Shown in pieces: positions 1-54,713 of a stretch of DNA of 54,713 nt; position 1 is the first letter of the stretch, and every line of letters starts with the position of its first letter. This DNA comes from Parafilimonas sp. (lineage in GTDB: Bacteria > Bacteroidota > Bacteroidia > Chitinophagales > Chitinophagaceae). The position numbers and the translations under genes are program-made. The notes beneath the pieces are model-generated. The model saw only the letters and a list, made by a program, of their open reading frames with translations. It was not told the origin of the DNA and did no database searches. The DNA lies in NCBI GenBank assembly GCA_040003735.1, contig JBDUBY010000131.1:1-54713 (forward strand). Reading direction: 5' to 3'.

Positions 1-480
1 ATGTTTATGGAAAGTGAAGTAATGTATGGCGATAAAAGCGAAGTGCCTGAAGAAGAATATTATATTGAACTCGGCAAAGCAGATGTAAAAAAACAAGGTA
101 GTGATGTTACAATCGTTTCTTTCAATAAAATGATGAAGGTTGCTTTAGGCGCTGCTGCAGAACTGGAAAAAGAAAATGTACATGCAGAAGTAATTGACCT
201 TCGCACAATTCGTCCATTAGATTGGATGACCGTTTTAGAAAGCGTAAAGAAAACAAACCGGCTTGTAATTGTTGCTGAAGAATGGCCAATGTGCGGTGTT
301 GCCAGCGAGCTTAGTTACCGCATACAAAAAGAAGGTTTCGATTATTTGGATGCGCCTGTGCTTCGTTTAACGAGCGCCGATGCACCAATGCATTATGCGC
401 CAAATCTTGTTGCAGCATATCTTCCTGATATTCCAAAAACAATAAATCTTGTGAAGGAAGTAATGTATATGAAGAAGTAA
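1..480 (+). CDS. pdhB: Pyruvate dehydrogenase E1 beta subunit, C-terminal part (5' truncated by window edge)
   Basis: Transketolase C-terminal-type motifs EVIDLRTIRPLD, SVKKTNRLVIV and FDYLDAPVLR; ORF runs off the window start. Confidence 0.9.
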   Translation: MFMESEVMYGDKSEVPEEEYYIELGKADVKKQGSDVTIVSFNKMMKVALGAAAELEKENVHAEVIDLRTIRPLDWMTVLESVKKTNRLVIVAEEWPMCGVASELSYRIQKEGFDYLDAPVLRLTSADAPMHYAPNLVAAYLPDIPKTINLVKEVMYMKK

Positions 481-483
481 GTT

Positions 484-510
484 AAAGTCAAAATTTAAAA
501 GTCAAAAAGT
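484..510. repeat. 7-bp-period tandem repeat (AAAGTCA/AAATTTA); roughly inverted partner at 673-702
   Basis: aaagtca aaattta aaagtca aaaagt; partner tttttac tttttac tttttat ttttaa. Confidence 0.5.
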
Positions 511-550
511 ATAACTGTTTCAAACTGCTTTATAACTTTAGCCGGATATT

Positions 551-606
551 TATGATACCGGCTTTTGTATTTTATAGCGTCACGGTTGTGTCACTCACTT
601 GTGCAG
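551..606 (-). repeat. ~55-bp dispersed repeat, copy 1
   Basis: Reverse complement CTGCACAAGTGAGTGACACAACCGTGACGCTATAAAATACAAAAGCCGGTATCAT aligns with copies at 7507, 29492, 46307 and 48811. Confidence 0.85.
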
Positions 607-2705
607 TATATTTTTATGGCATCTTTCGTTTCAATTTAAAACCTCCAAAACATCTCAGTAAGCTTTTTCTGGTTTTTACTTTTTACTTTTTATTTTTTAA
701 TTCTGCTTCTGCCCAAACAGATTCTTCAAAAAATTTTACTGATACAACAACGCTTGAAACAGTTACTGTAACTGCATTCGGCGGTTCATCCAATTGGAAA
801 AATACGCCTGCTGTTGTTGCCATTATCAATAAAAATCAATTGCAACGTTTCGATATTAAAACATTGGTTCCTGTTTTAAATACAGTTGCAGGTGTAAGAA
901 TGGAAGAAAGAAGTCCGGGCAGTTATCGTTTATCAATTCGCGGTAGTTTATTGCGTTCACCTTTTGGTATAAGAAATATAAAAGTGTATTGGAATGATAT
1001 TCCGCTTACTGATGCCGGTGGCAACACTTATTTAAACTTAATTGACGTAAGCCAGCTTTCTTCAATCGAAATAATTAAAGGACCAGCAAGCAGTATGTAT
1101 GGTGCAAATACAGGCGGCGCAGTATTATTAAAATCGGATCCATCAATCATTCAAAAAAACTTTAGCGCAAATATTGAAACAGGTTCTTATAATTTATTGA
1201 ATGAACAAATCAATTATAATCACCAGGCAAAAAATTTCTCTTTCAGCTTACAACAAAGTCATTTGCAGAATGATGGTTATCGCCAGCAAAGCGCTTTAAG
1301 AAAAGATGCAATACAAGGCAATTTAAACTGGAACATCAGCAACAAAGAGCAATTATCAGCTTTATTATTTTATACCAATTTGCATTATGAAACCCCCGGC
1401 GGAATTACCAAACAACAAATGGATTCTTTACCAACTTTAGCAAGGCAACCAACAGCAACTTTGTTAGGCGCTGTTCAGCAAAATGCAGGTGTATATAACA
1501 AAACAGGTTTTGCTGGTTTTAGTTTGCATTCGTCGTTTAATAAACTATGGAGTAATACAACATCAGCAACAGTTAATCATACAGATTTTAAGAATCCATT
1601 TATAACAAATTATGAGCATCGCCGTGAATCAAATTATGGTGCAAGAACTGTGTTCGAAATGAATTGTTTAAAAGTTAAATGGCTTACAGGCGCTGAGTGG
1701 CAACAGAATATTTCGCACATAAATAATAAAGATAACAACGGCGGCACGCCTGGTAATTTACAGTATGATGATGAAGTGCATGTAACGCAATATTTTTTGT
1801 TTACCCAACTTAATATTCAATTTAAAAAACTTACAGTGCAGGCTGGTGTAAGTGCAAATCAGCAATTATTAAAATACAATCGTGTTTCAGATTCCGTATA
1901 TAATTTCTGGCAACATCAAAACACAAATATTTTAACTGCACCAAGATTAAGTTTGTTGTATGCAGTCGGTAAAAATGTTTCATTGTATGGAATTTTATCG
2001 AAAGGATTTTCGCCGCCAACATTGGCAGAAGTTCGTCCATCAACAAACCAGTTTTATAATCTGGAGCCCGAATATGGATGGAATATAGAAGGCGGTTTAA
2101 AAGGAAGTGCGATACAAAATCGTTTTGAGTTTGAAGCTTCTGTTTATTCATTTGATTTAAAACATGCAATCGTTAAGCAGGAAGACAGCACTGGTGCAGA
2201 TTATTTTTTAAATGCAGGCGGCACAAAACAAACAGGTGTTGAAGTTTGGTTCAATGCATATTTAATCAGGAACAATAACAAGTTTATAAAAACTATTGTT
2301 GTTGCAAATAGCTTTGCATATCAACCTTACAAATTCAATAATTATATATCAGGAACAAAAAATTATTCAGGTAATTATTTAACAGGCGTTCCAAAAAAAG
2401 TGAACGTTTCAACGCTTGATGTTTATACAAAACCTGGTATTTATCTTAATGCAAATTTCAACGTCACTTCTTCCATTCCGCTTACAGATGCGAATGATGT
2501 TTATGCAGGCAATTATAAATTACTTCAAATAAAAATCGGCTTTAAACAACATTATAATAAAGCAACATTTGATTTTTATTTTGGTGCTGATAATCTTTTA
2601 AACGAAACCTATAGTTTGGGCAACGATCTAAATGCAGTTGGCGGAAGATATTTTAATCCTGCACCAAAAAGAAATTATTTCGGTGGAGTGAAGCTCGGGC
2701 TTTAA
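552..2705 (+). CDS. TonB-dependent receptor (start uncertain)
   Basis: Signal peptide ending ASA-Q, TonB-box-like LETVTVTA, plug motifs SIRGS and IEIIKGPASSMYGA, barrel end RNYFGGVKLGL. Confidence 0.9.
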   Translation: MIPAFVFYSVTVVSLTCAVYFYGIFRFNLKPPKHLSKLFLVFTFYFLFFNSASAQTDSSKNFTDTTTLETVTVTAFGGSSNWKNTPAVVAIINKNQLQRFDIKTLVPVLNTVAGVRMEERSPGSYRLSIRGSLLRSPFGIRNIKVYWNDIPLTDAGGNTYLNLIDVSQLSSIEIIKGPASSMYGANTGGAVLLKSDPSIIQKNFSANIETGSYNLLNEQINYNHQAKNFSFSLQQSHLQNDGYRQQSALRKDAIQGNLNWNISNKEQLSALLFYTNLHYETPGGITKQQMDSLPTLARQPTATLLGAVQQNAGVYNKTGFAGFSLHSSFNKLWSNTTSATVNHTDFKNPFITNYEHRRESNYGARTVFEMNCLKVKWLTGAEWQQNISHINNKDNNGGTPGNLQYDDEVHVTQYFLFTQLNIQFKKLTVQAGVSANQQLLKYNRVSDSVYNFWQHQNTNILTAPRLSLLYAVGKNVSLYGILSKGFSPPTLAEVRPSTNQFYNLEPEYGWNIEGGLKGSAIQNRFEFEASVYSFDLKHAIVKQEDSTGADYFLNAGGTKQTGVEVWFNAYLIRNNNKFIKTIVVANSFAYQPYKFNNYISGTKNYSGNYLTGVPKKVNVSTLDVYTKPGIYLNANFNVTSSIPLTDANDVYAGNYKLLQIKIGFKQHYNKATFDFYFGADNLLNETYSLGNDLNAVGGRYFNPAPKRNYFGGVKLGL

Positions 2706-2723
2706 ATATCAAGAATAAAATAA

Positions 2724-2966
2724 TCACTTCACCAAAACCGCAATTAATACGCTTCCAATCGCTGCAATTAAACCACTGTCGATATGATTATCAGATGTCC
2801 AGTGACCATCTGTTTCTACGATTGTGCCGTTGTATTCGTCGTCTAAAAAAATATCAAATGCCGGGTTGGCTGAGGAATTTTTTTCTGATGAAGCAGGAAT
2901 TGCTTCGCCCTCATAATGTTTGTTTCCATAATCAAAGTTTAGCGCGAGGCCTTGATTAGTATCCAT
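2724..2966 (-). CDS. Small hypothetical protein
   Basis: 80-aa ORF from ATG 2966 (MDTNQ...) filling the gap between two genes. Confidence 0.55.
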   Translation of the reverse strand: MDTNQGLALNFDYGNKHYEGEAIPASSEKNSSANPAFDIFLDDEYNGTIVETDGHWTSDNHIDSGLIAAIGSVLIAVLVK

Positions 2967-3051
2967 AGTATGTGTTTGTGATTTACGCAAAGTCGCACAA
3001 AATTGTTTAACCAGCAATATTTTATTATTTTTTAATATTATAAAGTGATGA

Positions 3052-3900
3052 TCAATTTAAACTACTGTCGTTAAAAGTATCTCCCTGGTTTATATCTCCG
3101 GTTGTATAACCTTTCTTAAACCAATACATTCTTTGTGCTGAAGTTCCGTGTGTAAATGCATCGGGAACAACACGCCCTTGTGTTTCCTGTTGCAAACGAT
3201 CATCGCCAACAGCATTTGCTGCACTTAGTGCTTCATCTACATCGCCGGCATCTAAAACGTGTTTCATTTTTTGATCGTAGTGCGCCCAAACACCGGCAAA
3301 AAAATCTGCCTGCAGTTCAAGCTTTACACTTAATTTATTGTATTCTGATTCGCTTACCTGCGAACGCATCTGGTCCATTTTATCGGAAATGCCTAAAAGG
3401 TTTTGCACATGATGACCAACTTCATGCGCAACAACATAAGCCATTGCAAAATCTCCGTTTGATGCGCCAAAGCGAGAGGTTAATTCGTTGAAAAAAGAAA
3501 GATCTATATACACTTTTTCATCTGTGGGACAATAGAACGGCCCTGTTGCTGCACTTGCATAACCACAACCAGCCTGTACTTCACCACTATACAAAACCAG
3601 CTTGGGATCGGTGTAATGTTTATTCATGCTGTTGAACAAAGAATCCCAAATATCTTCTGTATCTGCAAGCACAACGCCCACATAATCTTTCAATGTATCA
3701 TTAGCATTATTATCAACGTAACTATTTTTTGTTGATTGGTCTTGCGGAGCTTGTTGCAAAACCTGGCTTGGATCGCCGCCTAAAAAATAAACTATGGCTG
3801 CAATAATAAGGCCTCCAATTCCACCAAAAGCAACATGCCCGCCGGTAATTCCGCGCCTGTCTTCTATGTTACCACTTTCTCTGCGGCCTCTCCATTGCAT
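3052..3900 (-). CDS. ypfJ: YpfJ-like neutral zinc metallopeptidase
   Basis: MQWRGRRESGNIEDRR start, GPFYCP, AHEVGHHVQ zinc motif, ELQAD, FTHGTSAQR. Confidence 0.9.
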   Translation of the reverse strand: MQWRGRRESGNIEDRRGITGGHVAFGGIGGLIIAAIVYFLGGDPSQVLQQAPQDQSTKNSYVDNNANDTLKDYVGVVLADTEDIWDSLFNSMNKHYTDPKLVLYSGEVQAGCGYASAATGPFYCPTDEKVYIDLSFFNELTSRFGASNGDFAMAYVVAHEVGHHVQNLLGISDKMDQMRSQVSESEYNKLSVKLELQADFFAGVWAHYDQKMKHVLDAGDVDEALSAANAVGDDRLQQETQGRVVPDAFTHGTSAQRMYWFKKGYTTGDINQGDTFNDSSLN

Positions 3901-4011
3901 AATTTATATTTATTGCAGAATACTAGCAAATTCATTACCAAAAATTTGAATGATGCATTAAACAGATGATGAAAATAAATTAAATTGCATTTATAATAGC
4001 ATTTGAACAGA

Positions 4012-4212
4012 ATGGAAAATACTGAATCATCTTTTGAAAGCACAAATCTTGTTCCGGGGCCTGCAAAGCAATACATTGGCTTTATTGATAAGTCTGAAAA
4101 TGATAAGTTGAGGGAAAACATGTTTCGATCTCCACTTGAAAAATTGCATTTATTTACACAAATGCTTCGTCGTGAATCAGTTTTAAAGAACTCCAAAATC
4201 ATTAAGCCATAA
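4012..4212 (+). CDS. Small hypothetical protein directly upstream of a nucleotidyltransferase
   Basis: 66-aa ORF ending 6 nt before the next start; C-terminal RSPLEKLHLFTQMLRR. Confidence 0.55.
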   Translation: MENTESSFESTNLVPGPAKQYIGFIDKSENDKLRENMFRSPLEKLHLFTQMLRRESVLKNSKIIKP

Positions 4213-4218
4213 ATTTCA

Positions 4219-4718
4219 TTGATGGATGTTTCTGATGAAGAATTACTGCGCTTTTGGCAAATACTTAATGCAAATAATGTTCACTATATAATGGTTGGTG
4301 GGCTCGCCACCATGTTTTATGGCTATAACAGGAATACTGATGATTTGGATATGTGGCTTGAGGATAATTTGCAAAACAGGAAAAATTTAAGAGCAGCATT
4401 TATTCAACTTAGTTATGGAGATTTTGCTTCAATCGAAACAATGCAGTTTGTTCCCGGATGGACAAGCTTTTATGCGGCGGGGATTGAACTCGATATTATG
4501 ACTTCTATGAAGGACTTGAAAACATATCTTTTAATGAATGTTACAGAATTGCTTTGTTTGCAGATCTGGATGGAATTAGAGTTCCCTTTCTTCATATCAA
4601 TCATCTTATTCAAAACAAAAAAGCAGTTAACAGGCCAAAAGATCAGGTTGATGTGATCTATCTTGAAAAAATCAAGCAAATACTTGAAGAGGAAGTCAAA
4701 AAAAATCATTATAAATAA
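4219..4718 (+). pseudogene. Nucleotidyltransferase (Pol-beta/MNT-like, DUF6036-type) with a 1-nt frameshift near 4510-4512
   Basis: N-terminal VGG..A..YG..R.T.DLD motif; a -1 shift after TSMK reads GLENISFNECY...VPFLHINHLIQNKKAVNRPKDQVDVIYLEKIK to TAA at 4716-4718. Confidence 0.75.
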
Positions 4719-4779
4719 ACCAATTTTTAATCTCTTTCTTTCTTTTCCAATATCGTTTCATTATTTAGTTTCCTCCCTG

Positions 4780-4787
4780 TATATTTG
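4780..4787 (+). promoter_or_regulatory. Bacteroidota -7 promoter box for the atp operon
   Basis: TATATTTG matches TAnnTTTG, 21 nt upstream of the atpB ATG. Confidence 0.55.
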
Positions 4788-4808
4788 CGCAAAATTTAAG
4801 CGAGGCAT

Positions 4809-5987
4809 ATGGCATTTAGAAGCGTAAAATCTTTACTGGCAGCGGGTTTCAGCGTTTTCTTCTTACTTTTTACTTTTTCTGTTTTTGCACAAGGTCAATT
4901 GCCTGAAACAGAAAGCAGCACAAAAAAAGAAGAGAAAAAAGGTTTTGATGCCAATGAAGTAATTTTTGGCCACGTTTTAGATGCACATGAGTTTCATTTT
5001 TTTTCTTTTGAAAGCAGTGACGGAACAGAACACGAAGCTTCTATACCACTACCTGTAATTCTTTATTCTCAGCAAAAAGGGTTTTCTGCTTTTTTGTTTT
5101 CAAAATTTAATCGTGGCGAGCAAACTTATAAGGGTTATGAAGTAATAACAAATAAGAAGATTGAAGCGCTTCACCTGGATGATGCAGTTTATCATGACGG
5201 GCAAATTGTAGCAGTTGATGATAACGGGCAAATAGATACCAATGTAAAGGTTTATGATCTTTCTCTTACCCGTAACGTAGCTCAGATGATCATTGCACTT
5301 ATTTTATTGGTTTGGGTTATGCTTGCTGTTGCCAAAAAATATAAAAGCGGCCAGGGAATTACTTCTGCTCCCAAGGGTATGCAAAGTTTACTTGAACCTG
5401 TAATTATTTTTTTAATTGATGAAGTAGCTAAGCCAAATCTTGGTAAAAAATATCAAAAATATTTACCCTATATCATTACAGTTTTCTTTTTCATTTTGAT
5501 TAATACACTTGTTGGTATGGTTCCGGGTACAGCTAATGTTACAGGCAACATTGCTTTTACTTTTGTGCTTGCATTAATTTCATTTGTTTTTATAATGTTT
5601 AGCACCAATAAATATTATTGGAAGCACATTATAAATCCGCCGGTGCCAGTAGGGATTAAGCCTATTTTAATAATTGTGGAAATCCTGGGAATCTTTACCA
5701 AGCCCTTTGCATTGTGTATTCGTTTGTTTGCAAACATGATCGCAGGGCATATCATTATTATTTGTCTTATTTCTTTGATATTTATTTTTGGCGCCCTTAG
5801 TTCAAGTGTGGGATGGGCGTTTTCTCCGCTGTCTGTAGCCTTTGTAATATTTATTTATTTTATTGAAATATTAGTTGCTTTTTTGCAGGCCTATATATTC
5901 GCCAATTTAACGGCTGTGTTTATAGGGCAGGCATTTGAAGGTGGTCATGATGATGCAGATCATCATGAAGACATTGCAATCGTTTAA
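4809..5987 (+). CDS. atpB: ATP synthase F0 subunit a
   Basis: IRLFANMIAGH and AFLQAYIF motifs; Bacteroidota-type N-terminal extension. Confidence 0.95.
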   Translation: MAFRSVKSLLAAGFSVFFLLFTFSVFAQGQLPETESSTKKEEKKGFDANEVIFGHVLDAHEFHFFSFESSDGTEHEASIPLPVILYSQQKGFSAFLFSKFNRGEQTYKGYEVITNKKIEALHLDDAVYHDGQIVAVDDNGQIDTNVKVYDLSLTRNVAQMIIALILLVWVMLAVAKKYKSGQGITSAPKGMQSLLEPVIIFLIDEVAKPNLGKKYQKYLPYIITVFFFILINTLVGMVPGTANVTGNIAFTFVLALISFVFIMFSTNKYYWKHIINPPVPVGIKPILIIVEILGIFTKPFALCIRLFANMIAGHIIIICLISLIFIFGALSSSVGWAFSPLSVAFVIFIYFIEILVAFLQAYIFANLTAVFIGQAFEGGHDDADHHEDIAIV

Positions 5988-6266
<279 letters not shown>

Positions 6267-6345
6267 TCAGGAACACCTAATTCGATAAACCATTTAGAAG
6301 TTCTGAATTTAATTGCTCTCAGTGTGAGGGCTGGAGGATTTAAAT

Positions 6346-6840
6346 ATGCAATTACTTACACCTGCTTTGGGTTTGATAATATGGACGCTGCTGGCGTTTC
6401 TTGTAGTATTTTTCATTCTTAAAAAATACGCATGGCCTTCTATTTTAGGCGGCTTAAAAAAACGCGAAGAAACCATAGCGGAAGCTTTAGCATCAGCAGA
6501 AAGAATTAAGGCAGAAATGTCCGAGATGAAAAGTGAGAATGAGTCTTTACTGGCGCAGGCACGTGAAGAAAGAGCCGGTATGCTGAAAGATGCAAAAAGC
6601 ACTGCTGATAAAATGGTTTCTGATGCAAAAGAAAAAGCAAAAACGGAATATGATAAAATTCTTGCTGATGCACAGTCTGCTATTCAACTTCAAAAAAATG
6701 CTGTACTAACTGATTTAAAAAACCAGGTTGGCGCTTTGGTTATTGAAGTTGCAGAAAAAGTTTTGCGGAAAGAATTGAATGATAAAACAAAACAGGAAGA
6801 TTATATCAGGCAATTGTCTGAAGAAGTAACATTGAATTAG
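6346..6840 (+). CDS. atpF: ATP synthase F0 subunit b
   Basis: N-terminal TM helix (KKYAWP) followed by coiled coil; operon position. Confidence 0.95.
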   Translation: MQLLTPALGLIIWTLLAFLVVFFILKKYAWPSILGGLKKREETIAEALASAERIKAEMSEMKSENESLLAQAREERAGMLKDAKSTADKMVSDAKEKAKTEYDKILADAQSAIQLQKNAVLTDLKNQVGALVIEVAEKVLRKELNDKTKQEDYIRQLSEEVTLN

Positions 6841-6856
6841 CCAATTCGAATTAAAT

Positions 6857-7423
6857 ATGCCAAATCCGCGTTTAGCTTCACGATATGCAAAAAGTTTAAT
6901 TGATCTTTCTATTGAAAGAAATCAGTTGGAAGTTGTATATAATGATATGCAGTTTTTAAAGCAGGTTTGTAAAAGCAGCCCTGATTTCGTTAACCTGTTG
7001 CGCAGCCCTATTATACGTGCTGATAAAAAGCAAGCAATTATTGATGCCATAACAAAAGATAAAACTTCTGCTTTAACGGATGCGTTTATGAAATTGCTGA
7101 TTGCAAAAGGCCGTGAAGACGATATGCCGGAAATTGTAACTGCGTTTATTACTCAATACAACGCAATAAAAGGCATTCACAAAGTAAGGCTTACAACAGC
7201 AAGCGCAATTAGTGATGATCTTAAGAATGCAATTGTTTCTAAAGTAAAAAAAGAAGCAAATCTTGAGAACGTAGAACTTGATGTAAGAATTGATGAGAAA
7301 CTTATAGGTGGTTTTGTTTTGGAATTTAATAATAATCTTGTTGATGCATCTGTTTTGCGTGATCTAAAAGATATAAGCAAACAGTTTAAAGAGAGAAATG
7401 TATTTGTGAGGAATATAAGATAA
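6857..7423 (+). CDS. atpH: ATP synthase F1 subunit delta
   Basis: ASRYAKSL, LIGGFVL, VDASV. Confidence 0.95.
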   Translation: MPNPRLASRYAKSLIDLSIERNQLEVVYNDMQFLKQVCKSSPDFVNLLRSPIIRADKKQAIIDAITKDKTSALTDAFMKLLIAKGREDDMPEIVTAFITQYNAIKGIHKVRLTTASAISDDLKNAIVSKVKKEANLENVELDVRIDEKLIGGFVLEFNNNLVDASVLRDLKDISKQFKERNVFVRNIR

Positions 7424-7506
7424 TATATATCCGCGTTTTGCATTGATTGAAATGATTCGAAGACTACAGATGAAATTTGAGTTTGAAGCTGAATAAAGAA
7501 TAAAAA

Positions 7507-7562
7507 GTATAAGTGAGTGACACAACCGTGATGCCACAAAGTACAAAAGCCGGTAACATAAA
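7507..7562 (+). repeat. ~55-bp dispersed repeat, copy 2 (between atpH and atpA)
   Basis: GTATAAGTGAGTGACACAACCGTGATGCCACAAAGTACAAAAGCCGGTAACATAA. Confidence 0.85.
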
Positions 7563-7587
7563 TTTGTAACGAATAATAAGTAATAAT

Positions 7588-9168
7588 ATGGTTGAAATAA
7601 AACCCGATGAAATATCAGCGATACTAAGGCAACAGCTCAGCAATTTTAATGCTGCTGCTGACCTTGAAGAAGTTGGTACGGTATTGCAGATAGGCGATGG
7701 CATTGCGCGTATTTATGGTTTGAATAATGTGCGCAGCGGTGAATTGGTTGAGTTTGAAAATGGCGTAAAAGCAATAGCATTAAACCTTGAAGAAGATAAT
7801 GTTGGTGTTGTATTGATGGGTGAATCTGGTGATATAAGCGAAGGTGCTAAAGTAAAACGTACCGGCCAGATCGCTTCTATTAAAGTGGGTGAGGGTTTAG
7901 TTGGCCGCGTAATAAATACTTTGGGTGAACCTATTGATGGTAAAGGACCAATTACGGGCGAACTTTTTGAAATGCCGTTGGAGCGTAAAGCACCGGGCGT
8001 TATTTATCGTGAACCGGTAAAGGAACCTTTACAAACAGGTATCAAAGCTATTGATGCAATGATTCCTATTGGCCGCGGACAACGTGAGCTGGTAATTGGT
8101 GATCGTCAAACCGGTAAATCTGCAATATGTATTGATACTATCATCAATCAAAAAGAATTTTACGAAGCAGGCAAGCCTGTTTATTGTATATATGTGGCAA
8201 TAGGCCAGAAAGCATCAACCATTGCAGGTGTTATGAAAACGCTGGAAGATAATGGCGCTTTGGTTTACACAACAATTGTTGCAGCTTCTGCAAGTGATCC
8301 TGCACCGCAACAGTTCTATGCTCCATTTGCGGGTGCTGCTATCGGGGAATTTTTCCGTGATACCGGCAGGCCTGCATTAATTATTTATGATGATCTTTCT
8401 AAACAGGCAGTTGCTTACCGGGAAGTATCGTTATTATTAAGAAGACCTCCTGGTCGTGAAGCATATCCAGGTGATGTATTCTATCTGCATAGTCGTTTGC
8501 TTGAGCGTGCTGCAAAAGTTATTAGTAATGATAAAGTAGCCAGCGAAATGAATGACTTGCCGGATAACATCAGGCATCTTGTAAAAGGCGGCGGCTCGTT
8601 AACAGCATTGCCAATTATTGAAACACAGGCTGGTGATGTGTCTGCATATATTCCAACCAATGTAATTTCAATTACCGATGGACAAATATTCCTTGAGGGC
8701 AACTTATTCAACGCAGGTATTCGCCCTGCAATTAATGTTGGTATTTCTGTAAGTCGTGTTGGTGGTAATGCTCAAATTAAATCAATGAAAAAAGTTGCTG
8801 GTACATTAAAACTTGACCAGGCTCAATATCGTGAACTGGAAGCATTCTCAAAGTTTGGTGGAGATCTGGATCCGGCAACAAAACTAATAATTGACAAAGG
8901 CGCAAGAAATGTTGAAATATTAAAGCAGCCGCAGTATTCACCAATGTCTGTAGAAAAGCAGGTAGCGATTATTTACCTTGGAACGCAAGGTTTATTACAA
9001 AGTGTTGCTGTAAAAAATATGATAGCATTCCAGGATCATTTTTTAATGGAAATGGAAAACAAATTGCCTAATGTTTTAGCAGAATTTAAAAAAGGTAATT
9101 TACCGGAAGACGGCTTGAAACAAATGGTTGATCTTGCTAAAGGATTAATGCCGCAGTATAACAAATAA
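7588..9168 (+). CDS. atpA: ATP synthase F1 subunit alpha
   Basis: GDRQTGKS P-loop, [22 protein letters not shown]. Confidence 0.98.
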
Positions 9169-9185
9169 GATTTTTACCAGTTTAA

Positions 9186-9231
9186 TTAAATTAATAAAGG
9201 CTGCTCATAAGAACAGCCTTTATTAATTTAA
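9186..9231. terminator. Bidirectional intrinsic terminator after atpA
   Basis: Perfect 18-bp inverted repeat ttaaattaataaaggctg / cagcctttattaatttaa between convergent genes. Confidence 0.8.
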
Positions 9232-9281
9232 AATATTGTTTAATAATAATTATCCGATAACTTTTTCTTCAACGGTTTAAT

Positions 9282-9689
9282 TTAATTTTTTACCGGCGCC
9301 TGATTTAAATTATTTAGTTTATCAATTGTAAGAGGTTTAGATATAAACCCATTAACGACCTTATAAGTTTTTGACTTCTCAATATCCTGTGGATTAATGG
9401 AAGAGCTAAATATAAATAATTTGCACTTACTCAGCACTGCTTCAGGAAATTTTTGAAACTCTTCAATAAATTGCCATCCATTCATATAAGGCATTTGAAT
9501 GTCTAATAAAATAAGGTCTGGAAATTCCGGTGAATCTGTAAGCACCAGTTGCTTTAATTCATCAAGTGCAATATTTGCGTAATTAAATACTTTTAAATTT
9601 TCTGTAATCATGTAATTCTTTATAAGTCTTGTATCAAGAAAATTACTGGTGGTATCATCATCTATTAAAAAAAGATTATTGAATTTCAT
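9282..9689 (-). CDS. Single-domain response regulator (receiver only)
   Basis: LIDDD, LILLDIQMPYMNGW, SSS and FISKPL. Confidence 0.9.
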   Translation of the reverse strand: MKFNNLFLIDDDTTSNFLDTRLIKNYMITENLKVFNYANIALDELKQLVLTDSPEFPDLILLDIQMPYMNGWQFIEEFQKFPEAVLSKCKLFIFSSSINPQDIEKSKTYKVVNGFISKPLTIDKLNNLNQAPVKN

Positions 9690-9885
9690 TGCACTTATTT
9701 TATTTAAGAAGATATACTAAAGATATGCAAAAGCAATGTGCTGTTTTAATAAATCCAGTTCAATCTTAAATTCATCAAACAATAAAATGAATATATTTTG
9801 TTGTCACAACAGCGCTGAAAATATCATGGCTGTTTGTTTTAAGATGTCTGATGGTTTAAACATATATTATCTTGCATATACATTT

Positions 9886-10683
9886 ATGGCAAAAGCAAAA
9901 CAATCAAAAAAATATAAACCAGTAATTCTTATAACAAATGATGATGGTATTACTGCGCCCGGAATTAAAGCATTGGTTGAAGCTGTAAAAGATCTTGGAA
10001 AAGTTATTGTTGTTGCACCTGATAAACCTCAAAGCGGAATGGGCCATGCCATCACAATTGGTCATCCATTGCGTATGACGGCAGCACATGTATTTGGTGA
10101 TGTTGAAGCGTATCAATGCAGCGGTACACCCGTTGATTGTGTTAAGCTTGCTGTAGATAAAGTATTGCATCGCAAACCGGATATTTGTTTAAGCGGGATA
10201 AATCACGGCGCAAATCATTCAATCAATGTAATTTATTCAGGCACTATGAGCGCTGCGCTGGAAGCATCAATCGAAAGCATTCCAAGCATTGGTTTTTCAT
10301 TGCTTGATTATAGTATTGAAGCGGATTTTAGCGGTGCTTCTTATTATGCAAACCTTCTGGTAAAACAATTACTCGGGAAAAAAATTGATAAACATCTTTG
10401 TTTGAATGTAAATATTCCAGCTGCTGCAAAAGAATTATTGAAAGGTTTAAAAGTTTGCAGGCAGGCTTATGCAAAATATGAAGAGCGTTTTGATGAAAGG
10501 AACGATCCATCGGGCAAAAAATATTATTGGTTAACCGGCGAATTTCAGAATTTTGATAAAGGAAAAGATACAGATGTGTGGGCGCTTGAAAATAATTTTA
10601 TAAGTGTTGTTCCTGTTCAGTTTGATCTTACCAATTACAAGTTGAAAATAAAATTGCAGAAAGTTTTAACGCACAAAAATTGA
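9886..10683 (+). CDS. surE: 5'/3'-nucleotidase SurE
   Basis: ILITNDDG, GTPVDCV, SGINHGAN, YSGT; start placed at MAKAK (9886). Confidence 0.95.
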   Translation: MAKAKQSKKYKPVILITNDDGITAPGIKALVEAVKDLGKVIVVAPDKPQSGMGHAITIGHPLRMTAAHVFGDVEAYQCSGTPVDCVKLAVDKVLHRKPDICLSGINHGANHSINVIYSGTMSAALEASIESIPSIGFSLLDYSIEADFSGASYYANLLVKQLLGKKIDKHLCLNVNIPAAAKELLKGLKVCRQAYAKYEERFDERNDPSGKKYYWLTGEFQNFDKGKDTDVWALENNFISVVPVQFDLTNYKLKIKLQKVLTHKN

Positions 10684-10973
10684 AACGCAATTCACTTTTA
10701 TTTGGAATTATTATCGGTCTTGTAGCGCCGTTAATTGGTATGCTTGGTTATTATTTCTGGCGTTTTTATCCAACGTATTCTTTAGGTGATTTTATAAATG
10801 TTATTTTATCACAAAAAGCAATTTTATCCGCACTTTCTACATTTGCGCTTTTTGCCAATGTTGTTTTGCTTACTATTTATCTCAATACAAAACGCGATGA
10901 AACAGCAAAGGGTATTTTTCTTATCTCATGCATATATGCAATAGCATCTATCACGCTTAAGCTTTTTATGTAA
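10680..10973 (+). CDS. Small three-TM hypothetical membrane protein
   Basis: TTG start overlapping the surE stop; three hydrophobic segments. Confidence 0.65.
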   Translation: MKRNSLLFGIIIGLVAPLIGMLGYYFWRFYPTYSLGDFINVILSQKAILSALSTFALFANVVLLTIYLNTKRDETAKGIFLISCIYAIASITLKLFM

Positions 10974-11003
10974 ATATTTTAATTGTGCCTAAAGGAAATT
11001 GCA

Positions 11004-11567
11004 CTATTTATTTCCCCAACGAAAACTATTAAACTCCAGGCCGGCAAGATCAACCAGGCGGTTAACAACTGTTTCTGCAAGCTCGGTAATGCTTGATGGC
11101 TTATTATAAAAAGAAGGTGTTGCCGGGCATATTATACCGCCAGCAAGTGTAATTGTTTCCATATTTTTTATATGAATAAGATTATAAGGTGTATCGCGAA
11201 TAGCAAGAATTAATTTTCTTCTTTCCTTCAAAATCACATCAGCTGCGCGAGTAATAAGATCGTCACTAACACCTGAAGCGATGCGGCCTAATGTTCCCAT
11301 ACTGCATGGAACCACCATCATAATATTATATTGCGCAGAGCCTGATGCAAAGGGTGCATTAAAATCAAATTTATTATAATAGTTTACTGAATAATTATCA
11401 TATTCATTATTACCCAATTCCGTTTGCCATATTTTTTTTGCATTTTCACTTATTACAATTGATAATTCGCTCCATTGATTTTTTATCTGAAGCAGTTTAT
11501 CTAACAGAAGCTTTGCATAAATAGAACCGCTTGCACCGGTTACAGCAATCACTATTTTATTTTTCAT
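11004..11567 (-). CDS. ubiX: Flavin prenyltransferase UbiX
   Basis: VAVTGASG, PCSMGTL, LITRAADVILKERR, PSFY. Confidence 0.95.
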   Translation of the reverse strand: MKNKIVIAVTGASGSIYAKLLLDKLLQIKNQWSELSIVISENAKKIWQTELGNNEYDNYSVNYYNKFDFNAPFASGSAQYNIMMVVPCSMGTLGRIASGVSDDLITRAADVILKERRKLILAIRDTPYNLIHIKNMETITLAGGIICPATPSFYNKPSSITELAETVVNRLVDLAGLEFNSFRWGNK

Positions 11568-11813
11568 AATTATTTAAACAAAATTAATAAGCAAGTTGTT
11601 GTAAATTCTGTTTGTAAAATAATCGGGATCTTAAGAATAAGCAACTGTCAAATAAAAAAATAAAAAATAAAATTGGGAAAACTTGGCGCTTTAAAGAAAA
11701 TAACTAATTTACAACCCCATTTATAACCAATTCATGGATTGCTTGAGAATTGGATTATTTTGTGAATTATAAATTGAAAACAAAAAGTTTAAACATCTAA
11801 AATTAATTTTGTT

Positions 11814-12677
11814 ATGGCTGAAACAAAACCGACTGCTACAGCAGCAGCAAGAAGCATTTCTTCAGTACAACCTAAAAAAACTCGCAATTCTATTTCGTGG
11901 CTTGCGCCAGTTATTTGTGTTATTTTGGGTTATGTAATTTGGCGATTCTTTATTGGAAATTCGTCTAATTTTGAACATCCTGACACCACTGGCGGTTTTT
12001 GGCCAGATCATCAAGGCCCAAAAACAACTTTGTCCCGAATGTATTTGGGTGGCATCATCGTACCAATCATCATCGGAGCTCTATTAACTGTTATTACATT
12101 TGTAATTGAAAGATTGGTAACCGTTTCCCGCGCATCAGGCACAGGCAATATTGCAGAATTTGTTCGCACAGTTCAATATAACCTGGCTAACAAAGACGTA
12201 GATAAAGCACTCGCAGCCTGTGATAAACAAAAAGGTTCAGTTGGAAATGTTATGAAGGCAGGTCTTCGTAAATATAAAGAGATGATCACCAACACAGAAC
12301 TAACAACCGAACAGAAAGTGCTTAATATTCAAAAAGAAGTGGAAGAAGCCACTGCACTTGAATTGCCGATGCTTGAAAAAAATCTTGTATTCCTTTCTAC
12401 AATTGCGTCTGTAGCAACTTTGATGGGTTTGTTAGGCACAGTAATAGGTATGATACGCTCATTTGCTTCTCTTGCTGAAACAGGCGGCAGTGATGCATCA
12501 GCGCATTTGTCTCAAGGTATTTCTGAAGCATTATATAATACGGCGTTGGGTATTGGCACATCCGCTGTTGCCATTATAATGTATAATGTGTTTACCACAA
12601 AAATCGATTCAATCACTTATGGTATTGATGAATCCGGCTTTACATTAACACAGAGTTTTGCTTCTAACTACAAATAA
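11814..12677 (+). CDS. exbB: MotA/TolQ/ExbB proton channel protein
   Basis: GLLGTVIGMIRSF, GISEALYNTALG. Confidence 0.92.
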   Translation: MAETKPTATAAARSISSVQPKKTRNSISWLAPVICVILGYVIWRFFIGNSSNFEHPDTTGGFWPDHQGPKTTLSRMYLGGIIVPIIIGALLTVITFVIERLVTVSRASGTGNIAEFVRTVQYNLANKDVDKALAACDKQKGSVGNVMKAGLRKYKEMITNTELTTEQKVLNIQKEVEEATALELPMLEKNLVFLSTIASVATLMGLLGTVIGMIRSFASLAETGGSDASAHLSQGISEALYNTALGIGTSAVAIIMYNVFTTKIDSITYGIDESGFTLTQSFASNYK

Positions 12678-12740
12678 TAGCAATTGCATTTATGGAAACA
12701 AAATGTAATTGCATCTAACTAAGAAATAAAATTTACAAAA

Positions 12741-13409
12741 ATGTCAAGGCCTAAAATAGCAAGAAAGAGTACGATTGTAGATATGACTGCCATGTGTGAT
12801 GTAGCATTTTTGATCCTTTCTTTCTTTATTTTAACAACGAAGCCAAAGCCTTCTGAAGCAGTGCCGATTCAAACTCCAAAATCTGTTGCCAACAAAACTG
12901 TTCCGGATAAAAATGCAATTATGATTTCGTTGAATAACGAAGGCCATGTTTATTTATCGGTTAGTGATGATGCCGAAGACAGGGATAAGAAAAAGGGTAT
13001 GCTTGAAGATATCAATAAAAGCAATAATCTTGGCTTAACACCGGATGAAATTGCTGCATTGGTTAAGCAACCTTTCATTGGTACTCCATTGGCTCAATTA
13101 AAACAACAGGCACATCTTCAAATTTCTCAGATCAGCAGTAAAAATTTGCCAGGCATTCCTGCACAGGATACTACAAATAACCAGATGATCGAATGGATAC
13201 GCGCTGCTGCAGCAGCTTACGAGGGCAGCCACCTGGATTTAATTTTAAAAGGTGATAACGTAGCTAAATATCCAGTGTTTAAAAACATTCTTACAGCTTT
13301 TAAAAAGAATGAGCAGTTTAAATTCCAGATGGTTACTAACCAGGCAAATGTTCCGCAAGGCACCGATCTATACAAACAAAACATAAACAGTAAGGCGGCA
13401 GCATTGTAA
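12741..13409 (+). CDS. exbD: ExbD/TolR family protein
   Basis: DMTAMCDVAFLILSFF. Confidence 0.9.
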   Translation: MSRPKIARKSTIVDMTAMCDVAFLILSFFILTTKPKPSEAVPIQTPKSVANKTVPDKNAIMISLNNEGHVYLSVSDDAEDRDKKKGMLEDINKSNNLGLTPDEIAALVKQPFIGTPLAQLKQQAHLQISQISSKNLPGIPAQDTTNNQMIEWIRAAAAAYEGSHLDLILKGDNVAKYPVFKNILTAFKKNEQFKFQMVTNQANVPQGTDLYKQNINSKAAAL

Positions 13410-13433
13410 TTATTAACTTAAAAAATTAAGCAT

Positions 13434-13979
13434 ATGGCTGAAATGGATACCTCGGGCGGTGGCGGACATAAAAAAGGCCCGGGCGTTAAAAAAGCAAAGA
13501 AATTATCTACAAGAGTTGATCTTACGCCAATGGTTGATCTTGGATTTTTATTGATTACCTTTTTTGTGTTTACCACAACCATCAGCCAGCCCACAGCTAT
13601 GCATTTAGGGTTGCCTGATGATAAGGTAAAGCCAGAAGATCAAAATAAGATCAAGCAATCGGGAGCACTTACCATTCTTTTAGGAAAAGATAATAATGTG
13701 TTCTATTATGAAGGTGAACTTTTGCCTGATGGCTCAAATTTTAAAGCAACTAACTTTAAAAATATACGTGATGAAATCATAAGGAAGAAACAGCAGGCAG
13801 ATACAAATCTTGTAGTTGTTATTAAACCTAATGATGAAAGCACCTATAAGAACTTTATTGATATTTTGGATGAAATGAGTATTAATGTTGTAAAACGTTA
13901 TGCTGTGGTTGATATTTCTCCTGTAGAAGACAGGTATATAAGGCAAACACAAGGCGAACCAGTAGAGGAAACAAAATAA
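13434..13979 (+). CDS. exbD: ExbD/TolR family protein (second copy)
   Basis: DLTPMVDLGFLLITFF, IDILDEM. Confidence 0.9.
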   Translation: MAEMDTSGGGGHKKGPGVKKAKKLSTRVDLTPMVDLGFLLITFFVFTTTISQPTAMHLGLPDDKVKPEDQNKIKQSGALTILLGKDNNVFYYEGELLPDGSNFKATNFKNIRDEIIRKKQQADTNLVVVIKPNDESTYKNFIDILDEMSINVVKRYAVVDISPVEDRYIRQTQGEPVEETK

Positions 13980-14029
13980 TCTTATGGAATCTAGAATCTT
14001 TATGCATCTAAGTATAAAATATTGAATTA

Positions 14030-14848
14030 ATGGAAGCAAATAAAATATTGAATGCTGATTTTCTTGATATTCTTTTTGAAGGAAGGAATAAAGAGTACGG
14101 AGCATACGAGTTGCGGAAAGAATATAATAAGCGAATGGTGCGGGCAATTGTTGTGATGCTTCTTATATGCGTTGTAGTTTTCGTGACTTCGATTATAGCA
14201 AAAACAATCAGCGACAGAGCACCTAAACAAATGGTTGTGCAGGATGTGAATTTGGAAGCTGTTAAACAACCGGATAAAGACCAGCCACCGCCACCTCCTC
14301 CGCCGCCAAAAGAGCCGCCAAAAGTTGAGGTTACAAAATTTACGCCACCCAAAATCGTAAAAGACGAGGAAGTAAAACCTGAAGAAAAGCCGCCTGAACA
14401 GGAAAAATTAGAGGATACTAAAATTGGCTCTTTTAACCAGGAAGGTGATAAATCTGATGTTGTAGCACCGCCTGTAGAAAAAGGAACTGGCCAGGTTACC
14501 GCGCCAAAAGTGCAATCTGAAGATTATGATCACGAATTTACAAGCGTACAGGTTGAAGCAAAATTTAAAGGTGATTGGAATAAATATCTTGAACGTAATT
14601 TGAATGCACAAACACCAGCCGATAATGGTGCACCTCCGGGAAGATATACTGTTACTGTTTCATTTCTTGTATCGAAAGATGGTAGTATTTCTGAAGTAAA
14701 GGCACTTAACGATCCTGGTTATGGTTGTGGTGCAGAAGCAACACGCGTAATTAAAAAAGGACCAGCATGGTCTCCTGCAATCCAAAATGGACGAAATGTT
14801 ATTTACAGGCAAAAACAAAACATTGTTTTTGAAGTTACTGAACAATAA
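14030..14848 (+). CDS. tonB: Energy transducer TonB
   Basis: GRNKEYGAYELR, TM helix, poly-Pro linker, C-terminal WSPAIQNGRNV. Confidence 0.92.
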   Translation: MEANKILNADFLDILFEGRNKEYGAYELRKEYNKRMVRAIVVMLLICVVVFVTSIIAKTISDRAPKQMVVQDVNLEAVKQPDKDQPPPPPPPPKEPPKVEVTKFTPPKIVKDEEVKPEEKPPEQEKLEDTKIGSFNQEGDKSDVVAPPVEKGTGQVTAPKVQSEDYDHEFTSVQVEAKFKGDWNKYLERNLNAQTPADNGAPPGRYTVTVSFLVSKDGSISEVKALNDPGYGCGAEATRVIKKGPAWSPAIQNGRNVIYRQKQNIVFEVTEQ

Positions 14849-14865
14849 ACATCAATAATATTTAC

Positions 14866-14896
14866 AAAAAAGGGACGCAATTGCAGTCCCTTTTTT
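14866..14896. terminator. Bidirectional intrinsic terminator after tonB
   Basis: aaaaaagggac-gcaattgca-gtccctttttt. Confidence 0.8.
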
Positions 14897-14909
14897 ATTT
14901 AGTAGTATT

Positions 14910-15461
14910 TTAATTTAATTGCGGATCAATTGGATAATGTATTAACTGCTCGTATTTCCCACCCAATTGTTTTAAAGCATTCTTCCATATTGAGTTGATA
15001 TCATCGGTGAAAATGAGTTGCGGTGACGCATAAGTTGTAAGCCATGTATGTTCTTGTAATTCACTTTCTAACTGATCTGTTCCCCACCCGCTATAACCCA
15101 AAAATAAACGAATGTCCTGCTGTGAAAGCTTGTTTCGCTTTAACAGAGAAATAACCTCGTCAAATTCGCCACCCCAATAAATTTCATTTGTTATTTTTTC
15201 ACCGCCTGTTATAAGCCCCGGCTGCGTATGTAAAAAATGAATCGTATTTTGTTGAACAGGTCCACCAAAGAAAACAGGAAAATCACAATCTTCAAGATCA
15301 TTCATAAGATCACTTATAACATATTCTAACTTTTTGTTTAGTACTAAACCAAAGCTGCCTTCTGTTTCATGTTCACACAAAAAAATAGCTGTTCGCAAAA
15401 AATTTGGATCCTTTAAAAATGGGTCAGCAATAAGTATGTTCCCGGCTTCTATTTTTTCCAT
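14910..15461 (-). CDS. YqgE/AlgH (DUF179) family protein
   Basis: GSFGLVLNK, GGPV, FLGYSGW, QLESEL, DPQLN end. Confidence 0.9.
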   Translation of the reverse strand: MEKIEAGNILIADPFLKDPNFLRTAIFLCEHETEGSFGLVLNKKLEYVISDLMNDLEDCDFPVFFGGPVQQNTIHFLHTQPGLITGGEKITNEIYWGGEFDEVISLLKRNKLSQQDIRLFLGYSGWGTDQLESELQEHTWLTTYASPQLIFTDDINSIWKNALKQLGGKYEQLIHYPIDPQLN

Positions 15462-15586
15462 AATTAAATAAATAACGAAACAAAACAAGCTTTGTTTTTA
15501 TAATGATAAAATTAAAGCAGTTAAATTGCTGATAAAGATATTTCATTAATTTCAGCAGGCTGATACAGCTAATACCTTTGTTTACA

Positions 15587-16927
15587 ATGAAGAAAGTTTT
15601 TCCTATAATAATTGTATTGATATCGCTATCACTTATCGGTATAATAATTATACAGATTAACTGGTTTAAAAATCAGCTTGTAGTTCAACAGGAACGTTTT
15701 ATTGATAAAGTTGATAAAGCAGGTTTAGATGTTGCGGAAGAATTAAGCAAACATGTAATGGCCGGCGGTGGCTTAAAGCTCGGCAAACGCCAGGGCCTTC
15801 AATTATTTCCAGATGACCTTTCCTTTGCAGTTGGCAGAATGCCAACCATTTCAGATCGATATTCTACAGCAGAAATACAGGACAAGCTTGTAAAATCATT
15901 TACTAAAGAAGGGTTGGAAAATGTAAGGTTTGAATATGCAATTACATCGAACTCCGATAATTTTGTGCTTGAAATGCAGAGTGCACATTTTGATAAAGAA
16001 TCTGCGGATACAATGCATTTCAGAAGGCGGGTAATTCCTATAATACCAGATGGAGGTGATTATGACGGGTTACTTGCAAATGAACATCTTTTCATAATTA
16101 TTCCTGATTTTAAAACACAGGTATGGCAATCGCTTACCTGGATGATTGTTTTCTCCGCATTATTTACGCTTATTATTATCGCCGCATTTTATATAACGGT
16201 AAGAACATTACTTAACCAGAAAAAAATGAGTGAAATAAAAAGTGATTTTATTAATAACATGACACATGAATTTAAAACTCCTTTAGCAACAATTTCTCTC
16301 GCAGTCGATGCTTTAAAAAATGAAAAAGTTATAAACGACAGAGCCAAAATGCAATACTTCAACAACATAATTAAAGACGAAAACAAAAGAATGAACAAAC
16401 ATGTTGAAACAATATTGCAGGCAGCATTAATGGAAAAACAGGAGTTCAGGTTAAACCTTACAACATTACATATTCATGAATTATTATCGCGGATAGCAGA
16501 GAATTATCAATTGCAATTACAGGATAAAAATGGCAAGGTAGAATTTTTATTTAATGCAGCAGATGATGCGCTAAAAGCTGATGAGGTTCATTTCACCAAC
16601 ATACTTTCTAATCTTATTGATAATGCTATAAAATATTCAAAAGAGAATCTTATTATAAAACTAATAACACACAGAACACCTAAATATTTTATTATACAAG
16701 TGCAGGATAATGGAATTGGGATGAGTAAAGAAACTGTGAAGCGAGTGTTTGAAAAATTCTACCGTGCACATACAGGAAATATACATAATGTAAAAGGTTT
16801 TGGATTAGGAATGAGTTACGTGAAAAGTATTGTTGATGCACATAAAGGGAAAATAAAAGTTGAAAGCACTTTAGGCAAAGGCAGCACTTTCACTGTTGAA
16901 ATTCCTTTAAATCTTACAGAAGATTAA
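15587..16927 (+). CDS. Membrane sensor histidine kinase (RprX-like)
   Basis: Two TM helices, H-box NNMTHEFKTP, NLIDNAIKY, DNGIG, GFGLG; TACCTTTG promoter box at 15573-15580. Confidence 0.92.
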   Translation: MKKVFPIIIVLISLSLIGIIIIQINWFKNQLVVQQERFIDKVDKAGLDVAEELSKHVMAGGGLKLGKRQGLQLFPDDLSFAVGRMPTISDRYSTAEIQDKLVKSFTKEGLENVRFEYAITSNSDNFVLEMQSAHFDKESADTMHFRRRVIPIIPDGGDYDGLLANEHLFIIIPDFKTQVWQSLTWMIVFSALFTLIIIAAFYITVRTLLNQKKMSEIKSDFINNMTHEFKTPLATISLAVDALKNEKVINDRAKMQYFNNIIKDENKRMNKHVETILQAALMEKQEFRLNLTTLHIHELLSRIAENYQLQLQDKNGKVEFLFNAADDALKADEVHFTNILSNLIDNAIKYSKENLIIKLITHRTPKYFIIQVQDNGIGMSKETVKRVFEKFYRAHTGNIHNVKGFGLGMSYVKSIVDAHKGKIKVESTLGKGSTFTVEIPLNLTED

Positions 16928-16949
16928 TTTCTTTTGATTCCAAACTTTG

Positions 16950-18362
16950 TTAGTTAAGAACGCTTTTTTCTTTTTCAGTTTTGATTTTATTCTCAAGTTT
17001 TATTTTATCCCAGCCGCCAAGCACGTTGTATAAATTATGAATGCCTTGCCTTTTTAATAGTGAAGATGCAATAACGCTTCTATAACCACCGGCGCAATGC
17101 ACATATAAATTTTGATCCTCTTCAATGTTCGCCATGCTTGCAGGATCTGTAAGCTCGGTTACAGGAATATTTAATGCATCTTTTACATGCCCGTCAGCGT
17201 ATTCAATTTCTCTTCTTACGTCAATAACAACGAGTTTTTCATCATGCGGAATATCCATTGCAAGTTCATCAGGTTCTATATTAATAATCAAATCAATAGT
17301 TTCACCTGCATTTTTCCATGCGGTAAAACCTCCTTCAAGATAGCCTGCAAACTTGCTAAACCCAACACGCGCCAACCGCACAACACTTTCTTTTTCTTTT
17401 CCAGGTTCGGCTATTATTAAGATTGTTTTATCAAATGGCAAAAGGCTTCCAGCCCATTCAGCAAATCGTCCATCTAAACCAATAAAAATTGAACCAGGAA
17501 CAAATCCTTCTGTAAAATTTTCAGCATCGCGTGTATCTAAAAAAATTACATCATCATCATGCAAGAATTCTTTTGCATTATTCACAGTTACAGGTTTTAA
17601 AGCTTGCTCTAAAATTGAATCGAGGCTTTCATAACCTTCCCTGTTTATTCTTGCATTAATCGGAAAATACAGTGGTGGTAATTGAAGACCTTCAACTACT
17701 GATGCAATAAACTCTTCTTTATTTTTTGCTTTTAGTGCATAGTTGGTTTGTTTTTCATTACCAATCGTACTTGATGTTTGCGACCCGATATTTTTACCAC
17801 AACTGCTGCCTGCACCATGCGCCGGATAAACAATAACATCATCTGCAAGCGGTATTATTTTTTCGTGTAAACTATCATACATAATTCCCGCAAGATCATT
17901 TGCTGTTAAAGTATCATCTTTTTGGGAAAGATCTGGCCTGCCTACATCACCCACAAATAAAGTATCGCCAGTAAAAACTGCGTAATCTTTATTATGGTTA
18001 TCTTTTAATAGAAAACAACAACTTTCTAAAGTATGTCCAGGTGTATGCAAAACTTGTATAGAAATATTTCCAAGATTAAAAACTTCATTATCCTTTGCAA
18101 TGTAAACCGGGAAAGAAGTTTTTGTACCCGGACCATAAATTATGGGTGCGCCGGTAGCCTTGCTTAAATCAATATGGCCGCTTACAAAATCAGCATGAAA
18201 ATGTGTTTCAAAAATGTATTTGATAACGGCATTCCTATCTTTTGCTAATGAAATATACTCTTCAATATCTCTTAAAGGGTCAATAATGGCAGCTTCACCA
18301 TTGCTTTCAACATAATAAGCCGCTTCACTAAGGCAACCAGTATATAATTGCTCTACATACAT
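16950..18362 (-). CDS. MBL-fold hydrolase (persulfide dioxygenase-like) fused to rhodanese domains
   Basis: THFHADFVSG, HTPGHT, GDTLFVGDVGRPDL, PAHG; C-terminal rhodanese HCAGGYRS. Confidence 0.9.
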   Translation of the reverse strand: MYVEQLYTGCLSEAAYYVESNGEAAIIDPLRDIEEYISLAKDRNAVIKYIFETHFHADFVSGHIDLSKATGAPIIYGPGTKTSFPVYIAKDNEVFNLGNISIQVLHTPGHTLESCCFLLKDNHNKDYAVFTGDTLFVGDVGRPDLSQKDDTLTANDLAGIMYDSLHEKIIPLADDVIVYPAHGAGSSCGKNIGSQTSSTIGNEKQTNYALKAKNKEEFIASVVEGLQLPPLYFPINARINREGYESLDSILEQALKPVTVNNAKEFLHDDDVIFLDTRDAENFTEGFVPGSIFIGLDGRFAEWAGSLLPFDKTILIIAEPGKEKESVVRLARVGFSKFAGYLEGGFTAWKNAGETIDLIINIEPDELAMDIPHDEKLVVIDVRREIEYADGHVKDALNIPVTELTDPASMANIEEDQNLYVHCAGGYRSVIASSLLKRQGIHNLYNVLGGWDKIKLENKIKTEKEKSVLN

Positions 18363-18408
18363 ACAAGAAAATTTCAGCAAAAATACGATTCTTAAAAAAA
18401 GCGATAAG

Positions 18409-18753
18409 TTAACTTACAAGCTGTTCTACAAAATCATTTACTTCTTTTATGCGCTTATAGTTTAGTGAGTAATAAATGAATTTTCCTTCTCTTTTGGTGA
18501 TTACAATGCCCGCTCTGCGTAAAATAGCGAGATGTTGGGAAACAACTGATTGCTCCAGCCTTAGGTTAACATAAATTTCTGTCACGGTTATTTTTTGATT
18601 TTCATCAATCAGTTTTAATAATTGCTGCCTTAATTTATGATTTAATGCACGTAAAATCATTGCAGCTTTCTTCAGCCGAAGAAAATCAAGCTTTACACTC
18701 TCGCTGGTAGTTTTATCATGTATCTCAAGAAGCTGCACTGAAGTATTATTCAT
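18409..18753 (-). CDS. ArsR/SmtB family transcriptional regulator
   Basis: LRALNHKLR, QSVVSQHLAILRRAGIV, REGKFIYY. Confidence 0.9.
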   Translation of the reverse strand: MNNTSVQLLEIHDKTTSESVKLDFLRLKKAAMILRALNHKLRQQLLKLIDENQKITVTEIYVNLRLEQSVVSQHLAILRRAGIVITKREGKFIYYSLNYKRIKEVNDFVEQLVS

Positions 18754-18828
18754 AACTAATTTTTAATAAAATATCAATGGTTATTAATACTGATACATAA
18801 AAAATTATGCCTGTTTAAAATATACGTA

Positions 18829-19503
18829 TTATTTTCTAAAATAAACGGGCTTTAAGTAGAAAGGTTCGCTGTAAGCGACTTCTGAAAAATCCCCGGCAAT
18901 AAATGCTTTATATGCCAAAAAAGCTGCTGGTTTTGAAAGTGAAGGTAGATTTATATAAACAATAGAGGAATCGTTAAGTATTGTTTGCATTTTCATGCTG
19001 CCATTGCCACCGGCAACAATAATGTTTGCTTTTCTCTCAAATTCAAGAAAACTATTTTCTATGATCTCTGAAGAATACTCTTTAACAAGCTTAAGATCAT
19101 TATTGTATAAAGCAGTATAAACTTCCATTCGCCTTGCATCTATCAACGGGCAAAACAATAAATGCGCCATTTGCATTGATGATTGAAATTTTAAAGCAAA
19201 TGCCATTACATCAAGTGTATTAAGCAGAATGAGCGGTTTTTTTAAAGCATAACATATAGCCTTTGCAGAAGATAAACCAACCCGCAAACCTGTATAGCTG
19301 CCCGGGCCATTAATTACAGAAACAGCATTAAGAGCATTCAAATCAATTTGCGCATCATTACAAATTCTTTTTATAGCGGGCTCTAAAAAAGAAGCATGAT
19401 CTTTTTGTGAATTGCTTTCCGCTTTATTTATAATTTCATTATCGTTACTTAAACTAACAGATGCAGTTTCGAACGCGGTGTTAATATTTAAAATTATCGC
19501 CAA
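18829..19503 (-). CDS. tsaB: tRNA t6A37 biosynthesis protein TsaB
   Basis: GPGSYTGLRVG, IDARRMEVY, EPFYLK. Confidence 0.93.
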   Translation of the reverse strand: MAIILNINTAFETASVSLSNDNEIINKAESNSQKDHASFLEPAIKRICNDAQIDLNALNAVSVINGPGSYTGLRVGLSSAKAICYALKKPLILLNTLDVMAFALKFQSSMQMAHLLFCPLIDARRMEVYTALYNNDLKLVKEYSSEIIENSFLEFERKANIIVAGGNGSMKMQTILNDSSIVYINLPSLSKPAAFLAYKAFIAGDFSEVAYSEPFYLKPVYFRK

Positions 19504-19511
19504 TTGCTATA

Positions 19512-20141
19512 TTATAATTGTTGAGATTCATGTACAAGTAAAGATGATATTGTGCTTCGCTTGTTTTGCTTTGATAGATTTTGAAGCAATAGAACAATAT
19601 TTTGCAACCCAATTTTCTCACTCCATTCAAATGGACCATACGGATAATTTGTACCAAGTTTCATGGCAATATCAATTTGCGATTTCGTACTCACATTTTC
19701 TTCTAGTGCATAATATGCTTCATTAATTATCATGGCAATTATACGCGCAGCAACAAATCCATAATCATCTGCAACAAAAACAAATTTCCATTTAAGATTA
19801 TTAAAGGTTTTTTCCGCAATTACCTTCAGCTCGTCATTGCAACAGGCAAGCTCAAAAATTGACCGGTTCAAAAAACCATTCCATGCATTCAGCCTTATAT
19901 AATTTGACTTATTGATTTCGTTGCAAATACAATTAACAGCATTTACAAAAACCGGTTTATCATCTAAAAAATCATTATTACTAACATCAACATCATCAAA
20001 CAAAAGATCGAAATAAATATCAGCATTTATGCTTGCAAGTTTTTGTGATTGATCAATCCATTCAATACTTACAGTATTATTAAATCCTTTTTGAAGTAAT
20101 TCCTGTTTTTGATTTTCGGAAGCGCGGATTGCAATATGCAT
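19512..20141 (-). CDS. 3-hydroxyacyl-CoA dehydrogenase C-terminal-domain protein
   Basis: GFVAARIIAMIINEA, IDIAMKLGTNYPYGPFEW; no GxGxxG Rossmann motif. Confidence 0.8.
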   Translation of the reverse strand: MHIAIRASENQKQELLQKGFNNTVSIEWIDQSQKLASINADIYFDLLFDDVDVSNNDFLDDKPVFVNAVNCICNEINKSNYIRLNAWNGFLNRSIFELACCNDELKVIAEKTFNNLKWKFVFVADDYGFVAARIIAMIINEAYYALEENVSTKSQIDIAMKLGTNYPYGPFEWSEKIGLQNIVLLLQNLSKQNKRSTISSLLVHESQQL

Positions 20142-20210
20142 TGTATAAATTATACGCAAAAATACAATGTAAGAAAGGTGTTTAAAAATTGAAAGCACTT
20201 TAACACAAAT

Positions 20211-20218
20211 TATATTTG
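20211..20218 (+). promoter_or_regulatory. Bacteroidota -7 promoter box for ridA
   Basis: TATATTTG with TTG about 20 nt upstream. Confidence 0.55.
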
Positions 20219-20240
20219 CACTGTTTATAAAATAAAAATT

Positions 20241-20627
20241 ATGCCTAAACAAATCATTCGCTCTGAAAAAGCACCAGCACCAATTGGCCCTTACAGCCAG
20301 GCAATAAAAACGAGTGAGTTTTTATTTATCAGCGGTCAAGTTGCTATTGATCCGCAAACAAATAAAATTGTTACAAATAATATTGCTGACGAAACACATA
20401 CAGTGATGAAGAACCTTGAAGCCATTTTGAAGGAGGCTGACCTTACATTTCAGCACGTAGTTAAAACAACTATTTTTTTAACTGATATGAACTTGTTTGC
20501 AGCAGTAAACGAAATATATGAAGGCTATTTCGACAGCGATTTTCCTGCGAGAGAAACTATTGCAGTAAAAGGATTACCTAAAAATGTAAACGTTGAAATT
20601 AGCATGACAGCCGTTGTACACTTATGA
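20241..20627 (+). CDS. ridA: RidA/YjgF/UK114 enamine deaminase
   Basis: APIGPYSQA, SGQV, VKTTIFL, PARE, VEI. Confidence 0.93.
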   Translation: MPKQIIRSEKAPAPIGPYSQAIKTSEFLFISGQVAIDPQTNKIVTNNIADETHTVMKNLEAILKEADLTFQHVVKTTIFLTDMNLFAAVNEIYEGYFDSDFPARETIAVKGLPKNVNVEISMTAVVHL

Positions 20628-21563
20628 TTTTATAGAAACGCTGTAAGTTGTTTTAAATGATGCTTCTTCTTTCGGTTTTAAAATTTTTAATCCTATTTTA
20701 TTATTGAACGCATTTGGTGCAGCGCTTAAATTTTCAATAGCAATACTGTTACGATGTTCGGGAGTATATAACTGCAAATACGGGTAAGAATTATCTGGCT
20801 TAATTGTAAGCTCTAATCCTGATGTTGTATTTTTTAAAACACAGGCTGGCTTATTGTTTTCATTCAATAAAAAACAATTATCCAAAAAAGTATTGTCAAA
20901 AATTTCTGGTTTTTGAAATCTTATATAGGAAACAATTTTACCGGTTGGAACAAGTTTTCTGCTAAACTCAAGCATTTTATTTGCGTTTAACTGTAAGATT
21001 AATTCGTTGATTTTTGCATGAAGTGTAAAGTAAGGATGCCAGCCATCGCAGATAGGCATTTCTAAATCTGAATAATTTTCTACTGAAGTTGTAAGTGTTA
21101 TAGAATTATTTTTTTGAAGACTATAATTAATGGTGCATTTATATTCAAATGGAAAGCCTTCATTTTTATTGTTGTATTGATATTGTAATGTTACAAAAGC
21201 TTCATCGTTAGTTGCACCTGAATCTATAATAGAAAAAACTGCATCGTATAACAATCCATGAATTGCTTCTTCACCTAAAAAAAATTTACCAATTTTATAT
21301 TGATGTTCTTTAAAAGTATATTCTCCGTTGGTTACTCTGCATACATAAGGATTTAGTTTTGCGCTTCTAAACCCTTTGGTAATATTATCTTTTGCATCTT
21401 GCGGCGAACCAAATCCATCAATAATATTAATTGAATTATTTATTTTAAAAGCATTCAATAATGCCCCGAAAGAATAAATTTCTGCACTTGACCTTTCTTC
21501 ATCATTTCTTAAATAAACAACAGGAAAAATTTCTTTATCGCTTATCTCAACTTTAAATGCCAT
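20622..21563 (-). CDS. Aldose 1-epimerase family protein
   Basis: AIHG, GWHPYF, LDNCF, LQLYTP, IAIEN. Confidence 0.85.
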   Translation of the reverse strand: MAFKVEISDKEIFPVVYLRNDEERSSAEIYSFGALLNAFKINNSINIIDGFGSPQDAKDNITKGFRSAKLNPYVCRVTNGEYTFKEHQYKIGKFFLGEEAIHGLLYDAVFSIIDSGATNDEAFVTLQYQYNNKNEGFPFEYKCTINYSLQKNNSITLTTSVENYSDLEMPICDGWHPYFTLHAKINELILQLNANKMLEFSRKLVPTGKIVSYIRFQKPEIFDNTFLDNCFLLNENNKPACVLKNTTSGLELTIKPDNSYPYLQLYTPEHRNSIAIENLSAAPNAFNNKIGLKILKPKEEASFKTTYSVSIKS

Positions 21564-21569
21564 AATTAA

Positions 21570-22715
21570 TTATTGTTTTACAGCAACTGCAATTTTTGAA
21601 TCTGCAGTTCCATAATATAACCACCATTTATTTTTATAAAATGCAAGTCCTTCAGCAAAACAAACATTATTTACTTCGCCTGAAAACTCATAAGGTTGTT
21701 CAGGTTTTAAAAAATAATTATTCATCCTGTCAATAATTTTTGATGGCATATTTTTATCAAGCAAAACCTGCGACACAGTGTAAGTGCCTTGCGGTAAACT
21801 TGTATCACCAATTGAAGGAATATTCCTGCTGTTATAAATTAATAAAATTCCTTTATCGGTAAGCCTAGCAGCCGGCCCGCTTTCAACAAGATCGCAATCG
21901 AATTTGTTTTTTCTTGTAGGTATAGCAATTTTTAAATTAGAAATATTATAACCAGAATAAACAGAATCAAAATTTGCATCTGCAGTTTGTTGTTCCGGCT
22001 TCCAATTGATAAGATCTGTTGAAGATGCGGTCCAGATATATTTATCGCCCCAATACATCCAATACAAACCATTAATTTTTGCAGCAATAACTTTATTGTT
22101 TGTATAAGTTGAAACAATTGAACCTGATTTGGACCACATGCTATCATATTTCTTATCAGTAAAAACAGGTCCGTATTTTTTCCAGTTATATAAATCAATT
22201 GATGTAGCAACCATTAATCTTGCTGTTTTACCATCATACGCAGTGTACGTCATATAATATGTTCCTGCGCTGTCTTGCGTTAAGCGAGGATCTTCACAAC
22301 CGCCCGGCCATTCATATTTTTTAAACGCATCATTTGAAGGAAATAAAACCGGCGATATAAATCTTGTAAAATGAATTCCATCTACACTTTTTGCTAAACC
22401 AATGCGCGAGCAACCTGCGCTATCCTGTGCACGATACAACATAAACATGGTATCGTTTCTAACAACAACCGCAGGATTGTACACGTTTTTTGCTTCCCAT
22501 TTTACCAACTGATTTTGTACAGGATCTATAAAACTTAAATCGCCGGGCTGCATCACAGGATTAACAGAATCTAATTTATTAAAAGGCAACAGCCATGTAC
22601 TATCTGAAGTAGTTGCAGTAGCATTTTTGTTTTGCGTTGATGTACAGGCTGTGAAAAAAATCAAGGCAAAAAATGAAATGAATAATTTGTACTTGTGTTG
22701 ATAATAAAAAATCAT
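21570..22715 (-). CDS. GH130-like glycoside hydrolase/phosphorylase, predicted lipoprotein
   Basis: FTAC lipobox, YNPAVV, MLYRA, GCEDPR, YTAYDG, NNVCFAEG, YYGTAD. Confidence 0.85.
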   Translation of the reverse strand: MIFYYQHKYKLFISFFALIFFTACTSTQNKNATATTSDSTWLLPFNKLDSVNPVMQPGDLSFIDPVQNQLVKWEAKNVYNPAVVVRNDTMFMLYRAQDSAGCSRIGLAKSVDGIHFTRFISPVLFPSNDAFKKYEWPGGCEDPRLTQDSAGTYYMTYTAYDGKTARLMVATSIDLYNWKKYGPVFTDKKYDSMWSKSGSIVSTYTNNKVIAAKINGLYWMYWGDKYIWTASSTDLINWKPEQQTADANFDSVYSGYNISNLKIAIPTRKNKFDCDLVESGPAARLTDKGILLIYNSRNIPSIGDTSLPQGTYTVSQVLLDKNMPSKIIDRMNNYFLKPEQPYEFSGEVNNVCFAEGLAFYKNKWWLYYGTADSKIAVAVKQ

Positions 22716-22806
22716 TCGCTGAAATTAATGAATCAAAAATAAACTCATTAATTAAACCGAATGATTTAAACGCAACACTTATACAAATGCAATAAAATAG
22801 ATGCTG

Positions 22807-23097
22807 TTAAACAGTAATCACGCTGTTGCTGCCACCGAACATGTTCCATTGTTCGCCATCGGCTTCAGGTTCATTCACCCAGGTATTGTTGTTTACAAGA
22901 TATTTAAATTCGTGGCGGCTATCTTTAGGAAGATTGATCTCGCTGGTAAAACTTCCGTCTTTTTTCTTACTCATAATAATTGTGTTCTGCCAATTACTAT
23001 TCAATCCTGATATCTCAATTGTTTCTGCATTATCAAAATTCATTGTAAATTTTACTTTGCAATAATCTTTTGTTTTGTAATAGGTTTTCTGTACCAT
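22807..23097 (-). CDS. Isoamylase early-set (CBM48-like) domain protein
   Basis: CKVKF, KKKDGSF, EFKYLV, WVNEPEAD, NSVI. Confidence 0.8.
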   Translation of the reverse strand: MVQKTYYKTKDYCKVKFTMNFDNAETIEISGLNSNWQNTIIMSKKKDGSFTSEINLPKDSRHEFKYLVNNNTWVNEPEADGEQWNMFGGSNSVITV

Positions 23098-23201
23098 CTT
23101 TTTTGAAAATTTTAATTCACTCATTAATAATCGTGCAAATAAAAGGTAACCTTTTTTTACAAAAAGACTTTATACAGTGATGTTGACAAAAATTTAAGAA
23201 A

Positions 23202-23942
23202 CTAAAGTTTTTTTATCATGATGTTTTTAAAACAAACACCACTTGTTTCTGTTTTGCTATGCGAAGATTGTAACGCAATGTGCCCGCTTTTTGCTGCACC
23301 ATAACCCGCATCATCTTTCCATTTACCGTTTGCTTTTAATTGTTTCCATTGATCGCTCCATAAATTATATTCAACTACCTTTTTATCATTCAGCCAATGT
23401 TCAACATGCCCTTTATTAACTATAATTTTTGTGGTGTTCCATTCGCCTGGTTTGTTTGCAGCTTTAACTGATGGAGCTTTCATTGCATAATCGGCGCCTG
23501 TTTTTTGCCAGTCTTCAATTTTCTCAGGAAAGTTATTATCGTCTATTAATTGATATTCCGGCCCGCTTAAATACGTTACATCGTAATCTTCAGTTACTAA
23601 ATATAAAATTCCGCTATTGCCTTGGGGTGAAATTTTCCAGTCAATATCCAATTCAAAATTTTCATACATTTCATCACTAATTAAATCTGCATGGCCTGTA
23701 TCTGAAGTATAGCTGCATATCGTTCCGTTTTCTGCCTTCCATGATCCGGGTTTATTTTTAAAAGTTCTCCAGCCATTCAATGTTTTTCCATCAAACAATA
23801 AAAACCAGCTATTTGTTTTTTGTTGAGATGTTAGCTGGTTATTTATGGTTGTGTCCTTTTGGGTTGATATGTTCTTTGCATCAACTTTTATATACAATGC
23901 GCCAATTAGGAAATATGCAGATAACAGTAAGATTTTTTTCAT
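23202..23942 (-). CDS. DUF1080 / 3-keto-disaccharide hydrolase family secreted protein
   Basis: Signal peptide, LFDGKTLNGW, GNSGI, EYQLID, GEWN, GHIALQ. Confidence 0.88.
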   Translation of the reverse strand: MKKILLLSAYFLIGALYIKVDAKNISTQKDTTINNQLTSQQKTNSWFLLFDGKTLNGWRTFKNKPGSWKAENGTICSYTSDTGHADLISDEMYENFELDIDWKISPQGNSGILYLVTEDYDVTYLSGPEYQLIDDNNFPEKIEDWQKTGADYAMKAPSVKAANKPGEWNTTKIIVNKGHVEHWLNDKKVVEYNLWSDQWKQLKANGKWKDDAGYGAAKSGHIALQSSHSKTETSGVCFKNIMIKKL

Positions 23943-24051
23943 ACAATTTTATTGATGTCGAAAGTTAAAGTTTTATTGATTTGCAATATTAAAATTGATC
24001 ATATAAACAATATCTTTAGTATGAAATACAAAACATTTAAACTGCATTTGC

Positions 24052-25080
24052 ATGTTGAAGATTTTTTTTTCTTTTTTTATTTTTCTAATAATTACGCATC
24101 CTGTTTTTGCGCAACACGAACCTATAAACAGGCAGGAATTTTTTTTAAGCGATAGTGTAGTAAACGTGCAGCTAACAACCGATATAAGAAAATTAAGAAA
24201 CGATAAATCAAAACCTGTTTGGTTGCCTGCGCGTATTGTAATGAATTTTGCAGATACATTAGTAATTGATGAAACCATAAAAGTAGAGCCGAGAGGTTCT
24301 TTCAGAAAAGAAAATTGTGATCTTGCTTCGTTGATGTTAAACTTTAATACAAGCACTGCACCAATGTTATCCAAACTAAAAAAATTAAAATTAGTTGGCG
24401 GCTGCAGAAACAATTCTTCAAGTGAAGAATTATTACTTAAAGAATATCTTGTTTATAAAATGTACAACATTCTTTCGCCAATGAGCTTTCGTATAAGGTT
24501 GTTACATGTTACTTATAATGACAGCATGAAAAGAGTGAAACCTTACACACAATATGCTTTTCTTATAGAAGATATAAAAGATGTTGCTGCAAGAAATAAT
24601 TGCACAGAAAAAAAAGATAGAACTTTTGGAACAGAAGGTTGTAACAGGCAGCAAATAACTTTCGTAAGCATATTTGAATACATGATTGGTAATACCGATT
24701 TTGCAGTTCCTAATTATCATAATGTAAAATTAGTTGTTCCACTTACTGATACATTTGCAAAGCCTTTCGCTGTGCCATATGATTTTGATTATTCTGGTGT
24801 TGTAAACGCACCTTATGCAATACCCGATGAAAATATTGATATAAAAAGTGTAAGAGATCGTTACTACAGAGGTTACCAGCGTACTTTGCCTGAGCTTGAT
24901 ACAATCGTATCTGTTTTCAAAGAGAAGAAAGAAACGATCATGAATTATGTAAGCAACTTTTATTTACTTAAGTCAGGTGTATTAAAAGATATGATAAATT
25001 ACCTGCAACAATTCTATAGCATTATTAAAGATGAGTCTTCTATCCGTTCTGTATTTATTTCAAATGCAGTAAATAAATAA
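24052..25080 (+). CDS. Secreted hypothetical protein with CotH-like kinase-fold motifs
   Basis: Signal peptide; RGSFR, EYLVYKMY, YMIGNTD, HNVKL, PYDFDYSG. Confidence 0.6.
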   Translation: MLKIFFSFFIFLIITHPVFAQHEPINRQEFFLSDSVVNVQLTTDIRKLRNDKSKPVWLPARIVMNFADTLVIDETIKVEPRGSFRKENCDLASLMLNFNTSTAPMLSKLKKLKLVGGCRNNSSSEELLLKEYLVYKMYNILSPMSFRIRLLHVTYNDSMKRVKPYTQYAFLIEDIKDVAARNNCTEKKDRTFGTEGCNRQQITFVSIFEYMIGNTDFAVPNYHNVKLVVPLTDTFAKPFAVPYDFDYSGVVNAPYAIPDENIDIKSVRDRYYRGYQRTLPELDTIVSVFKEKKETIMNYVSNFYLLKSGVLKDMINYLQQFYSIIKDESSIRSVFISNAVNK

Positions 25081-25084
25081 AATT

Positions 25085-25924
25085 TTACAACGAAAATTTA
25101 TTGTTCAAATATTTAGTAAGTTCTGAGGTATAATGATAATTATTACATTGCCTTATCCATTTTATTCCCTGAACTGCATTGGTAACAAATAATTCGTTTG
25201 CCTCAGCAATTTCATCAGTTTCAATTGTTGTTTCTTCGAATGGAATATTTTCCTTTTTCAGGCATTCAATCACATATCTTCTCATCACACCATTTACACA
25301 ACCTTCACTTAAAGCAGGCGTTTTTATAATGCCATTCTTTACAATAAATAAATTTGCAATCGTTGCTTCAGCAATTCGGTTGTAACTATTAAGAATAATT
25401 GCTTCATCCAATTTATTTTCTTGTGCCCACATTGCCGCCATTGCATAAGGCAAATAATTATTGCTTTTAATGTGCGAGAAATCATCGCAGGTTTTTTTTG
25501 CTTTTGTATAAATGTCCGCAATTAAACCTTTCTTTTTCAACGTTGCTTTTTGCACATCTAAGCTCCATGTTTGAATAACATAATTTGGAAAATTATTTTC
25601 ATAATCATACAATCCTCCATCGCCACGAAAAATTGTTAAACGTATTCTTGATAATTCTTCATGCTTATTTTTTAAAACAATTTTTTTTATTTGGGTTGAT
25701 AAATATTCAGCAGTAAAATATTCAGGTTGTTTAAATTTTAATATTTCTAATGATGAAAGCAAACGCTGAAAATGATAATTGCCTAAAGCAATATTTCCTT
25801 GTACCATTTTCATGGTTTCAAAAAAGCCATCACCAAAACGGAACGAGCGGTTATCAGCAGAAATAATTAATGTACCAGACAACATTAATTTACCGTTATA
25901 ACAGAAATATTTTCCACTTTCCAT
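25085..25924 (-). CDS. Class IV PLP aminotransferase / aminodeoxychorismate lyase-like
   Basis: FGDGFFET, IKSNNY, EATIANLF, GCVNGVMR, FVTNA. Confidence 0.88.
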   Translation of the reverse strand: MESGKYFCYNGKLMLSGTLIISADNRSFRFGDGFFETMKMVQGNIALGNYHFQRLLSSLEILKFKQPEYFTAEYLSTQIKKIVLKNKHEELSRIRLTIFRGDGGLYDYENNFPNYVIQTWSLDVQKATLKKKGLIADIYTKAKKTCDDFSHIKSNNYLPYAMAAMWAQENKLDEAIILNSYNRIAEATIANLFIVKNGIIKTPALSEGCVNGVMRRYVIECLKKENIPFEETTIETDEIAEANELFVTNAVQGIKWIRQCNNYHYTSELTKYLNNKFSL

Positions 25925-25974
25925 ACAACAAAAATAAACATGCAATTGCTGAGCTTTGCATTATAATTTCGGTT

Positions 25975-27072
25975 ATGAAAATTGTTGAAGTAATTAATAC
26001 GCTGGAGAATTTTGCTCCGCCTGTTTTGCAGGAAGATTATGATAATGCTGGTTTAATAACAGGTAACCCTGAATGGATTTGCACTGGCATTTTATGTACG
26101 CTCGATGCAACAGAAATAATTATTAAAGAAGCAATCTCGCTTGGTTGCAATCTTGTTGTTGCGCATCACCCGATTGTGTTCAAAGGATTAAAAAAGATTA
26201 CAGGAAAAAACTATGTTGAAAAAACAATTATAAATGCAATCAAAAATGATATTGCTATTTATGCAATTCATACAAACCTTGACAATGTAATGCACGGCGT
26301 GAACAATAAAATTGCAGATAAACTTAATCTTATAAACACGAAAATTTTATTGCCAAAGCAAGATGTGCTAATGAAGCTGTACACTTTTGTTCCGGTTGAA
26401 TTTGCAGAAAAAGTACGCACTGCTTTTTTTAATGCAGGTGCTGGAAGTATTGGTAATTATAGCGAATGCAGTTTTAACGCAGAAGGAAAAGGTACATTCA
26501 AAGCTGGTGAAAACACCAATGCCTTTGTTGGAGAAAAAAATATTCGTCATACAGAAAATGAAATTAAGATTGAAGTAATTTTTCCTTCTTATTTAAAAAA
26601 CAACATTGTTGATGCATTACTTAAAACGCATCCTTATGAAGAAGTTGCTTATGATATTGTTTCACTTGAAAATCATTACCAAAGTGCAGGCAGTGGTTTA
26701 ATTGGCGAGTTACAAAATAAAACTACAGAACAGGAATTATTAGAATTGTTGAAGTCTGCTTTTGACTTACAGGTAATCCGGCACACGCATTTATTACAAA
26801 AACCTGTTAAAAAAGTTGCTGTTTGTGGTGGTGCCGGCAGTTTTTTAATTGATAAAGCGCTGGCTGCTAATGCAGAGTTTTATATAACTGCTGATGTAAA
26901 ATATCACGAATTTTTTGATGCGAATAACAAAATGGTTATTGCTGATATTGGCCATTGGGAAAGCGAACAATTTACAATTGACTTGCTATATGAGGTTTTG
27001 CAGGATAAATTTCCTAACTTTGCCGTCCTCAAAACAAAAAGCAGAACAAATCCGGTTTATTATTTTACATAA
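25975..27072 (+). CDS. Nif3-like dinuclear metal centre protein
   Basis: QEDYDNAGL, AHHPIVF, HTNLD, HPYEEVAY, GHWESE; start at MKIVEV. Confidence 0.93.
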   Translation: MKIVEVINTLENFAPPVLQEDYDNAGLITGNPEWICTGILCTLDATEIIIKEAISLGCNLVVAHHPIVFKGLKKITGKNYVEKTIINAIKNDIAIYAIHTNLDNVMHGVNNKIADKLNLINTKILLPKQDVLMKLYTFVPVEFAEKVRTAFFNAGAGSIGNYSECSFNAEGKGTFKAGENTNAFVGEKNIRHTENEIKIEVIFPSYLKNNIVDALLKTHPYEEVAYDIVSLENHYQSAGSGLIGELQNKTTEQELLELLKSAFDLQVIRHTHLLQKPVKKVAVCGGAGSFLIDKALAANAEFYITADVKYHEFFDANNKMVIADIGHWESEQFTIDLLYEVLQDKFPNFAVLKTKSRTNPVYYFT

Positions 27073-27111
27073 TTCCGGAACTCTGAAATTTAAACTTTTG
27101 AACTTTCATAT

Positions 27112-27867
27112 ATGGCAGCAGTAAAAGAATATTCGGTTGAAGAAAAACTTTCATCGTTAGTACGCCTGCAAAAAATTGACAGCAAGCTGGATGAAATAAA
27201 AATTCTGAAAGGCGAACTTCCAATGGAAGTAAGCGATCTGGAAGATGAAATACAGGGTTTGCACAGCAGGCAAACAAGAATTGAAGAAGAAATAAACGGC
27301 ATTACAGATTTCATCGAACAGAAGAAAAATATAACTAAAGAAGCCGATGTTTTGGTAAAAAAATATCAAAAACAAAGCGATGCTGTAAAAAATAACCGCG
27401 AGTACGAAGCCATCAATAAAGAAATTGAAATGCAGGAGCTTGAAGGCAAGCTGGCTGAAAAACATATTCGCGATGCAAACGAAGAATTGGCTGAAAAAGC
27501 AAAAGTGCTTGATCAAACCAAAAAATTGATTGCTACAAAAGATACTTCATTAAAACAAAAGAAAGGCGAACTCGAAAAAATTATCGCTGATACGGAAAAA
27601 GAAGAAAAACAATATTCAAAAATTTCCGATGATGCACGTGAAAATATTGATGACCGTCTTTTGTATTCTTACGATCGCATTCGCAAAAGCTACCGCAATG
27701 GTTTAGCTGTTGTGCCGGTTGAAAGAGATGCATGCGGTGGATGTTTTAACTCAATTCCTCCTCAGCGTCAAAGCGAAATTCGTCAGCACAAAAAAATCAT
27801 TGTTTGCGAAAACTGCGGAAGAATTTTGGTGGATGATGAATTGAATGCAGCAACCAACGCGAAATAA
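27112..27867 (+). CDS. Coiled-coil plus C4 zinc-ribbon protein (DUF164/CT398-like)
   Basis: Long coiled coil, CGGC and CENCGRIL. Confidence 0.9.
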   Translation: MAAVKEYSVEEKLSSLVRLQKIDSKLDEIKILKGELPMEVSDLEDEIQGLHSRQTRIEEEINGITDFIEQKKNITKEADVLVKKYQKQSDAVKNNREYEAINKEIEMQELEGKLAEKHIRDANEELAEKAKVLDQTKKLIATKDTSLKQKKGELEKIIADTEKEEKQYSKISDDARENIDDRLLYSYDRIRKSYRNGLAVVPVERDACGGCFNSIPPQRQSEIRQHKKIIVCENCGRILVDDELNAATNAK

Positions 27868-27888
27868 CATTAACATCTTTATCTTTTT

Positions 27889-27918
27889 AAAAGGGCGCTG
27901 GTTTCAGTTCCCTTTTTT
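27889..27918 (+). terminator. Intrinsic terminator
   Basis: aaaagggcgctg-gttt-cagttccctttttt. Confidence 0.65.
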
Positions 27919-27930
27919 ATTTTCGGGCCG

Positions 27931-29433
27931 ATGAAAGTTTTTATACAGAAATCAATTTTCTCTTTTCTGTTTTGTTGCTGCATATTTTTTTCTGCTTATG
28001 CAGATAAAGTGTACAATTTTGATGCAACATGTCAACAGGCATATAACGAAATTACAAGCCTTCGGCTTGCAAACGGGCAACGGCTTACAGCGCTGGCAAG
28101 GCAACAAAATCCTGATAATTTAATTCCTGATTTACTGGATAGTTATGTTGATTTTTTTATTCTTTTTTTTAATGAAGATCCCGCAGAATTAAAATTACGT
28201 AAACCACATTTTGATAATTATTTAGATAGACTTGGTGATGGCCCAGACTCATCTCCATTTTATAATTATTGCAGAAGTGTTGTATTAATTCAGGAAGCTT
28301 GTGTTGAAATAAAATTTGGTCAACGGTGGTCTGCCGGCTGGGATTTTCGCAAGGCATTTTCTTTAATTAAAGATAATAGGAAGAAGTTCCCATCATTTGT
28401 TCCAAACAACATGATTTACGGACCGATGCAGGTTGTTGCAGGCACTATTCCTGATGGATATAAATGGCTTGCAGGTTTGTTCGGCATCAAAGGTTCAATC
28501 AGTAATGGAATGGCTTTGATGCAAAATGTTATCAATAGTAATGATACTTATGCAAGGTTATTTTCTTCTGAGGCAATCTTCTATTATTGCTACATAACTT
28601 TTTATATTCAAAACCAGCCTGAACAGGTTTTTCAACTGATCAATCAAAAAAAACTTGACCTTGTAAATAATCATCTGATGGCTTACATGGCAGCTAACCT
28701 TGCTATTAATAATAAGATGGATGAATTTGCACGAAGCATCATTCAAAACAGGAATAATTCTTCAGCATACCTTCAAACGCCGATATGGAATTTTGAATTG
28801 GCGTACATACAACTTCGCCATCTTGAACTTGCAGATGCAACCAAAAATTTTGAATATTTTTTATCGCATTTTAAAGGAAAATTTTATGTGAAAGATGCGT
28901 GTGAAAAACTGAGCTGGTGTTATTATTTGCAAGGCAATATAACAGCCGCAAACAATGCCAGGCAAATGGTCTTGAAAAGAGGTGGCACAGAAACCGATGC
29001 AGATAAACAGGCATTGACGGATGCAAAAAAAAATACATGGCCAAATCCAATTTTATTAAAGGCCCGTGTTTTAAATGATGGTGGTTATAATGAACAGGCA
29101 ATTGCATTGATTGAAGGCAAAACCGCAAACGATTTTCCCGATGCTACGGATAAGCTTGAATTTACGTATCGCACCGGAAGAATTTATGATGACCTGAATA
29201 AAGATGATGCAGCAATTAAACATTATTTAGCCGCTATTTCTATTGGTGAAAACAGAACGGAATATTATGCCTCACGTGCCGCTTTGCAAATAGGAATGAT
29301 TTATGAAAAGCAAGGCAGGAAAGATCTCGCCATTCAATACTATAAGAAATGCCTTGCTATGAAAAATCATGATTATAAAGATTCCATAGATCAAAAAGCA
29401 AAATCGGGTATTGCACGTTGCAGCGGCGGATAA
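27931..29433 (+). CDS. Secreted tetratricopeptide-repeat protein
   Basis: Signal peptide; helical repeats such as ALQIGMIYEKQGRKDLAIQYYKKCL. Confidence 0.75.
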   Translation: MKVFIQKSIFSFLFCCCIFFSAYADKVYNFDATCQQAYNEITSLRLANGQRLTALARQQNPDNLIPDLLDSYVDFFILFFNEDPAELKLRKPHFDNYLDRLGDGPDSSPFYNYCRSVVLIQEACVEIKFGQRWSAGWDFRKAFSLIKDNRKKFPSFVPNNMIYGPMQVVAGTIPDGYKWLAGLFGIKGSISNGMALMQNVINSNDTYARLFSSEAIFYYCYITFYIQNQPEQVFQLINQKKLDLVNNHLMAYMAANLAINNKMDEFARSIIQNRNNSSAYLQTPIWNFELAYIQLRHLELADATKNFEYFLSHFKGKFYVKDACEKLSWCYYLQGNITAANNARQMVLKRGGTETDADKQALTDAKKNTWPNPILLKARVLNDGGYNEQAIALIEGKTANDFPDATDKLEFTYRTGRIYDDLNKDDAAIKHYLAAISIGENRTEYYASRAALQIGMIYEKQGRKDLAIQYYKKCLAMKNHDYKDSIDQKAKSGIARCSGG

Positions 29434-29491
29434 AATTTAGATATAGAAAAATGAAAGCCTGAATTTAAATGATGCTGCCATAAAAAACATC

Positions 29492-29549
29492 AGCACAAGG
29501 GAGTGACACAACGAAGTTTAATTGAAATATCAAAGCTGGCTAACAAAAA
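29492..29549 (+). repeat. ~55-bp dispersed repeat, copy 3 (diverged)
   Basis: AGCACAAGGGAGTGACACAACGAAGTTTAATTGAAATATCAAAGCTGGCTAACAAAAA. Confidence 0.75.
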
Positions 29550-29551
29550 TT

Positions 29552-29860
29552 TTACCTGTTCTTTCCTTCCAGCTTATCACAATATTCAACAGAGCCTACA
29601 CGAAATTTTATTGGAATACCAACAGCTTTTTGTATCTGCAATTCTTTGTTACAAAAAAATGGTAATTGCTTTGCGTAAAAATTGCCGGGCAATTGATTTT
29701 GAAGTATCGTTTGTTTTGCATAAAATGCATTACTATATAATGAAAAAAAATGTACGCTGTCTATCTTTACAGAATCTTTTGAAACCTGCGCCTGCAAAAA
29801 GGTTAATGAGAATAGTAATTTAACAGTTAAAGCAAAGAATGTTTTCTTTTTCGAGTTCAT
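29552..29860 (-). CDS. Small secreted hypothetical protein
   Basis: Signal-like N-terminus; C-terminal FFCNKELQIQK...IKFRVGSVEYCDKLEGK. Confidence 0.65.
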   Translation of the reverse strand: MNSKKKTFFALTVKLLFSLTFLQAQVSKDSVKIDSVHFFSLYSNAFYAKQTILQNQLPGNFYAKQLPFFCNKELQIQKAVGIPIKFRVGSVEYCDKLEGKNR

Positions 29861-29931
29861 ATTTGCAGGTAAATTTACGGCAAGTAATTATTTTGCATCT
29901 TAATAATTGATTAAACTTACGAGGAACAGCA

Positions 29932-31410
29932 ATGGCATTAAGTCAAACTTTACAGCAAAAATTATTACAAAGGCTATCTCCGCAACAAATTCAGTTAATG
30001 AAATTGCTGCAAATACCTACGGCAAATCTTGATGAAAGGATTAAGGAAGAACTGGAAGAAAACCCTGCACTTGAAGTGACAGAGGAAGGAAGTGACGATT
30101 CCTTTGAAGAACGTGCGGAAGAATTTGATGCACCCGAAGAAGAATACGATGGCAGTGAAGATGAATATGAAAATATAAATATTTCTGATTATGTAGCCGA
30201 TGGTGATGATGATGTTGCAGATTATAAATTACGCGATGAAAATTATGGCGATAATGAAGAGCAGAAAACAATTCCGCTAAGGGTTGAAACAACTTTGCAC
30301 GATTTATTGGTTGATCAGTTGGGCATGTTATCGTTGGATGAAAGAAGATTAAAAATTGCTGAGCAGATTGTTGGCAGCATAGATGATGATGGTTATTTAA
30401 GACGCGAATTAAGCTCTATAGTTGATGATCTTGCCTTCAGGCAAAACATTGATGCATCTGAAGAAGAAATTGAAGAGATCATAAAATTAATTCAGCAGTT
30501 TGATCCGCCAGGTGTGTGTGCAAGAGATTTGCAGGAATGCTTAATGTTGCAATTGTTGCGCCAGCAGGTTGATGGAAAAGAGGTAGCGCTTGCTATAAAA
30601 ATAGTTGACAAATACTTTGATGAGTTTACTAAAAAACATTACGAAAAAATTCAGCGTGGATTAAATATTTCTGATGAAGAATTAAAAGAAGTGATCAATT
30701 TAATTCTGAAATTAAATCCAAGGCCAGGCGGTAATGTGGGCGAAGTAAATAAAGCAGAAAGTTATATCATTCCTGATTTTTTTATTATAAATACTGCAGG
30801 CAAATTAGACCTTACACTTAATTCTAAAAACGCTCCCGATCTGCGTATCAGCGAAGGCTATCGCGATATGCTGAAAGAATATGACCGTGGTGCAAAAAAA
30901 GATAAGCGCCAGAAAGAAGCAGTGCTTTTCATCAAACAAAAAATAGATTCCGCTAAATGGTTTATTGATATGATTAAGCAACGTCAGAATACTTTGTTGA
31001 GTACAATGGGCGCTATCATGCATTATCAAAAAGATTTTTTTCTTACCGGTGATGAAACCACTTTGAAGCCGATGATCTTAAAAGATATTGCTGAAATTAC
31101 GGGGCTTGATATTTCAACAGTAAGCCGTGTTGCAAACAGCAAATTTGTGCAAACAGAATTTGGCACATATCGCTTGAAATTTTTCTTCAGTGAATCTTTA
31201 AGCACAGACAGCGGCGAAGAAGTGAGCACACGCGAAGTGAAAAAAATATTGAGTGACCTTGTTGAAGCAGAACATAAAAAGAAGCCATTAAGTGATGAAC
31301 GCTTAACTGAATTACTACAGGAAAAAGGATACAATATTGCAAGAAGAACCGTTGCAAAATATCGTGAACAATTAAACATACCTGTTGCGCGCTTACGTAA
31401 AGAACTATAA
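29932..31410 (+). CDS. rpoN: RNA polymerase sigma-54 factor
   Basis: Q/L-rich region I, ISTVSRV HTH, RpoN box ARRTVAKYREQL. Confidence 0.97.
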   Translation: MALSQTLQQKLLQRLSPQQIQLMKLLQIPTANLDERIKEELEENPALEVTEEGSDDSFEERAEEFDAPEEEYDGSEDEYENINISDYVADGDDDVADYKLRDENYGDNEEQKTIPLRVETTLHDLLVDQLGMLSLDERRLKIAEQIVGSIDDDGYLRRELSSIVDDLAFRQNIDASEEEIEEIIKLIQQFDPPGVCARDLQECLMLQLLRQQVDGKEVALAIKIVDKYFDEFTKKHYEKIQRGLNISDEELKEVINLILKLNPRPGGNVGEVNKAESYIIPDFFIINTAGKLDLTLNSKNAPDLRISEGYRDMLKEYDRGAKKDKRQKEAVLFIKQKIDSAKWFIDMIKQRQNTLLSTMGAIMHYQKDFFLTGDETTLKPMILKDIAEITGLDISTVSRVANSKFVQTEFGTYRLKFFFSESLSTDSGEEVSTREVKKILSDLVEAEHKKKPLSDERLTELLQEKGYNIARRTVAKYREQLNIPVARLRKEL

Positions 31411-31413
31411 CTT

Positions 31414-32076
31414 ATGCAACAGGAACTTGCTGTAAATACTTTGGGAGAACAACCACCGGCATTAAAAATTTTCGCAAAAGTTATTTCATATATTCTTCAC
31501 CCGCTTTTTATACCGGTATATGTTTTTTTTTGGTTGACGCAACGTTTCCCGATTCATTTTGATAACATTACTGCAGTCGGGTTAACATTTAAAACTATCA
31601 GCGTTTTTTTAAATGCAACCTTCTTTCCTGCTTTCGCTGTTTTTCTTTTATGGAGATTGAAATTTATTGAAACAATTTATTTGCGCACGCAAAAAGACCG
31701 CATTATTCCTTATATCATTACCATGATATTTTATTGGTGGATGTGGTATTTAAGCAGAACATTTACCGATCAGCCTGATGTACTGAAATTCTTTTATTTC
31801 GGCATTTTTTTAAATACGGTTTTTGGTTTGGTGCTCAATAATTTTATTAAAATAAGCATGCATGCAATGGGTGCAGGCACTGCAGTGGTTTTTGTAATTC
31901 TTACCTGTTTACATTATCAAATATTTTTAGGTACCGACATCATCATAGTTACGTTTTTAGCCGGGCTTATTTGCACAGCAAGGCTGTTGCTTAACGAGCA
32001 TTCTTCCGCAGAAATTTATATGGGATTATTCATCGGTATCATTTGCCAGTTTATTGGTGTTTGGATAGCATTGTAA
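31414..32076 (+). CDS. Multi-pass membrane protein (PAP2-like C-terminus)
   Basis: ISYILHP, KISMHAMG, ARLLLNEHSSAEIY; about 7 TM segments. Confidence 0.7.
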   Translation: MQQELAVNTLGEQPPALKIFAKVISYILHPLFIPVYVFFWLTQRFPIHFDNITAVGLTFKTISVFLNATFFPAFAVFLLWRLKFIETIYLRTQKDRIIPYIITMIFYWWMWYLSRTFTDQPDVLKFFYFGIFLNTVFGLVLNNFIKISMHAMGAGTAVVFVILTCLHYQIFLGTDIIIVTFLAGLICTARLLLNEHSSAEIYMGLFIGIICQFIGVWIAL

Positions 32077-32132
32077 ATGAATTGCGTAATTGTGAATTCA
32101 CAAATTCGACAATTCAATAATCCGCTAATTGA
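32077..32132. repeat. 8-bp-period AATT tandem repeats in inverted arrangement at convergent gene ends
   Basis: atgaattg cgtaattg tgaatt / caaattcg acaattca ataatccg ctaattga. Confidence 0.55.
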
Positions 32133-32901
32133 ATAAATGTCCGTGCCTGTATAAATCAAACAACACAGCAATTAAGTTGAATATAAAATGAAAAATAACG
32201 CCATACCAAATTGTTCCAAAGCGTTTACGCATCACACCAACAAGAATACCAAAAGGCACCAGCCAGAATAAAGAAATAAAACTCAGGTGCATGATGCCAA
32301 ATGTGAAGCCGGTTACAATTACCACAACGCGCTGGTCTAAAAATGAATCAAGATAATTATACAACACACCACGAAATGCAAGCTCTTCAAATATGGCAGG
32401 ATAAATTGCAATTGAATAAATCATTACTGCAGCTGGCATTGTATAAATGCTGTAGTGACCATAATAACTTGTATCCGTTCCAAAAAAAGAAAAATTAAGC
32501 TTGGTAATAATAATGTTTACAATAACAGAACCGATTGCAGCAAGCGAAATACAACCTGTTAAACGAATTACATTAAAGTTGCGAAATTTCAATAAAGGTT
32601 TTATCGTGTCAAAGTTTTTGAACACATGGTATAAAGTAAATGCCGCAAGAAAAACTTCAATCCAAAAAAGATGATCATAACTATCGAACCAACTGTTGGT
32701 TTGTACAATAAGGCAAACAAATAAATACACAATAAAAAAAGCAAACGCTGATTGCAAATTACTGTTGTTGAACAAACTTATTTTCGTTCCGTCAAAACCA
32801 AGATATTCACCACAATGATGGCAAAACCGGTGAAAGCCTTTTACTTCATTATTACAGGCATCGCAATAATAAATGTTATTTGAATTCTTTTCATCCATCA
32901 T
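32125..32901 (-). CDS. CPBP (Abi/CAAX) intramembrane metalloprotease with N-terminal zinc ribbon
   Basis: CDAC...CHHC; EELAFRG, FGIMH, HFIFN. Confidence 0.88.
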   Translation of the reverse strand: MMDEKNSNNIYYCDACNNEVKGFHRFCHHCGEYLGFDGTKISLFNNSNLQSAFAFFIVYLFVCLIVQTNSWFDSYDHLFWIEVFLAAFTLYHVFKNFDTIKPLLKFRNFNVIRLTGCISLAAIGSVIVNIIITKLNFSFFGTDTSYYGHYSIYTMPAAVMIYSIAIYPAIFEELAFRGVLYNYLDSFLDQRVVVIVTGFTFGIMHLSFISLFWLVPFGILVGVMRKRFGTIWYGVIFHFIFNLIAVLFDLYRHGHLFN

Positions 32902-33494
32902 AACCTCACCTGCAATTCTTCTTTAATTAAATTAATGCGATAAGCGCCCTGCACACCTCTTAATACAACAAATAACAAAGCAAGACAAAGACACATCCCG
33001 GTTATTCCCTGGAGTGTTGTAAACGACTCAGATAATCTTTCAAAAATATTTATGGCAGAAAATACAATCAAAATAATGAATGATGTGAGTAATGCAGTGA
33101 ATGGATTTTTTTGACTCCAAAATGCAAGAAAGAAAAACAACGCGGAAAGCAATGCAGCCATTGCTACGATAATATATTTCTGGTTGCCTTTTGCAAAAAT
33201 GAAAAAGATGCCTAATGATAAAAATGCACCCATCACATATAAAACTATTCTTGCAACCAACACCGCATTTTCAGCTTTAAATAAAAAATGCTTTCGTTGC
33301 TGAATGCGCTTTTGGTAAACATCTGCCAGTTGATAATTTTTTATGGGATAACCGCAATTGGTGCAGAAAGTATAATTAATTTCATTAACATAATTACACT
33401 GTTTGCATATTGCAGCTTGTGATTTGTTGCGATCAGTTCCAGGCAAGAATGCATTTATTTTTTGTATAGCTGATATATATTTTTCCTGCAGCAT
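32898..33494 (-). CDS. Zinc-ribbon four-TM membrane protein (start uncertain)
   Basis: CKQC...CTNCG followed by four hydrophobic helices; 4-nt overlap with the CPBP gene. Confidence 0.7.
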   Translation of the reverse strand: MLQEKYISAIQKINAFLPGTDRNKSQAAICKQCNYVNEINYTFCTNCGYPIKNYQLADVYQKRIQQRKHFLFKAENAVLVARIVLYVMGAFLSLGIFFIFAKGNQKYIIVAMAALLSALFFFLAFWSQKNPFTALLTSFIILIVFSAINIFERLSESFTTLQGITGMCLCLALLFVVLRGVQGAYRINLIKEELQVRL

Positions 33495-33640
33495 TTCAAC
33501 CCTTTCTTTACACGTATTAAAATCTTTGGTTATAACGAATCTATGCAAATTATGTTTTTTGCGATTGATTATTGATGACATATTGCCAATGGCGAATGCT
33601 TACAATATGCGTTGTATCTTTGCAGCTGAAACTGATGAAC

Positions 33641-33880
33641 ATGAAGAAGCTTGTTATGTTTTGTTTGATCTTATTCTTTGCGCTTATATGTGTATCTACC
33701 TTGAAAGCGCAATGCTCTATTTGTACGGCAACCGCGTCACAATTAGGCCAAAAACAAGGCAATGGATTAAACGCAGGTATTATTTATTTAATGCTTACAC
33801 CGTTTGCAGTTGGCGGATTTATTGGTTACCGTTGGTGGAGAAGCGAAAAAGCAGCTAAAGAAGCTGAAGCGCTTAATTAG
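33641..33880 (+). CDS. Small membrane protein with AQCSIC motif
   Basis: Signal peptide, CxxC, GLNAGIIYLM TM helix; TATCTTTG box at 33615-33622. Confidence 0.75.
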   Translation: MKKLVMFCLILFFALICVSTLKAQCSICTATASQLGQKQGNGLNAGIIYLMLTPFAVGGFIGYRWWRSEKAAKEAEALN

Positions 33881-33941
33881 CCAATTACATCAATGAAAAT
33901 ATTGTGAAGTGAACAGCGAAAATTTTCTTTAAAATTATTGC

Positions 33942-34766
33942 ATGATCAGTATTATAACCGCTATTCACAACGGAATCGCTATCAATAAATTTTATGAAGC
34001 CTCGCTGAAAAAATATACAGTCAATCCTTTTGAGCTGATCATTATTGATAACGTTTCTACAGATGGCAGCACAAAGTTTTTTGAAGATGCGGGTTATACT
34101 GTTATACGCAATCTGCATAATTATTCTTATCCATATTGTCAAAATCAGGGAATAAAAATTGCCAAAGGCGATTATCTTTTTTTTCTGAATAATGATATTG
34201 TACTCGGTCCGCGCTGGGATGAATTATTGATACATGTAGCTACGAAAAAAAATCTTGATATCCTGTCTGCATGCGATAACGGAAATGTTGGTGATGCAAA
34301 AATTTCAAGGCGAATGCGCAACAAATGGAAACGCATTAAATACAGCGTTATGCAATTGGGTATAAACCAGTTTTCTTTAAACCTTATGATGAAATTAATG
34401 TATGGAAACTGGGAGAAATTTTGCAATAAAAGATATGCTGATTTTAATGATGCAACCATTCAGGGAATTATTGGTGATAATGTAATGATGACAAAACGCG
34501 GAATTGAGGTTGCTGGCTTATGGGATGAAAGAATTCAGTCTGCAGATTTTGATTTATTCATGCGTGTGCAACAAAAAATTGAACAAGGCGCTGATATAAA
34601 ACCTTGCCAGGTTGCGCTGGGCGTATACATTCATCACTTCTCAAGAATGACAGTAAAGTATGCTGCAAAACCAGCACCGTTTATTGATGAAAAAAATCTT
34701 ATTGAACTAAAAGAAAAATGGACGCCGGAAGAATTAAAGAAATATAATCCCGATAATCCTGCGTAA
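33942..34766 (+). CDS. Glycosyltransferase family 2
   Basis: ISII, IIIDNVSTDGS, NQG, FLNND, WDE, DFDL. Confidence 0.88.
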   Translation: MISIITAIHNGIAINKFYEASLKKYTVNPFELIIIDNVSTDGSTKFFEDAGYTVIRNLHNYSYPYCQNQGIKIAKGDYLFFLNNDIVLGPRWDELLIHVATKKNLDILSACDNGNVGDAKISRRMRNKWKRIKYSVMQLGINQFSLNLMMKLMYGNWEKFCNKRYADFNDATIQGIIGDNVMMTKRGIEVAGLWDERIQSADFDLFMRVQQKIEQGADIKPCQVALGVYIHHFSRMTVKYAAKPAPFIDEKNLIELKEKWTPEELKKYNPDNPA

Positions 34767-34774
34767 TATTTACA

Positions 34775-35665
34775 CTACAATTTGTTTGCAACAAATTCAT
34801 ATAAATTAAAATGGTTTTGTGCTAAATATTCTGCAATTTCTTTTTGCAATTGATGTGTAGAAGTGTTACGCATCCTTTTTTCTCTTAATAAATAAAAAGC
34901 TTTTTGCGCCAGCAACCACGATTGTTTTTCCGTATTTTCAACAGACAATTGTTGCAAAATTTCTTTTGCCAATAAATCAATTCCATGTTTTGTTGAAGCA
35001 ACAGTTTCAACAACAGGAACATCTTTTTTTATGTTGAATGATGAAATCGTTTGCCGCAAACTGTTTGCAAATTTTGAAGCATTTGGCTTATCACTTTTAT
35101 TCACAACAAAAATATCCGCTATCTCCATCAGGCCGCTTTTTAATGATTGTATCTCATCGCCATACTCAGGAATTAATACAACAATAGTGGTGTTGGCAAT
35201 GCCTGCAATTTCTACTTCGTTCTGGCCTGCGCCAACAGTTTCAATTATTATATAATCAAAATCGGCAGCCTGCATTAATGTAATTATTTCAATGATGTTA
35301 GGATTAACGCCGCCTGGGTTTCCTCTTGATGCAAGTGAACGAATAAACACATCAGGATGATTGTACCAGCTTTGCATTCTTATTCTGTCGCCAAGCAATG
35401 CACCCGAAGTAAATGGTGATGATGGATCAACACACAACACACCAACCTTTTTTTGTTGTTGAATTAATACTTCAATTAATGCATCGGTTAGTGTGCTTTT
35501 ACCAGCACCGGGCGGCCCTGTAATTCCAATTAACGGTGTTTGCTTTTGTTGAAATGTTTGCAGTATTTCAAATGTATTTTCGTTGTTGTTTTCAACTAAA
35601 GTTATGGCACGTGCCAATGCTTTTCTATCGCCGTTTTGTATCTTATCTTTTAATTCATTCAACAT
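34775..35665 (-). CDS. meaB: Methylmalonyl-CoA mutase-associated GTPase MeaB
   Basis: GITGPPGAGKST, DPSSP...LLGDRIRM, ETVGAGQ, NKSD. Confidence 0.93.
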   Translation of the reverse strand: MLNELKDKIQNGDRKALARAITLVENNNENTFEILQTFQQKQTPLIGITGPPGAGKSTLTDALIEVLIQQQKKVGVLCVDPSSPFTSGALLGDRIRMQSWYNHPDVFIRSLASRGNPGGVNPNIIEIITLMQAADFDYIIIETVGAGQNEVEIAGIANTTIVVLIPEYGDEIQSLKSGLMEIADIFVVNKSDKPNASKFANSLRQTISSFNIKKDVPVVETVASTKHGIDLLAKEILQQLSVENTEKQSWLLAQKAFYLLREKRMRNTSTHQLQKEIAEYLAQNHFNLYEFVANKL

Positions 35666-35768
35666 AAAGCGATAAAACTAATTTATTCTCTTCGCGAAAT
35701 TTTATTGAAATAAAGTTGATGATTAATCTCAAATTGATTAACCAAATATTATGTACAAACAAACAGGA

Positions 35769-37610
35769 TTATTTTTTATCGTATTCTTTTTCTTTCTGAT
35801 CATAAAAATCTTTTAGCACATAAAATGCTTCTTTCTTTTGACCTGTTTCTGAAATCAATCCTTTTCTGTTCCATCCATTTTGATAATCTGGATTCATTCT
35901 TTTTGGTGAGCGAAAATCAACCAGGATCCACGGCGTTAGTCCTCTTAAATTATTAATCTTGCTGATTAAAGGTATTTGATGTTCGTAAAAACTTTTTTGA
36001 TATTCTTCGCTAAAACGTGTCGCAGAATCTGCATGAAAACCAGCTAAAGCACCAGCGCCTAATTCACTTATGATTACAGGTTTATTGTAATTAATTTTAA
36101 AATTAAATTTATTTATTTCCCATGGCATGCCACCTGTATACCAGCCATAATATTCATTAAAACTTACCACATCTAATTTTTTTCCTAAAGGATCATCAAC
36201 ATTAATTGTATCGCCGGTTGTGTGCGTTAATAATGCTGCAGAAATCAATCTCGAGTTGTCTAATGAATGTGCCGTATCTGCCATCGCTTCCATAAATCTT
36301 TCTCGTTCGGGAATGTTGGGTGTTTCATTTCCTATCGACCAAACAATAACGCTTGCACGGTTTTTATCGCGTTGAATCAAGTCAGTAATTTGATGTTCTG
36401 CATTTCTTAATGTTGAATCATTTGTCCAATCAATCGTCCAGTAAACCGGCACTTCTTCCCATAATAAAATTCCCATTGAATCTGCCAGTCTTGATTCTTC
36501 TTCATTATGCGGATAATGTGCAAGACGAATAAAATTGCAGTTAAGTTCCTTTGCCCAACTCAACAACATTCTGCAATCACTTATATTTCTTGGCCTGCCC
36601 GGAATTAATGGATCTTCATCATGCAAAGCAATGCCACGTAAAAAAATTGGTTTGCCATTTAATAAAATATTTGTTCCGCTTGCTTCAATAGTTCTAAAAC
36701 CAATTTCATCTTCAACAGAATCTGTACTGCATGTGATATAAACTTTATATCGCGTCGGGTTTTCCGGTGACCAGTAATTTATTTTTTTTACAGGAATATT
36801 AAACGATGCTTTGCCACTTGCATCAGTTGTTACAGTAGTTTGCAAACCAGCTTCAGGAATATTTATTTTTATTTGCTGTGATAGGTTTTCTCCGTTCAGT
36901 TGCACAAAACCTATAATTTCTTTTAAATCATTTTTAGCAAGCTGTACTTTATAATCTTTAATAAATGTTGAAGGCATTTCAGCCAATAACACATCTCTTG
37001 TTATGCCGCCATAATTCCACCAGTCAAAATTATCTGTTGGCACATTTTCTTTTTTGCGTGCATTATTTACCTTTATTACAATGAAATTATTTCCATCATT
37101 TAATTGCTTTGTTACATCAAATTCAAATGGCGTAAAGCCGCCTGCATGCACGCCGAGTTTTTTATCATTCAATGAAATATATGCATCATAATTAATGGCG
37201 TTGAACCTTAAAAAATATCTTTTGTTTGGTTGAGGATGAACAACAAAATCATGTTCATACCAAACGGTGCCTTCATAATATAATAATTTTTCATCCTGTG
37301 AATTCCAGTCGCCGGGAACATTTAATGTTGGTGAAGTCGAAAAATTATATTCTGATAATTCTGATTTGGATTGCTGTTGTTTGTTTTCAAAAAATCCTGT
37401 CAATTTATTTTCATCATCAGCTTTCGCACCCTGGAAACCACGAAAGCCTGTTTCAAAAGGATCGATAATGTAATGCCATCTTCCATCAAGATTTAGATAA
37501 TGTCTTGCATAAATATTTTGAATTAAAGAAGATTGAGCGTAAATACGAATACAACTAAATAAGAGAAAGATTAAGAGTAAATTTTTTTTCACAATGAGCT
37601 TTTTATTCAT
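35769..37610 (-). CDS. GH2 beta-glucuronidase-like glycoside hydrolase
   Basis: GGFTPF, NYGGITRDV, RLAHYPH, WSIGNE, ISELGA, WNRKG. Confidence 0.9.
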   Translation of the reverse strand: MNKKLIVKKNLLLIFLLFSCIRIYAQSSLIQNIYARHYLNLDGRWHYIIDPFETGFRGFQGAKADDENKLTGFFENKQQQSKSELSEYNFSTSPTLNVPGDWNSQDEKLLYYEGTVWYEHDFVVHPQPNKRYFLRFNAINYDAYISLNDKKLGVHAGGFTPFEFDVTKQLNDGNNFIVIKVNNARKKENVPTDNFDWWNYGGITRDVLLAEMPSTFIKDYKVQLAKNDLKEIIGFVQLNGENLSQQIKINIPEAGLQTTVTTDASGKASFNIPVKKINYWSPENPTRYKVYITCSTDSVEDEIGFRTIEASGTNILLNGKPIFLRGIALHDEDPLIPGRPRNISDCRMLLSWAKELNCNFIRLAHYPHNEEESRLADSMGILLWEEVPVYWTIDWTNDSTLRNAEHQITDLIQRDKNRASVIVWSIGNETPNIPERERFMEAMADTAHSLDNSRLISAALLTHTTGDTINVDDPLGKKLDVVSFNEYYGWYTGGMPWEINKFNFKINYNKPVIISELGAGALAGFHADSATRFSEEYQKSFYEHQIPLISKINNLRGLTPWILVDFRSPKRMNPDYQNGWNRKGLISETGQKKEAFYVLKDFYDQKEKEYDKK

Positions 37611-37650
37611 GGCAATTTAATAAAAGCTGTGTTAAATTATTCAACTATAA

Positions 37651-39312
37651 TTAAGCCTTCTTCACTTCTTTAGCCCACGTATCTTTCAAAGTAACTGTTC
37701 TATTAAAGATCATTTTATTTTCAGTTGAATCTTTATCTAAATTAAAATATCCTTTGCGCAAAAATTGGTAACGTTCATCAGCAACTGCGTTTTTTAAAGC
37801 AGGTTCAGCATATACAACGGGAATAATTTTCAATGAATCTTTATTGATGTAATCTTTGAAATCGTCTTCTTCATTCGACGGATTTTCTACCTTAAATAAA
37901 CGGTCGTACAATCTTACTTCAGCAGTAACTGCATGTTGAATACTCACCCAATGTAATGTGCCTTTTACTTTTATGTTTGATGTATCGTGGCCGCTTTTAC
38001 TTTCAGAAATATAGGAACAATTTAGCTGAATAATTTTACCTGTTTCATCTTTAATTACTTCATCGCATTTTATAATATACGCGCCTTTTAAACGCACCAT
38101 GCCGCCCGGAAATAACCTAAAAAATTTCTTCTGCGGATTCTCCATAAAATCTTCCTGCTCTATAAATAATTCTTTGCCAAAAGGCACATCACGAAAACTG
38201 CCATTAGTATCTTCAGGGTTGTCTTCAACACTTACGATTTCATCTTCATTTGTGTAATTGGTGAGCACAATCTTTAGTGGATCGAATACCACCATCCTGC
38301 GCAAAGCAATCTTATTCAAATCTTCACGCACACAAAATTCTAATAAACTTAAATCAGCAACATTTTCTCTTTTTGCAATTCCAACGCGATCACAAAAATC
38401 ACGAATGGCCGCGGCTGTATATCCACGTCTTCTGTAAGCGCTGATGGTTGGCATTCTCGGATCATCCCAACCATCAACATGTTTTTCGTTTACCAATTGC
38501 AACAACTTGCGTTTACTCATCACCGTATAACTCAAATTTCTTCTTGCAAATTCATATTGATGAGAAGGGAAAATGTCAAGCTTTTCTATAAACCAATCAT
38601 ACAATTCACGGTGAGGAACAAATTCCAACGTACAAATGCTATGCGTAATATGTTCGATAGAATCGCTTTGTCCATGCGCAAAATCATACATTGGATAGAT
38701 GCACCAATTATTTCCGGTACGATGATGATGCGCATGTTTTATACGATACATCAGCGGGTCGCGCATCAGCATATTTGGATGGCTCATATCAATTTTTGCA
38801 CGCAACACACGTTCGCCATCTTTAAATTTTCCTGCTTTCATATCTTCAAACAACTGCAGGTTTTCTTCAATGCTTCTGTCCCGAAATTTACTGTTTATGC
38901 CAGGTTGTGTTGGTGTGCCTTTTTCAGCGGCAATAGTTTCGCTGTTGTTATCATCAACATAAGCATATCCTTTTCTAATCAGCTTTATTGCAAACAGGTA
39001 TAGCTCTTCAAAATAATCTGAAGCATATAATTCATTCTTCCATTCAAAACCTAACCAATGCACATCGTTCTTAATGCTTTCAACATATTCTGTTTCTTCT
39101 GTTGTTGGGTTGGTATCATCAAAACGTAAATTGGTATAGCCGCCATATTTTTTAGATAGTCCAAAATTCAAACAAATACTTGTTGCATGGCCCATGTGCA
39201 GATAGCCATTTGGCTCTGGTGGAAAACGCGTAACAATAGACACGTGTTTGCCTTTATTGATATCATTTTCTATAATTTCTTCTAAAAAATTTAAAGATTT
39301 TTCGTCTGCCAT
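37651..39312 (-). CDS. glnS: Glutamine--tRNA ligase
   Basis: TRFPPEPNGYLHMGH, MSKRKL, WDDPRMPT, YQFLRKGYF. Confidence 0.96.
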   Translation of the reverse strand: MADEKSLNFLEEIIENDINKGKHVSIVTRFPPEPNGYLHMGHATSICLNFGLSKKYGGYTNLRFDDTNPTTEETEYVESIKNDVHWLGFEWKNELYASDYFEELYLFAIKLIRKGYAYVDDNNSETIAAEKGTPTQPGINSKFRDRSIEENLQLFEDMKAGKFKDGERVLRAKIDMSHPNMLMRDPLMYRIKHAHHHRTGNNWCIYPMYDFAHGQSDSIEHITHSICTLEFVPHRELYDWFIEKLDIFPSHQYEFARRNLSYTVMSKRKLLQLVNEKHVDGWDDPRMPTISAYRRRGYTAAAIRDFCDRVGIAKRENVADLSLLEFCVREDLNKIALRRMVVFDPLKIVLTNYTNEDEIVSVEDNPEDTNGSFRDVPFGKELFIEQEDFMENPQKKFFRLFPGGMVRLKGAYIIKCDEVIKDETGKIIQLNCSYISESKSGHDTSNIKVKGTLHWVSIQHAVTAEVRLYDRLFKVENPSNEEDDFKDYINKDSLKIIPVVYAEPALKNAVADERYQFLRKGYFNLDKDSTENKMIFNRTVTLKDTWAKEVKKA

Positions 39313-39483
39313 ATGCAAACAAAGATAAATGGTTATACTTGCTGAATAAAGGTTTGATTGCAGCTTAATGCTACGTGAAATATTGAAGGAAAAGTTAAAC
39401 TCTTTTAAATGACAGCCTAATAATTAATGTGGACTAATTGTTAATTAACTTGTCTTCCTTATTACTTCTATGTTATTTGCAAC

Positions 39484-40176
39484 ATGCGCTTAATGATGAA
39501 TAATTTTTTATTATCTTTTTTTACGATCGCCGGAATTTTTTCCTTTACATCCTGCGCGGAACATAATTCAACCAAAAATATAAGCGAAGAAAACATTAAA
39601 GCAACTATTACTGATACAGCAAGTTTTGGTACCGGTTGTTTTTGGTGTACTGAAGCAATTTTTGAAAGGTTGAACGGTGTTATAAAAGTCATAAGTGGTT
39701 ACAGCGGCGGTTCTGTTCCTAATCCTACTTATGAAGAAGTTTCAACAGGCACAACCGGCCATGCTGAATGCTGCCAGGTTGTGTTTGATCCATCAATAAT
39801 AAGTTATGATGATTTGCTTGAAGTATTTTGGAAAACACATGATCCTACAACATTAAACCGGCAGGGAAATGATGTAGGCACACAATACCGCAGCGTTATC
39901 TTTTATCATTCGCAAAAACAAAAAGAAAAAGCCGAGCATTATAAAGCTGCATTAAACGACAGTAGCGTATTTAATAAACCTATTGTAACGGCAATTGAAC
40001 CGTATAAGAATTTTTATTCAGCAGAAGATTATCACCAAAAATATTTTGAATACAATCCCGGACAAATGTATTGCCGCCTGGTAATTGCGCCTAAGGTTGA
40101 AAAATTTGAAAAAGTATTTAAGAGCAAATTAAAAAGCAGCGCCAAATACAGCGAGATGGCAAATAATGGCGAATAA
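39484..40176 (+). CDS. msrA: Peptide-methionine (S)-S-oxide reductase MsrA, predicted lipoprotein
   Basis: GCFWCTE, GTTGHAE, QYRSVIF, AEDYHQ; FTSC lipobox. Confidence 0.95.
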   Translation: MRLMMNNFLLSFFTIAGIFSFTSCAEHNSTKNISEENIKATITDTASFGTGCFWCTEAIFERLNGVIKVISGYSGGSVPNPTYEEVSTGTTGHAECCQVVFDPSIISYDDLLEVFWKTHDPTTLNRQGNDVGTQYRSVIFYHSQKQKEKAEHYKAALNDSSVFNKPIVTAIEPYKNFYSAEDYHQKYFEYNPGQMYCRLVIAPKVEKFEKVFKSKLKSSAKYSEMANNGE

Positions 40177-40193
40177 CTTTTTTACATTTGCGA

Positions 40194-40475
40194 ATGAGTG
40201 AAATGCATATTGGCGAAGCACTAAAAAAATTTCTAAACAAAAGCAATCTTAAAAGTGGCGTAAGAGCTGTACAAATTGAAACTGTTTGGGAAGATGTAAT
40301 GGGTAAAACAATTGCACGTTATACTGATAAAATACAGATCATTAATAATACGCTTTTTATTTATACTTCAGTTGCCGCTTTAAAGCAGGAATTAGTTTAT
40401 CAAAAGCCAAAAATAATACAGCGCGTAAACGAAGCTTTACATGAAAAGGTAATTACTGATGTTGTTATAAAATAA
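40194..40475 (+). CDS. DUF721 / DciA-like protein
   Basis: WEDVMGKTIARYT, LKQEL; TACATTTG box at 40183-40190. Confidence 0.85.
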   Translation: MSEMHIGEALKKFLNKSNLKSGVRAVQIETVWEDVMGKTIARYTDKIQIINNTLFIYTSVAALKQELVYQKPKIIQRVNEALHEKVITDVVIK

Positions 40476-40494
40476 AATATTACCCGAATAAATA

Positions 40495-40914
40495 ATGCAA
40501 GAAATACATAAAATATTAATGATTGATGATGATGATGAAGATAGAATGCTGATGCAGGATATGTTTACCGAAATTGGTGTTCCCAGTGTTGCGCACTATG
40601 AAGAAAGCGGGGAAACAGCATTATCTTATCTTAACAAACTTGCCGAAAATGAATTGCCTTCAGTTATTGTGCTGGATTTAAATATGCCAAGATTAAATGG
40701 CACCCAGGTTTTAAAATTGCTAAAGACAGATGACCGTTTTAAAAACATAACAGTAATCATTTACTCAACATCAGTTAATCATATTGAAAAGGAGCAAACG
40801 CTTAAACTAGGCGCTCATTCTTATGTAATAAAACCGAGTTCTTATGAAGGGTATCTAGAAAAAGCAAAATATTTTAATAACCTGTGCGCATCTTTATCTG
40901 AAAGAAAACAATAG
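40495..40914 (+). CDS. Single-domain response regulator
   Basis: IDDDDED, LDLNMPRLNG, YSTS, YVIKP. Confidence 0.9.
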   Translation: MQEIHKILMIDDDDEDRMLMQDMFTEIGVPSVAHYEESGETALSYLNKLAENELPSVIVLDLNMPRLNGTQVLKLLKTDDRFKNITVIIYSTSVNHIEKEQTLKLGAHSYVIKPSSYEGYLEKAKYFNNLCASLSERKQ

Positions 40915-40935
40915 TCTTTAAATTATCTCTAAATG

Positions 40936-40968
40936 AAAAGCGCTTCAAAATCTGAAGCGCTTTTTTTT
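40936..40968. terminator. Bidirectional intrinsic terminator
   Basis: aaaagcgcttca-aaatc-tgaagcgctttttttt. Confidence 0.85.
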
Positions 40969-40985
40969 GTCCTTTAAATTATTAT

Positions 40986-43415
40986 TTATCCTTTACTCTT
41001 AACCCTGCTTTGTTCTTCATCAGCTCCGCCGTTACGACGTTGTTCTGCACCTTTCCCTTTATTAAACCTGTAAGTAAAACTTACATTTACAACACGGCTT
41101 TCCCAATGGTTATGTATTGTTACATCAATATTTTGATAGCGGCTGTAACCACTCCATTGTTGCAAACCAAGAAAATCTCTGAAGTTTACTTTTATGGTTC
41201 CTTTCTTTTTTAAAATGTTTTTTGCAACTGCAAAATCTGCGCTGCCTTGTGGTAAACCAACAATAGTTCCGTACACAGCCTTGCCATTATAATATCCGCT
41301 TAATTCCATGCTCCATCCTTTTGGCAGCGTAAACTGGTTTTGAATATTTGCATTAAAAGATGGGCCGCCAACTTTAATAACACCCATATTAATAAAGCCT
41401 TTAAAACTGTTGTAAGCGCCTTGCACATATATATTCGATCTCCACCATTTTGTTATTGGCACACCTGCACTTATACTTAACGTTAAGCTATGCTGGCTGG
41501 CAAGATTTGCTTTTGTTACATACGTTGTATGAATGCTGTCTATCTGTTCAAGCTGTTCATTAATCATATCACTAATTGTTGCATAACTCAATGTTGTTGT
41601 TATCATGTTTTTGTATGAGTGACTTAATTCTATATTATGGCTAAACTGTGGTTTCAGGTATGGATTTCCAACTTCATAAGTGTATTTATCAAGAAAATAA
41701 TAGAACGGATTCAGGTCGCCGTAATCAGGGCGCTGAATTCTTCTGCCATAATTTAAGCTGAATTGATTTTTATCATTCATTGCATAACTTACATATGCTG
41801 TTGGAAACAGTTGCGTATAATTCCGTTTAAATGTTTCGCCGGTTGTTAGCTGCTCACCATTAGAAATAGTATTTTCCAAACGCAAGCCTGCCTGTGCGCT
41901 CCATTTTTTTGATAGTTGTTTGCTCAGGTTTACATAAGCCGCATTAATATTTTCTTTGTATAAAAAATGATTGGTACGGCCGCTATCAACAATCCATTTT
42001 TCATTTAATAAACTATCGTAGTTAGCATTGTTATCTGTTTCAACATAACTTGCTTTTACGCCTGCTTCTATTTTTGCATTATGCTTTAATGGATGTGTGT
42101 AATCAATTTTTCCGCTATAAATATTTATAGTTGAAGGAAGATAACCACGTAATATTTCATCGTTGTTTATTTTATTTTCATTATCATCAAAAAAACTATT
42201 TACAAACATTTGATCTGATAAAGAATTGTAATGAATATAATCCAGGTTCGCACTTAATTCCCTGCCTGCCGTATCAAAGTCTGTTGTCAAATTAATATTA
42301 GCACCATAGTTTGTCCACTTATCTTTTGAAATGCTGTTGGTCAGGGTTTCGCTTTCCAAATTATTATCAGCATCATAAATATCAGTAGTGTTATTGTTTG
42401 ATGAATTACCGGGATTAAAATCTCCATTTACAGAAAAGCCAATCGTTGTTTTTTTGGATGCATAAAAATCTAATCCCGTTTTAAAATAATGAGAATGATA
42501 TTGCGAGATCATATCAGATTGCTGAATAAATTTTGAATCAAGCTTACCCGATGAATCGCGGAAATTCCTGTTCAGATCAAGTGTATGAAAACGTTTCCCA
42601 TAACTGTAACTGTAATTGGCAAAAAGATTTACTTTTCCTGTGCGATAATTAATATTGATGCTCTCATTTGCTTTCGGATATCTCCCTTCGCCACCACCAA
42701 TTGTAATGTTTGTATTAAAACCTTTGATCTTTGATTTTTTTGTTTTGAAATTGATAATACCTGAATTACCAGCAGCATCATACTTTGCAGACGGCTGCGT
42801 CATTAATTCAATTTGCTCAAGGCTTGTTGAAGGCATATTCTTTAAAAAATTTGCAAGGTCAGCAGCACTTAAATAAGTTGGCTTGTCGTCAATCATCACC
42901 ACAACACCTTGCTTTCCTTTTAAGCTTATGTTGCCATCTTTATCAATAGTAACGCCGGGCGTTTTTTCAAGTACTTCATAAGCTGATAAACCCGTATTTG
43001 TTGGCGATGCGTCAACATTAATAACTGTTTTATCAATTTTTTGTTCGATGTATTGCTTTTTTGATGTTACGATTACATCATTCAATTTTGATGATTCAAA
43101 TAAATTTATCGTTTGAAGATCTGCTTCAGAATGTTTTTGATCAAGTGAAATAACAGGAGAAAAATAGTCGCGATGTCCTACAGATTGAATGGAGATAAAG
43201 TAGCTTCCTTCTTTAAGGTTTTCAATTTGAAACTCGCCGTTTTTGCTGGAAACTACCTGGTCAAGTTTTGTTGAATCCGGTTTAAAAACACTAACAGTTG
43301 CTGCTTCTACTGGCTTTCCAGAAGATTGCACTTTACCTCTGACGGAAAAGTTTTGGGCATTTATCGCTGTAAACCAAAAGCTTAGCAACGATACAATTAA
43401 TAATAGCTTTCTCAT
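40986..43415 (-). CDS. TonB-dependent receptor / outer-membrane beta-barrel (family 3-like) with N-terminal carboxypeptidase-like domain
   Basis: Signal peptide, LEKTPGV plug, PSAKYDAAG..GIINF, GNPYLKPQ, C-terminal EEQSRV. Confidence 0.88.
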   Translation of the reverse strand: MRKLLLIVSLLSFWFTAINAQNFSVRGKVQSSGKPVEAATVSVFKPDSTKLDQVVSSKNGEFQIENLKEGSYFISIQSVGHRDYFSPVISLDQKHSEADLQTINLFESSKLNDVIVTSKKQYIEQKIDKTVINVDASPTNTGLSAYEVLEKTPGVTIDKDGNISLKGKQGVVVMIDDKPTYLSAADLANFLKNMPSTSLEQIELMTQPSAKYDAAGNSGIINFKTKKSKIKGFNTNITIGGGEGRYPKANESININYRTGKVNLFANYSYSYGKRFHTLDLNRNFRDSSGKLDSKFIQQSDMISQYHSHYFKTGLDFYASKKTTIGFSVNGDFNPGNSSNNNTTDIYDADNNLESETLTNSISKDKWTNYGANINLTTDFDTAGRELSANLDYIHYNSLSDQMFVNSFFDDNENKINNDEILRGYLPSTINIYSGKIDYTHPLKHNAKIEAGVKASYVETDNNANYDSLLNEKWIVDSGRTNHFLYKENINAAYVNLSKQLSKKWSAQAGLRLENTISNGEQLTTGETFKRNYTQLFPTAYVSYAMNDKNQFSLNYGRRIQRPDYGDLNPFYYFLDKYTYEVGNPYLKPQFSHNIELSHSYKNMITTTLSYATISDMINEQLEQIDSIHTTYVTKANLASQHSLTLSISAGVPITKWWRSNIYVQGAYNSFKGFINMGVIKVGGPSFNANIQNQFTLPKGWSMELSGYYNGKAVYGTIVGLPQGSADFAVAKNILKKKGTIKVNFRDFLGLQQWSGYSRYQNIDVTIHNHWESRVVNVSFTYRFNKGKGAEQRRNGGADEEQSRVKSKG

Positions 43416-43458
43416 AAAATTATATTTAAAGTTCTTTGTATTGATTGTTACAGTACAA

Positions 43459-43491
43459 ATCTATGTACTATGCAAAACATAGTACATAGAT
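43459..43491. promoter_or_regulatory. Perfect 14-bp inverted repeat overlapping a minus-strand TAGATTTG promoter box (candidate operator)
   Basis: atctatgtactatg-caaaa-catagtacatagat; -7 box at 43456-43463 (minus strand). Confidence 0.6.
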
Positions 43492-43562
43492 ATACATAAA
43501 CGGCGGAATAATAGTTTAATCGGTTTGAAATCTTACGATTTATACTAAAAATGTTCTAACGG

Positions 43563-44981
43563 TTAAAACTGAAAATAAATAAAATCTGCACCGTTAAAAA
43601 CACCGGCAACAATCAGTAAAACTATAATGAGAAGATAGCCTGAATATCGAATCGAAACATTGGTGTTTCTAATAAGCTTTATTTTAGGATGATATTCTTC
43701 CAGATATTCAGACCCAAACAAAACGATCAAAGCAATAACATAATAAGCAAAGGTTATCGGCGGTTCACCCAAAAAAAGCCTGCCGGGTTTTAAGTGAATG
43801 ATAGATTTAAAAATATAAGCCGCCTGGTCAAGATTTTGCGACCTGAAAAAAATTCCCATCAACACAAATAGCGAAACGGTAAAAACCGTGCGCACAAAGT
43901 TTTTTGTAAAGCCAAGTCCGCGGTTCACAAACTTCAACATCGGGTTAAATATTTGTTCTAATGCAAGCACAACGCCGTTTAATAATCCCCAGATAATAAA
44001 AGTCCAGCCGGCGCCGTGCCATAAACCGCTTATTGCAAAAACAATAATTAGATTACGAATTTGAATGAGTGCTCCTTTCCTGCTTCCGCCAAGCGGAAAA
44101 TATAAATAATCGCGAAACCAGGTTGTTAGTGAAATGTGCCAACGCTGCCAAACTTCCTGTATGTTGCGTGAAAAAAAAGGTCGTTTAAAATTAATCATCA
44201 AATTATAACCCATCACTTTTGCAGCACCAATGGCAATATCAGAATAACCGGAAAAATCACAATATATCTGAACGATAAAAAAGAAAGTCGCTGTAATTAA
44301 TGTTACCCCGCTGTGGTGTTCTGCATTTCCATACACCGCATTTACATAAAGTGCAAGCCTGTCTGCAACAACCAGCTTTTTTACAAAGCCCCAAAGCATA
44401 ATTTTTAAACCTTCGGTGATGCGGTCATAATCAAAAAATTTTTCTTCATGAAATTGGTGCAGGATGTTTTGTGGCCGTTCTATTGGCCCTGCAACTAATT
44501 GCGGATAAAACATTACGTACAATGCATAAATACCAAAATGTTTTTCTGGCTGCTGGTTGCCTCGATATATTTCAATGGTATAACTCATTGCCTGGAATGT
44601 ATGAAACGACAAACCTATGGGCAATAAAATATTGAGATAAGGAATTGGGTTTCTCGAATCTATCAAACCCAATAAACCAGTAAGGTTTGAGTTTAAAAAA
44701 TTAAAATATTTAAAGAATGCAAGCACTCCAATATTCGCAATTAAACTACATATCAACCATGCTTTTCTTTTCCTTCCAGAACTATTCGCAATAAATAAAC
44801 CTGCGAAATAATCGATACCGATTGTAAAGCCAAGAATCAAAATGTAAACCGGTACAAAATACATGTAGAACACGCAACTGGCTACAAGCAATAATGCCCA
44901 ACGCAGTTTTTGCGGCGTAAAAAAAAATAAGGTGGTTACAATGATGAAAAAATAAACAAAGGCTAATGAATTAAATATCAT
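43563..44981 (-). CDS. MBOAT O-acyltransferase (AlgI/PatA/DltB-like)
   Basis: LPIGLSFHTFQ, FYPQLVAGPIER, YCDFSGYSDIA, WQRWHISL, SGLWHG (catalytic His), FIYFQF end. Confidence 0.93.
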   Translation of the reverse strand: MIFNSLAFVYFFIIVTTLFFFTPQKLRWALLLVASCVFYMYFVPVYILILGFTIGIDYFAGLFIANSSGRKRKAWLICSLIANIGVLAFFKYFNFLNSNLTGLLGLIDSRNPIPYLNILLPIGLSFHTFQAMSYTIEIYRGNQQPEKHFGIYALYVMFYPQLVAGPIERPQNILHQFHEEKFFDYDRITEGLKIMLWGFVKKLVVADRLALYVNAVYGNAEHHSGVTLITATFFFIVQIYCDFSGYSDIAIGAAKVMGYNLMINFKRPFFSRNIQEVWQRWHISLTTWFRDYLYFPLGGSRKGALIQIRNLIIVFAISGLWHGAGWTFIIWGLLNGVVLALEQIFNPMLKFVNRGLGFTKNFVRTVFTVSLFVLMGIFFRSQNLDQAAYIFKSIIHLKPGRLFLGEPPITFAYYVIALIVLFGSEYLEEYHPKIKLIRNTNVSIRYSGYLLIIVLLIVAGVFNGADFIYFQF

Positions 44982-44997
44982 TGTTCGATGGTTTCTT

Positions 44998-45031
44998 GCC
45001 CTTCTCTTTTAGAAAAGGGTTGGGATGAGGT
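44998..45031. repeat. REP-like palindromic element between ccr and the MBOAT gene
   Basis: gcccttctc-tttt-agaaaagggttgggatgagg, a CCCTTCTC...GGGATGAGG-type hairpin. Confidence 0.5.
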
Positions 45032-45032
45032 C

Positions 45033-46244
45033 TTATTTATACCCAATCTTAATAGCTGTATTTCCCTTATGAACATTATCATGCATTTCCTGTAAAGCGT
45101 CAGGTATTTCTTCAAACGAAACTGTTCTTCCCAGCACAGGTTTTATTTTTCCATCAATAACCAATTGATTAAACTCAACACATTCTTCAGGCTCTGCAAA
45201 ATGCGAGCCCTGTAATCTTTTGCGTTGCAGCCATAAATATCTTAAATCTAAAGAAGCCAGGTAGCCTGAAGTTCCTGCACAGGTAACAACCATTCCATTT
45301 CTATCACAAACAAAAAGTGATGTTGGCATTGTTGCTTCGCCCGGATGTTCCAACACAATGCGTGGTAATTTGCCGCCGGTTAATTCCAGTATTTTTTTCA
45401 TGAATTTCTTTGCTTTGCCGCGCCATATTTCCTGGGTTTCAGGCTTAAGCATATCTGAAGTTAATGCGCCCCAATGATCGTAATCCGAACGATTAATAGT
45501 AAGTGCGCCCATGTTTTCACAAAAAGCTCTTTTATCTTCAGAATTTATAACAGCAACAGGAATACCGCCAGCCATTTTTGTAAACTGAATAGCCATTGTT
45601 CCGAGGCCACCAGCGCCGCCCCAAATTAATACCACGTCGCCTTCTTTTACAACATGCGGATCATACTTGCATAACATTCTATACACTGTCGCACCAGATA
45701 ACATATACACTGCGGCTTCATCCCAGCTTAAATGTTTCGGTTTAGGCACGCACATAAAATGTTTCACTTTACAAAATTGTGCGTACGAACCCCAGTTTGT
45801 TTCATAACCCCAGGCTCTTGCAGTGGGCGCAAAACCAACATCACCGCCTGCTTTTACAAACGGATCATTGCTATCCCACCAACCAGCTTGTATTACCACT
45901 TCATCACCAACAGCAACATTTGTTACATCTTTTCCAATTTTATAAACAATGCCTGAACAATCGCTGCCTATAATTTGAAAGTCAACTTCTTTTTCTTTGC
46001 GCAATTGCATTACCTGAATCATATCCATTGGGTAACCTGTTGCGGCCCACACAGAATTATAATTCATACCCGCAGCCATAACGGCAACCAACACTTCATC
46101 ATCTCTTAAGTCAGGCACTTTTACTTTTTCAATTTCAAATGCTTTTGAAGGGATGTTGTAACGGTCTTGTCGCAACGTTTGCGCATACATGTACTCAGGC
46201 ACTTCGCCTATCGGAGGTAATGTTCCAATTTCGACTGTTTCCAT
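45033..46244 (-). CDS. ccr: Crotonyl-CoA carboxylase/reductase (enoyl-CoA carboxylase/reductase)
   Basis: PPIGEVP, VMAAGMNYNSVWA, GSDCSG, WGYETNWGS, GGAGGLG, EHPG, CAGTSGY, RYLW..KRLQGSHFA. Confidence 0.92.
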   Translation of the reverse strand: METVEIGTLPPIGEVPEYMYAQTLRQDRYNIPSKAFEIEKVKVPDLRDDEVLVAVMAAGMNYNSVWAATGYPMDMIQVMQLRKEKEVDFQIIGSDCSGIVYKIGKDVTNVAVGDEVVIQAGWWDSNDPFVKAGGDVGFAPTARAWGYETNWGSYAQFCKVKHFMCVPKPKHLSWDEAAVYMLSGATVYRMLCKYDPHVVKEGDVVLIWGGAGGLGTMAIQFTKMAGGIPVAVINSEDKRAFCENMGALTINRSDYDHWGALTSDMLKPETQEIWRGKAKKFMKKILELTGGKLPRIVLEHPGEATMPTSLFVCDRNGMVVTCAGTSGYLASLDLRYLWLQRKRLQGSHFAEPEECVEFNQLVIDGKIKPVLGRTVSFEEIPDALQEMHDNVHKGNTAIKIGYK

Positions 46245-46306
46245 TTTGCAGTAAGGTTTGTTTTATAAGATTATTAAATAATTGCAAGCAATTTTTTTGA
46301 TTTATT

Positions 46307-46361
46307 TTTTTGTGACCAGCAGTAGTATTTCAATTAATCACGGTTGCGTCGCACACTGCAT
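46307..46361 (-). repeat. ~55-bp dispersed repeat, copy 4 (diverged)
   Basis: Reverse complement ATGCAGTGTGCGACGCAACCGTGATTAATTGAAATACTACTGCTGGTCACAAAAA. Confidence 0.75.
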
Positions 46362-46435
46362 CTTATATTATTATTCATCTTTAGTTTTATATTTAAATAG
46401 TCATCATTAACTCAACCCTTTGATGAATAAATATC

Positions 46436-47974
46436 TTATCCTTTAATTTTTCTCTCTTCATTTTGCCAATACGGTTCACGAATTAGTCGCCGCAAAATTT
46501 TACCCGTTGGGTTTCTTGGCAATTCTGTTTTTATTTCAAGATATTTCGGAATTTTATAATCGGGCATTTTTCCCTTACACCAATTTTGTAATTCAGCTAA
46601 TTCAAGTTCACCTTCTCTTAAAACAACAACGGCGCAAACTGCTTCGCCGGCTTTATCATCAGGTACAGCAATAACAGCCACTTCTTTTATTTGCGGATGT
46701 TGTTCCAGCACTCTTTCAATTTCAGCAGGAAAAATATTTACACCTTTTGAAACGATCTTATCATTTTTTCTATCAATTAAAAACAAATAACCTGCTTCAT
46801 CAAAATAACCGATGTCAGCGGTTTTAAGCCAGCCATCATCACTAAACATTTTTTTATTATCTTCTGATGAATTCCAGTAACCGTTGGAAATATTTTCTCC
46901 TTTTATCCAAACTTCTCCCGGCGCATTTTTATCAAGTACATTATTATTATCATCAACAACAATCATTTCAATTCCAAAAGAAGGCTTACCGGCAGAAAGT
47001 AGTAATGTATTGTCGATAATATTTGCTGATGCAAGAATAGAAGCATGATCATCAAAACGAAGCGAACAGCCAACACCTGCAGATTCAGTCAATCCATACA
47101 CCTGCGTGAAATAACAATTAAAAATTTTATGTGCTTTAATTAAAGTATCAGCAGAAATTGGCGAACCACCATATTGAATATGTTTTAATGCACTAAAATC
47201 AAACTTATCAATCCCATCAATCATGCATATCATTTTAATCATGATGGGCACAAGCAAAGCATTTGTTGTTTTGGTTTCACTAATAATTTTTGCAACCATA
47301 TTTGGTTCGAACATTCTCACTAAAACATTTGTTGCGCCGGCATAAATGCAAGCGAAGAAAGCACCAAAACCAAAAATGGAATATAGCGGACCACAAACAA
47401 GATTTCGCGTATCAGGACCGAACGATGGCGTGTCCCACGCACATAACTGATAGCATGAATAAATATTTTTATAACTGATCAATACACCTTTGGGATTGCC
47501 TGTTGTACCTGAAGTATAAAGGATAACACAGGTATCATTTTCATCAATGGCTTCATTTAATTTAAATGAAATTTCATTGTTGATTTCGTCTTCAATTTTA
47601 TGCAGCTTAACATTTGATGATGGTAAATTTTCTATCAATTTTACAAACGCAGCACCATAAAAGAAATGATTTATACCAGCATCATTAATTACAAAATTTA
47701 TTTCAGCAGGCATTGCTCTCCAATTCAATGAAACCGGGATTACACCAATCAGCATTGCGCCTGAAATAAATTGTACAGCGTATGGTGTATTCAGATCAAG
47801 AAGACCAATGCGGTCGCCTTTTTTTAAACCAAGTGATTGAAGATATATTGCAACATTTACGCTTTGCTTATAATATTCATCGTAAGTAAAAGCTTTGCCT
47901 TCAAACAAATAAGCAATGCGTTGCGGATGTGCAAACGCTCTGTATTTAAGTACTGATGAAAAAATGGTCTTCAT
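46436..47974 (-). CDS. Long-chain acyl-CoA synthetase / ANL adenylating enzyme
   Basis: YTSGTTGNPKG, YGGSP, YGLTE, DR..D.I.SKG.NI.PAEIE, LPRNPTGKILRR; start at MKTIF. Confidence 0.9.
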   Translation of the reverse strand: MKTIFSSVLKYRAFAHPQRIAYLFEGKAFTYDEYYKQSVNVAIYLQSLGLKKGDRIGLLDLNTPYAVQFISGAMLIGVIPVSLNWRAMPAEINFVINDAGINHFFYGAAFVKLIENLPSSNVKLHKIEDEINNEISFKLNEAIDENDTCVILYTSGTTGNPKGVLISYKNIYSCYQLCAWDTPSFGPDTRNLVCGPLYSIFGFGAFFACIYAGATNVLVRMFEPNMVAKIISETKTTNALLVPIMIKMICMIDGIDKFDFSALKHIQYGGSPISADTLIKAHKIFNCYFTQVYGLTESAGVGCSLRFDDHASILASANIIDNTLLLSAGKPSFGIEMIVVDDNNNVLDKNAPGEVWIKGENISNGYWNSSEDNKKMFSDDGWLKTADIGYFDEAGYLFLIDRKNDKIVSKGVNIFPAEIERVLEQHPQIKEVAVIAVPDDKAGEAVCAVVVLREGELELAELQNWCKGKMPDYKIPKYLEIKTELPRNPTGKILRRLIREPYWQNEERKIKG

Positions 47975-47988
47975 ACAAAATAGTTTAT

Positions 47989-48741
47989 TTAAAAATTCCA
48001 GGCTAATTGTGCTCCGCCACAAACGGGCAAATTAATTCCTGTAACATAAGATGCATTTTGCGATGCAAAAAAACTTACTGCTGCTGCAATTTCTTCAGGC
48101 TTGCCTGCACGTTTCATTACATTATAAGAAGCAAGTTTATCAAACATTTCTTTGGGTAATCTTTTTTCTGTTGCAGGCGTTTGTATAAACCCTGGTGAAA
48201 CAATGTTGGCTGTAATTCCATACTTACCTTCTTCTGTTGCAACGTTTTTTATGAGCGATTCCATCGCAGCTTTTTGTGCATTATATATTGCCTGTCCGGG
48301 CAAACCAATTTGCGCTGCAAAAGACGAAACACCAATCCATCTTCCAAAATTTTGCGTGCGTTGAAACTGTAATGTTTTTTGCATGATGGTAAAGAGATGA
48401 TCAATATTAGCAGTAAAATTGTTTGAAAAACTTTCTTCTGTTGTATTGATCAAACGTTTTTTTTCTGAAGGAATATTAATATTACAAACAACGATATGTG
48501 GAAAACCAAATGCTTGCAGTTGCGATAATAATTTTTCTTTTCCTTGTTTAGTTGTAAGATCAATTGCCCAATATTGATGTTCTGATTTTGCTAATTCTTG
48601 TTGCAGTTGTTGTAAATTATTTTCATTACGCGCCACTGCTATAATTGTTGCGCCATCATCACTCAAAGCTTTGCAAATTGCATGGCCAATACCTTCACCG
48701 GCACCTGTAACTAAAGCAAACTTGTTATTTAAATTTTGCAT
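47989..48741 (-). CDS. SDR oxidoreductase (FabG-like 3-oxoacyl reductase)
   Basis: TGAGEGIG, GVSS, YNAQK, VSPGFI, YVTG. Confidence 0.9.
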   Translation of the reverse strand: MQNLNNKFALVTGAGEGIGHAICKALSDDGATIIAVARNENNLQQLQQELAKSEHQYWAIDLTTKQGKEKLLSQLQAFGFPHIVVCNINIPSEKKRLINTTEESFSNNFTANIDHLFTIMQKTLQFQRTQNFGRWIGVSSFAAQIGLPGQAIYNAQKAAMESLIKNVATEEGKYGITANIVSPGFIQTPATEKRLPKEMFDKLASYNVMKRAGKPEEIAAAVSFFASQNASYVTGINLPVCGGAQLAWNF

Positions 48742-48810
48742 TAAGAATTTAAAGCTGTTTGTATTTGGTTTACATTTTAATTATGATACTAAAGATGAAT
48801 ATTGATTCAC

Positions 48811-48866
48811 CTGTACAAGTGAGTGACACAACCGTGATGCCATGAAAACTATAGCTTGTAACATAA
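48811..48866 (+). repeat. ~55-bp dispersed repeat, copy 5
   Basis: CTGTACAAGTGAGTGACACAACCGTGATGCCATGAAAACTATAGCTTGTAACATAA. Confidence 0.85.
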
Positions 48867-48905
48867 TAATTAATTTTTCTCTGCTGGTTCCGTTTACTAT
48901 TTGCT

Positions 48906-48932
48906 AAAAAAATGCTCCAGAACTAAGGAGCA
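48906..48932 (-). terminator. Intrinsic terminator-like hairpin after the KAS III pair
   Basis: Minus strand tgctcc-ttagttct-ggagca-ttttttt, 8 nt after the stop at 48941. Confidence 0.65.
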
Positions 48933-48940
48933 CGCACAGA

Positions 48941-49939
48941 TTATGCAGGTACTTTGTAAATGGCCGCGCCACCTGTATAACCTGCACCGGCCGCAGTTAA
49001 TAGAACGTTTGCGCCGGGTTTTAATTTACCGTTTTCAAAAGCCTGGTTTAAAGTAATTGGAATTGTGCCTGAAATGCAATTACCAACACGATCAATAGAT
49101 ACTTCCATTTTATGCAAAGGCAATTGCAAACTTTCAGCAGCTTTTTTCATGATATAATAGTTTGCCTGGTGCGGAACAAACACATCAATATCATCAATTG
49201 TTAGTCCGCAATTATCACAAACCTCCTTTGCTAATTCGCTCATTTTTCCTGCAGCGCTTTCTGCCAGTTCACGGCCTGTCATTTTCATAACGGTGCCATG
49301 TAAATCTGCATCAACCGTTTCGTGCGATGAAGGCATTGCACTGCCGCCTGCAGGTACATATAATTTTTCTATTCCGCTTCCATCAGCCCATAATTGTATA
49401 TCCATAAAACCTTCGTCCGGACTGCATTTGGTAAGCACAACTGCGCCTGCACCATCACTAAAAATCGGGAGAAAAATTGGATCGTTTCTTCGAACTGATC
49501 TTGATTTTAAATCAGCACCAATTACTAAAACATATTCCATTCCTGTTGCAACAAGGCGTATCCCAAAATCAAGTGCATACATAAAGCTTGCGCATGATGC
49601 GGTTGTATCGCCAACAGGACAAGTAGCGCCGATTAATTGCTGAACATTGCAGGATGCAGCCGTGTTTACATAATCAGGTGTTTGCGTGCCCATAATAATG
49701 CGGCTTAATTGCGATGCTTTTATGCCAGCTCTTTCGAGCGCTTGTTTAGCAGCTTCTGCAGCAATGTGGCTTGTTGCTAATTTTTTATCTGCCCAATGTC
49801 TTTGTTTAATTCCGGTAACAGCAGCATGTTTGTCCGCGTCAAACTCAAAATCGAATATTGATTTTAAATCTTCGTTGGTTATAGGTTCGCCCGGCAAGTG
49901 CGCGCCGTAACCAATTATTTTTACGCCCCATCCGTTCAT
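48941..49939 (-). CDS. FabH/KAS III-like condensing enzyme 2
   Basis: TASCASF (Cys), FSDGAGAVV, PHQAN (His), GNCISG (Asn), AGAG. Confidence 0.92.
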   Translation of the reverse strand: MNGWGVKIIGYGAHLPGEPITNEDLKSIFDFEFDADKHAAVTGIKQRHWADKKLATSHIAAEAAKQALERAGIKASQLSRIIMGTQTPDYVNTAASCNVQQLIGATCPVGDTTASCASFMYALDFGIRLVATGMEYVLVIGADLKSRSVRRNDPIFLPIFSDGAGAVVLTKCSPDEGFMDIQLWADGSGIEKLYVPAGGSAMPSSHETVDADLHGTVMKMTGRELAESAAGKMSELAKEVCDNCGLTIDDIDVFVPHQANYYIMKKAAESLQLPLHKMEVSIDRVGNCISGTIPITLNQAFENGKLKPGANVLLTAAGAGYTGGAAIYKVPA

Positions 49940-49952
49940 GTTTTTATTAGTT

Positions 49953-51008
49953 TTAGGTTTTGATAATTAATCCGCCCCATGAAATTCCACCACCGGCAGC
50001 AATTAATAATGCAGTTTGATTTTTCGTTAGCTTATTATTTTTTCTTGCATGATCTAAAGCAACAAGAATGGCTGATGAACCGCAGTTAGCAATATCACCA
50101 ATAATATCAATTGTTTTATTCATTGGAACTGATGCAGCTTCTGCGGCAGCAATTGTTCTTTTTTTATGCACCTGGTGCGGTATAAAACAATCAATTTCAT
50201 CAGCAGTAATTCCTGAAGCTTCGTATAAAATTTTTGGTGTTGATGACCATGCTTCATGCAAAAAATCTTCAGCGCCTTCTGCATAAGTTAAATAATAATT
50301 CTCGTTATCGAGGTCTTGTTGATTTGGCGGCATCAACCCTTTTACACCCATATAATTACTGTAAGCGCCGTTTGTATTTAAATATCCCGCAACAATGCCT
50401 TTTTCAGCAGCATCTGTTTTTGATAATACAACAGCAGCACCTGCATCACCACCGGCATACGCCATTGTTGAGTTTAATTTTAAAATTTTGGTTGTTGTTT
50501 CACCGCAGGTGATCAAAACATTTCTTGCACCATTTTGTAAAAGCTGGGCTGCCAATGCAATTGAAAATATATTGGATGAACAACCTGTTTTCATTTCCAT
50601 TGCCGGCGCATTAATGCCAAGCTTTCCCGCAACAAACGGCCCCATTGAAGTTGAATACCTTGGTGAAGTAATAGTTACAGCAATAACAAAATCTATTTCA
50701 TCTTTTTTAATTCCGCTGTCTTTAATAGCATTTTCTGCAGCTTCGATCATAAGATCTGCAGAAGTTAGTTCATCTTGCGAAATGATACTGCCAGGTGTAT
50801 GTGTCCAAAATCTTTTTTTTAATCCAAGTTCAGTCTCGTAATAATCGGGGCGAAGTTTTTTCGCGGTCATTTTTTCTGCCCAATCATCACCGTATATCAT
50901 TTGATGAATTTCATCATTTGTAACCCATCGGCCTGCATTAGGAAACGCCGTGCCGCTGCCTATAATTTCAATATTAAATAAGTTGTTTAGAAGTAGTCCA
51001 GATGGCAT
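49953..51008 (-). CDS. FabH/KAS III-like condensing enzyme 1 (divergent)
   Basis: KTGCSS (Cys), GDAGAAVV, PHQVHKK (His), ANCGSS (Asn), GGGISWG; start at MPSGL. Confidence 0.9.
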   Translation of the reverse strand: MPSGLLLNNLFNIEIIGSGTAFPNAGRWVTNDEIHQMIYGDDWAEKMTAKKLRPDYYETELGLKKRFWTHTPGSIISQDELTSADLMIEAAENAIKDSGIKKDEIDFVIAVTITSPRYSTSMGPFVAGKLGINAPAMEMKTGCSSNIFSIALAAQLLQNGARNVLITCGETTTKILKLNSTMAYAGGDAGAAVVLSKTDAAEKGIVAGYLNTNGAYSNYMGVKGLMPPNQQDLDNENYYLTYAEGAEDFLHEAWSSTPKILYEASGITADEIDCFIPHQVHKKRTIAAAEAASVPMNKTIDIIGDIANCGSSAILVALDHARKNNKLTKNQTALLIAAGGGISWGGLIIKT

Positions 51009-51149
51009 AAGTTGCAGCAATAAAGATTGTAATCAAATCCCGCGTTTTCTTTACGGATGCTGTAAACTTATTTTTTTTTGCTTAAAGAAGCAAATAGTTG
51101 TTCGCTTTATTTAGATTATGTGAAAAATGGAAAATATTTACCGGAATTT

Positions 51150-51317
51150 TTATTGCTTATTTTTTGAACCTACGGTAAAAATTAAAACCAGGGCAGCGAG
51201 AGAAGCTACCGCAAACACTGCTGTCCATATACCCGCTTTAAATATGCCTGCAATAGCCGAACAACCAGCTACAAAAATTAGAAAACAGGCTAATGTAAAT
51301 TCAAGCAAAGGTTTCAT
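51150..51317 (-). CDS. Small membrane protein / lipoprotein-like
   Basis: VAGCSAIAGIFKAGIW hydrophobic peptide of 55 aa. Confidence 0.55.
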   Translation of the reverse strand: MKPLLEFTLACFLIFVAGCSAIAGIFKAGIWTAVFAVASLAALVLIFTVGSKNKQ

Positions 51318-51420
51318 ACAATTCTTGTTTTGTGTATCCCTCAAAAAAATTGTGCCGCAAATCTCTGCTAGTATTGGATTTAATAAAAATGAAATTTAAT
51401 GAGTACAAATTTTCTCAAAT

Positions 51421-51458
51421 AAAAAACGGATTGCTGCATTTATAACAAACAATCCGTT
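51421..51458 (-). terminator. Intrinsic terminator after tkt
   Basis: Minus strand aacggattg...caatccgtttttt. Confidence 0.7.
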
Positions 51459-51475
51459 ACTACATGTTAGCTACT

Positions 51476-53473
51476 TTATTTTTTCAATAACCCTTTTGCT
51501 TTGCTTACAACATTATCAACACTAAAACCATACTCTTTCATTACTTCATCGCCCGGTGCAGATTCACCAAACTTGTTGATACCAATTATATCGCCTTCAT
51601 CGGTTACATATTTATGCCAGCCCAATGGTGAGCCTGCTTCAATTGATAACCGTTTCTTTGAAGCTTTAGGCAACACTTTTTCTTTATAAGCATCATCTTG
51701 CTTTTCAAACAATTCCCATGAAGGCATGCTTACAACACGGGTTGCAATATTTTCTTTTTGCAAAGCTTCCTGAGCTTTCATTGCAAGTGATACTTCACTG
51801 CCTGTTGCAATTAATATTAATTCAAATTTATCGGCATCAGATAAAACATAAGCGCCTTTTTCAAGTTCAGATGCTTTTGCATATTTTGTTTGATCAATGA
51901 TTGGCAATTTTTGCCTTGATAAAATTAATGCAACTGGTCCGCCTTCATGTTCCAACGCAACACGCCATGCTTGTGCAGCTTCATTTGCATCAGCAGGACG
52001 GATTAAAGTAAGATTTGGAATTGACCGCAATGAAATCAATTGCTCAATTGGCTGGTGTGTTGTTCCATCTTCACCCAAACCAATACTATCATGCGTATAA
52101 ACATAAATAGGTTTTATTTTCATGATGGCAGCAAGGCGAATTGGCGGCCGCATGTATTCACTGAAAATTAAAAATGTTGCACCATAAGGTGTAAAGCCTT
52201 TTGTAACGGCGATACCATTCAATACAGAACCCATTGCATGTTCGCGAATGCCAAAATGAAAATTTCTTCCGCTATGATCATTGCCTTCAAACGAACCATA
52301 TTTTTTTAATAACGTATTGGTTGAGGGAGCAAGATCTGCAGCACCACCAATCAATAAAGGAAAAGAATCTGCGATCGCATTTAATGTTTTGCCCGAAGCA
52401 GTACGTGTTGCTTCTTTTTCGTCCCCACTGAATGTTGGCAATTTTTCTTTCCAGCCTTCAGGTAATTTTTGATTGCTGAATAGTTCATATTCATTTGCGA
52501 GGTCAGCATATTTCTCTTTGTACGATGCAAACAAATCGTTCCATTTATTTTCAACAGGCGCGCCTTTCTCTCCTGCTTTTCTATAATAATTCAGCACTTC
52601 ATCAGGCACATAAAAGAATTTTTCGGGATCAAATCCTAAATTCTTTTTAGTAGCTGCCACTTCTTTTTCACCTAATGGTGCGCCATGAGATTCTGCTGTA
52701 TCAACAGCATCAGGAGCACCAAAAGCAATGTGCGTTCTAACTAAAATTAAAGAAGGTTTTACTGTTTCATTTTTTGCATTTTCAATAGCTTTTTCAATGG
52801 CGTTAATATCGTTACCATCATCAATTGATTGTGTGTGCCAGCCATAAGCTTCAAAACGTTTTGCAACATCTTCATCAAATGCCAAAGAAGTATCACCTTC
52901 AATTGAGATGTGGTTATTATCATACAAATAAATAAGATTTCCCAGCTTTAAATGGCCAGCCAGTGATGCAGCTTCTGCAGTTACACCTTCCATTAAATCA
53001 CCATCGCTGCAGATTGCATAAATTTTATAATCGAAAAGATCAAATCCATCTTTGTTATAGCGTGAAGCAAGATATTGTTGCGCGATGGCCATACCAACAC
53101 CATTCCCAAAACCCTGGCCTAAAGGACCGGTTGTAACTTCAATCCCGGCCAATAAACCATACTCCGGGTGGCCTGCCGTTTTGCTATGCAATTGCCTGAA
53201 ATTTTTTATGTCATCCATTGTAAGATCATAGCCCGTTAAATACAAATAAGCATATTGCAACATGCAGGCGTGACCAGCAGACAAAACAAACCTGTCGCGA
53301 TTTGGCCATTCAGGATTTTTTGGATTATAATTCATGATCTTGCTCCAGAGAACATGACCCATTGGTGCGGTGCCCATTGGCGTTCCCGGATGACCAGAAT
53401 TTGCTTTTTGAACTGCATCTGCTGCAAGAACGCGAACAGTATTTATACATAATTCATTTAAATCAGCATTCAT
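51476..53473 (-). CDS. tkt: Transketolase
   Basis: SGHPG, NRDRFVLSAGH, TTGPLGQG, SDGDLMEG, FGIREHAM, GEDGTTHQP. Confidence 0.97.
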   Translation of the reverse strand: MNADLNELCINTVRVLAADAVQKANSGHPGTPMGTAPMGHVLWSKIMNYNPKNPEWPNRDRFVLSAGHACMLQYAYLYLTGYDLTMDDIKNFRQLHSKTAGHPEYGLLAGIEVTTGPLGQGFGNGVGMAIAQQYLASRYNKDGFDLFDYKIYAICSDGDLMEGVTAEAASLAGHLKLGNLIYLYDNNHISIEGDTSLAFDEDVAKRFEAYGWHTQSIDDGNDINAIEKAIENAKNETVKPSLILVRTHIAFGAPDAVDTAESHGAPLGEKEVAATKKNLGFDPEKFFYVPDEVLNYYRKAGEKGAPVENKWNDLFASYKEKYADLANEYELFSNQKLPEGWKEKLPTFSGDEKEATRTASGKTLNAIADSFPLLIGGAADLAPSTNTLLKKYGSFEGNDHSGRNFHFGIREHAMGSVLNGIAVTKGFTPYGATFLIFSEYMRPPIRLAAIMKIKPIYVYTHDSIGLGEDGTTHQPIEQLISLRSIPNLTLIRPADANEAAQAWRVALEHEGGPVALILSRQKLPIIDQTKYAKASELEKGAYVLSDADKFELILIATGSEVSLAMKAQEALQKENIATRVVSMPSWELFEKQDDAYKEKVLPKASKKRLSIEAGSPLGWHKYVTDEGDIIGINKFGESAPGDEVMKEYGFSVDNVVSKAKGLLKK

Positions 53474-53614
53474 TCTTTTTATTTTTTGGAGTGGCAAGAT
53501 AAATATTAATTAAAGAAATATAGTTTCAATAAACGTTACAAATTTGTTTCCTTTTTAAATAATCAATTTAATTGTTGATGTATTCAAGTGCAAACTTGTG
53601 TTTAATTTTATTGA

Positions 53615-54103
53615 ATGAGTTATATCGTTCCTTCCGGTACAAGAATCGGGCACGTTCATTTAAAGGTTGCAGACCTTGACAAAGCTTTATCTTTTTATAA
53701 AGATTTGCTGGGCTTTCAAATAAAAGCACGTTATGGTACGCAAGCTGTTTTTATTGCGGCCGATGATTATCATCATCACATTGGCTTAAATACATGGTAT
53801 AGTAAAAATGCGCAACCGGCACCTGTACACGCTGCCGGATTATTTCATACAGCAATTCTTTATCCCACAAGAAAAGAGTTAGCCATTATTTTTAAAAGAT
53901 TGACGGACGCGAATTATCCCTTTACAGGTTTTGCAGATCATGGTGTTTCTGAAGCTTTGTATTTAAATGATCCGGATGAAAATGGCCTTGAATTATATTG
54001 GGATAAACCGCATGAACAATGGCCGCTTGATGCGGATGGAAACATTGAGATGTATACGAAAGAATTGGATCTCGATTCTTTATTAGCCGAGATAACAACA
54101 TAA
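53615..54103 (+). CDS. VOC family protein (CatE-like glyoxalase/dioxygenase)
   Basis: IGHVHLKV, YHHHIGLNTW, GLFHTA, DHGVSEALYLNDP..NGLELY. Confidence 0.88.
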   Translation: MSYIVPSGTRIGHVHLKVADLDKALSFYKDLLGFQIKARYGTQAVFIAADDYHHHIGLNTWYSKNAQPAPVHAAGLFHTAILYPTRKELAIIFKRLTDANYPFTGFADHGVSEALYLNDPDENGLELYWDKPHEQWPLDADGNIEMYTKELDLDSLLAEITT

Positions 54104-54713
54104 ATGCCGAACGACTATTTTCAGTTCAAGCAATTTTTAATTAAGCAGGATAAATGCGCCATGAAAGTTTGCACAGATGCTTGCTTATTTGGTGCGTTTG
54201 CTGCTACCCGTTTACCGTTAACCGTTAATAGAATATTAGATATTGGCAGCGGAACAGGATTGCTTTCTTTAATGCTTGCGCAAATATTAATTGATGCAAA
54301 CATTGATGCAGTTGAAATTGATGAAGCAGCGGCAAAGCAAGCGAAAGAAAATTTTGATGCTTCATTATGGAAAGAAAGATTGAATATCTATAATGAATCA
54401 ATTCAACAATTCGCTAATTCGCCAATCCGGAAATCTAACTATGATGTTATCATTTCCAATCCGCCGTTTTATGAAAGTGATTTAAAGAGTGATGATGACA
54501 AAAGAAATCTGGCCTTACATAGCTCAGATTTAAGGCTTGAAGAACTTATAAGCATCACATATAAACTACTAAATAATAATGGAAGTTTTTTTGTGTTGCT
54601 GCCTTATCACCGAACAACATATTTTCTTGAATTAAGTGAATGCAAATTTTTTGTACGTGAAAAAGTTCTTGTAAAACAAACATCAAAGCATAATTATTTC
54701 AGAAGTATATTAT
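54104..54713 (+). CDS. tRNA1(Val) A37 N6-methyltransferase TrmN6/YfiC-like (3' truncated; absent from ORF track)
   Basis: Translated by hand from ATG 54104: [50 protein letters not shown]. Confidence 0.88.

Follow-up and report, generated by a model that had tools for sequence, protein, structure and literature searches.

The products of enoyl-CoA carboxylase/reductases (Ccr) are known to feed either acetate assimilation or modular polyketide synthases (PKSs), and the known cargo of MBOAT-SGNH systems is small, e.g. acetyl or D-alanyl. In a stretch of 54,713 nucleotides from Parafilimonas sp. (Chitinophagaceae; contig JBDUBY010000131.1), here termed the window, a ccr gene is grouped with an MBOAT gene, two ketosynthase genes, a reductase gene and an acyl-CoA ligase gene, raising the question of which acyl group such a cassette might build and where it might be delivered. 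Among the papers listed in a literature search, there was no account of a combined crotonyl-CoA carboxylase and MBOAT or of the six-gene cassette.

The six-gene cassette and its variants

All six ORFs lie on the minus strand, each running from ATG to TAA without internal stops. In gene order they encode KAS1 (49953..51008), a divergent FabH-fold ketosynthase of 351 aa; KAS2 (48941..49939), a FabH-like ketosynthase of 332 aa; a FabG-type short-chain reductase of 250 aa (SDR; 47989..48741); an ANL-family acyl-CoA ligase of 512 aa (46436..47974); Ccr (45033..46244; 403 aa); and an MBOAT protein of 472 aa that matches PF03062 (43563..44981), with intergenic gaps of 13, 199, 14, 191 and 51 bp. The flanking genes encode a transketolase (467 bp upstream) and, 147 bp downstream, a TonB-dependent receptor. 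The KAS2-SDR gap contains a terminator-like hairpin (48933-48912, n = 1); a promoter scan was uninformative (29.2 sites expected vs 23 observed). The original prediction had described six co-oriented genes with intact catalytic motifs and no ACP, PKS or NRPS in or beside the cluster. The former is borne out by the ORFs, family matches and motif residues, and the latter agrees with the ORFs scanned in and around the cassette, among which none of the three was found.

Ccr is present in 6/401 Chitinophagaceae genomes (400 searched plus that of the window), all of which carry the full cassette, i.e. the cassette is rare. The co-occurrence that had been proposed as a check was indeed found, as the other Ccr-positive Chitinophagaceae genomes have the six genes in an identical order (5/5). 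This order is also seen in two named MAGs, and the contig of a third begins at the SDR gene. The flanking genes differ between several Chitinophagaceae cassettes, and the cassette is retained across several soil and water bacteria. Since the same six genes recur in the same order with differing flanks, their grouping is not due to chance. The cassette of genome G334 has polysaccharide genes on one side and CpsB on the other, but placement in a polysaccharide locus is limited to one of the eight full Chitinophagaceae cassettes (genomes or MAGs, plus the window).

A fuller, ten-gene form occurs in another family (f22, 11 genomes). Here, the gene for a DltC-like carrier with a WDS motif precedes KAS1 in 11/11 genomes and an MBOAT gene is adjacent in 10/11; in loci whose contigs reach far enough, a phenylalanine ammonia-lyase, closest to the Nostoc enzyme (566 bits), and a second ligase are encoded in 9/9 and an SGNH protein in 7/7. 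A WDS-motif carrier gene also precedes KAS1 in Flavobacteriales-like loci, DUF1574 and MBOAT genes are linked in Leptospira-like loci, and genome G408 has KAS1, KAS2, ligase and Ccr without SDR, carrier and MBOAT. Altogether, the core is flanked by MBOATs of different clades and in differing orientations in three lineages, two of which have the DltC-like carrier.

The pathway had been called ACP-free, which holds for the Chitinophagaceae form, as no dedicated carrier was found in five cassette genomes that are 97-100% complete (top matches 25-27 bits) or in G000 (82.6% complete); the enzymes of this form might still rely on the housekeeping AcpP. As a property of the pathway it had to be given up in view of the carrier in all f22 genomes and the Flavobacteriales-like loci. 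An acyltransferase for loading an extender onto a carrier was not found in the cluster. The lyase-ligase module points to an aromatic branch in the f22 relatives; in five Chitinophagaceae cassette genomes, no cyanobacterial-type lyase was found (best match 30-32% identity). G000 has a lyase in a flexirubin-like locus (contig C362), but borrowing of cinnamoyl- or coumaroyl-CoA from such a locus is not general, G148 and G334 each having one 30% lyase match.

Ketosynthases, reductase and ligase

KAS1 and KAS2 share just 24% identity, yet both match PF08545/PF08541 in profile searches. On PRK09352 (cut-off 249 bits) KAS2 scores above the cut-off (267 bits) and KAS1 below it (147 bits); a fold search matches KAS1 with FabH/BioZ (Z 42.7, rmsd 2.0, 320 aligned). 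KAS1 has a small residue, G186, in place of the Phe preceding the GDG motif of FabH, and a basic residue five positions past the catalytic His. Its family comprises 66 proteins with 36-100% identity and a gap in similarity below; no characterised protein is named among the homologues listed, and a plasmid search with KAS1 gave zero matches. The KAS2 copies of the cassettes form a single clade separate from the host FabHs (support 100/100). The Cys-His-Asn triads, C143-H278-N308 in KAS1 and C116-H257-N287 in KAS2, are retained in 24/25 KAS1 copies (His replaced by Gln in one) and 27/27 KAS2 copies. The catalytic Glu of OleA, part of a Glu-Pro (E117) according to PMC7064751, is conserved in the respective loop of neither KAS, as placed via a FabH alignment rather than a direct alignment with OleA. 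Thus, the analogy to lipstatin and OleA chemistry drawn at the outset fails, as both triads are intact and the Glu is absent from both enzymes.

The SDR triad (S140-Y153-K157 in the window protein) is kept in 25/25 locus copies, and Arg38 presumably reflects a preference for NADPH. The ligase reaches 443 bits on PRK06187 (cut-off 476), and the solved structures closest to it are FadD13 and a feruloyl-CoA synthetase. Its Ser199 is found at the position of a FadD13 His that we assume to influence the room in the acid pocket, and Ser or Ala occupies this position in 23/25 copies. On PRK09274, which we take to be the OleC-type model, the ligase scores 131 bits in the window (range 117-151) vs a cut-off of 478, so that the suggested role as OleC-type β-lactone closer does not seem to apply.

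Ccr and possible sinks of its product

Ccr exceeds the cut-off of TIGR01751 (494 vs 378.55 bits) and matches AntE from the antimycin pathway at 401 bits. The residues of the CO2 site, as defined in PMC6628652, are N63/Y147/E148/H348 in the window protein; Asn, Phe/Tyr and Glu are present in 25/25 locus copies and His in 24/25, one copy being truncated. In the substrate pocket, A120/A144/F349 are found vs C/I/F in the closest non-cassette relatives. Across the 25 locus copies these positions are A/G/P, A and F/Y/G, respectively, and never C/I/F, whereas C/I/F is found in 47 of the 52 lowest-ranked Ccr homologues among the matches listed, the named members of which belong to Leptospiraceae/Spirochaetota. 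In the Caulobacter enzyme, the pocket has been opened by the substitutions C146P, I169A and F373G, as described in PMC8360864. The cassette pocket thus appears widened and suited to substrates larger than crotonyl-CoA, supporting the original view that this Ccr supplies an alkylmalonyl extender. Membership in the IcuL type, which acts on enoyl-ACP and is 18% identical to CinF according to a published account, was rejected at family level, the window Ccr being canonical. Nor is a modular PKS visible as user of the Ccr product, just as claimed: none was found in five genomes (including the incomplete G000), where all 19 ketosynthase matches lie in ORFs of 388-539 aa.

MBOAT and a candidate SGNH partner

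The window MBOAT has H322 and a C-terminal FIYFQF, i.e. an FxYxxF acyl-shuttle motif, and both elements are present in 9/9 cassette MBOATs checked. According to PMC12148441, FxYxxF shuttles acyl groups from MBOAT to SGNH in envelope polymer acylation, and the presence of His and motif supports the earlier assignment as a probable envelope-acylating MBOAT. The protein is nested within a local clade of MBOAT-SGNH pairs and is 57% identical to an MBOAT of a polysaccharide locus in the same genome; by this phylogenetic placement, it derives from a local MBOAT-SGNH pair.

In all Chitinophagaceae loci and the two Flavobacteriales-like loci, the cassette is without an adjoining SGNH gene; among loci of non-cassette MBOATs, 2/24 have no adjacent SGNH gene. 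A sister MBOAT with an SGNH-like neighbour is encoded in 6/6 cassette genomes, but this pair is not exclusive to them, as the MBOAT clade was found in 58/401 genomes. Such co-occurrence may mirror no more than descent from a duplication; three genera are represented by the six genomes. A single clade of cassette MBOATs was rejected (AU p=0.00026) in a test on 19 hand-picked rows, Leptospira-like and long-branch rows excluded, which was carried out after viewing a 45-row tree, itself a quick tree with long branches. As the cassette MBOATs do not form one clade and KAS2 does, the core and this MBOAT type have come together on at least two occasions.

The C403 SGNH protein of the sister pair is the predicted partner of the window MBOAT. 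Their modelled complex scored 0.72, with 0.00 for the best of three controls, and the mark used is reached by 116/157 solved pairs and 2/215 mismatched pairs; at least 96% of the contacts are shared between runs, and the pLDDT of the partner is at least 79. The alignments were self-made, and 12/21 MBOAT rows were non-cassette MBOATs that naturally neighbour an SGNH gene. As close cousins of the true partner also pass, the score reflects likeness rather than binding. The f22 partner has an SGNH fold, with OatA (Z 11.9, rmsd 2.8, 148 aligned), DltD and PatB among the top rows; this placement comes from a fold search with a model of mean pLDDT 67, a PDB sequence search with the alignment of this protein having given nothing and no Pfam/NCBIfam family having been matched.

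A proposed pathway for α-branched acyl groups and its rivals

We lean towards a pathway in which a Ccr-made extender is condensed decarboxylatively. The result would be a 2-substituted 3-hydroxyacyl group (with a benzyl branch in the form that has the lyase), which would be exported and attached to a polysaccharide of the surface; both the product and the acceptor are deduced. By reductive carboxylation of an enoyl-CoA with a longer chain than crotonyl-CoA, Ccr would yield an alkylmalonyl-CoA; in f22, the substrate would probably be cinnamoyl-CoA and the product benzylmalonyl-CoA. The third pocket position remains Phe/Tyr, also in f22 (G/A/Y), which is a poor obvious fit to cinnamoyl-CoA; cinnamoyl could also be a starter. 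The ligase may activate the other acyl chain or re-activate the branched product. One KAS, more likely KAS1, would catalyse the decarboxylative condensation to a 2-alkyl-3-oxoacyl thioester, the remaining one making the precursor chain or loading a carrier, and the SDR would reduce the ketone with NADPH. The thioester is probably CoA or the housekeeping AcpP in the window lineage and a dedicated carrier in f22. Finally, the MBOAT His would transfer the acyl group to the C-terminal Tyr of the MBOAT itself, from where an SGNH protein, here probably the C403 protein beside the sister MBOAT, would form the polysaccharide ester. More tentatively, these cassettes may represent a wider PKS-free scheme in Bacteroidota and Leptospira-like bacteria, in which Ccr extenders, in one family benzylmalonyl from phenylalanine, are turned by the KAS III pair into mini-mycolate-like 2-alkyl- or 2-benzyl-3-hydroxyacyls and passed by acetylation machinery to surface polysaccharides, one lineage having dropped the carrier and joined a resident MBOAT-SGNH pair.

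The same branched acyl group might instead be delivered to a lipid of the membrane or be released as part of a small molecule such as an ester, a pyrone or a β-lactone, with the MBOAT of the window lineage acting without SGNH or the ligase closing a ring. The cassettes without adjoining SGNH gene, G408 without MBOAT and SDR, and the Ser/Ala of the ligase, which could make room for a branched acid, would fit this; however, the shuttle motif towards SGNH on envelope polymers is retained, two further lineages have SGNH or DUF1574 genes in linkage, the ligase scores low on PRK09274, and there is no conserved exporter or regulator in the cassette, which makes such an end unlikely. Somewhat less probable still is an extender kit in which KAS, SDR and ligase only make and load the enoyl precursor, so that the exported group would be the alkyl- or benzylmalonyl itself, as an acidic hemiester, or else a simple reduced acyl chain without 3-hydroxy branch point. 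Reveromycin extenders do come from a homologue of FabH, a medium-chain ligase and Ccr (PMC5187497), and, as a carrier needs a loader and an acyltransferase is absent, one KAS may be a transacylase. Against this, the decarboxylating triad is near-invariant in both KAS enzymes, the lyase-bearing form retains both of them, the SDR and the first ligase despite its own enoyl-CoA supply, and a dehydratase is absent from every locus seen.

That the MBOAT is a passenger acetyltransferase beside a five-gene core whose product stays in the cytoplasm or diffuses and has nothing to do with acylation of the envelope is improbable: its similarity to the polysaccharide-locus MBOAT and the additional MBOAT copies common in Chitinophagaceae would be in line with this, but MBOATs of different clades accompany the core, in varying orientations, in three lineages, two of which have a DltC-like carrier ahead of KAS1. 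Acetate assimilation via the ethylmalonyl-CoA pathway, with the neighbours being ordinary lipid genes, is largely refuted and the least credible of these readings. Although the closest non-cassette Ccrs are canonical C/I/F enzymes and acyl-CoA mutase ORFs of ~520 aa and 1130-1150 aa (family level) are present in cassette genomes, mesaconyl-CoA hydratase is missing in 5/5 cassette genomes (four of them at least 96% complete; control search positive in Caulobacter), which agrees with the original prediction that this pathway is not visible here. This absence and the pocket altered in every copy speak against the role, as does the confinement of Ccr to the cassette in the Chitinophagaceae sample.

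If the α-branched pathway that we favour is true, Ccr would gain a third use, and the MBOAT-Tyr-SGNH relay would be seen to carry a far larger load than known so far, which would amount to a new class of surface decoration, hydrophobic or aromatic in nature. Moreover, the pathway would offer a minimal route to α-branched chains with five enzymes, Ccr variants whose pockets have been opened in nature and, in the carrier-fed and carrier-less forms, a natural comparison.

Comparison with known systems

The lipstatin (LstABCD), nocardiolactone (NltABCD) and olefin (OleABCD) systems resemble the cassette in combining a pair of thiolase-fold enzymes with a reductase and an ANL enzyme, and in the 2-alkyl-3-hydroxy product class. 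They differ in that their condensation is non-decarboxylative, relies on a Glu and on a second subunit without triad (LstB and NltB lack the Cys-His-Asn triad, as stated in 10.1101/856955), and needs no Ccr; the cassette ligase, in turn, is FadD13-like. Membership in the LstAB/NltAB/OleA group was rejected, with triads, Glu and ligase score all against it. The Ccr of the ethylmalonyl-CoA pathway shares the TIGR01751 match and the CO2 site, but its pocket is C/I/F rather than A/A/F.

In the splenocin pathway a lyase, a ligase and a Ccr have roles in benzylmalonyl-CoA supply, a route paralleled by the f22 lyase, ligase and Ccr; use of benzylmalonyl-CoA by splenocin is described in PMC8360864. 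The opened Ccr pocket is shared with extender-supply sets including AntE, and in RevR/RevS/RevT of reveromycin Ccr likewise accompanies a FabH homologue together with a ligase. In contrast to PKS extender-supply sets, the cassette combines two active-looking KAS III enzymes with SDR and MBOAT, in five genomes without modular PKS.

On the export side, a catalytic His with FxYxxF in the MBOAT is common to the cassette and the MBOAT-SGNH systems (PatA/PatB, AlgI/AlgJ, WssH/WssI, Dlt), as is an SGNH-fold partner in f22; the candidate SGNH gene of the window lineage is found in another locus. The DltC-like carrier of the Dlt pathway (DltA-DltC-DltB-DltX-DltD) is shared with the fuller f22 form only and was not found in the window lineage. 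Non-Dlt MBOAT/SGNH pathways operate without a carrier protein according to PMC12148441, from which f22 differs in having a carrier together with the fused motif. The known donors of MBOAT-SGNH systems are acetyl-CoA or D-alanyl-DltC, whereas here the donor would come from the KAS-SDR-ligase-Ccr set.

Results

The cassette and its catalytic parts

As put forward in the original prediction, the cassette consists of six intact genes, all on the minus strand (43563..51008), and the gene families and catalytic motifs claimed for them agree with our family and motif analysis. Likewise, no ACP, PKS or NRPS is found among the window ORFs scanned, the remainder of the window being housekeeping genes. 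KAS1 and KAS2 are only 24% identical, and ordinary FabH genes are present separately in the source genome (G000), a MAG of 82.6% completeness; the nearest cassette relatives of the window are MAGs named Parafilimonas or Bacteroidetes. A 55-aa hydrophobic ORF (51150-51317, minus strand) lies between transketolase and KAS1, and although similar sequences are located upstream of KAS1 at L017, L021, L022, and L028, nothing ties it to the cassette. Elsewhere in G000, contigs C362, C239, and C88 hold pieces of a cluster labelled by eye as flexirubin/aryl-polyene-like, i.e. a reductase, an aromatic lyase, a PaaK-type ligase, an ACP, ketosynthases, and a DarB-like KAS.

The window Ccr is canonical, with 9kva and AntE as closest PDB entries. 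It retains all four residues of the CO2 site, where Tyr is tolerated at the Phe position (PMC6628652). Three further positions open the pocket of an engineered Caulobacter enzyme that forms benzylmalonyl-CoA (PMC8360864). Placed by spacing in a 4gi2 alignment, these positions (A120, A144, F349) read A/A/F in the window protein. The canonical C/I/F occurs in 0/25 cassette copies, all 25 having Ala in the middle, and in 47 of the 52 lowest-ranked of 120 listed Ccr homologues, where the named members are Leptospiraceae or Spirochaetota. As the third position is unopened, the pocket does not fix the size of the substrate. No modular PKS that would consume the Ccr product was found in the genomes searched.

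KAS1 has a FabH/BioZ fold, and the catalytic triad is intact in 24/25 KAS1 and 27/27 KAS2 copies. LstB and NltB have no such triad and contribute a glutamate instead (10.1101/856955 and PMC7064751), and no conserved glutamate of this type is found in the KAS1 or KAS2 copies. Intact triads without this glutamate favour decarboxylative chemistry, which would fit the presence of a Ccr; together with a ligase score far under the PRK09274 cut-off they contradict the proposed analogy to lipstatin and Ole enzymes. Where FabH and KAS2 have Phe, KAS1 carries Gly, Ala or Val (25/25 copies), and a basic residue follows five positions after the His in 23/25 KAS1 and 0/27 KAS2 copies. Judged by FabH, the small residue would enlarge the pocket and the basic residue would belong to a thioester-docking patch, and thus KAS1 might be a candidate for the branching step. 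The cassette ligase is nearest to FadD13 and a feruloyl-CoA synthetase, the His of FadD13 being replaced by Ser or Ala in 23/25 copies.

Distribution and forms in relatives

Ccr is found in 6/401 Chitinophagaceae genomes, including that of the window, and the order KAS1-KAS2-SDR-ligase-Ccr-MBOAT recurs with different flanks in all five others, bearing out the anticipated co-occurrence. Of five loci from a genome scan three contain the cassette (one cut by a contig end), and two actinobacterial Ccr loci are without it. A profile search across the taxonomic order gave KAS1 matches in 14/401 genomes, 11 of them from another family (f22; 28 genomes in the sample). In the phylum sample the Ccr cut-off was passed by only 2/401 genomes, the window's and G830; the latter is without a cassette, and the pocket of its Ccr is canonical. 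Near the G830 Ccr (C/I/F; L094 10420-11667, L095) are large ORFs resembling NRPS/PKS genes by eye and by a weak ligase match. Other families of the phylum have Ccr-like stretches below the cut-off within ORFs of 805-1819 aa (L085-L090, L092), perhaps propionyl-CoA synthase-type fusions. Named KAS1 homologues include Flavobacteriales and Leptospira proteins, with further unnamed clusters beyond, and none of the 20 looked up bears a characterised name.

The fuller cassette of f22 is arranged as MBOAT (divergent), carrier, KAS1, KAS2, SDR, ligase, Ccr, ammonia-lyase, second ligase, and SGNH (convergent). The carrier, a PF00550 match with an invariant WDS motif, is encoded in 11/11 genomes and an adjacent MBOAT in 10/11, G621 being the exception; lyase and second ligase are present in 9/9 contigs running past Ccr and the SGNH gene in 7/7 reaching far enough. 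In G621 an insertion element lies just upstream of the carrier gene (L074 13474-14648), while its cassette-type MBOAT is found on a different contig (L126) and is broken, with 6 stops in the match. No Pfam family covers the last f22 protein, but a model of it with a mean pLDDT of 67 is similar to SGNH folds at Z about 9-12, OatA, DltD, and PatB among them. The Ccr pocket is G/A/Y in 8/8 full-length f22 sequences, and the lyase is nearest to Nostoc phenylalanine ammonia-lyase, sharing its Phe-Leu motif. In f22 the branch is probably a benzyl group, and the carrier probably bears the chain.

Two Flavobacteriales-like loci combine carrier, core, and a convergent MBOAT, with neither lyase nor SGNH in view, and Leptospira-like loci contain DUF1574, the core, a desaturase with the Ccr, and MBOAT, with no carrier match. 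In the Leptospira-like loci L035 (5048-8758) and L037 (1479-8786), 3 and 6 related proteins of ~400 aa, respectively, are encoded in tandem between MBOAT and DUF1574; they look secreted, and all end in SGTVYRFTP. The one scanned has no Pfam/NCBIfam family, and they are possible acceptors or passengers. A reduced form in G408 comprises only KAS1, KAS2, ligase, and Ccr (L077, contig G408:C47, 6493-13337), the Ccr being opened at all three pocket positions (P/A/G). An aspartate decarboxylase (PF02261) follows Ccr and a DltA-like adenylation enzyme faces the cassette, possibly a beta-alanine-containing variant. A polysaccharide locus of G408 holds MBOAT, SGNH, and a WDS carrier (L161 12882-15586).

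G000 has two ACP-like matches (E 4.5e-6 and 0.096), and the best carrier matches in five cassette genomes of 97-100% completeness reach 25-27 bits, i.e. no dedicated carrier was found for the Chitinophagaceae form in these genomes. Hence the window form would be carrier-less or use AcpP, and the designation 'ACP-free' suits the window lineage but not the pathway family, as relatives encode a carrier.

MBOAT and its putative SGNH partner

The window MBOAT contains His322 and the C-terminal shuttle motif FIYFQF, through whose Tyr the acyl group reaches an SGNH protein that acts on envelope polymers (PMC12148441). A careful tree of 19 rows unites the Chitinophagaceae cassette MBOATs in one clade (100/99) within a local MBOAT clade, away from which the f22 and Flavobacteriales-like MBOATs lie; Leptospira-like MBOATs form a third, long-branched group in a quick 45-row tree. 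On the 19 rows, a single clade for all cassette MBOATs was rejected (p=0.00026), and the KAS2 cassette copies are one clade. In Chitinophagaceae the carrier is missing where the MBOAT has been replaced, a single event that may point to a switch to a CoA-type donor.

The local clade is present in 58/401 family genomes, and an ORF of 300-370 aa follows MBOAT at 22/24 non-cassette loci viewed, 12 of these ORFs being assigned to the f22 SGNH by BLAST and the others by eye. Tandem or SGNH-less copies occur in cassette-free genomes (G092:C36, G105:C7, G191:C5; L135, L138), and one SGNH may be shared by several MBOATs. All cassette genomes (6/6) encode a sister MBOAT-SGNH-like pair, which adjoins polysaccharide genes in G000, G012, G148, and G334, and not in G091. 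Sister pairs at sulfotransferase-rich polysaccharide loci (L158, L159, L160, L177) suggest sulfated, acylated capsules. The cassette itself lies between a polysaccharide locus and CpsB in G334 and outside such loci elsewhere.

The predicted complex of the window MBOAT with the SGNH of the sister pair on contig C403 scored 0.72 (best of three controls, 0.00), with contacts agreeing to at least 96% and a partner pLDDT of at least 79; the mark used is reached by 116/157 solved and 2/215 mismatched pairs. As 12 of the 21 MBOAT alignment rows are non-cassette and close cousins of a true partner also pass, the prediction indicates a plausible interface rather than its actual use.

Discussion

We cautiously favour a cassette that builds a 2-substituted 3-hydroxyacyl group and exports it via MBOAT and the sister SGNH to a surface polysaccharide. 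Ccr would convert an enoyl-CoA larger than crotonyl-CoA to an alkylmalonyl-CoA, one KAS would condense this with the ligase-activated acyl chain, and the SDR would reduce the resulting ketone. Tyr469 of the MBOAT would then take up the group and relay it to the sister SGNH, which would place it onto the polysaccharide.

An end product that is a lipid or small molecule is unlikely. The likeness to the RevRST extender kit, i.e. FabH homologue, ligase, and Ccr (PMC5187497), is the basis for proposing export of a malonyl group or simple chain, to which we assign a still lower probability. That the MBOAT is a passenger appears improbable. A role of Ccr in central metabolism is highly improbable; mesaconyl-CoA hydratase, which would have pointed to an ethylmalonyl-CoA pathway accounting for Ccr, is encoded in 0/5 genomes.

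Every part of the cassette is a known family, and no published description of the combination was found in the literature covered (main texts, few subscription journals). Membership in the lipstatin/Ole systems is excluded by the kept KAS triads, the missing glutamate, and the ligase score, and membership in the ethylmalonyl-CoA system by the hydratase not being found in the five genomes searched and by a cassette Ccr that is never C/I/F in 25 copies. A bolder reading, somewhat less likely than not, is that of stand-alone, PKS-free cassettes in which Ccr extenders and a KAS III pair might yield branched 3-hydroxyacyl groups for export onto surface polysaccharides. Compared with known systems, the cassette would work like a PKS extender kit joined to an MBOAT-SGNH relay.
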